64,000 nt of DNA, from NCBI GenBank assembly GCA_965112735.1, contig OZ218960.1:1798001-1862000 (forward strand), in the 5' to 3' direction. Positions 1 to 64,000 of this stretch are shown one piece after another. The stretch comes from Phaeosaccion multiseriatum (lineage: Eukaryota; Protista; Ochrophyta, other classes). The stretch's first letter is position 1. The number at the start of each line of letters is the position of its first letter. The position numbers and the translations under genes are program-made. The notes beneath the pieces are model-generated. The model had not been told where the DNA came from, did no database searches, and worked only from the letters and a program-made list of their open reading frames with translations.

Positions 1-133
1 CGTTCGTCGATAAGCACAACATCCCGTCGTCAGTGGAGCTGACCTCAATCATCGAATGCCCGAATGATACTACATGGACGCCTACCCCCTCGCTACTTTC
101 CTCCCCTCGTTTTGATTTCTCTGCGCAACGCAG

Positions 134-2599
134 TTCTGCACCATCCTCATCTCTCTCGGTGTGAAGCTCAGGGAGGCGGACATGAGACTGGACTTCCAAC
201 AGCTCGTCAAGGAAGCGCAAGCGTGAGTGCGTACGCGTGGTGTGTGTGTGTATGTGTGTGTATGTGTGTGTGCTTGTGTGTATGTGTGTGTGCGTGTGGA
301 TATGCGTGTGTGTGTGAGTGTGTGTGTTTGTATATTTGTGTGTCAGTCTCAGTCTCCTTAGGGAAGGGCTCCATGTAGGATAGGGGGAGGAGGGGCACTC
401 CTCTCTTCGTTCACGCAATGCAATGAGAGTACAACCAGCCCTGAGGTGCTTTGCTGACACTTCATCTCCCCGTGGTGCGTGTGTTTGGATTGTTGTAGGT
501 GGTATGCCTGTCGTACTCTTGTCTATCCCTAAGCCAATATGGTCCACGCTGCCTTCAATGAGTTTCCCCTGCCGTGCACTGCACTGTATCTTGGTGCACA
601 ACACAACGCCTTACCATACCGCACTCGATTGCTCTACACTATCTGACTTATACCGCACTCGCAGTCGGGAGCCCGATGACCCGCGCCTGACGCTGGACAC
701 ATTGCGCCGGTACTACGTCTCCAAGATGCAAGGCAAGCATCAGGAAGAGAAAATCAGGTACGGGTGCAGGAGTAGTTGACGTTTAATTGGACCCTATCCA
801 ATGCCAAGAGATACCACTCAGAGATCGATCGAATGGGTACTACTACTTACGTATACAAGGGCGAGTTTATTTCCCTACAGTAGTGCAGTAGTGTAGTGTA
901 TGGGTATACACACGGAGAGGGCAGAGGGGCAGAGGACAGAGGATAGAGGGTGATTGACGCGATAAAGTAGAGTAGGCAGCCCAGGCCGGTGGGGGGACTT
1001 GCTTCTAACTATACCTACCAAGAAGTGTAGCATGCATACCATGCCCGTCCTGGGCACACTCACCCACATCTTAGTTACCCACCTCACCTCCCCTCCCCTC
1101 CCCTCCCCTCCCCTCCCCTCAATCGACTGCGCGGCCAGTAGGGAGGAGCCAAGCAGAGTGGGGCTCCTCTGTCTAGTTGTTTTAATGTCTCAGTGCTTCC
1201 TTGTCTTATCTCGATATAATGATGCTGGCCAAACCGAAGCAGCAGCCCGTCTCACAAAATCCAAACAAAGCCCCTCCCTCCCTCCCTCCCTCCCTCCCTC
1301 GCCCCCTCGCTTCCTTCGTTCCTTCCTTCCTTCCTTCCTTCCTTCGTTCCTTCCTTCCTTCCTTCCTTCCTTTCTTTCTTCCTTCCTTCCTCCTTCCCTT
1401 CCTTCTTCCTTCCTTCCATCCTTCCTTCCTTCCTTCCTTCCTTCCTTCCTTCCTTCCTTCCTTCCTTCCTTCCTTCCTTCTTCCTTCCTTCCTCCCTCCT
1501 TCCTTCCTTCCTTCCTTCCTTCTCTCCCAGGATGGCGTGGGAGGGCCTGTGGGGCGCCACTGGAGAGAAAAGCTCCGACGGCGGTCAGCCTTACATCGAC
1601 ACTGTAGAGTACCAACACATCTTCGCCAACATCGGAGAGCCGCTCAACGACGAGGTTAGGGAGGGAGAGAAGGAGGGAAGGAGGGAGCGAGGCAGGGAGG
1701 GAGTGAGGGGGTGAGGGGGTGAGGGAGGGAGGGAGGGAGGGAGGGAAGGAGGAAGGGAGGGAAAGAGAGAGGGGAGGGAGGGAGGGAGGGAGGGAGGGAG
1801 AGAGGGAGAGAGGGAAGGAGGGAGGGAGGGAAGGAGAGAGGGAGGGATGGAGGGAGGGAGGGGAGGGAAGGAGGGAGGGAGGGAGGGAGGGGGAGAGGGA
1901 GGGATGGAAGGAGGGAGGGAGGGAAGGAGAGAGGGAGGGATGGAGGGAGGGAGGGGAGGAAGGAGGGAGGGGGGGAGGGCGGGAGGAAGGAAGGACAGGA
2001 GGGAGGCACGGAGGGAGGGAGGGAGTGAGGGGGTGGGGGAGGGAGGGAGGGAGGGAGGGAGGGAGGGAGGGAGGGAGGGAGGGAGGGATCGAGGGAGGGA
2101 GGGAGGGAGGGAGGGAGGGAGGGAGGGGAGGGAGGGGATGGGGGGAGGGGAGGGGAGGAAGAGATGGAGGGGAGGGATTGAGCACCTGAACCTTGATAAG
2201 TGACGCTGACAGGCGTATCTGACAGCCGATGATAGACACGGGACACACGACAGCTGACGAATGGCAAATGAAGGAGAGGGGCGGAGCTGCAGCAAGCAAC
2301 CTTACGCTCCTACCCTTTACACCTCCTGTATCTATATGTCTTGCTGACCATTCATTCATGCATGTAAATATGTGTGTCTTGCTGGCAGTAAGTCCATTCC
2401 CTTCTCCTGATCCTCCCCTCCCTCCTCTAAGTCCATTCCCTCCTGATCCTCCCCTCCCTCCTCTCCGCCATACACTGCCATCCCCACTATCAACTCCCTC
2501 CCCCAGGAGATGGGTGAGATGCTTGGAGAGTGTCGGCCGGACGCCGAAGGGCGGATATTCTACGACGGGTACCGCCGAATGCTGTTGGAAAGAGCGTGA
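134..2599 (+). CDS. Divergent calmodulin / myosin-light-chain-like EF-hand protein (5' end probably upstream of window)
   Basis: Phase-consistent GT-AG exons 134-222, 665-757, 1531-1653, 2507-2599 give [17 protein letters not shown]...[12 protein letters not shown]...[51 protein letters not shown]. This parallels calmodulin EEEIREAF...[43 protein letters not shown]. Confidence 0.8.
1270..2170. repeat. Intronic (CCTT)n and (GGGA)n polypyrimidine/polypurine microsatellites
   Basis: Visible tracts at about 1270-1525 and 1658-2170 flanking exon 1531-1653. Confidence 0.95.
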
Positions 2600-3095
2600 C
2601 TTTCTTCCAAAACTATGCGTATGTCTGTGTTTATTTCCATTGTAAACGGGAACAAGCCAGTTGGGGTGCCATCACTGCTGGGGTACCCAAAGTGCATCGT
2701 GGGGTGGACTCTCGCTTTCGCACGCCGCACACTGTCAGGGCTTTCATTCAGTAAGAAACGTTCAGGGAAGATGTTAACTTAAGTAGGCCACATGCCCAAT
2801 GGATCACAAGGACAAGAACTGCGAAAGAAATGTATTGTTCAAAATTTCACCAGGTCATGTATCTACATCATCCCTCAGATGCTAAACCTCTGACCACCTT
2901 CCCTGCTGGTGTTTCGTATTGTCCCCCCTTTGTGATTTACAAATGCGCTCTCTGATCTCACCAAGCGGTCCCAATTGCTCCTGTGTGTGTAAGTACGTGT
3001 GCAACCCTAACTACAGAAACTGTCTCTTCTGCCCTGCTAGACTCATCTCCTCACCCCCTCTCTTCGTCAAGACGTATCGTCGACTATCGCGCTTT

Positions 3096-4454
3096 TCAAT
3101 TGAACGACGAGTAGCGCCGCGGTGGCAGCTCTCCCCATCCATCACGGGCACCCGCAGGCACGGGATGAATCTTGTCGGAGCTTGATGCGATATTCCGCCA
3201 CCATCCACGCGGCTGCTGCTGCTGTAACTGCTGCCCTTGTTCGTCGTGCTGTTCTTCGGCTCGATGTGGCTGCCCGGCCGTGTGCTCTCCTCCCTCCTGT
3301 TTGGAATTACCCACAGAAGCATCCGGCCCGGCCAGGAGAACCCCCGCCACGTCAAGAACCGACCAGGCTGTGGCACAACTACCGTCACTGCTAGAGGTAT
3401 CCGACATGATATCGACATCCGCTGTATCTGGGGGCGAGGAGGGAGAGTAAAATGAATGCCGCCGTGTCTGCCACACCTCATCAAGCTTCTGCTGGTGCTG
3501 CCGACGCTTCCAGTAGCGCTCGTCCTCTACTTTTTGTTCCTGTTGTTGCTGGTGCTGGTCCTCCTGCCGCCGCCGTCGCCGAAAAGCCGGCATGAGTCGC
3601 GAGAAGCTCATGAGGGAAGACAGACTCGGAGAGCGTCCACGAGGAGCGGCCGCCGCCGCCAATCTGCCTCTGTGTGCTGCTGAGGCGGTCACTGTTCCAC
3701 GCGCGGAGAAAGAGGCGGACTTGTGAGCGAAACTCTCGGTGAAGCGTCGTTGGGGTTGTTGCTCTGCGGCCGCCGCCGCCAATCTACGTCTGTATGCTGC
3801 GGAGGCGGTCACTGCTCCACGCGCGGAGAATGAGGCGGACTTGTGAACGAAATTCTCGGTGAAGCGTTGTTGGCGTTGTTGTTCTGCCGCCTCCTCAGGC
3901 TCGCCGGCAGCAGGCCCCGGCAATGCCTCCTCTTGTCGCTCCCAAGTGCCCCGCTCCACAATAAGACTCGAGCACCCTGCCCGGAGGACAAGACTGTCTG
4001 ATCTTTGTAGCTTGCTTGCGGAGGGATCGGCCTTCGACGCCCCCCCAGGAGCGGGCAGGATGGTGGTGGTGGAGCGGCGCCACCGAGGCGGAGAAGAGAA
4101 GCCTACTGAGTAGTCTCCCCCCAACCTTCCCCCCTCTCGCTGCTTGTCCTCCTCTTCCCTCTCGCTCCCACCATTAATTCTGCGGTCACTCTCCTCGGCC
4201 GCAGCTTCAAAGGAAGCCCTCATTATGGTACTGCTGATAATGGAGTGGCGCCTGCGAGGCGGGGAAGAGGCGACTGCTCGATTGCCACCAGCTGAGTTGT
4301 CTTCCCCCGATTCTTCAGCATCTCGCTTCTCGTACTCTCCGTCCCTCGTACTGCCGCTATTGCCTCTGCTGCTTCTCTCCTCGGCCACGTCAGAGAGATT
4401 GGAGCAGCTCACGGGAAGGGCAAAATGCTCCCACTGGTGTCTCCCACGCATCAT
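3096..4454 (-). CDS. Hypothetical low-complexity (S/R/E/Q-rich) protein with a 40-aa internal duplication
   Basis: 452-aa ATG ORF with no recognisable domain. RFTENFVHKSASFSARGAVTASAA is repeated with a 120-bp period at about 3645-3890. Confidence 0.5.
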   Translation of the reverse strand: MMRGRHQWEHFALPVSCSNLSDVAEERSSRGNSGSTRDGEYEKRDAEESGEDNSAGGNRAVASSPPRRRHSIISSTIMRASFEAAAEESDRRINGGSEREEEDKQREGGRLGGDYSVGFSSPPRWRRSTTTILPAPGGASKADPSASKLQRSDSLVLRAGCSSLIVERGTWERQEEALPGPAAGEPEEAAEQQRQQRFTENFVHKSASFSARGAVTASAAYRRRLAAAAAEQQPQRRFTESFAHKSASFSARGTVTASAAHRGRLAAAAAPRGRSPSLSSLMSFSRLMPAFRRRRRQEDQHQQQQEQKVEDERYWKRRQHQQKLDEVWQTRRHSFYSPSSPPDTADVDIMSDTSSSDGSCATAWSVLDVAGVLLAGPDASVGNSKQEGGEHTAGQPHRAEEQHDEQGQQLQQQQPRGWWRNIASSSDKIHPVPAGARDGWGELPPRRYSSFN

Positions 4455-5235
4455 TTGTCTGCTGCTGTGGTGGGGTGGTATGGAACCTTTGAAGGATTAG
4501 CTGAGGATTGTCTCTCTTCGAGCAAACGAGGGGAAGAGAAAAGGTTTATGGCGAAAGGATCACACCATCACCACCCTCACCCACAAGCCGATCAGTTTCT
4601 TCCAACGGTTTTCTATGAGAGTGAAACGGCAGGAACGTGCCGCGATTTGGGGATCATTTGGGGCTTCCCCCCTTTCTTCTATTGCGTATAGACTTTTGCC
4701 GTTGATGCGTTTTACTCTGCGGCGCGTTTTCGTAGAAGGGGGGGGGGTGGAGGTGTGGGAAGTTGGAGGGAAGGAGAAGCACGGATGGCAGTGGATGGGA
4801 GGGAATAACTTCTGGAGGGGGGAGGGAGGGAGCAGTGGATGGGGATGGGGGATGGCAGTGGATGGGGGCACTCACTCACTCACTCACTCAATGGGATGGG
4901 CTGGAGACAGGTCGAGACGAACATGCCTACATCTTGGGGGGAAGGAAGAGCTGCGCGCGCTTCTTTTCTATGGCATAAATGAGAGAGAGGGAGAGGGTGT
5001 GTGTGTGTCGCATATGTGCTCATATAGCTCTCTCGCCCAAAAACTCTCCTCCTATATATGTACAACATTTATCTACATATCTGCATGCATCCTTTTCCAA
5101 AGCTTGACCCCTCGTACCAGCCTCTGTCCAGCCTCTCGGGTGAGCAGACTACCAGCGGTGAGGGCATGGGTGTCAGGATCCAGCCGCCCTCCCCCAAAAC
5201 ACACCCACACACTGAGTTGTCGTGTTGGTGATTCG

Positions 5236-5648
5236 CTACCCCTCCACCCCGTCTTCGCTGTCGGAGAGAAAGAATGTGCCTCTGTCGCTGACACCGTTGC
5301 TGTTGGCCTCCGAAGCAATGCTGCCGCTCCCACCCCCACCACCACCCCCGGCACCACCACCCCCACCACCAAACACAATGCCTCCGCTTCCTGACGACGC
5401 CAGTGGGGGTAGCCCTCCTCTCCTCCTTCGATGCGTGTCATCATCCCCGTCCTCCCCTACTTGAAAACCTTCCAGCGCTGGTGCCCGCCTTCTCCTGGCC
5501 CTCGTCGGGTCCTTAGTGGCGACACCTCCGTCGGCTTCATCCTCCTCCTCCTCCTCCTCCTCCTCCTCCTCCTCCTCCTCCTCCTCCTCCTCCTCTTCGA
5601 CCCGGAAACCCTCATCCTGCGGTGTCGTCAACCGCTGCTGTATCACTA

Positions 5649-5685
<37 letters not shown>

Positions 5686-6416
5686 CTCCTCCTCTTCCAC
5701 CCGAATCGCGTCAATAATGGACAAGAGATGGGCCCTTTCCTCCTCGCTCTCAATGCCCATACCTTCCACGGGGTGAAGGAGATCCGTCTCGGTCAGCCCA
5801 AGCAGCATAGCCCCATCCACTCGATGACTGTAGAGCTTCTCCGCCGCCTCCGGCATGCTTAACTCCTCCTTCATCCAAAGAAACACGTCTTTGCGGTTCC
5901 ACGAGCGAACCGTCTCCGCCATTGTGGCCCCTCCCTCCTCTCCCTCTCCCCCCTTCTCTTCTTCCTCGTCCTCCACGTCCTCCTCCTGCTCCTCCTCCTG
6001 CTCCTCCTCCTGCTCCTCCTCCTCCTCCTCCTCCTCCTCCTCCTCCTCCTCCTCCTCCTCCTCAACATCCCCTTCCGTATCTTCTTTCGCCCCCTCCTTT
6101 CCCAAGAGACCACCATCGACCGCGGCCTTCACCCGCCCTCTCTCTTTTCTCTCCACTCCTTGTTGGTTGTAATCATTGCCATCGTCATCATCATCATCAT
6201 CATCGTCAAAGCCGTCGCCAACCGCACCACCACCATCACCAGTTGGTGATACACAACTGCCGAGCTTGAAATCCCCCGGAACGAGCGTGACAGCTTTCAG
6301 CGACATCTCCTTCTCTCCTCCTCCGCTGCCATTTTCAGGTTGATTAGCGCTTCCTGACCCCTCCTGCCCCTCTCTTCCTTCACTTCGTCCTCGTCCTCCT
6401 CGTCCTCCTCCTCCTC

Positions 6417-6450
<34 letters not shown>

Positions 6451-7817
6451 TCCTCCTCCTCCTCCTCCTGCTCCTCCTGCTCCTCCTCCCGCTCCTCCCC
6501 TTCCTCCTCCTCCCTCTCCTGGACGCAGCATCGAGGCCAGGGCTAGGCGGTCCTTGCCACCATGCGGGAGAAGAGTAGCAGCAGTTGGTGATACAGTACC
6601 AGCGGTAGCAGCATTGCTAGGAGGAGTTGCATTCTTGCTCGAAGGAAGAGAAGGATGCCCTCTCTCCTGCTCCTCTTCATCCTTCTCACCCCCCCTCTCC
6701 TCCTCCTCCTCCTCCTCCTCCTCCTCCTCCTCCTCCTCCTCCTCCTCCTCCTCCTCCTCCTCCTCCTCTTTCTCCTCCTTTTTCTCCTCCTCGTCGTCGT
6801 CGTCATCGTCGTCCTGCTCCTCCTCCTCCCCCGCATCCCTCTCATCCTCATTCTGCCCCCTCTCCTCCTCGTCCTCCTTCTTCTGCTCCTCCTCCTCCTC
6901 TTGTCCACTTGACTCGAGGCCGTCTCGGATAGGAAACGCCCCCCCATCAGCAAATCCTGCTGTTGCTTCTGTATCACCAACTACCACACTGGGTCGTGGT
7001 GGAGGCCCCGGAGGTGAGGGTTTGACGGGGGTGGATGAAGGCACCAGGGAAGCAGAGATGGAGGAGGAAGAGGACATGGATAGGGCGAGAGAGGACAGCG
7101 CTGAAGTGCCTGTCAACATCTCCCCCCCCTTGCCCACAAATGGCACTGAGCCCCCACTACTACCACCACCCGTAGCACCATCCGCTGGAGGTGGAGGAGG
7201 TGGTGGTCCGGAGGGAAGGTCCCTACCCTTACTACCACTGATGGTGCTGCTACAGCCGCTGATGCTGCCGCCGCCGCCGCTGCGAGTGACCATTGCAGCG
7301 CCGCTCCGACCTATCCCGCCCCCTTCACCTTTTGCCCCACCAACCTCTGCTTCCCTCTCCCCCCTCTCCACGGCCCCGCCACTCACTCTCCTCTCGACGC
7401 TCCCACCCCCTGCCCCGCCTGCCTTGCCTCCACAGCGCTGTGCGTGGTGGGGTATCTTGGAGAAGGGGAAGGAGGAGTTGCAGCGAAGGCAGCGGATGGG
7501 CCGCTCCGAGCAAGAGGATTCGTGACGCTTCACGTGCTGCTCCTGTGGGGTGAATGTGTGAGTGTGTGTGTGTGCGAGTGTGTGTGTGTGTAGAGGGGGA
7601 GGATGAACGCCGTCGGAAGCACAAGGTAGGAGGAAAGTGAGACAAAGACACAAGTCTGGACTAGGAAAGCCATGCGAATCACACGCACACACACGGATGC
7701 ACACACGCACACACACACCCACATCCACACACACAAACACACACTCACACACACACACATTCACTCTCTCTCTCTCACACACACTCACACACACTCACAC
7801 ACACTCACACACACACA

Positions 7818-7856
<39 letters not shown>

Positions 7857-10592
7857 TCACACACACGAACCTGCGCTAAGGGGTCGGTGGCAGCCTTGGC
7901 CGCCGCAATAGCCACTCCACAGTGTCTGCAGCAGTTGCCTCCGTCTCCCCCTCTGCTGCTATCCCTCACTGCTCCTGTTGGGCTGGGGCTGGACATGGAT
8001 GCGGGTCTGTTGTGGGCCCGCTGCTCATTGCCTGTCCCATTCGCTGTATCACCAACTCCTGATGATGATGCTCGGGGGCGGGAGGGGCAGGCGGCACTGT
8101 GCTTCTCCATGTTCCTCACGAGGACCTGAAGGTGAGGGTACGCGTACAAAGACACGTAAGGGAACATGCACACACACACATACATACATACATACATACA
8201 TACACACGTAACATACATACATACATACATACTTATATACATACATACATACATACATACATACATACATACATACATACATACATACATACATACATAC
8301 ATACATACATACATACGTTTGTACGTACGGGAACTTTCGTACCTTGGCGCCGCAGTCGAAGGGGCAGCGCACAAGCCTTAACTCGCACACTTCGAGATGG
8401 GAGCTCATGGCCACCTTGGGCATCCGCCGCAGGCAAAACGTGCACTGCATGGAGTCTCGCGAGTCCGCTCCATTCCCTCCTCCTCCTCCTCCTCCTCCTC
8501 CTCCACTGGTGGTGGTGCTGCTCTCCCTCCTTGCTGCCTTACTGGCACTACTGTAGCTGCTGCTGCTTCTGGTGCTGGTGCTGGTGTGAGGCGCGGGTGT
8601 GGTGGTGGGGGTGAGTGCGGCAGTAAGGCCCACCATACTCTCTGCTGTTGCTCCATTCCTATGGCTATTGCTATGACCCTGTTGTTGTCTCTCTCTTTCT
8701 CTCTCTCGTGCCTTGCGTGCCCCCCGCCCTTCTTGCTCCACTCCTCTTCCCCCCCGCCCGGCCTCCTCCTCCTCTTCTCCGCCCTCCTCCTCCTCCTCCT
8801 CCTCCTCCTCCTCCTCCTCCTCCTCCTCCTCCTCCTCCTCCTCCTCCTCCTCCTCCTCCTCCTCCTCCTCCTCCTCCTCCTCCTCCTCCTCCTCCTCCTC
8901 CTCCTCCTCCTCCTCCTCCTCCTCCTCCTCCTCCTCCTCCTCCTCCTCCTCCTCCTCCTCCTCCTCCTCCTCCTCCTTGTCCTCCTCCTTGTCCTCCTCC
9001 TCCTCCTCCTCCTCCTCCTCCTTGTCCTCCTCCTTGTCCTCCTCCTCCTCCTCCTCCTCCTCCTCCGCCTCCCTCCGCTCCACCCCCTCCTCCACCTCCA
9101 TCGCCGGAGAAGGAAGCGGAGAGATGGATGGAGGGCCGACAGGAAGGGAGATGCTTCCATAACTGAACTGCTGCTGCTGTATCACCAACGGCTGCTGCTC
9201 ATGTACCCGAATCGCCACAGTAGATGTCGAAGTAGCAGCAGCAGCAGCAGCACCACCACCACCACCACCCGAGGCAGCAGCAGCGGCAGTCGAGAACGAA
9301 GTAGAGCCCATCCCTGCAGAGGAGGGCGTCGGGGCAGACCCGGCCACAGCATTAGTACTGCCGGCCCCCCTCGGAGTCGGAGGAGTCTTTGTACTCATAC
9401 CTGTGTCATTACCACTACGTGTGTGGCTAGATCGACGTGAACTCCCTCCTCCTCCTCCTCCTCCTCCTCCTCCTCCTCCTCCTTCACTGCTCCCGCCACC
9501 GTCGGGGACCCCACTGAGACCGCTGCCCGTACTCGCTCGCCGATGGTTGTGGTTGTTGCTGCTACTGCTGCTTCTCCCTGGCTGTTGCTGTATCACCAAT
9601 GGCTGCTGCTGAAGCTTGGTGGTGCCATGCATCATCCCCCCGGGGGACGATGAATCCTTCGAGGGAGGCCCTCCTCCCCAGGGGGTGAATCCTGAGGGGG
9701 TGGAGGGCATGCTTCCCATAGTGCTGCGTCGCTGCAGGTGCTGCTGCTGCTGCTGCTGCTGCTGCTGTATCACCAACTGCTGTTGCTGGTGAAGGCGTGG
9801 CGTGTGGGGCGTAATCTGCACAGGAGGAGGCGGATGGTGGTCACTACCGCTGTCGCGCGGCTGCGTGCGCTGCCCTTGCCCCTGCCCCTGCTGATGATGT
9901 GGCGAATACGATGACGGCTGCCTCCTCTGCCTCTGCTGCCCCCCCCCCCCGCCCCCTCCTCCTCCTCCTGCTCCAGACCCAGTTGACAAGGGCGCGATGC
10001 TCAGGTTAGCAGGGCTGCGCATCCCCGGGGTGGAGGAGGGATCGTTCCCGCCACTCTCATGCTGGTGCTGCTGCTGGTGGTGCTGGTGCTGGTGCTGCTG
10101 CTGGGAGAGGGCGTGGGTGGGGTGTGAGGAGGAGGATGGCCGTTGATGGCTATGGTGCTGCCTGCTTGTAAAGGTCGCACCGCTACCGCCCGTGGAGAGT
10201 GGCGTCAGCGGCGCCGCAGAGGGGGGCGCAGACTTTCTACTACTGCCTAGGCCTGGGCCATCGTGGTCTCTCTCCCTTCCTCCTCCTCCTCCTCCTCCTC
10301 CTCCTCCTCCTCCTCCTCCTCCTCCTCCTCCTCCTCCTCCTCCTCCTCCTCCTCCCCCGCCAGTAGTTTCGTGTTGGTGGGCAGTGAAGGCAGGGGAAGG
10401 CATGCTGCCCAAGCCATCGCTGAAGAGCCCTTCGTCTTCCCTGTCCCTGTCCTTGTCCTTGTCCCTCTCTCTTTCTCTGTCTCTGTGGGCAGCTCTCTCC
10501 TCTCTGCTGCTGCTACGCCTCCGCTCGCGGTGCTGAGACTGCTGTGCTGCTTTATATTGGTGGTATTGCGCCTGGGGAGAGTATACATACGT

Positions 10593-10635
<43 letters not shown>

Positions 10636-13600
10636 TATATATATACATATTATATATATTATATATTCGGTGTGCACAGCAAGCCAGAAGTAAGCAAGAA
10701 GAAAATAAGAAGGAAGAAGGAAGGGAAGAGACAAGCAAGCAAGGAAGTAGAGGCAAGGCAACGAGAGAGAGAAGAAAGCAAGCAAGCAAGTAAGCAAGTA
10801 AGCAAAGAAACAGGAAAGAAGAAAGAAAGAAAGTGGATCGTTGAGGCACAAATGGGGTGCCCTGTTCGTGTGTGGAGCAACAAGAGCACGCTTACGCCCT
10901 CGCACCCACGCACCCACGCACCCACGCACTCACGCACCCACTTATCTACGCACCCACCCACCCACGCACACACACACACCCATTGACATACTCCACGTAC
11001 CTGGAGTCTGTGCGACAGCGGAGAGTCGGCGGCCAGCGGTGTGGGGGTGGGCCCGCCTGTACCGATGGCAGCCGATGACGATGTGTCCCCCCCTGGGGCC
11101 GGTCCTGACACCCCTGCTGACGCCGCTACCGCTCCGTGGCCGCCGCTGATGCTGCCGGTGCTGCTGCGCGGGTGCGAGTGTGAGTTTCGGTGGGACTGTT
11201 GCTGTTGCTGCTGCTGGTGTTGGTGGTGTTGATGTTCTTGTTCTTCTTCTTCTTGCTGCTGTCGTTGCTGCTGTTGCTTTACGAGCTCTTCTTGCTGTTT
11301 CTGTTGACGTTGTTGTTTTTGTTGTTGTTTTTGTTCTTGGCGCTGCTGCTGCTGTTGTTGTTGTTCTTGTTCTTGTTGCTGTCGTAGCTGCTCTTGCCGC
11401 TGCTGTTGCTTTTGCAGCCCTTCTTGCTGCTTCTGCTGCTTCTGCTGCTCCTCTTGCTGCTTTTGGTGCTGTTGCTGCTGCTGCAAGCCCATCAATTGAT
11501 GGCTTAGCTGCGAGCTGCTTCTCGTAATGCTGTGAAGCTCTTGCTGAAGAAGAAGAAGCTTCGTGGAGATGCCCTGGACCGCCATACCGCTTCCCACCTA
11601 GGGAGAGAAGGGGGGGGGGGGAAGGGAGGGAGGGAGGGAGGGAGGGAGAAAGAGAGAGAGGAGGGAGGGAGGGAGGGAGGGAGACGGAGGGAGGGAAGGG
11701 GGGAGAAAGACAGAAAGGGGAAGAGTTGGTATCAGTTACAACGCATGAGCCTCTGAGAAAGGGAGAAGACGCGGCTGCCAACATAAAGGCACACGCACAC
11801 AGTCATTCACATACTATCTCTCTCTCTCATTTACAAATTCACACCCACCCCTCCACCCACCCGCCCACCCGTCCACCTTCCCACCCACCCACCATCCACC
11901 CACTCACGGACCCACCCACTCACGGACCCACCCACTCACTCACCGTCACACGCGCGCACACACTCCTACCCCCACCTCCACCCACCCACTCACCCACCCA
12001 CCCATTGACGTACTACCACCCACCCACTCACCCACTCACACCCCTCCCCTCTCCTTCTCCCTCCCTCACTCCCTTCCCCCCTCTTTCCCCATTCCATTGT
12101 TCCCCCTACCCTCCTCTCCTGTCCTCTCCTCCCCTCTCCTTCCCCTCCCCTCTCCTCTCCTCTCCCCTCATCACCTCTCCTCTCCTCTCCTCACCTGCGC
12201 GTCCCGCATGATATCAATCTCACTCTCCACTCTCTTGACCGTCGCACAGAGGCCTGCCAGCTTGGCGTGCGCGTCGGCCTGTCCCTTGCGTGCCTCGAGT
12301 AGGTCCAGCATCACAGTCTTGTTCTCCTCCGACCGGACCTTCTCCAATTTCAGAAGTTCCAGTTGTTCCAGGTTCAGTTTTTAGTTTCAGGTTCGTTCGT
12401 AGTTGACCGCTATCCAATACCAATACCAGCCCGTCAATAAGTGAGCAGACCTGAGCCGGCCAGCCAATGATTGCCAACCAAGAGGTCTAAATCGAGACAT
12501 CGACGTCGATACTGAATGCTTCTGTTGAGAGCTCCAACTACTCGATACTCGACCTCACCTTCTTCTCGGAGTGCACGTCTGATGCCATCTCTCTCGTGCT
12601 GGCAGAGAGTGCCTCCGTGCTTCGGGCCAGCTGGTGATACCAATTGGTGATATGACATTAACAACCACAAATGTCGACGGGATGGCAAGAGAGGGGGGGA
12701 GGGAGGGCGGAAGGAAGGAAGGGAAGAAGGGAAGGAGGGGAGGAGGGAGGGGTGGAGGGAGGGAGGGGGAGAGGAAGGAAGGAGGCAAGGGAAGAAGGGA
12801 GGGAGGGAAGAAGGAAATGAGGGAAGGAGGGATGGAGGGATGGAGGGAGAGAGGGAGGAAAGGAGAGAGGGAGGGAGGGAGGGGGAGAGGAAGGAAGGAA
12901 GGAAGGAAGGAAGGGAGGCATAGAGGCCCCTCTCTCTCTGCATCTACTGGTTTGTACTAGCTATCACCCCTTACGTACTAGTTATCACCCCTTACGTACT
13001 ATTGATCACCCCTTGCGTACACCTTACCTGCCGCTCCAAATCTTCTGCGACCCTGCGTGCGCGACGATCGCTGTCCTCCAAAGCAGTACTCCACCCCCTC
13101 AGCTCCTCCTTCAGGAGCTTCGCCCCGTCCTCCCCTTGTCTCACCCGTTGCTCGAGGCCGGCCACCCTCTCTGACACTTTGTCCTGTTGAGCTGATCTTG
13201 AGGCGGCCTCTCGCTCCACTTGGGCGGTGCCTTTCAACGCGGTGGCGGACTGCGATGCGGCTTGTCGGCACTGCAGTCGAAGCTGGTCTACCTGAGATAA
13301 GAGGAGGGGAGGAGGGTTGGTTGGTTGGTTGGTTAGTTGGTTGATTTGCTTGATACAGTAGAGGAGTAGAGGGGAAACCATCAATAAAACACAAGTGGAG
13401 GGCTGGGGGAGGGCTGGAATTTAAGGGGGGGACAACAACAGTCGTACAGTATGACCATAGCAAATAGGTCAGGCGATAGACATATGGTCAAGGTGCAAGG
13501 CTTGGAGGGAGAGGACACACTGCAGCAGCAGAAGGAGGAGGAGGAGGAGGAGGAGGAGGAGGAGGAGGAGGAGGAGGAGGAGGAGGAGGAGGAGGAGGAG

Positions 13601-14079
13601 GAGGTGGTGGTGGTCATGATCGATGAGTACGTCACGCGTTACGTAACACTACGTACTTGCGCCTCGCAGCCCATCATCCTGGCCTCTAGGGCAGACTGTC
13701 TGCAAGATACGCTGCCCACGATCTTTCCCTCAAGCGCCTTGAGCGCTCGCTGCAGCTCTCCACCGCCCCTCCTCCTCTTCTCTCCCCCCCCCCCTCCTCC
13801 TCCTCCGTAGCCGCCGCGGCCCCCTGCGGCTCCTCCTGCTGATTGTGTAACGCTCTGTCCCAGCAGCCAAACCCCGCCGGGCGCGTCTCTGCTACTATTG
13901 TTGCTGTTGTTCTCGTGGCTGTCCGATGGCAGCACGTAGTCCTCTTCGAGCGAGCCTAGTCTGTACACGGCGTGTTTGGCTGCGCTCGCGTCCCGGTGCG
14001 CCGAAGAGGCCATTTCGGTCACTGCGCAGCAGCACAGGCCCAGGGTGTGTGTGTGTGTGTGTGTGTGGATGTCGGCGAG

Positions 14080-14136
<57 letters not shown>

Positions 14137-15179
14137 TGTGCGTGTGTGTGTCGTGAAGAGCCACAGATGTGGGAGGTAGTAGGGAGGGGAGAGAGTGGAG
14201 CAAGAAGAAGGAAGACGGAGGCACGGAGGTGGAGTGGCGCAGATGTGCGAAGTACGGGGCATTGGTTTGAAGTTCGAGACGCAGGCCAGAGGCAGGCATA
14301 TGGGGCACGTTGATGATGAAGAGAGAGAGAGAGAGAGAGAGAGAGATGGGGTACTTGCAAGTGGCACCCACCTGCGGTGACACCGCTGCTAAGGTGCCGC
14401 AGCTTGGTCTCAATGGAAGCGCGCAAAGGATCGAGCACAAGCGCGATAGCACTGGTCACATGGGCGTGTGTGACCACATGTCCAGAGTCAGAGCCAGAGC
14501 CAGTAGCAATAGCCGCCGTACCAGCAACACCACCACCACCAAGAGCGCCAGCACCCGCGCAGCCTCGCCACACCTGCTCCAGCTGCTGCTTCTCCCGCTC
14601 CACCATCGCTGACAACCTGCTTCCAAGCTCCCCTCCGATCTCGTCTACTCGCTGGAGGGCCTTGTTGGCGGCTGTCAGGCTCTCCTCCTGCGCACCCAGC
14701 CGTGCCTCCACCGCTGCCAGGCGGTGTGATAGGGAGTGGTTGTGGGCGACGAGTCTCTGAATCTCGGCGAACTGGACGCTCTTCTCCTCGTCTTCTCCTC
14801 CTCCTCGTCCTCTCCCCTTGTCTTCCCCTCCTGGGAGGCCTCGTCCGTCCTCGGACCAGTCTCCCGTCGTCGTCGTTGATATACTAAAGACACGGGGCAT
14901 GTTGCAATCTACGCCTCCGTTTGCTGAAGTCTCTTCCACCACCCTCTTGGCCTCAACGGAGGCTTCGTCCTGGGCCTTGCGCTGATGCTGCGGAGCGTGA
15001 TTCTCTCCCTTTCCCAGGCTCTCCGTGTCTCTATAAAAGGCCGATACTGCCCCCTCTCTTTCCCCCTCCTCCCATGGCCTTGTTGCCGCCATGGTCGACA
15101 GAGGATACGCATTCCCGACCTCCTCCAGGAGAGTGGACTGCAAGCTGTCCCAGTCCAGCTTCAGCTTCGTAGGATCCAT
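5236..15179 (-). CDS. Large multi-exon protein: N-terminal coiled coil, TRAF-type Zn fingers, C-terminal SAM domain, long poly-E/G/Q tracts
   Basis: Approximate exons 15179-14370, 14020-13657, 13292-13029, 12630-12560, 12380-12194, 11598-11001, 10545-8343, 8126-7870, 7542-5236. Zn fingers: CTFC..HLEVCELRLVRCPFDCGAK..MEKHSAAC and HESSCSERPIRCLRC..HHAQRC. SAM: VRSWNRKDVFLWMKEELSMPEAAEKLYSHRVDGAMLLGLTETDL..MGIESEEERAHLLSIIDAI. Joining the 5' coiled-coil exons to the rest is inferred. Confidence 0.7.
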
Positions 15180-15874
15180 AGGCAGGACCTTCCAAAGGCG
15201 CGAGACCTTACGAGGGCTAGGTATATGCCCCTAAGACCTCTCAATGGCTGGATGCATCTCCAAGAATCTTAGGGGGGGGGCTCCACACAAAATAAATTTC
15301 TTCTCCCTGTGCTGCAGAACCCTGCAATAGCTGGACGCATACTTCTAAGACATTGCAATAGCTTGGATGTATGCTATAGTCTTTTCTTCTCCTCTCTTTT
15401 CGGAGGGGAGAGAAAACAAAAAGCAAAAGGTCCTCTTGGGGGCGATATAACGGAAACCGCCGCAGAGAGGGAGTACACACACGAAGTATGAATGCCTATA
15501 CCCCCCCCCCACTGCGTTCCCCAATTGGCGGAACAGTGACAAGATGATAAAAGGAGGAGGAGAATAGAAAGGTGAGGCGAGCTTAACACTACTGCTTGTC
15601 CTTGATCTGCTCTTCTCACTGGTGTACGTGTTAGCGTCTCGTCGGGCTGGTGCTCCTCTTTCTTTCGCCACCCCTCTTCTCTTCTCTGCACTGCAAGTGC
15701 CTGAGAAGGAAAGAAGGGGGAGGTCCTCCGTGCCCGTCCTTTGAATCAATACATGCCCTCTTCTCCCAGTCTCTCAACTCCGCTCGTCCCCCTCCTTTCC
15801 CCTCTCCTCCTCACCATCTCTCATCCTTTCCCCCCCCCTCCCCTGTGGAACGTTCCTCTCAGTGTGCAACAACG

Positions 15875-17284
15875 ATGGTGAAGCCCCACTTTGGGCCTGA
15901 GTACGAGTACCCTGTACTACGACTTGCTGAGTATGAGAAGCGAGAGCTGGAGAGACGGATAATGGGCCCCTCCACCCAAAGGACCCAGGAAGCCTGCTTC
16001 TCAGAGGCAATTCGCCTCTGTGACCCGCCTGCGGATTTCTTCGTTGAGCTTGGCAGGACCAGCACCAGCAGCAGTGGCAGCAGTGTATACATCCATAAAG
16101 AACCGCAGTTTGCTTCTGCTTTTTTTGGCGGAAGTCTCGTTTCTTTCGAGGGCGGCATGAGAGACAGAAGGCGGAGGCTGGGCTTCTGGGATGAGCTTGA
16201 GGCTATCTTTGACAGCAGCGACAGCAGCGACAGCAGCGACAGCAGCGACAGCAGCGACAGCTGGGACTTGGTTGACGGCAGCGACCCCTCCTCCTCCTTC
16301 TCCTCCTTGTCGGAAAGGGTGTTGGACCACTTGCTTAACGAGCCCGAAATGCTGGAGTTCGACGAGCTTGGTGAGTGAGTGGGCTTGGCGTCCATGTGTA
16401 TCCTTTTTCTTTGGTTACAATGGTACTTGCTTTAGTATTTGTTACTAGGCCCCCTGACGCTCTTGTCCCTTGCTACTCCTCCCCCCCCCCTCTCCTGCTC
16501 CTCCCAACGACGAACAACAACAACAACAACGACAACAACAACGACGACGACGACGACGTCGACGACGATTAAAAAAGGGTTCGGCGACGAGGCTACGGAC
16601 GATTGTATGATTGAGAACTATACCAACCTCTCCACCTCGTGCGCGGAAGCCCTCGTGCAGACCTTCGTCGATCGCGTCACCGTCGGTCTCGAGTCCTGGA
16701 AGATCGACAAGGAGGCCATGAGGCACAGCATGCACATGCATCATGGACGTGGGCGTGGGTACGGTCACGGGAGGGGGGGGGGGCACGGGTATCGGGGTGA
16801 TGACCCCGCCTGCCACCGGATGGTGAAGTTCTTCTTTGAGGTGTTGGCGTTGTTTGCACTGTTCAAGGTGCTCAGGTATTTCTACCGAGAGATCTTTGTG
16901 ATGCTCAATCCGCGCAGGGGACACCCCCAAGCCCGTCGCGCACGTGCTGCTGCTGCTGCTGTATCACCAACTGATGCAGTGGAGGGCGGTGCTGGGGGCA
17001 GTGGAGGCGGGCAGGCTAGTGCCCCTCTCCCTGCGAATGCCCGCAGGGGCTATCCGGGGCTGGCATCGTTGGGTTGGCTCAAGCTGCCAGCCCGAGGAGG
17101 AGGAGGAGGGGCAGCAGGTGGTGATACGGCAGATGCTTACGCATACACGGCACTCACAGGCACTGAGGAGACATCCGCTGGAGCTGGTGGGAGGAGCGTC
17201 ATCGTGACTGGCATGCCCGTGAGCGTGACGGCTGTGATGGCCTCGGCGCCGCAGCAGGACCACCAGCCGTCGCAAGTGGTGTAA
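15875..17284 (+). CDS. Single-pass membrane protein with a Cys-rich (GLG1-repeat-like) luminal module; may have a further upstream exon
   Basis: Intron 16371-16577 (GTGAGT...AAG) joins ELG|FGDEATDDCMIENYTNLSTSCAEAL in frame. Upstream motif ACFSEAIRLC, a His/Gly-rich linker, and hydrophobic segment MVKFFFEVLALFALFKVL. Confidence 0.65.
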
Positions 17285-18102
17285 AGAGGGGGGAGCTGAA
17301 GCTATCGAGGCAGTACGTACCGTAGTGAGGCCAAGAGAAAAGAGAGAAAGGTTGTTGTGTAGGGAGGGCGAAAAGGTGAAGGCAAGAGTACTTGTACAGG
17401 GGCGTGTTTTTTTCGGTAAGTATGTACAGTAAAACCAAAGTGAAAGCAATAGGAAAAAGAAAAAAGTGTGTACAGACACCAAAGTGAATAATGAAAAAAG
17501 AAAATAAAAGCGAAGGACCTTGACTCGGGGGTGGGTGCCTTCTCAGCAGTGGTTAAACAGGAGAAAGTAGAGTTGCAGCACTCTGGGTGCGCAGCGAGGG
17601 GGTGTGGTGCGAGTGTGTGTTTCGCAAAGAGGGGGGGGGCTTCCCACCCCACATTCGACCACATTCGCTCACTCGGGTGCTGCCCAGGGGGGGCACGAGG
17701 CCGACGAGGGGGGGGCGGGGGAAGGCAGCCAACGGACCAAGGGCGGGCTTGAAGGGCCTTGGCAGTGGCAGGGGGAGGTGTCTGAAGCGATCCCCTCAGC
17801 TGCGCTTGTCTGTGGTTCTCGCGGCTCCCGGCTGCATGTCGGAGCTGCGAGGGCCCAGCCCAAGGCCGGAGCGGCCGGCCTCGCGGTGTGGTCCTCCGCT
17901 TGTGTATAGATGGCAGCGACGCGTTACTTGGATGTTGACAAAAGCAGCGCATTCAAGGATGATATATTCACAAGAGCGAACTGCTCACTGCTCACTGCTC
18001 AATGCGGCATGCGCAGGAGAAGAGCAGGGACACCCGCAGGGGCCTGCTGCACGACCTACGACATTACACGCCCGAACGTCCTGTCCAGCTGCTAGTGATC
18101 TG

Positions 18103-18353
18103 CTATTGGTGCTGCTGCTGTTGATGCCCGATGCGTTGGTACTGTTGGTGGTGGTGCTGGTGGTGGTGGTGGTGCTGCGTGTGATGCGGTGGCGGCTGCA
18201 CAAGGTGGTGAGCAGACTTTGACGACGCAACGTCCCTGCTGTTCCCCACCCCCACTCCACCAACACTTGGCAGCAGGGTTCCCGGCGGTGCGGCGGTCAC
18301 AGAAGAGAAGGAGGAGGAAAAGGCCCCCGGGGTGAGAAGCTTGTGGTGGTACC

Positions 18354-18392
<39 letters not shown>

Positions 18393-20012
18393 CGTCCTGC
18401 TGCTGTATCACCAACTGCTGCTGCTGCCCCTGCCCTTGCCCCACCGTCCCAAGCGCAGGCCTCCTTCCGCTCGTCGCGTGACTCGCGTGACCCCCGTGGC
18501 TCGAGGAGGAGGCCTCCTGTCTACTGCCATCCCCTCGGCTGCCAATGCTGCCAATACGCGCGGGCAGCACCAGCCGCGAGCTGCCGCCCCCCGGGGTCCC
18601 CGAGGGGGTGGCCAACCCCCGGGGGGTATTTGAGTGTGACACCCGATTCATTGGTTCTCCCCCCTGGGTCCCCCCCTGGGGCTCGGCCGCTGCGAAGGGC
18701 TGTGCGAGGGCCCGCTGTGCTAAGCCCACCTCGTCAAATGACTTGCTGTTGGCCCGCAGTCGCTTCCGGACACCGCTTCCGCGGCGCTGCTGCTGCTGTT
18801 GCTGTCTCGCTGCTGCTGCTGCTGCTGGTGCTGCTGCTGCTACTGCTGCTGCTGCTGGTGCTCCTGCATCACCAACTGCTGCTCCGGTACTGGCGGCGTT
18901 GTCTTGGGCCTCAACAGACCCAGCAACAGATTTTACATTCATCCCGTTTCGCTGCGGGTGCTGCTGGTGCTGCTGTGTCACCAACTGCTGCTTTGCTGGC
19001 ATGGCTGGTAGTGAGCTCCGGCGCTGACGACGAAGGGAGGGAACAAACACCGGATGCTGTGACAATGCCACGCTGCCTCCTCCTCCCCCCGTGCCTGCTC
19101 CTCTCCGACTATCCTGACCGCTGCTGCCCTTGCCCTTGCTGCCCTTCTTGTTGACCTGACCGACGTCGAACACAGCTGGGCTGAGCTGCCGCCTCATCTG
19201 CAGGATCTCAAAGGCCGTTGCCGTCCCTCCTCGGCGCTGGGCCTCGGCGAAGAGAGTCTTTGAAGGATAACGAATAGAGAGGTTGAGGAGGAGGAGGAGG
19301 AGGAGGAGGAGGAGGAGGAGGAGGGGGAGGAGGAGGAGGAGGAGGAGGCGATATTTACTCTTAGGCAAACGTACGGATGGATAGGTCTCCATAGCATCGC
19401 ACTTGAAGTTGAAGTTGGGGTAAAGAAGCCCCGAAGGCGTGAGGGAGCTCTGTACGACACATCGATATCGCTCCGTGCTCGACATTGTTCGCGGGGTATA
19501 CACACTGAAACTGAAACTGAGGCTGGGACTGAAACTGAAACTGAAATTGAAACTGCACCTTGAGGAAGCCTTCGATGGTCTCGAGGGCCTCCGTGGCGGT
19601 GTTAAGGTCGTTGTCGTCGGCGATCTTGATGCGCACCAGCTGAGGTGATGGTAGTGGATGGATGGCAGCGGGTGGGCGGATAGATGGTGCGAGTGGTAAT
19701 AGATGGTAGTGGATGGCGGATGGTGGGAGGGGGTGAGGGAAGCAATGCGAAGGGAAATGAGTGGATGGCCTGATGACACTTGCAGGACCATTTTTACGAA
19801 CAATTTGCGGTGGATGCAGTAGATGGGGGGCGGGGGAGGGGGGGGGGGGAGGCAGCAGCACAGTAGCAGCAGGAACAGGAGCGAGTGCAACCTTCTTGTA
19901 CCGCGGCTCACCTTTCTTACTCCGTGCGCTCCACTGGCAAGATAGGCAAGCGTCCTCTCCTCGAGCTTCGCAGCTACCTCCGGCGGCATTGACGAGCGAA
20001 CCTCGCCAACGC

Positions 20013-20110
<98 letters not shown>

Positions 20111-22539
20111 AGTGGGTGAGTGGGTGAGGAGGGGAAAGGCAGTCACGCATGAGTAAAAAAGGGTGGGTCTGACGTCCAACTTCGAACTTCAACACCCTAA
20201 CCGAGCAAGCAAGCGAGCAAGCAAGCAAGCTGGAACTTAAACTTTCCTCTCTTCCTCCAGGCATCTCAGGCCTCCCAGGGGGGCATAACCAAAAGTGCAA
20301 TAAACTGACACACTGACTAAAAAAGAAGTCACTCATTCCCACTCCCTCACTCACGGGGCACCGCACCTTGCCGCGTGCTGATCGTCAACCACCGTGTTGC
20401 TGTCGAAGGGAAGCAGCCACCTAAGGCGATGGTCAGCACAGCCAGGAGAGGGGAAGAGGGAGGGAGACAGAGAGGGAGGGAGAGGGAGGGAGGGAGGGAG
20501 GGAGGGAGGGAGGGAGGGAGGGAGGGAGGGAGGGAGGGAGGGAGGGAGGGAGGGAGGGAGGGAGGGAGGGAGGGAGGGAGGGAGGGAGGGAGGGAGGGAG
20601 GGAGGGAGAGGGGGAGGGAGGGAGAGGGGGAGGGAGGGAGAGGGGGAGGGAGGGAGAGAGAGAGGGAGTGAGATGAGTTGGGGAGTGCAGGGAGGAGAGG
20701 CCAGGGGAAAGGCATACGAAGGGAGAAAGAAGGGGAGGCGCATGAGGTAGGTGGCAAAGAAATCCAGCATTTCAACACCCTCCCTCCCTCCCTCCCTCTC
20801 TCCCTTACCTACTAAGCTGTCCCTTCATGACCCCCGCGCTCTTGGCTGCCCTGCGCAGATGAGCCATGAAGATGAGGCCTGCCTCCGCCGCTGCCGCGGT
20901 GTAGGCAAGATCAGAGTCGTCTCGGATGGGCCGTCGCAGCATGAACTCCACCTGTTGGTGGTACAGGACGTCGGTCGTCACAGGGTCAGAGGAGGGTGTC
21001 GCGGCATTTAGGTCGTCAGGCAGATGTATGGGCAGGCAGACAGATAGGCGGTCGGACAGGTAGGTGTGGGGAAGGGCGTGCGTGAGTGAGTGAGTGAGTG
21101 AGTGCGTGCGTGAGTGAGTGAGTGCGTGCGTGCGTGCGTGCGTGCGTGTGTGTGTGTGTGAGAGAGAGAGAGAGGTGGGGGGGGGGCGGGAGGGAGGAGT
21201 TCTTATTTGCTAAATAATGTGCAACACAATCAAGGCCAGTGTCAAGCGCATCCTGACTTCTTCGGTCAATCAAGGCCTGCTTCACTCCCCTCGTCCCCTC
21301 CTCGCCTCACCTCTGCCCATCTGCTGTTCAAGTTGGCACTCCAAGGCGTCGTCGCCCGCGTGCCTTGCATCACCAACTCCTGCCCCTCCCGCTCCCGCTC
21401 CTCCTCCTGACTGCCTGCAGCGACGGGGTCATCCTCAGCTTCTACCGCTTCTTCTGCTGCCACCACCGCCGCTGCTACTGCCTCGGTTTCTGCTGTCGCT
21501 TCTCCCTCCATCCTCCTCTGCACCTTACTGCGCCCCTCCTCCTCCTCCTCCTGCTCCTCCTGCCCCTCCTGCTCCTCCTCCTCCTCCTCCTCCTCCTCCT
21601 CCTCCTCCTCCTCCTCCTCCTCCTCCTCCTCCTCCTCCTCCTCCTCCTGCTCCTCCTCCTCCTCCTCCTCCTCCTCCTCCTCCTCCTCCTCCTCCTCCTC
21701 TACCTCTACATCCTTCTCCTCTTCCCCCCCTTTCTCCTCTTTCTCTGTCTCCTCCTCCTGCTCCTCCTCCTCATCCTCCTCCTCATCCTCCTCCTTTTCC
21801 TCTGCCTCTACCTCCTCCTCCTCTACCTCCTCCTGTTCCTTCTTCTGCTGCTCCTCCTCCCTCTCTTCCTCTAACTCGTCCTGCTCCTCCCCTACCTCCT
21901 GCTCCTCCTGCTCCTCCTCCTCCTCCTCCTCCTCCTCCTCCTCCTCCTCCTCCTCCTCCTCCTCCTCCTCCTCCTCCTCCTCCTCCTCCTCCTCCTCCTC
22001 CTCCTCCTCCTCCTCCTCCTCCTCCTCCTCCTCCTCCTCCTCCTCCTCCTCCTCCTCCTCCTCCTCCTCCTCCTCCTCCTCCTCCTCCTCCTCCTCCTCC
22101 TCCTCCTCCTCCTCCTCCTCCTCCTCCTCCTCCTCCTCCTCCTCCTCCTCCTCCTCCTCCTCCTCCTCCTCCTCCTTCTCCTCCTTCTCCTCCTCCTCCT
22201 CCTCCTCTACGGACGAGACTCTTGGTACCCTCTTGCCCTCTCCTGTTGCCCCCCCACCTCCCTTCGGAGGAAGCCCCACTTCGCTTGGCTCCGCTTCGCT
22301 CCGTCGGTGGACCATGCTCTGTCTGACCCCCCTCGGGTTGCGCGGCGAGATGCGCCCACTTCCCCCTACTCTGGCTGCAAAACAGCTCTCCCCACTCGTC
22401 TGATCCCCTCCTCCTTCTTCTTCTCCTCCTCCTCCTCCTTCTTCTTCTCCTCCTCCTCCTCCTCCTCCTCCTCCTCCTCCTCCTTCTCCTTCTCCTCCTC
22501 CTCCTCCTCCTCCTCCTCCTGCTGCTGCTCCTGCTCTTG

Positions 22540-22574
<35 letters not shown>

Positions 22575-22768
22575 CTTGCTGCTGCTCCTGCTGCTGCTCC
22601 GGCGGCTGCTTGCTTCACTGCTGCCGTTGCCGCTGCAATGGCTGCTGTCGTTGCCGCGGCTGCTGACGGGACCGAGGAGGAAGAAGATGCGGATAACGAT
22701 GACGACGCCGCTGCTTCCACCACTTGGGGAAGGGGCGACGCTGTATCACCAACGCCCGACGTTGTTGT

Positions 22769-22803
<35 letters not shown>

Positions 22804-25800
22804 ATGATGACGATGCTTGGGAGGACGTGATGAGTATGCACGAGCGCGTGCGGCGAGAACGGTCGAGGGGTTGGCGCAAGTCCGCGCAGTGTGCAGCATC
22901 GTGCTGATGGTGCTCCTGATTGTTTGTATCACCAACGTACCAAGTAAGGAGTAAACCAACGAGGGGATGTGGTGTAGCGATCGAGGAGGCGGCGATGAGT
23001 CGGGCGATCAGTATTGACCAGATCTACAGGCCGTATATGTATGACCAGAGCCAAACTAGACAGAAAGCAAGGGACGAGGTCTGAAGAGGACAAGCGTTGC
23101 TCCACCATGCTACTTCCTATCCTACCCGTCCGTCGCTCGCGAACGCTCAGCGCCCCTGGCAGAGTCTCAAGCACTCCGGGCTGAGTCTCAAGTCCTCAAG
23201 TACCTCCCCTCTCTTGTCCATTCCCTCTCTCCTCACCTCAGTCGGCAGCGGTTGCTGCAGAGATTGGACCCTTCGGCGCCTCCGAGGCAAGCTGTCGCCA
23301 CCACCGCCACCACCTCTACCACCACCTCTACCACCACCACCACCACCTCCACCTCCACCTCCACCTCCACCATCACCACCACCACCGCCACCGCCACTAA
23401 CGTCTTTGAGCGTACTACCTCTACTGCTCTTGCTGACGCTCTCTCGGCGGCAGGGGCCAGCGCCATCATCGAGCGGAAGGAGGTGGAGCTCTTCTTCCTG
23501 CTGGCCCATACCCGCAGCTCCGTGACAGTGTGAGGAGTGGTGTGAGCTCTCCTCACTCGCATGTCCTCCTCCTCCTCCTCCTCCTCCTCCTCCTCCTCCT
23601 CCTCCTCCTCCTCCTCCTCCTCCTCCTCCTCCTCCTCCTCCTCCTCCTCCTCCTCCTCCTCCTCCTCCTCCTCCTCCTCCTCCTCCTCCTCCTCCTCCTC
23701 CTCCTCCTCCTCCTCCTCCTCCTCCTCCTCCTCCTCCTCCTCCTCCTCCTCCTCCTCCTCCTCCTCCTCCTCCTCCTCCTCCTCCTCCTCCTCCTCCTCC
23801 TCCTCCTCCTCCTCCCCCTCCCCCTCCTCCTCCTCCCCTCTCCTTCTTCCTGCTCTTCTTCGTCTTCTTCTCTTTGTGCAGCGACAAGGACGAGGGCACT
23901 ACGACAGTGGACAGACTCGCACTTGCCATCATCGCTTCTTGGACGGACTGGCAAGACTCAGACGGGGTTAAGAAGAAAAGGTGGTCGCTGTGCGGCGGTT
24001 GCTGCTGCTCCGGCCCGGGCATAGGCAAGGCCTCGCTCCTATTTCCGCCCCCCCCCCCTCCTCCTCCTCCCCCTCCTCCTCCTCCTCCTCCTCCTCCTCC
24101 TCCTCCTCCTCCTCCTCCTCCTCCTCCTCCTCCTCCTCCTCCTCCTCCTCCTCCTCCTCCTCCTCCTCCTCCTCCTCCTGTTGCTGCTAAAGCATCTCGC
24201 TGCTCAAGAACGCGCGGTGACTCTGACGGACTCACCAAAGCTCGGTGCCTCGGAAGCGACAACGCCACGCCACCACCACCACCACCACCACCACCACCAC
24301 CACCACCACCACCGCCGCCGCCACCGCCGCCAATGCCACCTCCCCCTTTTCTAGTGCAACTAGTACTACCATAACAACTACTGCCTTCTGCTGCCCTGTC
24401 CTCCCCCCCGTCGGTGCCTTGCCTTGAGAGCTGAAGCAGGCGGGAGTTCACTCGATCAAGGGCGCGTGTTCGATTCCTCGTCACCGCCGTGGCGGCCATC
24501 TGCTGCCCCCCTGTGGGTGTGGTTCTCTCTGTGTGTCTCTCCGTATGTCTCGGTCGCTGCTGGTGGTGCGGGGGTAGGCTCCTCCCTCCCTCGACCATTC
24601 CACTCGCCCCCTTACCGCTCCCTCCCCCCCCGCCCCCTCCTCCTCCTCCTCCTCCTCCTCCTTCTCCTCTTCCTCCTCCTGCTCCCCCTCCTCCTGCTCC
24701 TCTTTCTCCTCCGGTGGTAGTCTCCGTCGAGGGATGAGAAGAGCGTTTGGCAGCATCTGCAGTGAAGCCCAACTGCAGCCTGAGGGCGGCAACTTCCCTC
24801 TCCAGAAGCATATTCCGCACCTCCAGCACAGCGCGGCCTCCTCCTCCTTCTCCTGGAGCAGTTGGTGATACAGCAGTACCACCAGCAGGGGAAGAGGAAG
24901 AAGCGCCAGTGGAGGACAGACAACCTCCTCCTCCGCCGCTGTAGGAAAGGGCTCCGAGCCCGCTCTTGCTCGTGCTTAGACTGAGCCCCGCAACGCTGCT
25001 ATCCCCCAAGTCCAAATGTATTGCACCACCACCTCCTCCTCCTCCTCCTCCTCCTCCTCCTCCTCCTCCTCCTCCTCCTCCTCCTCCTCCTACTCTTCCC
25101 TCACCTCCCGGGCCCTGCCCTCCTCTCTCTTGCCTCTGCCCTCCTCCTCCTTCACAGCCTTCAGCAGCGCATTCACTGGTGGCGACAACTGCGCTCCGTC
25201 TCCGCCGTGCCGTATCACCACCTCTACGCTTGCTGCCTCCGCCCAGGCGACCCCGTTCCTGCAGCAATCTCTGCTCCGCCAAAGCAGCCGCAGTAGCCCC
25301 TCCTTTTTTGATTTCAACAGCAGCCCCCTGGACAGCAGTGTGACCCCTCCCCCTCCGTCCAATCCTCTCCCCGCCCCTCTTGACCCGCTGCTGCCGGACA
25401 ATTCGGGGCTGAAGTGGGGGAGAAGGCGTGAGAGGTGGTGCTACAGAGCCGTCGCCAATGTCGACACCTTCGTCACACGCCCGCAGGGCCTCTTTCTCCT
25501 CCTCCTCTTCCTCCTGCTCCTCGTTCTGCTCCTCCTCCTCCTCCTGCTGCGGCTGCTGCTGCTGTATCACCAACTGCTGCTTTGACTTCTTCCGCCCCTC
25601 ATTCGACGCCCGCCTAAGTCTCCTGCGCCGTCTCTCCTTCGTTTCCAAAAGGCAAGGCGAGGCCACATCGAGGGCAAAGTCTCCCCCCGTCCCCATGGGA
25701 GAGAGAGGAATCGCGTGGCCGTTCTTGTCCTGAGGTGATGCGAGGAGAGGAGGAGCAAATGCGTCCGGGAGAGGCCTCACGTATGACAGTGATAGGGAAA

Positions 25801-26743
25801 GTAAATCCTCCTCATCCAGGGGGTCGTCGCTTTCCACGCTTCCCTTCTTATCCTCGCCCTGCTTGCTGTCCTCCTCCTCCTCCTCCTCGTCGGCATCGTC
25901 GTCGTCCTCGTTTGCCTCCTCGTCATCCTCGTCATCTTCCTCGTCATCCTCTTTCTGTTCCTTGTCCTCCTCCTCCTCCTCCTTGTCCTCCTCCTCCTCC
26001 TCTTCCTCCTCCTCCTCCTCCTCCTCCTCCTCCTCCTCCTCCTCCTCCTCCTCCTTCTCCTCCTCCTCCTCCTCCTCCTGTTGCTGCTGCTGGTGCTGCC
26101 GCCGCCTGCGGACAGATAATTTTCGCGCGCCCTGCATCGGAGTGGACGAAGCGCCTTCTTTCCCCGCCGCTACGACTTCTGCTGTCACCGCCCCTGCTAC
26201 CTGCTTGTGGCGCTGAGCTTTACCCGACTGTCTGCGTCGCCGCTCAACCACAGATCCGTTCGTGGGCGCTGGTCGGCCGCCGGCGGACCCTCCCTTCCTT
26301 TTCTCCAAGAGACCTTTCTCTTTGACTCTGAAGACCCCCTCCTCATTCTTATACCCCCCCTCTACGGCTGCGACTGGTGCTGGTGCTATTGTTTCTTCGT
26401 CTTTCTGGGCCCTGCTGCCGCTGCGCTGTCCTGGCGCTGCCGTTCCCCCCTCCCTCAATTTCAGAGGGTCCTTCCCTGGCTTGAACCTCTTCTTGCTGCT
26501 GCCGCTCTTGCTGCTTGGCTGCACCAAAACGACCAAAGGATGGCCTCCACTGTCTTCTTTGCCGTCAACGCCGCGGCATCTGGCATCCTCAGTGACTGTC
26601 GCAGCAGTTCTCACTCCAGCTCCACCGTGTGCGGCTTTGGACTTGCTGGCAAGGCACGGGAGGGGCTGGGACCTGGCGCTCCTGTCCCTTTCGTCACCGC
26701 TGCCGACGGAGAAAGAGAGGTAAAGAAACGAGAAGGAGAGCAA
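18103..26743 (-). CDS. Very large multi-exon hypothetical protein, mostly low complexity, with a small globular region encoded by short exons at about 19.2-21.3 kb
   Basis: Long ORFs 23147-26743, 21266-22879 and 18103-19260, plus phase-compatible short exons (VEFMLRRPIRDDSDLAY.., RWLLPFDSNTVVDD.., SVGEVRSSMPPEVAAKLEE.., LVRIKIADDNDLNT..). Start codon and some junctions are unresolved; it could be two genes. Confidence 0.45.
21540..24180. repeat. Very long coding (CCT/GGA)n trinucleotide tracts
   Basis: Pure runs at about 21913-22172 (poly-E on - strand) and 23565-23815 (poly-G on - strand). Similar runs at 8785-8975. Confidence 0.95.
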
Positions 26744-27106
26744 GAGTCAGAGCCAGCGAGGAGGAGAAGGATAGACTTGTCTTTTACTTGACCACTCACC
26801 GCCCACGGCCTGAAGTCAGCCCTGGTGGTGGATTAAGAGAGTCGGCTTTTCTGCCACCTTCTCCCCTGGGCTGGACGGTTATCACCCTCCGAGTGGCCTT
26901 CGTGGCGCCATTGCCCATAGCGCGCTTCTTTACTTTGCCCTTGTGTTGTTTGCAATTGCATATCAATTGGCAATTGACTTGGTGTCTTGGTGTAACGTTT
27001 TTGCAACAAAAAGGTCAAACTCAAACTTTCCCCCCGAATGGTAGTCTTTTTTGCTATAACATCTTCTGGCTAGGTGCTTGCACCGAGTCGAGCGCGGCCC
27101 AAAGCC

Positions 27107-27928
27107 ATGGCTTCTTCGTCTGCTGCGAGGACGAACTTGACGTCGAATGACGTCTTCATCACCAACAACAAGCTCGGGGATGGAACCTTTCGTACCTGCG
27201 TGGCGGGCACGTTCATTGGAGGAAACAGGAACAATCAGGAAGCGGCTTGCAAACGCTTTAAACCTCACTTTAGGCAGTTTGAGGACGAGTACTTTGCGGC
27301 GGACTTCAAGATTGCAGACAAGAGCATAGCATGGGCAGAGCAGTGGAACGAGTTTTGCGAGGTTGGAAAGGAGATTCTCATCTCGCGAGGAACCATCCAC
27401 CGCTCCCGCTCTGGCATTCAATACTTGGTGGAGCCGCTGATTCGCAACTATAGAAAGTGGACTTCTAATTCTGGTTGGATATTGGAGGAAAATAGCGACG
27501 GGGTCCACGCAATGGAGGCATTTACCCACTACTCCTACCACGCCTCAAGCGGGAATCTCATTGTGACCGACTTGCAGGGCCGCTACAAGTATAACCGCTT
27601 CGCCAGATCGAAGAGCCGCTTCGAGCTGTCGGACCCTGCCATTTGCTCACGGCGCCGCGACTACGGTCCCACAGACATGGGAGCCAAGGGCATCGACTCG
27701 TTCTTCGCTAACCACCAGTGCAACGACTTTTGCAAGCCGCATTGGCAGACGCCGCGCAGAGTAAGGCAGTGGTTCCCTCGCACCTCAGGCACGTCCATGA
27801 TGTCCTCTTTGATGACTCCGCAGCTCAACCTGCAGAGCCGCACCACCTTTCGACTGGGCATGGACAACATCATGGAGGAAGAGTCTGAGGAAGACTCCGA
27901 CGATGGCGTCATTGGCTACTGTTTCTGA
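27107..27928 (+). CDS. Alpha-kinase (eEF2K/MHCK family), stand-alone and intronless
   Basis: Motifs LGDGTFRTC, ACKRFK, YLVEPLI..YRKWTSNSG, MEAFTHYSY..LIVTDLQG, LSDPAI, YGPTDMGAKGIDSFFANHQCNDFC (Zn-binding H/C). Confidence 0.93.
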   Translation: MASSSAARTNLTSNDVFITNNKLGDGTFRTCVAGTFIGGNRNNQEAACKRFKPHFRQFEDEYFAADFKIADKSIAWAEQWNEFCEVGKEILISRGTIHRSRSGIQYLVEPLIRNYRKWTSNSGWILEENSDGVHAMEAFTHYSYHASSGNLIVTDLQGRYKYNRFARSKSRFELSDPAICSRRRDYGPTDMGAKGIDSFFANHQCNDFCKPHWQTPRRVRQWFPRTSGTSMMSSLMTPQLNLQSRTTFRLGMDNIMEEESEEDSDDGVIGYCF

Positions 27929-28980
27929 TTTTGGCGGCTACTACTGACAGAATGAATGCGGAGAGAGGCGGAGTAGAGGACAAGGACGGCGAAAGGCGCC
28001 ATGTGCAGTACAGCTCGTCAAAGAAACGACGGCTACTACTACTACGACGACAACTGCTACTGAAGAAAGGAGCCGACGAGTAAGGCGAGCGAGAGGACGA
28101 GGACATCGAAAGACGCCATGTATAGTACAGCTCATGCAGGACCATTGGTGCCGAATTGCCACTTTGCCGCTCACTCGTGTAGCGAGGCGATGACAGGCTT
28201 GTTTTGGAACAGCTGCAGCAAGACAAGAAAATAGAGAGGGGGAGAGAGAGAGGAGGGGGGAGAGAGAATTTGGAGTACTGCGCCTCGTAAGAAAGCAAAG
28301 ACGCCCTGACACTACAGGGGCGGCAGGTAAGAGGGGAGTGACGTCGAGTGGCCCATGGATGTTTGAAAGGTTTAAAGGTTTGTACGTACGATAGAGTAGT
28401 TTAGTTGTTTTTATTATAAGAGAAGGAAATCTCGGTGACATCGAATATAAGTAAATCTTTTTTTTAATGATTGGAGATGATGGTGAGGTGTGCGACACGA
28501 CTGGCTGGCACCGTCCATCCCCGCTACCACTGCCCGTTCCAACCCCTGCTTGAAGCGCCTTCACAAGCTTTGGACCGAAAAAAAAAGGGGGGGGGGAACC
28601 GCTTCCTACTTAAGTGCTTTCAACAACAAAAGGTCCTACTGCCGTACCTCAGCTCGCTCATTGTGAGGGAAAGCAAGTGCTCCAAATGGATCCAAAATAG
28701 GGGGGGGGGGGGGCTTCCAAGGATCGGGCCCGCTCATGACGTTCTCCTGGCCACTCCTCGGTCAGTGTGAGTCACGAACGGTGGCCTGGCTCGACTCCCC
28801 CTCCCTCTCGCTGCGGTCAAGACGCAGAGCTTGTAAGCCGCAGCTCAATCGGAAGGGCCTCGCCAACCTCTGTTGCACGCTGCAACTTGCAGCCTAATCG
28901 ACCACTGAAGGGTTTATGAGGAGTATGTATCTATTACACCCTTGAAGTGCCATCTATGGTGGGAGTACAAATTTATTGCC

Positions 28981-29212
28981 TTAATAGAAGTCATGCTCCT
29001 CACGGGCAAGACCCGTTTGCTAGATAATAGAGCCTTCAGACACCATCGACAAAGTCAAGGAAGGTATCTTCTACCAGGGAGGAATTCCTTTTCATCAGCA
29101 GAGGCTAATCTACGGCGGTAAGCAGCTGATGGACGGCAACAAGCTGTCCGACTACAATATTCAGAAGGAGAGCACCCTGCACATGTTGGTGCGTCTGCTG
29201 GGAGGCGTGTAG
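28981..29212 (+). pseudogene. Ubiquitin-like sequence with a +1 frameshift (pseudogene or assembly indel)
   Basis: [15 protein letters not shown], one extra A near 29026, then [61 protein letters not shown]. Colinear with ubiquitin; absent from the ORF track. Confidence 0.85.
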
Positions 29213-29514
29213 GGACATGTTACCCTGCTTTTACCCTGCTGGCTGCAGCCTGGGTCTTGTTGGTCTCATTGGATGCGTGTAGTACATGTGTATGAGTGTA
29301 TCGTACCTCCCGGTGTTAATGGACAAGGGTTTAGTTACTGCAAGGTTAATATTCAGCGTCTTTGCCGGGAGAGTAGAGGTAGATGCTCATGAAGACTCTC
29401 ACCGGGAAAACGCCTATATACTCACCCCCGTCCATTGATACACAGAGGGCCTAACAACAATACAAACATGATGGGAGACGTGTGAAGAGACCACTTACAA
29501 GAGTACAAGACTCA

Positions 29515-30780
29515 TTACAGCTTGCTCACGGTCTCGCCTTGCTCCAACACCCCGCGGAGCTGCTCCGTCGTATCACCAACGGGCGTGCCTGGCCTAACCC
29601 ACACCGTATGCATGCCCAGCGCTCTGGCCGTCTTGAGATTAGCACCAATGTCGTCCAGAAAGATGCATTCAGACGGCTTTGCCCCAAGCAGCGTACACAC
29701 CAGACGATAAACGCCAATGTCCTCCGGTTTGCGCTGTCCCATCAGAGAGGAGCGCACCACAGCGTGTGCCACGCCCCGAAGCTCCTTGGAAAGCAAGCTC
29801 GGGCCGGACCCACGCAATGCTCCTGTATCACCAACTGCTGCTGCCAGCGGGGCCCGGGGTTCAGAGCGCGGCGGCCTGTAGGCCGGGTCCACCAGGAAGT
29901 CATTGGAAAGCACCCCCACGAGGTAGCCCTGTCGCCGCAACTCCCTCGCGTAGGCCACCATCTCCGGTCGAGGCGTTGCCCCCGCCCGTGCGATGCGCCG
30001 AAACAGCTCTGCGCAATCGATGGAGCCGGCCTCAAGGCAGGCCAGCCTCCGCCGCACCTCCTTCTCCTCCTCTGCACCGGCACTCGGGGAGGAGGAGGTG
30101 GACTCCCTCCTCGCTCCTCCCCCTCCTCCTCCTCCTCCTCCTCCTCCTCCTCCTCCTCCTCCTCCTCCTCCTCCTCCTCCTCCTCCTCTACTACTACTAC
30201 TGCTGTTGTTACTACTGCTACTGGTACTCCTGCTTCCTTTTCTGCCGCCACTGCTGCTGCTGCCACGACCATTCCGCGAGAGAAAGTACTTCATGTATGC
30301 CTCCTTGCTCCTCGCAGAAGTCAGTTCTCTGCCGAGCCTCTCCAGAAAGCCGTCGGACAGCGTCTCCTGCCCCTTCTCCAGGCGCCGAAACAGCGCCCCA
30401 CCTCCTTCTTCGCTCGCGAGCGCAACGCTAATGTATCCCGCGGGAAGAGGATCTACACCCCAATCGCTAAATGGAAACCCCCCCGCAACAGATCCACCGA
30501 CCCGATCTCGCCTTCCACCTCCACCTCCTGCTCCTCCTCCTCCTCCTCCTCCTCCTCCTCCTCCTCCTCCTCCTCCTCCTCCTCCTCCTCGTCGTCGTCG
30601 TCCTCCCTCCCTCTCAAACCGCGCGATTGCCTCCAGAGGAGAGGCGCTCAGTACCCCTCCAACATCGAAGATGACGGCTTTGATGGCGCCATGCCGAGCC
30701 CTCTTTCGGATCAGGGGTAGCGGGCGACGACCAAGAGGAGGGGGGCTGCAGCTCGCATTCTCCACTTGTCCTCCTGTCCT

Positions 30781-30815
<35 letters not shown>

Positions 30816-33634
30816 CCTCTTCTCTGGACCCCTGCAATGGCACACATCCTCCTCCTCCGCCTCCTCCCCCCCGTCCTCCTCCTCCTCCTCCGTCTGCCGC
30901 CGCCGCCGCTGCAGGAGCAGTGTGGGCCATTGCATCCGCCTGCTGCCGAGAGAGACTCAACATGTGGGGCCACACACTCGCGATGTGCGCCGCATAGGAG
31001 CTACTCGCCACCCCCTGCGCCAGGCGAGCGGCAATACCGTGCGCAATGACACAATTCTTGAAGAAGATGAAGGCGAGGTAGAACGGGAAGCAGTCGAACA
31101 GGGCGTCCTCCTCCCCGCTGAGGCGCTGGTAGACGTCGACGAGATCGGAGGAGTGGGGGATGCCGAGGCGCTTCAGATCCAGGCCCTGCAAACCAGACAG
31201 AGGTCCCATCTGTTGCATGTCGTGTGTGTGTGTGTGCATGTGTGTGTGCGTGTGTGTGCGCGGGTTCGTATGTCGATGTGTGTCAGGGGTAGCTATGGTG
31301 AGATAAAGATTTCATCAAACAAGAGACACACATACCAAAGTTAAAGCAAAGCAGCATAGTGCAGAAACACGTATGTTTTAGTTTCAGTCTATTTGACCCC
31401 CAACCAATGGCCAGCCCGGAAAGGAGCGGCCCGCTTCATAGCTAGCCTGCCCTGAGGCTGACCGCCCGTTTGACACGTGTTCAAGTACGACACGAGCTCA
31501 CCGGCAGACAACGGGCAGACAACCAACACGTGCACAGCAACACCTCACCTGCACCGTGGCGCCAGTGGCAGGGGCCCTTAGATGGTGGCCTATGGTAAGG
31601 CTGGCGAGGTCTGCCATAGGGTGGCCCAGCGTGGAAAGCTCCCAGTCCAGCACAGCGATCACTCGGGGCTCGGTCGGGTGGAGCATTACATTGTCTGCTT
31701 GACGGAGTGAGGTTGGGGGGGAGGGGGAGGTGTTTGTCAAGTCGGTAGTCGGTCAGGAAGGAATTGGACAGGGAGGGGGCAGGGGGAGAGGGGAGTGGAA
31801 GTCAAGAGATTATGAGGAGAGGGAGAGGAGGGAGAGGGGAGTGAGACAGGAGGAGCGAGGTGTTGTTCAAGTCGGTAGTGGGTAGGTCAGTCATATGGAT
31901 CCGGGACGCCAGACTGCACTCGCAGTCCCCCCCCCCCCCCCCAATGCACTCACCTACGCGAAAGTCGCCATGCACGAGCGAGGTCCTGTCCGGTACCATT
32001 CCGCTGTCCAGCAGTCGCATCAGATCTCTACTCAGCTCCTCCAATCCCGGGACCGCCCCTGCGTCCTCGGCCTGTCGGGCACTGACTCGCACCAGAGTCT
32101 TCAATTGGCGCTTGAAATAGCCACCACCGGCAGGTGATTGTGTAGGTGCAGATGTAGGTGTGACTGCTCCTCCTAGTGGGCTTGATTGGTGGGCTGGGAC
32201 TCTCCTGCCCCCCCCAAAGGAGTAAAGGCCGCTGCTCTGTAAGTCAACGGAGTGGATGGCGACAAGGACCTCCACGCAGGAGAGATAGGCCGCTCGGCGC
32301 TCACTGGGGGACATGCCTTTGGGTTGGCGGCGACAAGAAGGGGGAGGGAGGATGGAGGAAGGAGGAGGGACCAGGCAGCAAGGGATGGGTAAGAGCAAGA
32401 CGATAACACACACACACACACACACTCACAGAGAGTGAGAAAGAAAGAGAGAGGATGAGAGGGGAGGGGAGGAGGGACGGTTGGGTTGTCTTTACGTGTG
32501 TCATTCTCGAAAGAAAGGACTACGCCCTCTACGACGCGAGTGCGCCAATCTCTCTCTCTCTCTCTCTCTCGGTCTCTCTCTCTTCTCTCTCTGTCTCTCT
32601 AGTCTCTATCTTTCTCTCGCCCTGCACCCATTCCTCACCCGGCAGCGAAGGGTTGGAGAAGACTCTCCCCTTGACGTATTGCATGACGTAGAACGGCGTA
32701 CCAATGATGGCCTCATCCGTGCACAGGAGAAACGTCTTTGGGACGGGAACATCCGTGGGCTAGAGGGATTTAGAGGCATACGGGGAGGTAGGGGAGGGGA
32801 GGGGAGGGCAGGGGAGGGGCACGATTCGGTTAATACGCACTCCGGAAAAGCCGCCGAGAGAGTGACTGAAGAGTAAGTAAGCGCGGGAAAAGAGTTGAGC
32901 CAGTGTATCCGGTGGGAAGAGGGTGGGTGTACAGTGCTCGGAGGCGACAGATATTCTGAGGCGATGACTCCCACGGTGAAGGGATCCAAACATTGCATGG
33001 GTCAAGGGACGCAGCCGGTAGCACATGATGCTACTCACCTCCAGCGCCCGTAGCACCCGATACTCGCGCTCCACCGCGTGGGCACTGCTCACCTGCGATA
33101 CAGAGAGAGCGAGAGGGGCAGAGGGTCGAAGGCTTGGGTTGGGTGGGGTGGGGGGAGGGGAAGAGGTCGCAGACAGTAGAACGGATTTATTTTGCTGAGG
33201 CGGTCAACAGGTCATCACCCCCGGACAGTCGCGCTCTATTCGTATCGTACCTTTACTGATGCGGGCTTCTTCCGCAGCACGAACTCAGCCTGCAGGAGAG
33301 GTGGCTCGTTCGGAGAGCTACTGCTGCTATCGCGAGGATGGCGGAAGTGTACTCGCAGGAGGAAGGTAGGATTGCTCTGACCGACACCAAACTTGCTCAG
33401 CTCGATGGAGAAGGCTTGATCCTGCTGCTGCTCCCCTTCTCGAATCTTACTGTTGCCGCTGCCGCTGCTGCTCCTACTTCTTCCATAGCGCTCTCGGCTG
33501 GTACTGATCTCTGTAGCGTGGTCTAAGAGACGCAGGTCGTGTCGATGTGTCCAGAGGTAGTCTTGGAGAGCGGCAGTGCTGAAGTCGAATTGAGCGGGGC
33601 GAGGATGGCTCTGCATCACAGGGAAGGTGCCTCC
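29515..33634 (-). CDS. ACAD10/11-like phosphotransferase (APH/choline-kinase fold) fused to a C-terminal HAD hydrolase; no acyl-CoA dehydrogenase domain
   Basis: Exons 33634-33251, 33092-33039, 32759-32639, 32316-31954, 31694-31549, 31209-29515. Kinase motifs [62 protein letters not shown] motifs [32 protein letters not shown]. Confidence 0.9.
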
Positions 33635-35502
33635 CTTGTCTCCGAGAGACAAGAGAGCAGAGAAGAAGGAAGAAAAAAGAAAAAAAAATAATGACTTACT
33701 CTCTTTCCTCTTTCCCCCCTCCCCTCATTCCTTGCTGCGGCGCAAGCATACGTTTCGGCCGAAAAAGTTGGGTCAGATCGAAGGGTCCGAGCCACGATGA
33801 CGCTCCCCGAGCGCGCTCCAGCGAGATTCAGGGCATCTGCACCAAGCTGCAACTGTGCAAATGCGCCCATAACATACAGGGGTACGTCTTTGTCCCACGA
33901 CAGATTCTCATGCAGCGCTGGCAGACCTTCGACGCAATGGATGGGGTGCTGCTCCTGGAGTGAGGAGAGGATTGGCACCAGGTCGAGATCAAGGTTCCCT
34001 CCGGTAGCCAGCCACACGTAATCGAAGCATGCAGTGTTACCATTGTCGAATCGGACGTGGATGTCTCCCTCGAGCGCGGCGCTGCTCGGGCGCCACTGTG
34101 CCTGCACCACGAGGGCCTCTTCGACAATTTTAAACTCCGTACTATTCGCCCGCGACGCGCACTCGAGAAGCTCTCCGTAGGCATCGTCTGACATGGATCC
34201 GCCACCACGGAGTGTGGTGTTGAACTGCAGACGCTCTCGCGGATCTTCGAGTTTCTTGAATTCGCGTATCACCTCTGGGCGTTTGAGGCCCACGTACTCG
34301 TTGTCGACGTCGAACGGTTTTCGTGTGATGGTCCGGCGGGCGCACAGAGTGACAGACGACGCCCCGCGACGGATCGCGACCTGCGCAAGATGCGCAGCCG
34401 TCTGGCCCCCGCCGACAACCAACACTCGGCGGCCACTCACCGCAGAATCATTGGCCAAGTCGAGCAGCCACGACTGGAGCGGAGCAGCATGCTGCACACG
34501 GTGAGCCAAGTCGTGCTTGACGTCGTGGTCATCGCGGTCATCATCGTGGTCATCATCGTGGCTCAGTGAGTCCTTGAGCTCGTCGACCCACCATGGCATG
34601 GTCGTCCGCATCGCTTGGAACGCTGGCCCAGGTCCCATCGAGCATACGACCCGGCGCGTCACATACTGACGGCCGTCTACGAGTCGCACCTCGAAGGTTC
34701 GGGCCTCGTTGGCCACTGGGGGAGGCTCAATGATACGAATGTCGGCGACGGTTCCGCGTTCCACGAGCGGCGCAAGGTTGTACCGCTCTACCAGCGTCGC
34801 ACAAAAATCAAGAAAGAGCTGGGTGCTGGGAACGCGGAAGGGCGCGTAGTATCCAGCTTTGCGACAGGCCTCCCGATCAACATGGCCCATGAGCCTGATC
34901 TCGTCTTCTCGGTTCTCCAAGATTGCCCATTCGCTCATGCTCTCGTAATCTGAAGGGCCAGGGTGCATCCAGGTGTGGCTTCTCAAGTAACGAATGTTAT
35001 AGGCTTCAAAGTTGTTCTTCCACTGCGTCATGAATTCTCCGTGGCTGTCAATGACCACTGTTCGTGGGAGACTCTCCACCGCATCAAACCGTTTGTGAAG
35101 CTTCGCGCGGATGGTAGCTCTCGCACTTGCGGGTCGTGCCTTCGTCATGAAGACGGTGCGTTCAGCTTCAGTAAACAAGTCAGGCTGGTCATCGACGAGA
35201 CGTGTCAGAAGAGACAGGGCGTGAGGCCCGGCCCCAATGACAAGCAGATCCAACAACTCCGGTCCAGCCTCTTTGGTCTTGGACTCAGCCGATGCCGGTG
35301 GCATGGCTGCTGGTTTGCGAAAGTGTGATGTCTTCGGAGGGCTTGTGTCCTGGTGGAGGCAGCCCGGGCAAGCATCGCCAGCACCGCGGTCCTTCCGACC
35401 GATACACTCGTCACTGCTGCTGCTGCCCGTGATCCCATCGTGTCCACGTTGGACTGCCGCGACGGTTGAGGCATCGGCGGGACCGGGAAAAACGTCAAAC
35501 AT
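33616..35502 (-). CDS. FAD/NAD(P)-dependent oxidoreductase (lysine N6-monooxygenase-like flavoprotein); probably the first exon of the APH-HAD gene
   Basis: Two Rossmann motifs LVIGAGPHAL and VLVVGGGQTA, plus W..NF....IRYLRS, PSTQLFLDFC, DYVWLATG, GLP.L, LYVMGAFAQLQLG..ALNLAGAR. The ORF tail (VSHYFFFFF..) reads through a candidate intron at 33699-33635. Confidence 0.88.
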   Translation of the reverse strand: MFDVFPGPADASTVAAVQRGHDGITGSSSSDECIGRKDRGAGDACPGCLHQDTSPPKTSHFRKPAAMPPASAESKTKEAGPELLDLLVIGAGPHALSLLTRLVDDQPDLFTEAERTVFMTKARPASARATIRAKLHKRFDAVESLPRTVVIDSHGEFMTQWKNNFEAYNIRYLRSHTWMHPGPSDYESMSEWAILENREDEIRLMGHVDREACRKAGYYAPFRVPSTQLFLDFCATLVERYNLAPLVERGTVADIRIIEPPPVANEARTFEVRLVDGRQYVTRRVVCSMGPGPAFQAMRTTMPWWVDELKDSLSHDDDHDDDRDDHDVKHDLAHRVQHAAPLQSWLLDLANDSAVSGRRVLVVGGGQTAAHLAQVAIRRGASSVTLCARRTITRKPFDVDNEYVGLKRPEVIREFKKLEDPRERLQFNTTLRGGGSMSDDAYGELLECASRANSTEFKIVEEALVVQAQWRPSSAALEGDIHVRFDNGNTACFDYVWLATGGNLDLDLVPILSSLQEQHPIHCVEGLPALHENLSWDKDVPLYVMGAFAQLQLGADALNLAGARSGSVIVARTLRSDPTFSAETYACAAARNEGRGERGKRVSHYFFFFFLPSSLLSCLSETREAPSL

Positions 35503-35786
35503 CTTATGCTCAACGAATAATGTAATGTCGGGGCCCTTCCTTACGCGCTTCCACTTCGATTGATCCTCCTCTGGTGCCTCTGCATCTGCCGCTGGTGCCG
35601 CTGCCCCGCTGTCTCCTCTTCTTTTTTTTTCTTCTCTCTGATTTTATCTTCTAAAATCTTGTGCCACTACACACCCCCCCCGGCTAAACACCTGCCCTCG
35701 CTCTCTGTTGTGTTGGTGCTCCAGGAGCCACAGATGGAAATGAACCACCGGTTTTTTTTCTTCTTGATTCCCCCCCCCCCCCCTTT

Positions 35787-36923
35787 ATGGAGCACATTAC
35801 CGATGAAGAGGGGCGCGTGGAGGGGCAAGAAACGCTCCCTCCCCCCGAAGCCAAGTCTGCAGTAGAGTCGGAGGATTGGTTTGCTTCCGCTGGTGGGGCT
35901 GGGCTTGAGGGTGGGAGCACGCCTCCATGGGACTCGGAGGGAGCTGGGGAGGCTGAGTCCAGCGACGATGGAGGGTCTGCGGCTTACGAAGGAGGAGCGA
36001 ACGAAGCACCGTATGAGGCTTGCCACGAGACCTTGACCAAGCATGAGCTGTTCCAGGTCGTGATGGAGTACGTGGGTGGGGGAAATTTCCTCTTTGTGGC
36101 TGGTGCGAGTCCGGAGTGGAGGATCCGCTACAGCCATTCGTACCCAGCCTTGAAGACAAACTTGGCGTCTGTGGTCAGCTCTGTGGAGTGCGTGAGATGG
36201 GCGATGAGTAAGGGCCTCGAGCTGAGTGAGAAGACTTTTGAGGTCGCTGCCAAGCACGGCGATGTAGAAGTGTGCAAGGTTCTCCACGGCAAGGACTGTC
36301 CCTGGAATGAAGAAGTATGCTTGGCAACGGCAAGCAATAAGAAGCATGGTCTAAGCGTTCTCCAATGGCTGCGATCAGAGGATCTTCCGGGGAAAGAAAG
36401 GTGTCCATGGGGTGAATATATTTGTGGAGAGGCTGGAGCTTTTGGGAATCTGGAGATGCTAATGTGGCTGCTATCGGGTGACGTGCAGGCCCCGTATGAC
36501 AGCCTCAGTTGGTACCACATTTGTGAGGGGGGTCACCTTCCCATCTTGGAGTACGTGCTCCGTCATCCCCTCACGAGAGCCTTGCTGGAACAGAATATAG
36601 ATGGAATGTGGCGCATGGGGGCTGGGTTCGCTGCGATGAAGGGCAAGCTTGAGGCAATGCAGTTTCTTCACGCCAATGCCCGCGACCTCTGTGGTTGGAA
36701 TGAGTGGGTCTGTATGCATGCAGTCAGGAGTGCCAAGAGCCTGGCAATGCTCAAGTGGCTCCGGTCAGAGGAAGTGCAGTGTGCGTGGAACGAAATGTCG
36801 TGCCCACAGGTCATCAGGGACGAAGCAAACCAAGGTGGTATTTATATCATCGGCGCCGAGACCTTTGCAGAGATCAAGCAGTGGGTGCATGCCAATGGAC
36901 ACCCCTGCCACTGCAAGGACTGA
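35787..36923 (+). CDS. Ankyrin-repeat protein of the 'CPW' type with an F-box-like N-terminal motif, intronless
   Basis: Repeats AAKHGDVEVCKVLHGKDCPWNEEVC, LQWLRSE..RCPWGEYICGEAGAFGNLEMLMWL, AAMKGKLEAMQFLH, MLKWLRSEEVQCAWNE. N-terminal ELFQVVMEYVGGGNFLFVAGASPEWR. Confidence 0.85.
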   Translation: MEHITDEEGRVEGQETLPPPEAKSAVESEDWFASAGGAGLEGGSTPPWDSEGAGEAESSDDGGSAAYEGGANEAPYEACHETLTKHELFQVVMEYVGGGNFLFVAGASPEWRIRYSHSYPALKTNLASVVSSVECVRWAMSKGLELSEKTFEVAAKHGDVEVCKVLHGKDCPWNEEVCLATASNKKHGLSVLQWLRSEDLPGKERCPWGEYICGEAGAFGNLEMLMWLLSGDVQAPYDSLSWYHICEGGHLPILEYVLRHPLTRALLEQNIDGMWRMGAGFAAMKGKLEAMQFLHANARDLCGWNEWVCMHAVRSAKSLAMLKWLRSEEVQCAWNEMSCPQVIRDEANQGGIYIIGAETFAEIKQWVHANGHPCHCKD

Positions 36924-37379
36924 GGATGGGGTGTTGTGGGGCGAGTTCAGGCATGAACGCTGAAGTCAAGGACAACGAAGCATACATTGGGTCGAGAGAA
37001 AAAATAGGGTACAATGATAGAGAGAGAGGTGGGGGTAAGAGATAGAAGAGACAGAGGAGAGGTAGAGGGGGGGAGAGATGTAACAACGGAGCAGAGAGGG
37101 GAGGGGGGGGATGGCGGGGCGTCAGAGAAGGGGTAGAAGCATTGGCGGCGGCGGAAAGTATCCTCCCTTGATTGACGGAAGCTGGCGGAGGAGGGCACCC
37201 GCCCTACTAGGCTACTGAATGAAACAAAGGGGGGCGCCTTACTCGGCAGTGTGAACCTCACTGTGTGTTCAAGGCAATAATGAATGACTTCACAGAAAAT
37301 CTCATCCTCCCCTTCCCCCCTTGTCTACACCCACAACATAAACTGAAACGAACCGCGTCATAATTGATTCTAAAATTAA

Positions 37380-38021
37380 TTAAACTAGTAGTAACTCCTC
37401 GTCCTGCAGCCTTGGATTCGAAGTCTTGGGCGCCGTGCAGCTCACTCCAAAGGCCTTCTTCTCCATCTTCATGTTGCGAAAGCCTGCCCGCCTCAGCCGG
37501 TCCACCACGCCTCTATACTGCCTGCCCCCCTCCTTGGACTCTTGGTTGCCAATGTAGTGAAACAGCGTACCGCCCCTCTTCAGCACACGATACAAATCGT
37601 TGTAGAACTGCTGTCCGTAGAGGTCGGAGCCCTTACACAAGGCTCTTGCCGGTGGGTCGTGGACAATGGCGGAGTAGTCGTTCGAAGGCAGCGTCTTGAT
37701 TATCTCGCAAGTATCTCCGCGGTGGCTGGTTATCCTCTCGTTGGTAAACAGTTCTTTTGTTGGGTTGGGGGCAGAGTGTAGTAGGTAAGAGCCAGTAGGA
37801 TAGGAACGAGAGGGGGGGGGAGAGAACATCCCAAAGGAGGAGGAGGAGGAGGAGGAGGAGGAGGAGGAGGAGGAGGGAGGGGAGGGGACTACAATACCGC
37901 TGATGAGGATGTCCAACCTCTGCCCCCTGTGGTCCTCACCTACTCCAATCGATCAATCAATCATCAATCCTCCACCCATCCATCCGCCAAATCAACCAAT
38001 TTGCTTCCAAGGTGCTTGCGG

Positions 38022-38066
<45 letters not shown>

Positions 38067-39261
38067 GAACGCAAACTCACTCACTCACCTTTGCTCCAAG
38101 GGTTCTTGGAGCACATTTCAATGGAGACATCGTCCACCTCGATGGTGTCAACCCAAATGGCTTCGTTGGCCCTGGCGGCCGCAATGGCCGTGTAGCCCAA
38201 GCCTGTGCACGTGTCAAGCACCTTGCCATTCCGCCTCTTAAGGCCTGCAGCCTGGATCTTGTTTTGCGTGTCCTTCGACGGGTTCATTCCGTTGGCTATG
38301 CTGTTCAAGGCAGAGGAGAGAGGGCAGACGGCGAGCAGCGAGCAGGCAAGTCAGCAATAAGAAGACGCGCACGAGTGACATACTTGTGTGTATATCACCC
38401 CCTGACCTCGACCTTGACCTTGACCTTGAGGACTCTACTTAGATACACACCCATCTTCTCTCTCTCTCTCTCTCTCTCTCTCCCTCTCTCTCTCTTAGCA
38501 GGACTCACTCACCGATGCATACCGAAGCCACCCAGCACCATGGTCGGAGGGCCCGGCTTGTCCAAGGAGGCGACGAGAGCGGCCGGCATGTTAGTGTTGG
38601 CACTAAGGCTGCCGATCTTTGACGGGCCAGTGCCCGGTGGTCCTATGGCAAAGCACCCAAAGTGGCCCTTCTTGGCCTTCTTGACGATAGCTTCTAGGTC
38701 CTCCCACAGAGCGACAGGCTCGTGCTGCTTATGATCTAGTGAAGGAACAGAGACGGCCACTCCCTCCTCCAGTACCATCATGTCTGTGATGCTCATCCCA
38801 AGGTCGATGGAGCACCCGGCCTGGCTTCCGGGTGGTCGACCTCGTAAGCTTAGAAGATTTCCAGCCTCCCAGTGGCTGATGACGCCCACCACTCCATCAT
38901 CTTGCTGCTGCTGTGCACCGCTGCCCTCCCACCTCTCCTCCTCCTCTTCCTCCTCCACCTCCTCCTTCTTCTCCTCCTCCTCAGCCCCTGGCTCCTCAAA
39001 CATTCCATACGCTATCATCTCCTCCTTCGTGAGATGGAGAGGAGTTCTTCGGCGGGCTCTACTGCATGTCGCTGAGGCAAACTCCCTCCCCCACCTTTGC
39101 CGCTTCCTCGTCCCTGCTGCTCCTCCACCACACCCCTGAGGCGCCACAAACCCAATGCTCCTGCTCAAAGAGGAGCCGCTACTTGCGCGTCCGTGGCAAC
39201 CCGGAACCTGCTGGAGTAGTAGCAGTAGCAGCGGCGCAGCACCTAAGTAGCGCGCAGTCAT
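37380..39261 (-). CDS. Class I SAM-dependent methyltransferase of the 'predicted archaeal methyltransferase' (COG2521) type, with a likely bipartite plastid leader
   Basis: Exons 39261-38513, 38300-38089, 37753-37380. Motifs PPTMVLGGFGMHR, VLDTCTGLGYTAI, NPWSKELF, IVHDPP, LYGQQFYNDLYRVLKRGGTLFHYIGN, RLRRAGF. Hydrophobic N-terminus followed by GFVAP. Confidence 0.88.
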
Positions 39262-39430
39262 TGTGGAACGGGAAAGAAGAGGAAATGAGAAAAGAAGAGC
39301 GGCCAGAGTTGAATTATTGACTTAATGGAGCGAAGAGGAATGTGTGGTGATCCGGTGGTGGATCACAGATCCGCAACAGACGTGGCGGGAAGCAAAAGCA
39401 TTGAGGTAAATGCGGCAAAAGAAAAGACCG
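39262..39430. promoter_or_regulatory. Probable bidirectional promoter between the methyltransferase and signal peptidase genes
   Basis: Only 169 bp separate the divergent ATGs; inferred from geometry, no motif identified. Confidence 0.5.
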
Positions 39431-41897
39431 ATGAAGCTCCTGCTCCTGGTGTCGTCAGCCTGCACATTAGGAGTAGCAGAGAGAAGGGGAAGATTCCTTT
39501 CACCACCGCAGCCTCCAGGAGCGACGGGACATTCGATCGCCTTCATCAGCGGCAGTTCTCTTCGCCCTTCTCACACCGTGGACTCCTCACGACGAAAGCG
39601 CAAGCTTCACTTTCGTAAGCGGCCTGAGGAGGAAGCTTATGCAAGAGCTGAGCGGGATAAGAAGGAGGGGGTAATTCGAATAAGTTCTGGGGAAGAGAAG
39701 GACGAGGAGGGGGAGTCAGCCTTGCGTTTCCCTTCTTCTCTCGGGGACGGGCGGCGCTCACTCCTCCGGTGGTTGCGAGGCATCACAAACCCGAGGAACC
39801 TCCGGGGAACGCTGACCAAGGGAGACGTCGTGGTCCCAGTCATAGGTCCAAGGGATGGATGGGTAAGAGCCGGTCACTCTCCGTCTTTTTGCGAACGCAG
39901 AGAGCTCCCTCATCTCAACCTCCCCCCCCTCCTCTCCTCACGATGCAGTCGGACGTCAGGCAAAACATGTTCACACAAGGCGCGTACCCAGGAGTGGAGT
40001 ACCGAGTCTTGGACATTATCCTCTCGTCGAAAGGCAAGGGGGAGAAGGTGTTGCAGAGCGTACAGGACGCGCCGGAGGGGGCCTTGGCAAAAGGTGAGTT
40101 ATAAAAAATAACTGAAACCTTCCCCTTGATTTGTTTTACTTCTCTTCGTAAATGATTAAGGACTTTCCTGCCTACCCCCTCTTTCCTCTTCCCCCCCCCT
40201 CCTGCGTCTGCTGCTCTACTCACAGGCGAAGTGCTGCTGAGTATCCAACCCGTCTACCCCCTCATATCTCGACTGGAACGCGAATGGCCGGTCAGAATTG
40301 TGGCGCGAGATGTGCCTTTCTTCCTATCACCCTTCTCCTACAACGCCGCCACTGTGTATGCTGCTGTCAGCTTCAGCGCAACCCTGGGGCTTCTGGGGGC
40401 CGCGCTGAGCCAAGCCATCACCTTCTCGTACATTCCTAGGTATGGAGGGGAGGGACGGAGGGAGGGAGGGAAGGAGAGAAGGAAGTCACGCACCTGTTAC
40501 TGTGGGCTCTTACTGCCATTGTTGCCCTGTGGTACTCACTCGCTCGCTCACTCACTCTGCACTCACTTACTCACTCACTCACTCACTCACTCACTCACTC
40601 ACTCACTCACTCACTCACTCACTCACCCACTCACTCACTCACTCACTCACTCACTCACTCACTCACTCACTCACTCACTCACCCACTCACTCACCCCACT
40701 CACTGACTCACTCACTCACTCACTCACTCACTCACCCACCCACTCACTCACTCACTCACCCCACTCACTCACTCACTCACCCACTCGCTTCCCCGGACCT
40801 TCCATCCCCCATCCCCCCCCCCCCTGCAGCCACTCCATGGAGCCCTCCCTCCTTGTTGGAGATGTGGTTATCGTGGAGAAAGTGAGTAGGTCTCTCGTTT
40901 TGCGCCCAAATGATATCGTGTTCTTCCAGCCCCCGGAGGAGCTCAAGAATGTTGTGGCATCAATCGGCTCGACAACGGGCCCGTCCGCTACTGCCGCTTC
41001 CTCTTCCTCCTCGTCCTCCTTGTCCTCCTCCTCTTCCTCCTCCCCCTCCCCCTCCTCCCCCTCCTCTTCCTCCTCCTCCTCCTCCTCCCCTTCGAGAGGA
41101 CTGGGAGATCGGGATCTTTTCGTGAAGCGTGTGAGGGCCGTCAGTGGATCCGACTACAGCATCGACTCTGGGGGGCACGTCTCCGTGGGAGGCAAGGAGA
41201 TCACAAAACCCGCTGGGGTGGACGACAAGCTTCCAGGAGCCCTCATCACGTACGTTTACATAACATTTTGGTGCCGTCGTTGGTTGTCCTGTGATTCTTG
41301 TCGGCTAATGACTAGTTCGGTTCTGCAGGACCCCCGTTTTGTCATCAGCAGCAGGAGAGAAGACCCCCCCCCCCCCCTCTCAGAAGCCTCTCTTCTCTTC
41401 TGCGCCCCCCCCTCTCCCCTCTCTCTGCTGTACAGACGGATACGGCCCGTAGAGGACGGTACAGTACCGGCCGATAGCGTCCTGGTAAGTACTTTTTAGG
41501 TATCCTGTATTGTAAATCAATCCACCCCCTCTTTGACACCAGGTACGTGCATCCATCGACCCCCTCCCCTCTCTGCTACATCAACCCACCCTCTTTGTGA
41601 CACCACGAATAGCGTCACCCCCCCCCCTTTCTACATGTAGCCCGCATCGCCCCTCTACACCCCCCCTCCTGACCACACACACACACATATTTCTTGGGTT
41701 GATTGTCATCAGTAAAAAAATTTCCTCCTGACCACCCTCTCTGAATCCCGCCCTGCTGCTACGCAAACCAGGTCCTCGGAGATAACCCCCTGGTGAGCGT
41801 TGATTCGCGCGTTTGGGGTCTGCTACCCAAGGGCAACGTTGTTGGCCATCCGCTGCTCCGCGTGTACCCCCTTCAGCGCTTCGGTCCAATCAAATGA
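39431..41897 (+). CDS. Signal peptidase I (S26A; thylakoidal processing peptidase-like) with a long N-terminal extension
   Basis: Spliced motifs YIPS|HSMEPSLLVGDVVIVEK (catalytic Ser), DIVFFQPP, FVKRV (catalytic Lys), VLGDNPLVSVDSRVWGLLP..NVVG..LLRVYP. Signal peptide MKLLLLVSSACTLG. Confidence 0.9.
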
Positions 41898-42273
41898 GAA
41901 ATGACCGACCCGGGGCGAGGCAGGCGGACGAGCGGGCAGGCGGGCGGGCAGGGAGAAAGGGAGGAGGGGACGGGCCGTTGATACTTGATTGAGCGGAGCC
42001 GCTGGGAGGGGGAGACGGACGCCAACCGCTATTGACGACAAGGCACAGTGTGTTGCAAAGAGAAAGAGAGAGAGAGCGCTCTGGATGAAACGTGTATTTT
42101 TACAAAGCAACTTTGACAGCTATTTACATGAATGTACTTCTTTCAAAAAGGTTTGGCTTGAAAGTGAGCGAGGGGGTCCCTGCTGCGCCGCTATTGGCAG
42201 CACACAACATCCCTTCCTCTTATTCACCTTCCCTCTCGGCACTTCACACTCCTTCTTCCTTCATCCGACGGTT

Positions 42274-43875
42274 TCATCCGAAGGTGCTCTCTCCGCTGTA
42301 CGTGACATACAGGAAGCCGTCCTCGTCTGGGAAGTGAGTGCGTTCAGTGAGCGTAAAAACAGAGAGAAGGAGGTAGAGAGAGACAAGAATGAGGGAAAGA
42401 GAGAGACGAAGAGAGAGGGAGAGAAACACGACGGAGATTGAGAGAAGTGTATCCGTCAGGAGGGGGGAGGGGGGGGGCACAAGAAAGAAGGGGGTAACGG
42501 GCGGCTGGGACGGTACAAAAATTGCAGCACCTTCTCATGCAATTCACTTTTTCTCACTCCCCCTCTCTGTCTCACGCTTTGTGCCCATCCTCCGTCCGTC
42601 AATCACTCCCTTCCTCCCTTCCTTCCTCCCTCACTCACCCTTGTGCTCCTCGTAAACCGTACTCAGTAAAGCGTTGGTGGTGGGCACTTGGTTGTTGACG
42701 AAGATGAAGATGGCCCTCTCGCTGGGCAGCTGGATGCGCTTACGAATCACATACATGAACTGAGATGGGAGGAGAGCCGCACAGTCGCAATCAGATACAG
42801 AAATAGACACAAGATAAAGAACTAACACAGGACAGGCAGACGCTGGTCAGCACTGCTTTAGATGAGATCGCAGCAAGCACAGCACCCGACCTGCAATCCA
42901 TGCTCGGAAGTGGAGAGAACGGGGCCGAAAGGGGGAAGAAGTAAAAACCCAGAGAGCCACCACCACCGTCGTCATCACCATCATCACCAGTTGCAGAAGC
43001 AAGCAGCGGTGGCATGTGTGGGGCCTTGGGGGCGAAAAGTAGGACGCACGCACACACCGACACGCACGCACCTGTCCCACGGTGAGGTCCACAGGGACGA
43101 GGTACTTCTTCTTGTCCACGTCGGGTACGTCTGAGCGGTCGTCCGCCTTCTCGCAGATGACCTGCTCGTGCGGTGGAGGAGGGCGGAGGGCAGGGGAGCG
43201 CAAGAGCAGCAGCCAAGACGGGAGGGGGGGTGGGTGGCGAGAGAGGTGGTGAGAGAGATGAGAGCCGCTTTTCCTTCACTTCCAGGGTGCTGTGCGGCAC
43301 GGCGGGGCTTCGTTTCGAGCAGAGCGCACACACGTTCCCTCATGGAGACAGAGAGACAAAGCCCCGTTCGAATACCAAACTCGGGTCCTTTGCTTCCAGC
43401 ATCGCCATCCCGTTTAAAAAACAAACAAACTACATGCCTCCCTCCCCCTGAGATCCCTTCAGTGGGAGTCGACTTGTCGCTGATCGGTAACAGAGACGGT
43501 GTCAAGCTTTCCTATCATCCTGGACAGTGTGAGTCAGGCCCATCGGATTTGAGTTGCTCTGAGTTGAGGCCCCTTCCGAGAAGAAAACCAGTTCGCCATC
43601 CCAGCTCTCTTACTTTCTCTCAGGCATTTCTCATCCCCTTCTCTTCCCCTCACGTTGTCTCACACTCTCTTGTAAGCTCGGAACAGTAACCTTTCTTGAA
43701 AGTTGAAGGTTGAAACTCTGACTATCTTGAGCCGCCCCTCTCTCCACCCCCCCCCTCCTCTCGCCAAACGTACCGGTATGCGATCCGGGTACTTCGCTCG
43801 GATCCTCTCGCTCTCGCTCTTCCTCTTCACCAGAGGGTGCTCGCTCTTGAATGCGCCGCTCTTGGACCGAGCCAT
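42274..43875 (-). CDS. ATG8: Autophagy protein ATG8 (GABARAP family)
   Basis: Four exons: [34 protein letters not shown]|[30 protein letters not shown]|[29 protein letters not shown]|[17 protein letters not shown]. Confidence 0.97.
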
Positions 43876-44150
43876 CGTCACCGCTTTCTTACTTCTCTGG
43901 TGCTGCTCCGCAGGCCTTTGAAGCGGGCCTCTTAGGATAACAGAACAGAACCACACCCCTCACTCTACCACCAAATCAAGCAAGGCCGCAATGCGTCTCT
44001 CCCTCTGTCTTGCGTAAATCAAAAGAACGTTATTGGAAAGAACCAGGAACCTGAAACTCACACTCTCACGACAAGCTGAAACCGGACACTTTTTGCCTTT
44101 TTGGCGGCCCTGGACACACAAAAACTGTAGCTCTTCCCCATCGTGACAAC

Positions 44151-44733
44151 ATGGGGTCTCGCCTGCGCCCCATGACCATAGAGTCTGATGATGAGGTAGA
44201 GATCGAACAGGATTCGGACGAAGAGAAGGACGGCCAGCAGCAGCCACCGCAGAAGGCGAAGCCTCTATTGAAGGGCCGACAACTCGAGGAGGAGAAGGAG
44301 AAGAAGAGGAAGAAGAAGAAGAAGAATGACGAGGAGGACGGCGAAGAAGTCGAGGACGTGGACAGGAGCTTCGTGTTTGACGGCGATGCCGTGAGCCAGC
44401 CGGGCGGGCTGGTGCTGGGAGGAGGCCTAGCAGCAGCCGCAGGTGGCGACAGCGATGGCGGGGACAGTGGGAGCAGGGGATGGGACTTCAAAAGTAAGTC
44501 GACAGGCCTGTGTCTATCCTGTACATGGTTGCAGTGAAAGTGAATGAAGCCTTTTCCTCCGTATCCAAGGACGAAGATCGAAGGTCTGCTCTTGTGTGTC
44601 GATCAGTGTAGAGGCTTACAGCACCAATGCTTGCGCCGCGCTTGCCCCAAATTCCCTGCTGGGACAGCAGAAAGAGCCCCCGCCTATTCTTCCTCCGTGA
44701 TCTTCACCTGCCCTCCTCCCTCCTTGCTCGTTG

Positions 44734-44769
<36 letters not shown>

Positions 44770-46678
44770 GTCTCTTTGGTAGGCGCTATCCAGAAGTTGG
44801 CGGCGCAAGACCCGCGAAGGTCCCAAACGGCACGGGCGATGGACGAGCGAATCGCGGCCAAGCGGACTGAGATGCTCAAGGTGCGCAAGGCGGACAAGAA
44901 AAGGGCCCGAAAGGAGAAGGAAGGGCAGGAGCAGGCTTCGAAGGTCGGCAAGGCAGGCAAGACAGCCAAGAAGGAGGACAAGGAAGAGGAGGACGAGGAG
45001 GACGAGGAGGATAGCGAAGACGAGGATAGTGGCGGTGGAGAGAGTGACGGTGGAGATTCGGACGGCGGTGGTGATGACGCCACCACGAAGAAGAAGAACA
45101 AGAAGAAGAAGAAGAAGAAGAAGAAGAAGAAGAAGGGTGTTGTTTTGACTGGGAAAGTGGCAGCGTTGTCGGACGAGGAGGACGACGACGAAGAGGAGAT
45201 GGAGGAGGGTAGTGATGACGATGAAGATGATGATGATGAGGAGGAGGAGGAGGAGGAGGAAGAAAATGAAAAAGAAGAGAAGGAGGAGGAGGAGGAGGAG
45301 GAGGAGGAGGAGGAGGAGGAGGACAGCGATGAAAGTGATGACAGCAGCGATGATGGAGGAGAGCTCGAAGACGACACCATCCGAGACTTGACTGCGCTGA
45401 CGTTACTCAAGGGCAACAGAGCGAAGAAGGCCCTCGCCACACAGGCGGAGGAGGAGGACGACGCATCGGTACAGGACGATGGAGAGACGAGCAGCGACGA
45501 CGATGGCAGTGATGAGGAGGGTGGCAGTGTTGAGGAGGAGGAAGGGGGAGGAGGAGGAGGAGGAGGAGGAGGAGGAGGAGGAGCAGGAGGAGGAAAGGGC
45601 GAGCGAAAACGCGGCCGCAACAGCAGCAAGAGCGAGACAACAACAACAACAGCGGGTGGGCAGCAGCAGCAACAGCAGCAGGATGAGGCAATGACGGAGG
45701 AGGAGACTATCGAGGCAGCAAAGGCCGCTGCTTTCTTCGAGGAAGGCGCCGCGGAGGGGGACCAGTTGGTGGTACAGCAGCAGCAGTTTCACAGCCTCAA
45801 CCTCAGTAGGCCGCTGCTCAAGGCAGTGGAGGCCATGGGCTTCGTCACGCCCACCCCCATCCAGGTAAGGTATAGCGATTAGTGGTACAGCGAATGGTGC
45901 TACAGCGAGTGGTGTGACAGCGGGTGGTGTGACAGCGAGTGGTTCTACAGCGACTAGTGGGAAAGTGGTTGGTGGTATAGCGAGTGGTGGTACGGTGTTT
46001 AGTGCTACACTATTTAGTGGTGGTACAGCGAGGGGTGGTACGGTGTTTAGTGCTACACAATTTAGTGGTGAAGTGGTTGGTGGTACATGGAGGGGTGGTA
46101 AAGCGCGAGGGGAAGACGAGCAGGCGTGGAGTGCAGGTGATACCGTAGGCCCTGACACTTCCCGTTGTCATCATCATCATCGTCGTCGTCCTGCCCCCAC
46201 CCCTGCTCTTCACCCTTTGCCCCACTTGTGGACCACCCTTCTTGCGGGCCGTACATCGTTGGTTCTCTGTCCTGTACCATCCACTCTTTCTCGCCAGGCT
46301 AAGGCCATCCCCTATGCTCTAGCGGGCAGAGATGTGTGTGCCAGTGCGACAACAGGTAAGGAGCGAGCGAGGGAGGGAGGGGGGGAGGGAAAGAGAGAGA
46401 GATGGAGGGAGGGAGGGAGGGAGGGAGGGAGGGAGCAGAGAGGGAAGGATGGAGGGAGGGAGGAAGGGAATGTTCGGGCATCTTGATGTGGTGTGAGTAG
46501 TCAGTTGCGTTTGTGCGTGCGTGCGTGTCTGTGTATAAATACACTTTGAGTGGTACGGGTTTGACCTGGAATGCGCCAAATCCGTTTGACCTAAAGCACT
46601 CGCACACATGCATCCATCTATCCATCTAAATGCATGTATCCATCCATCTCTCACTCTCTCTATGGCCCTGCAACCAAC

Positions 46679-46720
<42 letters not shown>

Positions 46721-49700
46721 AAGCGGCAAGACCGCCGCCTTTCTCCTGCCCATTCTTGAGCGCCTCTTGTACCGACCCGTGGGAGCCGAAGTCACTCGAG
46801 TCCTCATCGTCACCCCCACCAGAGAGTTGGCAGTACAGATACACAGCATGTGTGGGGCTTTGTCGCAGTACGTGCCGCATGTCACGTGCTGCCTCATCAC
46901 GGGGGGCAACAAAAACATCAAGGTAGGGAAGGTCGGGAGGGAATGGGGATGTGGAGGCGCTAGTTCCTAGAGGGTCAGGCGCTTTCCATCTGTCGACGTC
47001 TATCTGCTCCTACTACCCCTATTCAGTGCACGGGCGTCGTTCACTCCTTCCCACCATTTCCTTTCCTTCCCTTCGCTCTTCCCTCCTCCCCCCTCTTGCT
47101 GGTGCATCTCTTCTCCTCTGCCTGCCTCTGTTATCCGATCCTCATTGCCCATATGACTGCCTTTGTTATCCGATCCTCCCTGCCCATATGACTGCATCAG
47201 CACCAAGAGGTGGAGCTGAGGAACAAGCCTGACATCGTGGTGTGCACGCCAGGAAGGTGGGTCAATGGGTTGGCAGTTTTTAGTTCCAAGTCTGCTAAAA
47301 GGAAAGTAGACCTCACAATAGAAGAAGAAGAATAGAAGAACCGATTCAGTCAGAAGACCGATACCCATATGCCCATGGCCGGGTATGGCCACGTGTAGGC
47401 GGTTCATGCCGGATGGAGCGTAGTCAGATGTGTAGTAAAAGGCTCTTCTTTTCTTCCCTCTTAACCTTGTTTGGCCTCTGCTCTCTCTCTTTTGCCTGTG
47501 CACCTTTGCGACGCCCTTTGCCCCGCCCCCTTTCCCCCTTCCTTTCTGCTTGGCCCCTCCTCAAACACTCACAGGATGGTGGACCATATCACCAACTCTG
47601 CCAGTGTGCACATGCAGGACGTGGAGATTCTCGTAATGGATGAGGCAGACAGGTAGGCGGGAGAAGGCAGAGAGAGAGAGAGAGAGGTGGGAGGAGAGAA
47701 AGAAAAAGGGCACATTCCTGACTTACTGATGTACTACACTTCCGACTTGCGGACTTGCTGACTTACTACACACAGACTCTTGGAGCTGGGTTTCCAGGAC
47801 GAGGTGGAGGAGGTGGTCCGCAGCTGTCCCAAGGGCAAACAAACCATGCTCTTCTCGGCCACTATGAACACGAAGGTATGTCCTGACTCTGACCTTGACT
47901 GTTGCTGCTGCTCCTGCCGCTGGTTCACCACCTGCTCCTGCTCCTCCTTTGTCTTGCTCCCTTGTTCTCTTGCTCTCCTCTCCTCTCCTGTCCTCTCCTC
48001 TCTTCGTAAGGTTGACGATCTCGTGAAACTGTCACTGAACCGCCCCGTTAGAGTCAAGGCTGACCCCGAAAACAAGGTGGCGGCACGGCTTGTGCAGGTA
48101 CGAGGGTAGAAGAGTAGAGGGCAGAGGGCGTAGCTTATGTCACTGAAAGAAAGGAAGTCACAGTTGGCAGGTGGGGTGGTGTGTCTGACTGTCAGTGAGT
48201 ACTGCGACTTTGTGATTGAGGTATCTGCTGCTGCTCTTGCGGTGGGACTCGGCACAGAACGTGTTTCTCCCTTTGTCTTTTGTGCTTCATCGTCAGTATC
48301 TTGTCCTTGTCCTTCTCCTCCACCCTCCTCTTCCTCCTCCTCCTCCTCCTCCTCACACACAAACTTTTAGTTCCTAAGGTGAGACCCTTTTTTTGTTTGA
48401 AGTGCAAAAATTCCCTCCTCCTCCTCCCTCTCCCCCCCCCCCTCCCAACCACAGGAGTTCATCCGCGTCCGCTCCACCCGAGAGACGGATCGAGAGGCCA
48501 TTCTCTTGGCCCTCTTGCAACGCACCTTCACCTCCAAGACCATCGTCTTCTTCGACACCAAGGTGCAGGCACACAGGGCCATGCTTCTACTCGGACTGTC
48601 CGGCTTGAAAGCGGCGGGTGAGTAGTGAGCAAGGAAGGGGAGGGGGGGGGGGGGGGGGTTGAAGACGAGGGAGCGAGTGATTGATGCGGTTAGGGCCGAA
48701 TGGCAAGAAGTTGGCCTTTGCCACGCTTCCTTTGATAAGCAAACACATTAAAAAGAGAAGCCCTGACTGGCGGGCTGCTCCTCCCCCTCCTTGCTTTGCA
48801 GAGATCCAAGGTAACCTGACCATGACCCAGCGCCTGGAGGCCCTTCACCGCTTCAAGACGGGGGAGGTGGACATCCTCGTGGCCACAGACCTTGCCTCGA
48901 GGGGACTTGACGTGACCAACGTACACACGGTGAGGACGTGAGATAAGAGAGAGAGAGAGAGAGAGCGGAGATGGAAGAGAGACAGAGAGAGAGTGGAGTC
49001 TGAACTCGCCCCCCCTCCCCTCTCGCCTCCCCCGTCCCCCCCCTCCCAAGGTTATCAATTTCGAGATGCCTCGTACCCGTGACAGTTACATCCATCGCGT
49101 GGGCCGTACCGCTCGAGCGGGGTGCACGGGAAGGGCGGTTACTCTCGTTGGGGAGCAGCGCAGGGTCATTATGAAGGAGGTATGGAGGGAAACGTTAACG
49201 GGGCGTAACGGATAGGAACGGAGTGCGTATTGAAACGAGTGACCTAACGGATAGGAACGGAGTGCGTGTTGAAACGAGTGACCTGACGGACGGCCGGCTC
49301 GCGTGACCGTGTTTCCTCGATGTTGTGTTTCCTCTCAAGCCTCCCACCCCCCTTAACCCCTCCCCTCCCCCGTTCTTCCCCTCGACCGCTCTCCCTCCGT
49401 CTCTTGCCTTTCTCTGCCTATCCGTCTACTGTGAATGTCTATCTGTCCTTTATGCCTGTGTAACCGTACGCCTCTTGTCTGTCTGCCTGCCCATATGCCT
49501 CTGTCTGTCTGCCTGCCTGCCCACATGCCTACCTGTGTCTACCTACCTGCAGGTGCTCAAGACCAACCCCGGGGGTGCTCTCGCGGAGATTGCGAGTCGC
49601 AAGGTGCCCCAGGGGGTCATCGACTTGTTCCGCAGCAAGGTGGAAGGAATGGAGACAAGGGTGGTGGAGCTGTTGAGGGAGGAGAGGGTGAGTGTGTGTG

Positions 49701-49854
49701 TGCGTGTGCGTGTGTGTGCGTGCGTGCTTATGTATGTCCGTGTATGTCCGTGTGTGTGTGAGGGTAGTGGATTGCTTGCTTGCTTGCGTGCTTTTGCTTG
49801 TGTGACTAATGTAACGTTACTTGAATGTTGATAACAACAACAACAACAACAACC

Positions 49855-49903
<49 letters not shown>

Positions 49904-51239
49904 CCACAACAACCACCACCACCACCACCACCACCACAACAACAACAACAACAACAACAACAGCTAGAGAGAGAGATTCGCTTGGCGGAGATGGAGGCGG
50001 GCAAGACCGCGAATGTGATGCAACACAAGGATGAAATCATGGCTAGGCCTGCGAGGGCGTGGATCATGAGCGAGGGGCAGAAGAAGTCCATTGCAGATGC
50101 CTCTAAAGCCGCGGCCTTGGGGGGCGGCGCGGCGGCGGGGAAGGAGGGAGGGAAGGAGGAGGGGGGGGCGACCGCAGACAGTGGCAAGGTGAGCGCGGGA
50201 CGGGGGTAGGTGGGTGGGTGATTGAGTGGGTGGGTGGGTGAGTGGGTGGGTGGGTGGGATCAGTGAGCGAGTGAGTATTGCGTGCGCGAGTGAGTGAGTG
50301 CGTGAGTGAGAGTGCGACTGAGAGGGAGAGAGGGAGTGATTGAATGAGGGAGTATGTGAGTGAGTGAGTGAGTGAGTGGCCTCTATTGGGCAAGGAGCGA
50401 GGAGCTGCTGACTCATCCGACCTCCCCCCCCCCCCCCACCTCCACCAGGGCAAGGAGAAGAAGGAGCATCGACTAAGTAGGAAGAAGCGGCGGCGGCAAG
50501 AGGCGCTCGACGCAATGAAGGCCGAGGCGGAAGGTGAGTGAGCTGTGCGAGAAGAGGGGAGGGGAAGGGGAAGGGTCTCCTTCTCCTCCTCCTCCTCCTC
50601 CTCCTCCTCCTTCTCCTCCTCCTCCCCCTCCCCCTCCTCCTCTGCTCGCAGAGCTCGGGAGTGCAGACACTGCCCCTGGTCTGTGGGGCCTTCAAATCCC
50701 TGACTCTCTTCACCCTCTGACCCTGACCCCAATCTACGCTACCCAATCAACACTACACAGAGGACGGCGAGGACGCCATGACGGAGGGTGCGTGGAAGAG
50801 ACTCGCCAAGAAGTCGCGCAAAGACGAGCAATCGACGCAGAAGGAGGCGCGCGACAGACCCGTGGGTACGGCGAGGGGTATCAAACGTAGCGTCAATATC
50901 GGGTGAGTTGGGGCCACCTGAGTATGGTAGTCTTTTCCCCTTCTTCTCTCCCTCTTTCTCTCCGACTCTCTCTCTCACTCTCTCTGTGTCTCGCTCTCTC
51001 TCTCCCCTCTCTCTCTCTCCCACCCTCTCTCCACTCTCTCTATCCCACTCTGTCCCACTCTCTCCCCCTCTCCGTCTCTCTCTGTGTGTCTCTTTCTCCC
51101 TTTCTCTCTTCCCCACTCACACACACACTCTTTTCCTCCCCGCTCTCGTCTCTTCTTCTCCATGCACACACGCAGCTCTCTCTTCGACTTCGACCTCGCC
51201 GATGCGAGAAGGTCCAAAACCGCGGAGGGGGGAGCAGGA

Positions 51240-51270
<31 letters not shown>

Positions 51271-51433
51271 GAGGGGGGGGGGAAGAGATAACTTTGCGAA
51301 ACGCGGCAAAAAGAAGGGGGCAGAGGAGTACGCTTTTACGGAGTTCGACCCCAACAAGAAGCTTCGCCGACAGGGCAAGAAGGGGTCTAACTCCTTCAAA
51401 TCGAAGCAGAAATTCAAGAGGAGGAAGAAATAA
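44151..51433 (+). CDS. DRS1: DEAD-box RNA helicase DRS1/DDX27 (60S ribosome biogenesis)
   Basis: Acidic N-terminus; [80 protein letters not shown]; basic C-terminus [13 protein letters not shown]. About 15 exons. Confidence 0.93.
45860..46090 (+). repeat. Intronic minisatellite, unit about 17 bp (GTGGT[N]nACAGCGA)
   Basis: tagtggtacagcgaatggtgctacagcgagtggtgtgacagcgggtggtgtgacagcgagtggttctacagcga... starting right after the donor at 45864. Confidence 0.85.
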
Positions 51434-52079
51434 ACGATACGGAGGGGGGGGGGATGGCAGTGGATGCGACGAAAGAGGAGGATGACGGGGGGGGGGGGAG
51501 GAGATGGGGGAAGAGGAGGAGATGGAAGGAGAGGAGGAGGAGGAGGAGGAGGAGGAGGAGGAGGAGGAGGAGGAGGAGGAGGAGGAGGAGGAGGAGGAGG
51601 AGGAGGAGGGGGAGGAGGAGGAGGAGGAAGAGGAGGGCAGGGAGGGGGGAGGAGGAGGGCAGGAAGGGGGGAGGAGAAGGGCGGGGGGGCAAGCGATAGA
51701 CCCAAGTAGGCTCCTTCTCTGCTATTGTTATGCGCTGTGACTCACATCATCCATCGCAAGATGGAAACTTAAGTAACGCAATATACGGGAGATGATGATA
51801 TGACGGCGTGCGGTTTGAGTGATTGTCTACGGTGAAGGCCACGCCACCATGCGGACCGATCAACAGCTGGTGGGAGCAGTGTCATGGCATGCCCTCTCCC
51901 TACGTCATCCTTGATTGGCCTCGAACAGAAGATCACGGTAAAGCCAGTTCAGCACGTGCTCCTGAAAGCCCAACAAAACGGACTGCCTGTGGTATGGAAT
52001 GAAGGTTTGTCGATTAGTGTTAAGGAGCTTCGGAGGGTGGGACGGGCCTGCCATGCTCCCCACTCTGACACTCTCCGAC

Positions 52080-52949
52080 TCAAAGATACAGGCCCCACAT
52101 GTAGTCGCGCTCGTCTTCCGGCCTCTCGCCCTCGCTATTACCCAAGCCATCTCTACTGCTACTACTACTGCTGCTGCTGCTGCTAGTGCTGCTACTTGTA
52201 TGAGCGCCATCCCTGCTCTCTCGAGCAGCGTGGATGTGAACGGGATCGCTGCTGTTTCGAACCCTAAAGTTGTACACCTTCAGGTTTTCAACCGCACCCC
52301 CTCCTCCTTTCGGCCGCCAGCTCCCGACTCTGTGGCACCTCCCCATTTGCTGGATGGCGGCTAAAGGGGACTCGTTGTGCGCGAACATGTCCCTCGCCTC
52401 GGAGATGAAGTGAAGCATACCCCGAAGAACGTCGGAGGTCAAAGGCCTTCCATCGAGTCCGCGACCGGTGACAAACACCCGTCCTTGGAGTTGTTTGAAC
52501 GGCGAGCGTCCGGTCTGCGTTGTCCCCAGGGCGATGGCTGCGGCGTTGATGGTTCCGCCATCCCCAATCGCTCCAGCGCCGCAGACTCTGTTGGTCCGCG
52601 CGCTGCAGAACATCTCCAGGGTGAACCCGAGCAACTTTCCGATAGGGAGGCGGTCCAAAATTATGACGCTGTTATGCAGGCTGATGCTCACGAAGGTCAA
52701 TGCCTCTGCCTTGGTTGTAAAGACATGGTTGATTTGCTGCCCACCCAGCAGCTCTTCTCCTGGGGACACTTCAATCATTATTTCTTCCGGTGTGTGTTGC
52801 ACATACTCGCACACGATTTGGTGCCTCTCCTTTTCTCTTCCATATAGGCCGCAGCTCCCTTTGCAGTAGTGGGTTTCCTTACACCCGCCGCAGCGGTAGG
52901 TACCAGGCCTGCCGCAGATCTCACAGAGCCTCGCGATGTAATCAGCCAT
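52080..52949 (-). CDS. MYND-type zinc-finger protein, intronless
   Basis: CEICGRPGTYRCGGCKETHYCKGSC..RHQIVC at the N-terminus, followed by an unassigned globular domain. Confidence 0.75.
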   Translation of the reverse strand: MADYIARLCEICGRPGTYRCGGCKETHYCKGSCGLYGREKERHQIVCEYVQHTPEEIMIEVSPGEELLGGQQINHVFTTKAEALTFVSISLHNSVIILDRLPIGKLLGFTLEMFCSARTNRVCGAGAIGDGGTINAAAIALGTTQTGRSPFKQLQGRVFVTGRGLDGRPLTSDVLRGMLHFISEARDMFAHNESPLAAIQQMGRCHRVGSWRPKGGGGAVENLKVYNFRVRNSSDPVHIHAARESRDGAHTSSSTSSSSSSSSSSRDGLGNSEGERPEDERDYMWGLYL

Positions 52950-53048
52950 GACGAAAGACGGTGGTAAAGTGATTTAAGTTTTCAGTTTTCAGTTTTAGTC
53001 ATATCAACTGAACTCTTCACGTCGGCCCCTGACGGGATTCTGATTCTG

Positions 53049-53610
53049 ATGGCCTCTCTGCAGGGCGGATTCCGGATTCTGGGCCGATTTACGGCCCAGG
53101 ATGTGTGCACCCGCTGCAACACGCGCGCCGACTCCTCCCACGCCATTCAGTGCCCCGACCACGACCAACCAGGCCACGACTTACCACACCGGGATATGCT
53201 CTCCTCCATCGAGGGCATGTGTAAGCAGAACTTCATCACCCGCGTGGGACACGAGAGAGAGCTCGGAGTACTTCCTCCCCCCACACAAATATTGTCGACC
53301 CCTGACACACTTATCGCCCACTTTCTCGATAGCGCACTAGCGGCCGATAGCGGATAGTGCGCCGGCTGGCGCCGGCGATTGCGGATTGCGCGGCGGCTGG
53401 CGCCGGCCGATAGCGGATAGCGCACCGGCTGGCGCCGGCGATAGTGGATAGCGGATAGCGTGTCAGGGGTCGATCAAATATCGCCAGGACCTTCCGCATG
53501 CACGCCACCCTCCCCCGGGGCGCCCTCTCCGGAGCCCGCGACCCAACCTATGCCCACCTGGCGCATATGCTGGACCTTAACCTGAATATTCTCCACACGG
53601 ACACCAGACC
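53049..53610 (+). mobile_element. Degenerate fragment of an RLE-type (CRE/R2-like) non-LTR retrotransposon: CCHC knuckle plus restriction-like endonuclease
   Basis: CTRCNTRADSSHAIQC..HRDMLSSIEGMC, then across frameshifts and the insertion ESSEYF..HKYRQDL..LPRGALSGARDPTY..MLDLN. Matches the CCHC / RH / E / RxD / D order of RLE domains. Confidence 0.6.
53293..53474. mobile_element. 182-bp MITE-like insertion with terminal inverted repeats and a target-site duplication
   Basis: Perfect 14-bp IR TCGACCCCTGACAC (53295-53308) / GTGTCAGGGGTCGA (53460-53473). Flanking direct repeat CAAATAT (53286-53292 and 53475-53481). Internal about-31-bp tandem units GATAGCGGATAGCGCACCGGCTGGCGCCGGC. Confidence 0.8.
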
Positions 53611-53781
53611 GGGAGCGGCAGCAGCCAACAGCGAGACCCGCAAGGAGGGGGAGAAGGAGGAAGAGAAAAGGGTGAAAAGGGAAAAGGGGGAAAAAAAGAA
53701 AAAAAAGAAACATAAGTCAATAAAATTGTCGCCCGCCGCCCCAAAATCCCATCTCCCCTCTCTTCTTCCCCGTCTTGCCAC

Positions 53782-56447
53782 ATGGCTGCAAGTTCGCTAT
53801 TGAGAGCTTCAAATTGGAAGGGCCCGCTGGTGAGCAAGTTGGCTGAGGGAGAGGGGAGAGCCCGGGAAAATGCTCAGCTTCTGGTCTCCAAGTCTTTTTT
53901 TTCTTTCTCTAATTCGTCCTTGATCAGATAGTGAGCAATGTCTACGTGTCAGAGGGGCGAAACGCCCTCCTCCTCGATGATCTGACCCGGCTGGCCACAG
54001 GACGACCAGCGGCAGTAGAACCGAGGGGTACGTACCAGAAGCACCTCACACCCCACACTTGATGCCTCTTCTCACCTCTCTAGCCTGCCTCTCTCCCACC
54101 CTGTGTGGACGCTTTTGTGGCTTGTCGTCTGTGTTGTAGCAACAGCAGCGGTGGGTGATACAGCAGCATTGCGTGGGTCTAGCACAAGTACAGCGACAGG
54201 ACATCCCGAGGGGGGCGCGACATTGATCCGCAGCTTCAGGGATGCCGTGTACAATCGCACCAGCTTCTCCATCGCAGGCTCTCCCAGGTTTGTCATGCAC
54301 CTTCTAGTGCCATCTCTAGGTGTGCAGGCCAACCCGCTTTCAGTCTCTTACACGTCCCACCTCCCTTCCCGCGGCGGCCAACCTTTCCTATCCCCCCCCC
54401 CCCCTCCCCCTCCCCCCCCCCCGCCTCCTCCCTCTGTCCCTCCTCTTTCCCTCCCTCCCTCCCTCCCTCCCTCCCTCCCTCCCTCCCTCCCTCCCTCCCT
54501 CCCTCCCTCCCTCCCTCCCTCCCTCCCTCCCTCCCTCCCTCCCTCCCTCCCTCCCTCCCTCCCTCCCTCCCTCCTTCCAATGCTGGTACAGTGCTGTGGC
54601 AGAGGGGGTGCTTGCTGTGAGTGAGGCCGCTCTCCGCGCCATAGACATTCGTACTCACTCCGCCTCCCACCCTCGGCTTGGTAGTGTGGACCACGTGTCT
54701 GTGCACCCCCTGGGAGCCACACCTATGGCCGCCGCCGGTCAAGCAGGTTGGTGGTTCGGTCACATATGGCGCAGGGGTCAGCGGATTGTATGGTCAGTCA
54801 GTTAGGCAGTCAGTCAGTCAGTCAGTCAGTCAGTCTGTCAGTCAGTGAGTCAGGCAGTCAGTCAGTGAGTCAGTGAGTCAGTGAATCTCTGAGTCAGTCG
54901 GGTAGACAGTGAGTCCGTCAGTCAGTCAGGCAGGCAGTCAGGCAGTCAGTGAGTCAGTAAATCTGTAAGCCAGTGAGTCAGCAGTCCATCAGTCAATCAG
55001 TCAGTAGACACCTCCCGTGTAGCGATACACGGCGTGACCTCTCTTGCACTCACTCGCAGTCCCCGTGCCTTTCTGTCCCCTCTACTCCCTCCCTGCCTGC
55101 CTGTGCCCATACGCCTGCCTGCCTGCCCATGTGCCTGCCAATATACCATATGCCTGGCCTTGGCCCTGGCCTTGACGCAAGCAGCCCACCAAGTCGGCCT
55201 CGCCTTTGGGGAGGAGCTTGGAGTCCCCGTGCTGCTCTACGGGGAGGCGTCAAGGGATGGGAGGAGGCTCGCGGATGTAAGTATGAAGCAAGGCCTACCG
55301 AATGCACATGCACAGACGCACGCACATGCACGAACAAGTATGTACACGCAGGCGCACACGTATACACATAATGTACACACCCCAAGACACAGCCAAGTGA
55401 CTGAATTAAGAGTTGCTTGCTTGCTCCTTTGTTTGTTTCGCGTCCAAAGGTGCGAAGGAAGGCCAAATACTTTCAGAACCGGCCCGAAATAGTAACTTCA
55501 CTACCCGAGACCGACTACGGCCCCACTCGGGTCCCTGCCGCCCTGGGTCTGGCCACCATCGGTGCCGTGCCCTACATGAACAACGTGAACGTTCGTCTCA
55601 AGACGCGGTGCAACGACACGGCTTCGAGAGTAACCAAGGCCGTAAGGGAGAGGGATGGAGGCCTGCCGTGGGTGGAGGCCTTGACGCTGTTGCACGAGGA
55701 TGGGAACTACGAGGTACGGAGAGGGGAGGGAGGGAGGGAAGGAGGAAAAGGGAAGGAAGGAATGAATGAACGAGTGTGTGAGTGGTTGCGTGACAGAGCG
55801 CGTGAGTGAGTGAGTGAGTGAGTGAGTGAGTGAGGGAGGGAGGGAGTGAATGATTCGGTGAGTAAGTGAGTGAGTGAGTGAGTGAGTGAGTGAATGAGTA
55901 ATTGAGTGATTGGGTAAGTGAGATTGAGAGTGGGTGAGTGAGTGATTGCGTGATTGCAATTGTTGTGTGTTATGCGTGCCCATGTATACTGTGTGTTTTG
56001 TGTGAATATGTGTCTCTACGTGGGTGGGTATGTGTGTATAATGTTTGTGTGCGCGTGTGTCGCTGTCGCTCTCGGGGGGTCACAAGGCAAGTAAACAGGG
56101 GCAGGGCAGCTCAGAGATTGAAAGGGGGTGGACAGTCGTGTTGTGGATAGTGATTTACTGGGGCGGCAGGACCCACACCCACCGACACATCAACCCACAC
56201 CCACCCACCTACCCGCCCTTCAACATGCGAACAACCAACACGTGAACAACAGGTGGCATGTAACCTCCTCCGCACGCACGAGACGACAGCCCAGATGGTG
56301 GAGGAGAGAGCGCGTGAGGCGGCGGCCTTGGAGGGTGTGGAGGTGCTTGAAGCCTATGTGATCGGTCTGTCGGAGGAGCAAGCCGTTACCAAGGCCCTGA
56401 GTTGCCTCGGATGTCTCGAGCCGCCTGCTGTCGCTGTTTGTGACTGA
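53782..56447 (+). CDS. Glutamate formiminotransferase (FTCD transferase domain only, plant-type)
   Basis: Spliced MAASSLLRASNWKGPL|IVSNVYVSEGRN, FRDAVYNRTSFSIAG, AIDIRTHSASHPRLGSVDHVSVHPL, VPVLLYG..GRRLADVRR, DYGP, IGAVPYMNNVNV, VRERDGGLPWVEAL, EVACNLL. Confidence 0.92.
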
Positions 56448-56509
56448 GTGATTTGTGCAGTGACTGAGCGGAGTGAGCTGTACAGCAGTGCCGATTGGGG
56501 CTGATACAC

Positions 56510-56820
56510 TGCCCAAGTGACCGACTGACTGATTGACCGACCGACCGACTGACCGATCGATTGACCGCTTGACTGATCGATCGACGGACCGATTGACCGA
56601 TTGACTAGTCGATCGACCGACCGACTGACCGATTGACTAATCGATCGACCGACCGATTGACCGGTTGACTGATCGATCGACCGACTGATGGACCGTCCAA
56701 CCAACCGACCAACTGCCCGTCGCACCGTCCGATGGACCACCGACCAACGGATTGACTGACCCAGTGACCGGCCGTCCGACCAATCGAACGACCGACTGAC
56801 TGACCGCTTGACCGACCGAG
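56510..56820. repeat. Degenerate (GACC/GACT/GATC)n tetranucleotide tract
   Basis: Visible tract downstream of the formiminotransferase stop codon. Confidence 0.85.
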
Positions 56821-57558
56821 GAGGGAGGGAGGGAGGGTAAAGGAGGGAAGGGTGTCCCGCTTCGATTCATCTCTTTGGGGCTGCGCAACTCGAGCGGAGG
56901 CCCAAGCAAAGCAAGTAGAGCAAGCACCCAAGCAATAAGGAAAGGAAGCAGCGCAAACAGAACGGAACGGAGCGGGGCGGGTCCATGCAAGTCTCCCTCC
57001 CTCTCGTGTTTGGGGTAAGTCCCTCTCCCTGCCCTGTCTGGGGTCGACGCCTCTCCTCTCGAGGCCTCTCTCGTCCATCGGGTCGAGAGACCGCGGACTG
57101 GTGGCGGAGTGGGGAGACGCCTTCGTCTCGCTACGTATAACCGCCTTTGCTTTGCTATTACGTACGCAGCAGATGAGCGAGCCAGCGACAACAGAAAAAA
57201 AAACTTTTTTTTTTTTTTTTTTTTTAATTTTAAATAATCCTACTGAAGTACTTCGAAGTATGAATTAACGAGTCCCATTGCCTACAGAATCGTGCGCTTT
57301 TGTTCTCTTCTCAATCAATAATTTATGCTCCTCCTCCTCCTCCTCCTCCTCCTCCTCCTCCTCCTCCTCCTCCTCCTCCTCCTCCTCCTCCTCCTCCTCC
57401 TCCTCCTCCTCCTCCTCCTCCTCCTCCTCCTCCTCCTCGCCCTCGCCCCCTCCTCCTCCTCCTCCTCCTCCTCCTCCTCCTCCTCCTCCTCCTCCTCCTC
57501 CTCCTCCTCCTCCTCCTCCTCCTCCTCGCCCTCTCCCCCTCCTCCTCCTGCCTCGCTT

Positions 57559-58139
57559 TCACGCGCAAGGAATAGCCGCCACCCCCCCCTTCCCCGCCTT
57601 CCCCTCCTCCCTGTCCCCTGCTCCACCCCCCTCCTCCCCCTCGTCCCCCTCGTCCTCCTCCTTGCACTCAGGCAACTCGATGCCCAAAAGCGATTGCCAC
57701 TTTTCCTCCTCCTCCTCTCCTCCTCCTCCTCCTCCTCTAGCCGCGGGGGAGACTGCCGGCGAAACTGCGGGAAGTGAGACAGAAGAAGATGATGCTTCGC
57801 CTCGCTCTTCTTCCTCCTCCTCCTTCGAGCGGCGGGAGTCCTCCGATCCTCCGTTGTCGATGGCTGCCATCGATGCCCCCCCTGCTCCGACAGATGCTGC
57901 CCGGTAGTGGTGGCCGTTGGTGTGGCCGTTGGTGTGGCCGCTGTGGCCGTTGAGGTTGTCGCGACCGTTGTGGGGGTCGTTACCGTGGTTGTGGTCTTGC
58001 TCGTGGGGTTGCTTCATGGCCGCGGAAACCACCTTAATGAAGCAAGGGAGGATTCAATCAACGATTCCAATCGACAACAATAAAAATCCGCCATCATAAC
58101 CGACCCAAAACCTCCAGCCTAAGCAGCAAGCAAGCAAGG

Positions 58140-58174
<35 letters not shown>

Positions 58175-59146
58175 GACGCACGCATATACACACCTGGAGA
58201 AGCTCGGAGGCCCAAGCTTCCAGCTGCTCCTCCTGCTGCCGCTGATGCTGCTGCTGGTGCTGCTGCAGCTCCTGCGGCGGGAGGGGCTTGTGCCGCTTGG
58301 CCTGGCTCTGCTGAAGGTCTCCGAGCTGGCGTAGCGAGTTTTGCACCTCCTCCAGGCTCAAGTTGGGCTGCAAGAGGGGGGCGGCAGTCGACGAGGTGAA
58401 GTGGTGGTCCTGTCGCTTGAGATCCGCCGTTGCCCTCAAGAGGTCCTTCAGATCGGCCGAGACGGACAGAGAGTTGATGGAAGCGTTGAGCCGACGCCTG
58501 CGCTCCTCCGCTTCCTGCTGTTGCTGCTGCGGCTGGTGGTGAAAGTGCCCTTGGCCGGGAGGAGTCGATCCGAAGCCACGAGCAGCCCCGGCTCTGTCCC
58601 CACTGTAACTCAGGAGGTCGGAAAGGTGGAAGTCGTTCTGACCTCCTCCACCGCCACCGGAAAGGGAGGAGGAAGAAGAAAAGGTGGTGCCTGCGCTCGT
58701 CGCCCAGTCATGAGAAGAAGAAGGAGTGAGGTGGTGCTGGTGCTGGCGCTGCTGCTCCTGCTGCTCCTGCTGCTCCTGCTGCTGCAAGAAGCGGATCTGA
58801 GCACGCGCACTGTCCTCTGAGCAGAGAGCGGAGAGGGTTGAGAGGTTCGAGCCCGGAGAGGGCGAGGCAGATAAGAGCCCCGCCGAGGGCCCACCAACAC
58901 CGTTGGGAGAGGGCGCGAAGAAGGCCTGAGGCATGTGGGCAGGAGAAGGGGGCTGATCTGCGCCGCCCCCGCCCTCCCCCGCCCATCCTCTCCCCATACC
59001 TCTTCCTCCTCCCAAAGGAGGGGAGAGGGAAAGCCCGAAGCCAAGTCCGGTGCCACGGCCACGGCTGCCACAATGGTCCCCGCTGCTGCCGGAAGAAGAA
59101 GAGGCTGGAGCAAGGGCCATGCCGTTGTCGTCGTTATTGTTGTTGA

Positions 59147-59180
<34 letters not shown>

Positions 59181-59182
59181 GC

Positions 59183-59213
<31 letters not shown>

Positions 59214-59433
59214 GCTGTTGTTGTTGTTGTTGTTTTTGTTGTTGCTGTTGTTATGGTTGCGGTTGTTATAGTGCTCTCCCTCCTCGGTGTTGGAGTTCTT
59301 GTCTTCGTACGCATCCTCTGCCTCCTCCTCCGCCTCCTCCTCCTCGTAGGCCTCCTCTTCGTCACCACCATCCTCATCATACATATCCTCTGCGTAGTTC
59401 TGGTGCACACCGGCCGTGGTACGGAGCGATCGA

Positions 59434-59475
<42 letters not shown>

Positions 59476-59922
59476 TGCACCACCAACTGCTGCTGCTGCT
59501 GTCGCTGCCGCTGCTGCTGCCTTCTCGTGGTGGAGCTCGAGCTCGAGCGTCCCCCTCCTGCTGCGGCGGCTGTCTTGCCCTTATTTCTGTAACGCCGCCT
59601 GCGAAGCACTTGCGTCAGCAGCTCGGGGCGTCCCTCCTGGAAGAAGGGGTGCAGCACCGCCTCCCCCACCTTCTTGAAGCCGTACAGGTTCAGTTGGCGG
59701 TGGAACGATGCGTACTTGCCCCCTGCTTGTGTGCGTGCGTGCGTGCGTGCGTGCGTGGGTAAAGAGGATACAGCCCCGCCCACCCTTGCACCCATATGTC
59801 TCTGCCTGCCTGCCCATACGCCTGTCCCTGCTCACCTTCGGGGGTGCCCTCGAAGTACTTGGGCATGATCTTCTCCAGAGCGGACACGTCGTTCACGCGG
59901 ATGCCCTTCCCATCGGGAGTCC

Positions 59923-59953
<31 letters not shown>

Positions 59954-60884
59954 ATTGTGTTGTGTTGTGTGTGTATGTGTGTTGTGTGTGTTGTGTGTGT
60001 GTGTGTTGTGTGTGCCCGTTGGTATCACATGTTAGTAGAGGGGCATTGGGAAGCAAGTTGCCACGCCGCTCTCTCTGAGAAGCGACGATCCCGCATCTTT
60101 TATGACGCCTCTCTCTATCCCCTTTCTAACCGCCCCCGGCCTCTCTCCCTCTCTGTCTTCTCTCTTCCTCTCTCTTCTTCTCTCTCTTCTCTCTCTCTTC
60201 TCTCTCTCTTCTCTTCCTCTCTCCCTCCCCCTCTCCCTCTCCCTCTCTCTCTCTTCCTCTCTTCTTCTCTCCTCACCACGAGATGATGCTGTCGGGCTCT
60301 CTCAGCAGGATCTGGTAGAGCTTCCACGCAAAGCGTTGGGGACACCCCCGCTTCCCGTAAACGATCTGAAAGCAGCAGTGGGTAGAGCAGCAGCAGCAGC
60401 AGCAGGAAGGTTAAGGAGGAATCGAAGGGGGAAACACATAAAAAGTGCGACAAGTCACCTCCCTTACCCCAGGTGCTGTATCCGGAGGAACGAGCTTCCT
60501 ATGGCTTTGGCCGGGGGCCTTGGCGGAGGCCCCGTCTTGGGAGGCCGGATCTGTGTTGCGGGCCATGTCGGTCTTGGTAGCAGCAACGGCGGCGGAAGCG
60601 GCGGCGGCGGCGGCGGCGGCGGTGGCCATTGTCCTTGACGGCCCCCTTGAAGAAGAGGACAATGAGGGCGACAATGGCCCGACCGGGGTGATGTAGCCCG
60701 CTGAGGAAGAGGACGAAGAAGACACCCCTCCCTCCCCGTAGGCACCGCTGCTCCCGCTGCTCCCGCTGCCGCCGCCAATACCGGGAAGCGCGGAGCGTCG
60801 AGGTGTAGTCCTCCGCCCGCTGCTGGCTCTGGCGGCGGCGGTGGCGGTGGCGGTGGCGCCGCTGCTGCTCATGACAGTGTCCAT
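57559..60884 (-). CDS. Heat-shock transcription factor (HSF-type DNA-binding domain) with poly-N/Q tail
   Basis: Spliced DBD: CPQRFAWKLYQILLREPDSIISW|TPDGKGIRVNDVSALEKIMPKYF..|GGKYASFHRQLNLYGFKKVGEAVLHPFFQEGRPELLTQVLRR. Confidence 0.9.
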
Positions 60885-61272
60885 GCGAGCCGAGGCCGCG
60901 CGAGGAAGGTTCCTCCCTTTCGGAGGTGTGCTGTGTGGTTGCTGCTGCGTCAGCTGCTCCTATACGGCGTCACGGTGTCTCTTCCGTGCGAAGGGGTGCA
61001 GACGGGCTCGCTCAAGGCAGAGTATACTGCTGGCTGCCCTTCCTCCTCCGTACCTCGTCCGACAGTGGTTGGGGCCCTGCTGTTAGGGAACAACCCCTCG
61101 CAAGGCCTTCAAAGTTGGGGATCGGCCCTATTGTGGAGAGCAACCGAGGGTGTTGCGGGTCGATCCCCGCAAAGGGTTCGAGTCAGATCACAGTAAGTCA
61201 ATGAGTCACGAATTTTTTTGAGGGAGATCAGCGGGGTGGTCCGATAAGGGGTGAGGGAACGGAGCACATGGT

Positions 61273-63632
61273 GTGGCGGTGTGGAGCTTGTTCCGTACAG
61301 TTGGCAGCCGCGTGCCAAGGCAGGCGATGACGGTGGCAGGACCAGCAAGGGCAGGAGATTGGAAAGGCAGGAGAGGCGCGGGGAGAGGCGTCGCGGCACA
61401 GGCAGTCATGGCGATGGCCCTCCTCACGGGCCCCGGACGTTCCTCTTTCGCCTTTTGTACCCTCAGACTGCTGGGCGGGTGGGGTGAGGCAGGGCGGCGG
61501 AGGCCACTCCCCTTCCAGCGGCTGGGTGCCAGCCAACCATCCCCACGCTGCCCCCAGCTGGGGCATCAGCAGCAGCCGCAGCCGCAGCAGCAGCAGGAAC
61601 AGAGGCGCGGCATCGGCTGCCTCCTTGGGGCCTCGATGTTTTCCTCCGGTGGCAGCAGAAGCAGGGGTGTGATGGGCATGCATGGGGGAGGAGCAACAGG
61701 AGCAGCATCAGTGCTCGCCGTAGTGGCTCCAGGGCCAGGGGGGGGAGCTGTGGCCAGGACCAACAGCAGTAGCAGTAGCAGTAGTGTCAGCGTTTCGGCT
61801 CCACGCTGGGTGCTTTCGGGCCCTCCCTACCCAGCCACACCCCGCGCGGCCGTGAGCCTTGCATCGGAATGGCTCTCTTTGTATGACGTTTTTGATGCAA
61901 CGAGATCTGCAGAGGAGCTCTTGGCCAAGGCGGCAGGCTTTCCTTCCTCCCGGGACATGATGCTATCCTTAGGCGATGCGTACCACACTGCCGCACCAGC
62001 AGCAGCAGGAGGAGCAGGAGGAGAGGGAAGAGAAGGAGCAGGAGGAAAGGAAGAGGCCGCAGGAGCAGCAGGAATGAGCGAGGAGCAGTGGGCGGACTTT
62101 GCAGGGCTGTGCTCTCGGCGCGCCTTGCACGAGCCGGTGCAGTACATTGTGGGCGAGTGGGACTTCCACCTCATCACCCTCAAGGTCAGTGGGAGTGGGT
62201 GAGTTATTTTATAGGGCATTCTTATCGTTTGCGAATGCTATACAAGGGAACCAGTGGGTGGGTGGGTGGGTGGGTGAGCGAGTGACTGACTGACTGACTG
62301 AGTGAGTGAGTGAGTGACTCAGGGACTGAGTGTGTGAGTAAGTGGATGATTGACTGAGTGAGGAAGGGAGAGAGGGAATGAGTGATTGAGTTGAGTGAGT
62401 GAGTGAGTCAATGAGTGATTGAGTGAGTGACTGTTTGCTTGAGTGAGTGAGTGAGGGAGTGGTTGAATGATTGAGTGACTGGGTGAATGAGTGAATGAAT
62501 AAGTGAGTAAGTGAGGGAGTCAGAGGCAATGGGTTGGCATGGCATGGCAAACATTCGTCGGTCAGCGCCGAAGAGCAGGCTGGAAAACAATTTCAAGCGC
62601 AGTTCAACAGCAACCAGTGGAGTCATTAGTCAAGCGCTGCTTCCCTTCCTTCCCTCGGTGTCCTGCCTCTTTCTACTCTCCTTCAACTTGCTCATGCGTT
62701 GTTTCTGCTGTGCCTCTCCTCCACCTCCCTCCCCTCTCCCTCCATCCCCTCCCCTTCCTCCCTCCCTGCCCCCCCCCACCCTCCTCTGCCCCTTTCACCT
62801 CCTTCCCCTGCAGATGGAGGCACCGATTCTCATTCCTCGTCCGGAGACGGAGGAGCTCGTGGAGATGCTCCTGCCTCCCCTGCAGGACCTCATTCATGCC
62901 AGGCAGGCACGACAAGCCTCTTCCTCTAGCACCCCTACCACACCCACCACCACCACCACCACCACCAGTACTACTAACACTCCTACCGCTACTACTACTA
63001 CTACCGCTCATGGTAGTGGCGATGCAACACTGAGGCTCCTCGACGTGGGTAGCGGCACCGGGGCCATCGGCCTTGCTCTCCTCAGCGCACTGCCCCCCTC
63101 GGGGAGAAGTGACCCCAGGGGGACAGCGGTGGTGCGCGTGGAGGCCGAGGCGATCGACCCTCATCCGACGGCGATCCGATTGGCGTTACAGAATGCTCAG
63201 GACCTCGGGTTGGGAGACAGGTACACCTGCCTGCAGCAGACCATGAGAGAGTACGCTGCTGCTCGTGATGAGTGGGGCGTGGAGGACGGGGCCGAAGTGG
63301 AGGGGTCCTTTAATGACAGTGACCAGAGCAAGGCCCAACAGCAGCAGCAGCAGCAGCAGCAGCGGGGGGGCGAAAGTTTCCGCGTCGAGGAGGAGAAGGA
63401 GGAGAAGAGCAACCCTAAACTCTTCGACCTCATTGTGAGCAACCCCCCTTACATCCCCGAGGCAGACATGATCGGGCTGGATGCCGACGTTTCTCACTAT
63501 GAGGACCACGGAGCCCTCTGCGGCGGTCAGGATGGTCTCGACGTGGTGAGGGACATTCTCGCAGCGGCACCTCGGCTGCTGAGGGCGGACGGTCTCAGGC
63601 AGGTGTGGATGGAGGTGGATACGTCGCATCCA
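61273..63632 (+). CDS. HEMK1: HemK/PrmC-family release-factor glutamine N5-methyltransferase (3' end beyond window; start codon uncertain)
   Basis: RRALHEPVQYIVGEWDF..LK|MEAPILIPRPETEELVE, LLDVGSGTGAIGLALL, FDLIVSNPPYIP, YEDHGALCGGQDGLDVVR, VWMEVD. Confidence 0.9.
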
Positions 63633-64000
63633 GGTTGGTGATTGGTGTTTGAGTGAGTGAGTTACTACGTCGGTCATGAAGTTAATGAGTTAGGTAACTA
63701 AGTTAGATGGAGAGGTGAGGAGTTGAAGATGGGGCGGTTAGGGGGCTTGGAGGTTTGGGGTTTGAGGTGGGTGGGGGTGGGGCAGAGTGGGGTCAACGCG
63801 GAGGTGGAGGGGCAGCGAGAGAAGCATTTGTCTCCCCGGTATTTCGGGAAGACGAGGGGGGGGGAGAGGCAGCTTGAATTTTTTTGCTCATTTGGTCCGT
63901 CTGTCTGTGTGTCTGTCTGTATCTCTGTCTGTCTTCTTTCTTCCATACGTGAAAATGAAAGTGTCCTCCTCCCTCCTCTCCTCTCCTCTGTTTGTTCGCC

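Follow-up and report, generated by a model that had tools for sequence, protein, structure and literature searches.

Does the minus strand at this locus carry one gene or two? In Phaeosaccion multiseriatum, an alga related to brown seaweeds, the window (the whole 64,000-nt stretch analyzed) holds a flavoprotein gene directly ahead of a six-exon gene for an ACAD10/11-type kinase and an ACAD10/sEH-type HAD domain, and the sequence-only reading proposed that a 65-nt intron joins them into a single three-domain enzyme. In our judgment the best explanation is that two juxtaposed genes are now one unit, fused by a short intron, and we give this explanation just under an even chance.

The frames at the junction, recomputed from the sequence, reproduce every coordinate of that proposal. 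The flavoprotein open reading frame (33700-35502, minus strand) runs without introns for 1803 nt (601 codons) to the candidate donor; its last complete codons, GGA AAG AGA (GKR), are followed directly, on a codon boundary, by GTAAGT. The putative intron (33699-33635) is 65 nt long and ends in ACAAG, and the exon from 33634 reads an 11-residue segment in the kinase frame; kinase exon 1 (33251-33634) would thus start at 33634 if spliced, and at an ATG at 33616 if independent. By a frame check on the exons, the spliced model is a single open frame of 1521 codons ending SKL-TAA. Left unspliced, the flavoprotein stop TGA (33618-33616) overlaps the kinase ATG (33616-33614) as TGATG (33614-33618), as seen in the sequence and in the orthologue alignment. 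Only 161 nt lie between the flavoprotein's conserved end and the kinase ATG, and this linker has no stop codons. The convergent neighbor gene is about 1.5 kb off; the flavoprotein and kinase genes are without space between them for a 3' UTR plus a promoter, which favors the fusion.

It is highly improbable that the arrangement is an assembly artefact, or that one gene is a decaying copy, with nothing functional to explain. The public runs matched by the locus are four DNA runs, which are not independent because they come from one sample, possibly the very one that was assembled, and their contigs are interrupted at the (GGA)n runs of the last exon; this much speaks for an artefact. Yet the contigs of all four runs cover 32825-35650 (one of them 32603-35650), junction included, without a single difference. 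The "joints" listed in the run contigs are themselves artefacts, all within (GGA)n/(GCA)n repeats. We rejected pseudogene and assembly error alike: the open reading frames are intact, invariant columns and catalytic motifs are kept, there are no frameshifts and the junction is spanned. With no catalytic motif lost from either half, both are under selection. The same contigs, being of DNA, are colinear with the genome and unspliced at the locus. Exact protein look-ups of the unspliced flavoprotein frame, from either Met, returned no record and word searches gave no self-hit, so that public protein collections seem to be without this genome's annotation.

The first domain is a flavoprotein, as had been proposed. 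It matches PF13434 (31.6 bits against a cut-off of 21.3), a match that covers only profile positions 184-336, the C-terminal half, and it holds both dinucleotide motifs, GAGPHA for FAD (about 35235-35218) and GGGQTA for NADPH (about 34413-34396). Its conserved core spans residues ~80-575; it shares 65% identity with the Discosporangium homologue and keeps more than 100 invariant columns. An alternative start at Met67 (35304) fits orthologue N-termini better. The relatives are stand-alone proteins of about 500-550 aa. Sequence-only searches of the PDB, single and profile, returned Rossmann-motif matches only, and placement came from a fold search. With an AF2 model (pTM 0.70), the top Foldseek matches are SidA, PvdA and KtzI, and the predicted fold resembles SidA/PvdA/KtzI/DesB/DfoA (E 1e-17, target-normalized TM 0.67-0.72), although structure-based identity to these is only 13-16%. 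Unlike them, the flavoprotein falls in a distinct, eukaryote-rich family (1340 hits), and it has no siderophore gene context. The modeled fold indicates that the protein is a distant SidA/PvdA-like N-hydroxylating monooxygenase of the FAD/NADPH-dependent class B.

The kinase is of the ACAD10/11 type, in agreement with the sequence-only reading: the motifs lie in the exons, which were searched singly, and PF01636 (APH) matches three of them. Exon 1 encodes the GQSNPTF loop and FVLRKKP with the beta3 Arg; exon 2 (33039-33092), 18 residues with the alphaC Glu, lies between intron 1 (33250-33093, 158 nt) and intron 2 (33038-32760, 279 nt); and exon 3 (32639-32759) corresponds to APH profile positions 53-85. 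After intron 3 (32638-32317, 322 nt), exon 4 (31954-32316) ends in HGDFRV, with the catalytic Asp codon at 31966-31964. Intron 4 (31953-31695, 259 nt) then splits the catalytic loop, whose DN comes from exon 5 (31549-31694), an exon that also carries the metal-binding DWE (31647-31639) within LDWELS. Intron 5 (31548-31210, 339 nt) precedes the last exon (29515-31209), which encodes the end of the kinase C-lobe, low-complexity Gly/Ala/Ser runs written in (GGA)n/(GCA)n, and the HAD domain. The beta3 Arg, the alphaC Glu, an H-x-D-x-[KR]..N loop and DWE are the hallmarks of the ACAD10 kinase (bioRxiv 10.1101/2025.09.10.675409). In a structure-database search, exon 4 matches ACAD11 (8v3v) and 3dxp, as does the Ectocarpus orthologue P0059 (E 5e-52 and 3e-54, respectively). 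A match of exon 5 to the NCBIfam model for GntI, an N-oxide kinase, was set aside as generic APH-fold similarity (E 0.003; 17 bits against a cut-off of 357).

The HAD assignment of the last exon likewise stands, with PF00702 at 35.8 bits (cut-off 26.4), TIGR01509 (HAD-IA) at 47.5 (cut-off 29.4) and TIGR02247 at 88 bits, the last being under its cut-off of 125, probably because of insertions. Motif I, VIFDVGGVL (30675-30649), keeps only the first Asp (FDVGG), and is followed by motifs II (LSND), III (RKP) and IV (FLDD). The best solved match of this part is the N-terminal lipid phosphatase of EPHX2 (sEH; E 9e-12), and TIGR02247 itself describes an "epoxide hydrolase N-terminal domain-like phosphatase". 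The DxD motif is complete in sEH, whereas the window's HAD reads D-V-G. The frame closes with SKL (29526-29518) and a TAA stop (29517-29515), and this C terminus fits the PTS1 pattern [SAC]-[KRH]-[LM], a predicted peroxisomal import signal.

The kinase-HAD half is best understood beside animal ACAD10 (HAD-kinase-ACAD) and ACAD11 (kinase-ACAD) and bacterial LvaA/LvaC, with which it shares the kinase type: the VLR(K)KP Arg, the alphaC Glu, HGDFRxDN and DWE. Its best solved kinase matches include ACAD11 8v3u as well as 8v3v, and ACAD10, too, has a HAD with only the first Asp of DxD (PMC11342911). The domain order of ACAD10 is reversed here and in the ochrophyte orthologues, with HGD and DWE ahead of HAD motif I. 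The acyl-CoA dehydrogenase that performs phosphate elimination at the C terminus of ACAD10 and ACAD11 is missing, as had been noted: no ACAD Pfam family matches any exon, and the frame ends right after the HAD. The sequence-only reading saw in this a HAD domain moved to the C terminus of this gene. The kinase does precede the HAD without an ACAD, but the arrangement is not peculiar to this locus. Sequence comparison places it in a conserved ochrophyte family, found in brown algae, Chrysoparadoxa and Nannochloropsis, with PTS1-like C termini. Members include a "conserved unknown protein" of Ectocarpus siliculosus (805 aa), proteins of Ectocarpus spp. (856-890 aa), Pylaiella (930 aa) and Chrysoparadoxa (615 aa), and an "aminoglycoside phosphotransferase" of Nannochloropsis gaditana (663 aa). 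Also without an ACAD domain, they share with the window gene the kinase followed by a single-Asp HAD (FDxGGV), the kinase motifs and an N-terminal DF..L..YLW; they end in -GKL, -AKL, -SKL, -NKL, -SRL, -ARL or -PRL, the window gene in -SKL. None has the flavoprotein upstream, whereas the window gene differs from them in having three additional introns within the kinase N-lobe, as well as long poly-Gly/Ser insertions. An Ectocarpus-type orthologue (P0050) is about 36% identical to animal ACAD10. Other protists have the HAD ahead of the kinase, again without an ACAD. Since kinase and single-Asp HAD are paired in both orders without an ACAD, we argue that they function as one unit that does not depend on phosphate elimination. 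ACAD11 is a peroxisomal protein, and cleavage of ACAD10 separates a HAD-kinase piece from an ACAD piece (PMC11342911); the kinase and HAD of ACAD10 act on ether-lipid intermediates too (bioRxiv 10.1101/2025.09.10.675409).

Whether the flavoprotein truly belongs to this unit depends on the 65-nt segment. A consensus GTAAGT on a codon boundary, a pyrimidine-rich tract (the segment is 75% pyrimidine) and two in-frame acceptors across a stop-free linker speak for splicing; the second acceptor, CAG at 33613-33611, defines an alternative candidate intron of 89 nt (33699-33611). A GAG acceptor is also present, and the resulting 60-nt intron would yield a stand-alone stop. Dinucleotide shuffling of the 161-nt linker produced an in-frame donor-acceptor path by chance in 0.36% (GTRAGT) to 3.5% (GTRAG) of cases, which favors a real in-frame splice path. 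AAG acceptors had been listed as used elsewhere in the window; the one at 32317, in the kinase gene itself, is validated by orthologues and supports the fusion, while those at 16577 and 37754 look plausible. After residue ~581 the flavoprotein lacks conservation and its model is disordered, which would suit a linker. GC3, 0.66 in the conserved core, drops to 0.46 and then to 0.37 along this tail, the pattern that recent recruitment of non-coding DNA should leave.

Other properties of the segment weigh against its being an intron. The five validated introns, all of the GT-AG class with junctions that agree with orthologue alignments, measure 158-339 nt and are C-rich, whereas the candidate is shorter and T-rich (52% T). 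At position -1 its donor carries A, in contrast to the G of all five validated donors. In the window, GTAAGT is present at chance level (21 seen against ~21 expected), and it is GTGAGT that is enriched, about 6-fold. A home-made scan of codon usage and ORF bridging gave few candidates under 120 nt, although it was noisy and mis-recovered validated introns. Such atypical length, composition and donor type are what one would expect if the in-frame GT..AG path were coincidental and the locus comprised two overlapping transcription units, each with its own protein, a serious possibility to which we give less than an even chance. The flavoprotein would then be translated to the TGA at 33618-33616, with an unconserved tail of ~50 aa reaching into its neighbor's 5' region, and the kinase-HAD protein would come from its own compact, T-rich promoter and 5' UTR just upstream of the ATG at 33616. 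That ATG sits 9 codons ahead of the FDF..L..YLW motif, exactly where the orthologues start (MAIDFP..), which fits independent units and counts against a fusion. T-rich tracts similar to the one at 33695-33643 precede the ankyrin ATG (at 35602-35637 and again immediately ahead of 35787) and also an ORF that begins near 26585; given its likeness to the ankyrin/flavoprotein promoter-region tract, the tract at 33695-33643 could be a 5' region belonging to the kinase gene itself. No matching pyrimidine tract was found upstream of the Ectocarpus and L006 orthologues, a result uninformative for this question. A stop-free linker appears in 17% of the shuffles, and flavoprotein homologues accommodate C-terminal tails of between 0 and 70 aa. 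Kinase intron 1 contains an AATAAA (33191-33186), about 420 nt further downstream, although this motif is no more frequent than chance predicts. Against overlapping units, the flavoprotein would need its 3' UTR and poly(A) site inside the kinase gene and the kinase its promoter inside flavoprotein coding sequence, and the in-frame donor and acceptor would be an improbable accident.

A third arrangement, in which a bicistronic mRNA keeps the linker unspliced and the kinase-HAD protein arises by termination-reinitiation at TGATG or by leaky scanning, is improbable. The stop/start overlap invites it, and some green algae do make polycistronic mRNAs in the nucleus. However, reinitiation after a 628-codon open reading frame is very inefficient, leaky scanning would skip many ATGs, and we found no documented ochrophyte case of such a mechanism.

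The flavoprotein and kinase-HAD are separate proteins in every relative examined, and the genes were not adjacent in any of five (Discosporangium, Ectocarpus and three other loci), which agrees with two transcription units and weighs against the fusion. The three-domain architecture, which the sequence-only reading had suggested looking for in related algae, was absent among the best 150 flavoprotein relatives, whose ten longest were checked for APH and HAD domains, and among the best 120 of 1041 kinase-HAD relatives, where PF13434 was absent from those listed, up to 1559 aa. The comparative data are best fitted by that reading's alternative, an intronless gene recently placed 5' of the APH-HAD gene.

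We return to the fusion, whose reality we put at about even or slightly below. We propose a model where two ancestrally independent genes were brought head to tail in this alga, and the pair would be transcribed as one unit from a promoter shared with the divergent ankyrin gene. A young intron of 65 or 89 nt would have arisen from former intergenic DNA, and its removal would put the flavoprotein and the kinase-HAD protein into one continuous frame, giving a product of about 1,520 aa that the C-terminal SKL would carry into the peroxisome. That such a lineage-specific intron yields a peroxisomal protein of an architecture seen in no other organism searched seems to us somewhat short of an even chance. 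By analogy with ACAD10/11, the kinase may phosphorylate a hydroxylated lipid, either a 4-hydroxyacyl-CoA or a 1-O-alkylglycerol, and the single-Asp HAD may either remove the phosphate from a lipid phosphate or hold the kinase in check. The flavoprotein may also be coupled metabolically to the kinase-HAD pair; the route of hydroxylation, phosphorylation and dephosphorylation put forward by the sequence-only reading is speculation.

If the fusion is real, it would link an orphan flavoprotein family to peroxisomal metabolism of hydroxylated-lipid or ether-lipid phosphates or, alternatively, to a chemistry of N-hydroxylation followed by phosphorylation. It would serve as a Rosetta-stone clue both for a eukaryote-wide SidA-like flavoprotein family and for the paired kinase and HAD of the ACAD10 type, for which it is actively debated whether 4-hydroxyacyl-CoAs or ether-lipid intermediates are the physiological substrates. 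Without a real join, the locus would be an ordinary instance of neighboring genes packed unusually close together. In either case the conservation of the ochrophyte kinase-HAD family holds, and these algae may provide simple organisms in which to test the kinase-HAD unit.

The flavoprotein frame opens with an ATG at 35502 (-) and runs for 1803 nt to the codon boundary ..GGA AAG AGA, directly before a GTAAGT at 33699. The sequence-only reading had placed here a 65-nt GT..AAG candidate intron joining this frame to a kinase-HAD gene, and we reproduced its coordinates and frames. The candidate intron (33699-33635 (-), GTAAGT..ACAAG) is 75% pyrimidine and 52% T, and from 33634 the sequence is in frame with the downstream kinase gene. 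Without splicing, 27 more codons (VSHYFFFFFLPSS..) lead to a TGA at 33618-33616 that overlaps the kinase ATG at 33616-33614, giving the TGATG at 33618-33614 already described in that reading; a bicistronic mRNA carrying both frames is an improbable account of this arrangement. Two acceptors are additional to those reported before: a CAG at 33613-33611 (-), whose 89-nt intron is likewise in frame, and a GAG at 33641-33640 (-), whose 60-nt intron yields a stand-alone protein ending ..GKRTREAPSL.

The kinase-HAD gene has six exons and five GT-AG introns of 158, 279, 322, 259 and 339 nt, and a scripted check found the joined frame open to SKL-TAA at 29515; the joined model was used for this check alone, and similarity searches were run exon by exon. 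All five junctions fit uninterrupted orthologue sequence, for example at exon ends KKPASVK, LPG and ..Q and exon starts PTDVPVP and DN. This orthologue match validates the previously proposed AAG acceptor at 32317, and the kinase gene does use acceptors of this type. Introns 1-3 (32317-33250 (-)) are missing from the contiguous coding sequence of Ectocarpus (L002:10214-10738) and of a brown-alga-like locus (L006:3894-4667), which instead have an intron within the region matching exon 4; these differences point to lineage-specific intron gain or loss.

With 31.6 bits (cut-off 21.3) the flavoprotein matches PF13434 (Lys/Orn N-monooxygenase), the match being confined to the profile's C-terminal half; GAGPHA and GGGQTA are its two dinucleotide-binding motifs. 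An AlphaFold2 model built from 12 homologues (pTM 0.70; residues 1-79 and 582-628 disordered) matched SidA, PvdA, KtzI, DesB and DfoA in Foldseek at E ~1e-17, with target-normalised TM 0.67-0.72 and 13-16% identity, and an atlas search was consistent with this placement. Profile, motifs and fold matches therefore place the flavoprotein, as a distant member, in the fold of N-hydroxylating class-B flavin monooxygenases, in keeping with the FAD/NADPH oxidoreductase first proposed. Its family is large and mainly eukaryotic: 1340 representatives pass E<=1e-3, and they are typically 450-650 aa long. Brown algae, other stramenopiles, alveolates (Chromera, Amoebophrya) and haptophytes have it as a stand-alone protein of ~500-550 aa; the Discosporangium protein is 65% identical. 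Most homologues stop 0-20 residues past the ..SGSVLVARALL helix (residue ~575 here), and a few extend up to ~70. Since homologues end there, conservation does not extend to the final 26 codons ahead of the donor or to the 27 that follow it.

Three exons of the kinase-HAD gene match PF01636 (APH), and the last matches PF00702 and, at 88 bits against a cut-off of 125, TIGR02247 ('epoxide hydrolase N-terminal domain-like phosphatase', NCBIfam). The kinase is of the claimed ACAD10 type: it shares with ACAD10 the VLRKKP Arg, alphaC Glu, HGDFRxDN and DWE (bioRxiv 10.1101/2025.09.10.675409), and exon 4 by itself matches ACAD11 (8v3v) and 3dxp. The Ectocarpus orthologue matches 8v3v at E 5e-52 and 3dxp at 3e-54, and its C-terminal part the sEH phosphatase domain. 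HAD motif I, FDVGG, keeps only the first Asp of DxD, as reported for ACAD10 (PMC11342911). The motif I-motif IV distance is greatly enlarged in brown-algal orthologues, at ~290-320 aa against ~165 in ACAD10.

The order kinase to HAD with no ACAD (acyl-CoA dehydrogenase) domain, confirmed from motif positions, defines a conserved ochrophyte family in Ectocarpus (805-890 aa), Pylaiella, Laminaria, Choristocarpus, Chrysoparadoxa, Phaeothamnion and Nannochloropsis. The earlier statement that HAD had moved and ACAD was absent is true of the gene but describes the family, not this locus. The C-terminus here, SKL, is a canonical peroxisomal (PTS1) tripeptide, and the family's are consistently PTS1-like (-GKL, -SKL, -NKL, -SRL, -ARL, -PRL). 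Among the matches listed, the next closest relatives after ochrophytes are animal ACAD10 proteins (~36% identity to the Ectocarpus-type orthologue P0050). Five protist proteins (P0223, P0232, P0235, P0237, P0266, from MMETSP, JGI and Logan; ~570-650 aa, ending -IKL/-IRL/-ITL) have the opposite ACAD-less order; kinase and single-Asp HAD are therefore joined in both orders without a dehydrogenase.

The HAD exon (29515-31209 (-)) contains in-frame (GGA)n/(GCA)n microsatellites, especially at 30106-30271, 30503-30615 and 30774-30826, encoding poly-Gly, poly-Ala and Ser-rich runs within and ahead of the cap region. In each of the four DNA runs the Logan contigs are interrupted at these repeats, so the repeat lengths given are those of the assembly. 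The window has 14 copies of a dispersed 11-mer, GTTGGTGATAC (3 plus, 11 minus), two of which lie in this exon (29570-29580 and 29825-29835 (-)), where one copy reads CAGTTGGTGATAC beside a CAG run. About 1.5 kb from the kinase-HAD stop lies a convergent, complete single-ORF alpha-kinase domain (27074-27925 (+), PF02816, E 3e-40). ORFs of 1198 codons (23150-26743 (-), no Pfam match) and 585 codons (21269-23023 (-)), 127 nt apart, probably form exons of a single large gene of low complexity.

In the five relatives compared the two genes lie apart. The flavoprotein gene is intronless with unrelated neighbours in Discosporangium, a metagenomic stramenopile and another Logan assembly; no flavoprotein lies upstream of kinase-HAD within 3.9-10 kb in Ectocarpus sp. 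12 or the brown-alga-like contig, and tblastn of every exon against every fetched locus confirmed non-adjacency. The ten longest of the 150 best flavoprotein representatives have no APH/HAD domain (they have, for example, Surp, GT25, TyrRS and Zn-cluster domains), and PF13434 occurred in 0/120 kinase-HAD relatives listed, the best of 1041 (search length up to 1559 aa). The three-domain architecture was thus not found in domain and locus searches, and from separate genes and no combined protein in relatives, the juxtaposition is, on present genomes, apparently specific to P. multiseriatum or near kin.

The public runs containing the locus are four DNA runs from a single sample, whose contigs are colinear with the genome over all introns and the junction; 32825-35650 is spanned in all four with 0 differences. 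Both halves are intact, with all invariant residues of their families kept, and an assembly artefact is very unlikely. Reported contig 'joints' all fall in triplet repeats, and exact look-ups of the unspliced flavoprotein ORF returned no record.

Whether the spliced fusion is real is close to evenly poised. The 161-nt linker (33777-33617 (-)) was dinucleotide-shuffled 20,000 times: 17% of the shuffled sequences were free of stops, 3.5% gave a stop-free path into the kinase frame with GTRAG donors, and 0.36% did so with a GTRAGT donor and non-GAG acceptor; this low chance counts for the fusion. GC3 falls along the flavoprotein into its tail (0.66, 0.46, 0.37), and the tail is modelled as disordered, as expected of recruited non-coding DNA; this, too, counts for the fusion.

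Two separate, overlapping transcription units are a serious alternative, if a somewhat less probable one. The candidate intron is short and T-rich against validated introns of 158-339 nt that are C-rich, and its donor has A at -1 against G in 5/5 validated donors. GTAAGT is no commoner in the window than chance predicts (21 seen against ~21 expected), so a consensus-looking donor weighs less here; donors in P. multiseriatum are overwhelmingly GTGAG-type, and GTGAGT is about six-fold over-represented (165 against ~29, both strands). The T-rich tract closely resembles one at 35602-35637 in the bidirectional promoter shared with a divergent ankyrin-repeat gene (35787-36920 (+)), and also the run immediately before the ankyrin ATG, and could be 5' sequence of the kinase gene itself. 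The kinase ATG is retained at the orthologous start; complete orthologues begin MAIDFP.., aligned 9 residues past the ATG at 33616. These features count against the fusion. Separate units must nevertheless accommodate the rarity of the in-frame path and, as first pointed out, the absence of intergenic room: a 3'UTR, poly(A) site and promoter do not fit between the genes. A G12/C12 run and extended A/T homopurine-homopyrimidine tracts mark the 285-nt divergent spacer (35503-35786); a flavoprotein start at Met67 (35304) would lengthen the spacer to 482 nt.

ACAD10/11 kinases phosphorylate 4-hydroxyacyl-CoAs (PMC11342911, PMC12440821) and 1-O-alkylglycerols (bioRxiv 10.1101/2025.09.10.675409). 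By analogy, the kinase may phosphorylate a hydroxyl group of a lipid-like substrate, and the single-Asp HAD may either dephosphorylate a lipid phosphate, as with 1-O-alkyl-2-acetyl-glycerophosphate and C. elegans ACAD10, or restrain the kinase, as in human ACAD10. Because the ACAD domain is absent, kinase-HAD alone would be unable to complete a phosphorylation-elimination route, and one has to assume either a separate dehydrogenase of the LvaC kind or a role that does not depend on ACAD. The -SKL is predicted to direct the protein to the peroxisome. ACAD11 and the first ether-lipid synthesis steps are located there. Drawing on FAD and NADPH, the flavoprotein would oxygenate a probably amine-bearing substrate. 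Its orthologues have no PTS1; a fused form would piggy-back on SKL into the peroxisome. No co-occurrence or synteny outside the P. multiseriatum genome supports a metabolic link between the two.

Flavoprotein, kinase and HAD are known kinds of domain, and kinase-HAD is a database-visible but unstudied ochrophyte family. We regard the fusion as a good candidate, rather than an established discovery; if real, its three-domain architecture would be new and lineage-specific.
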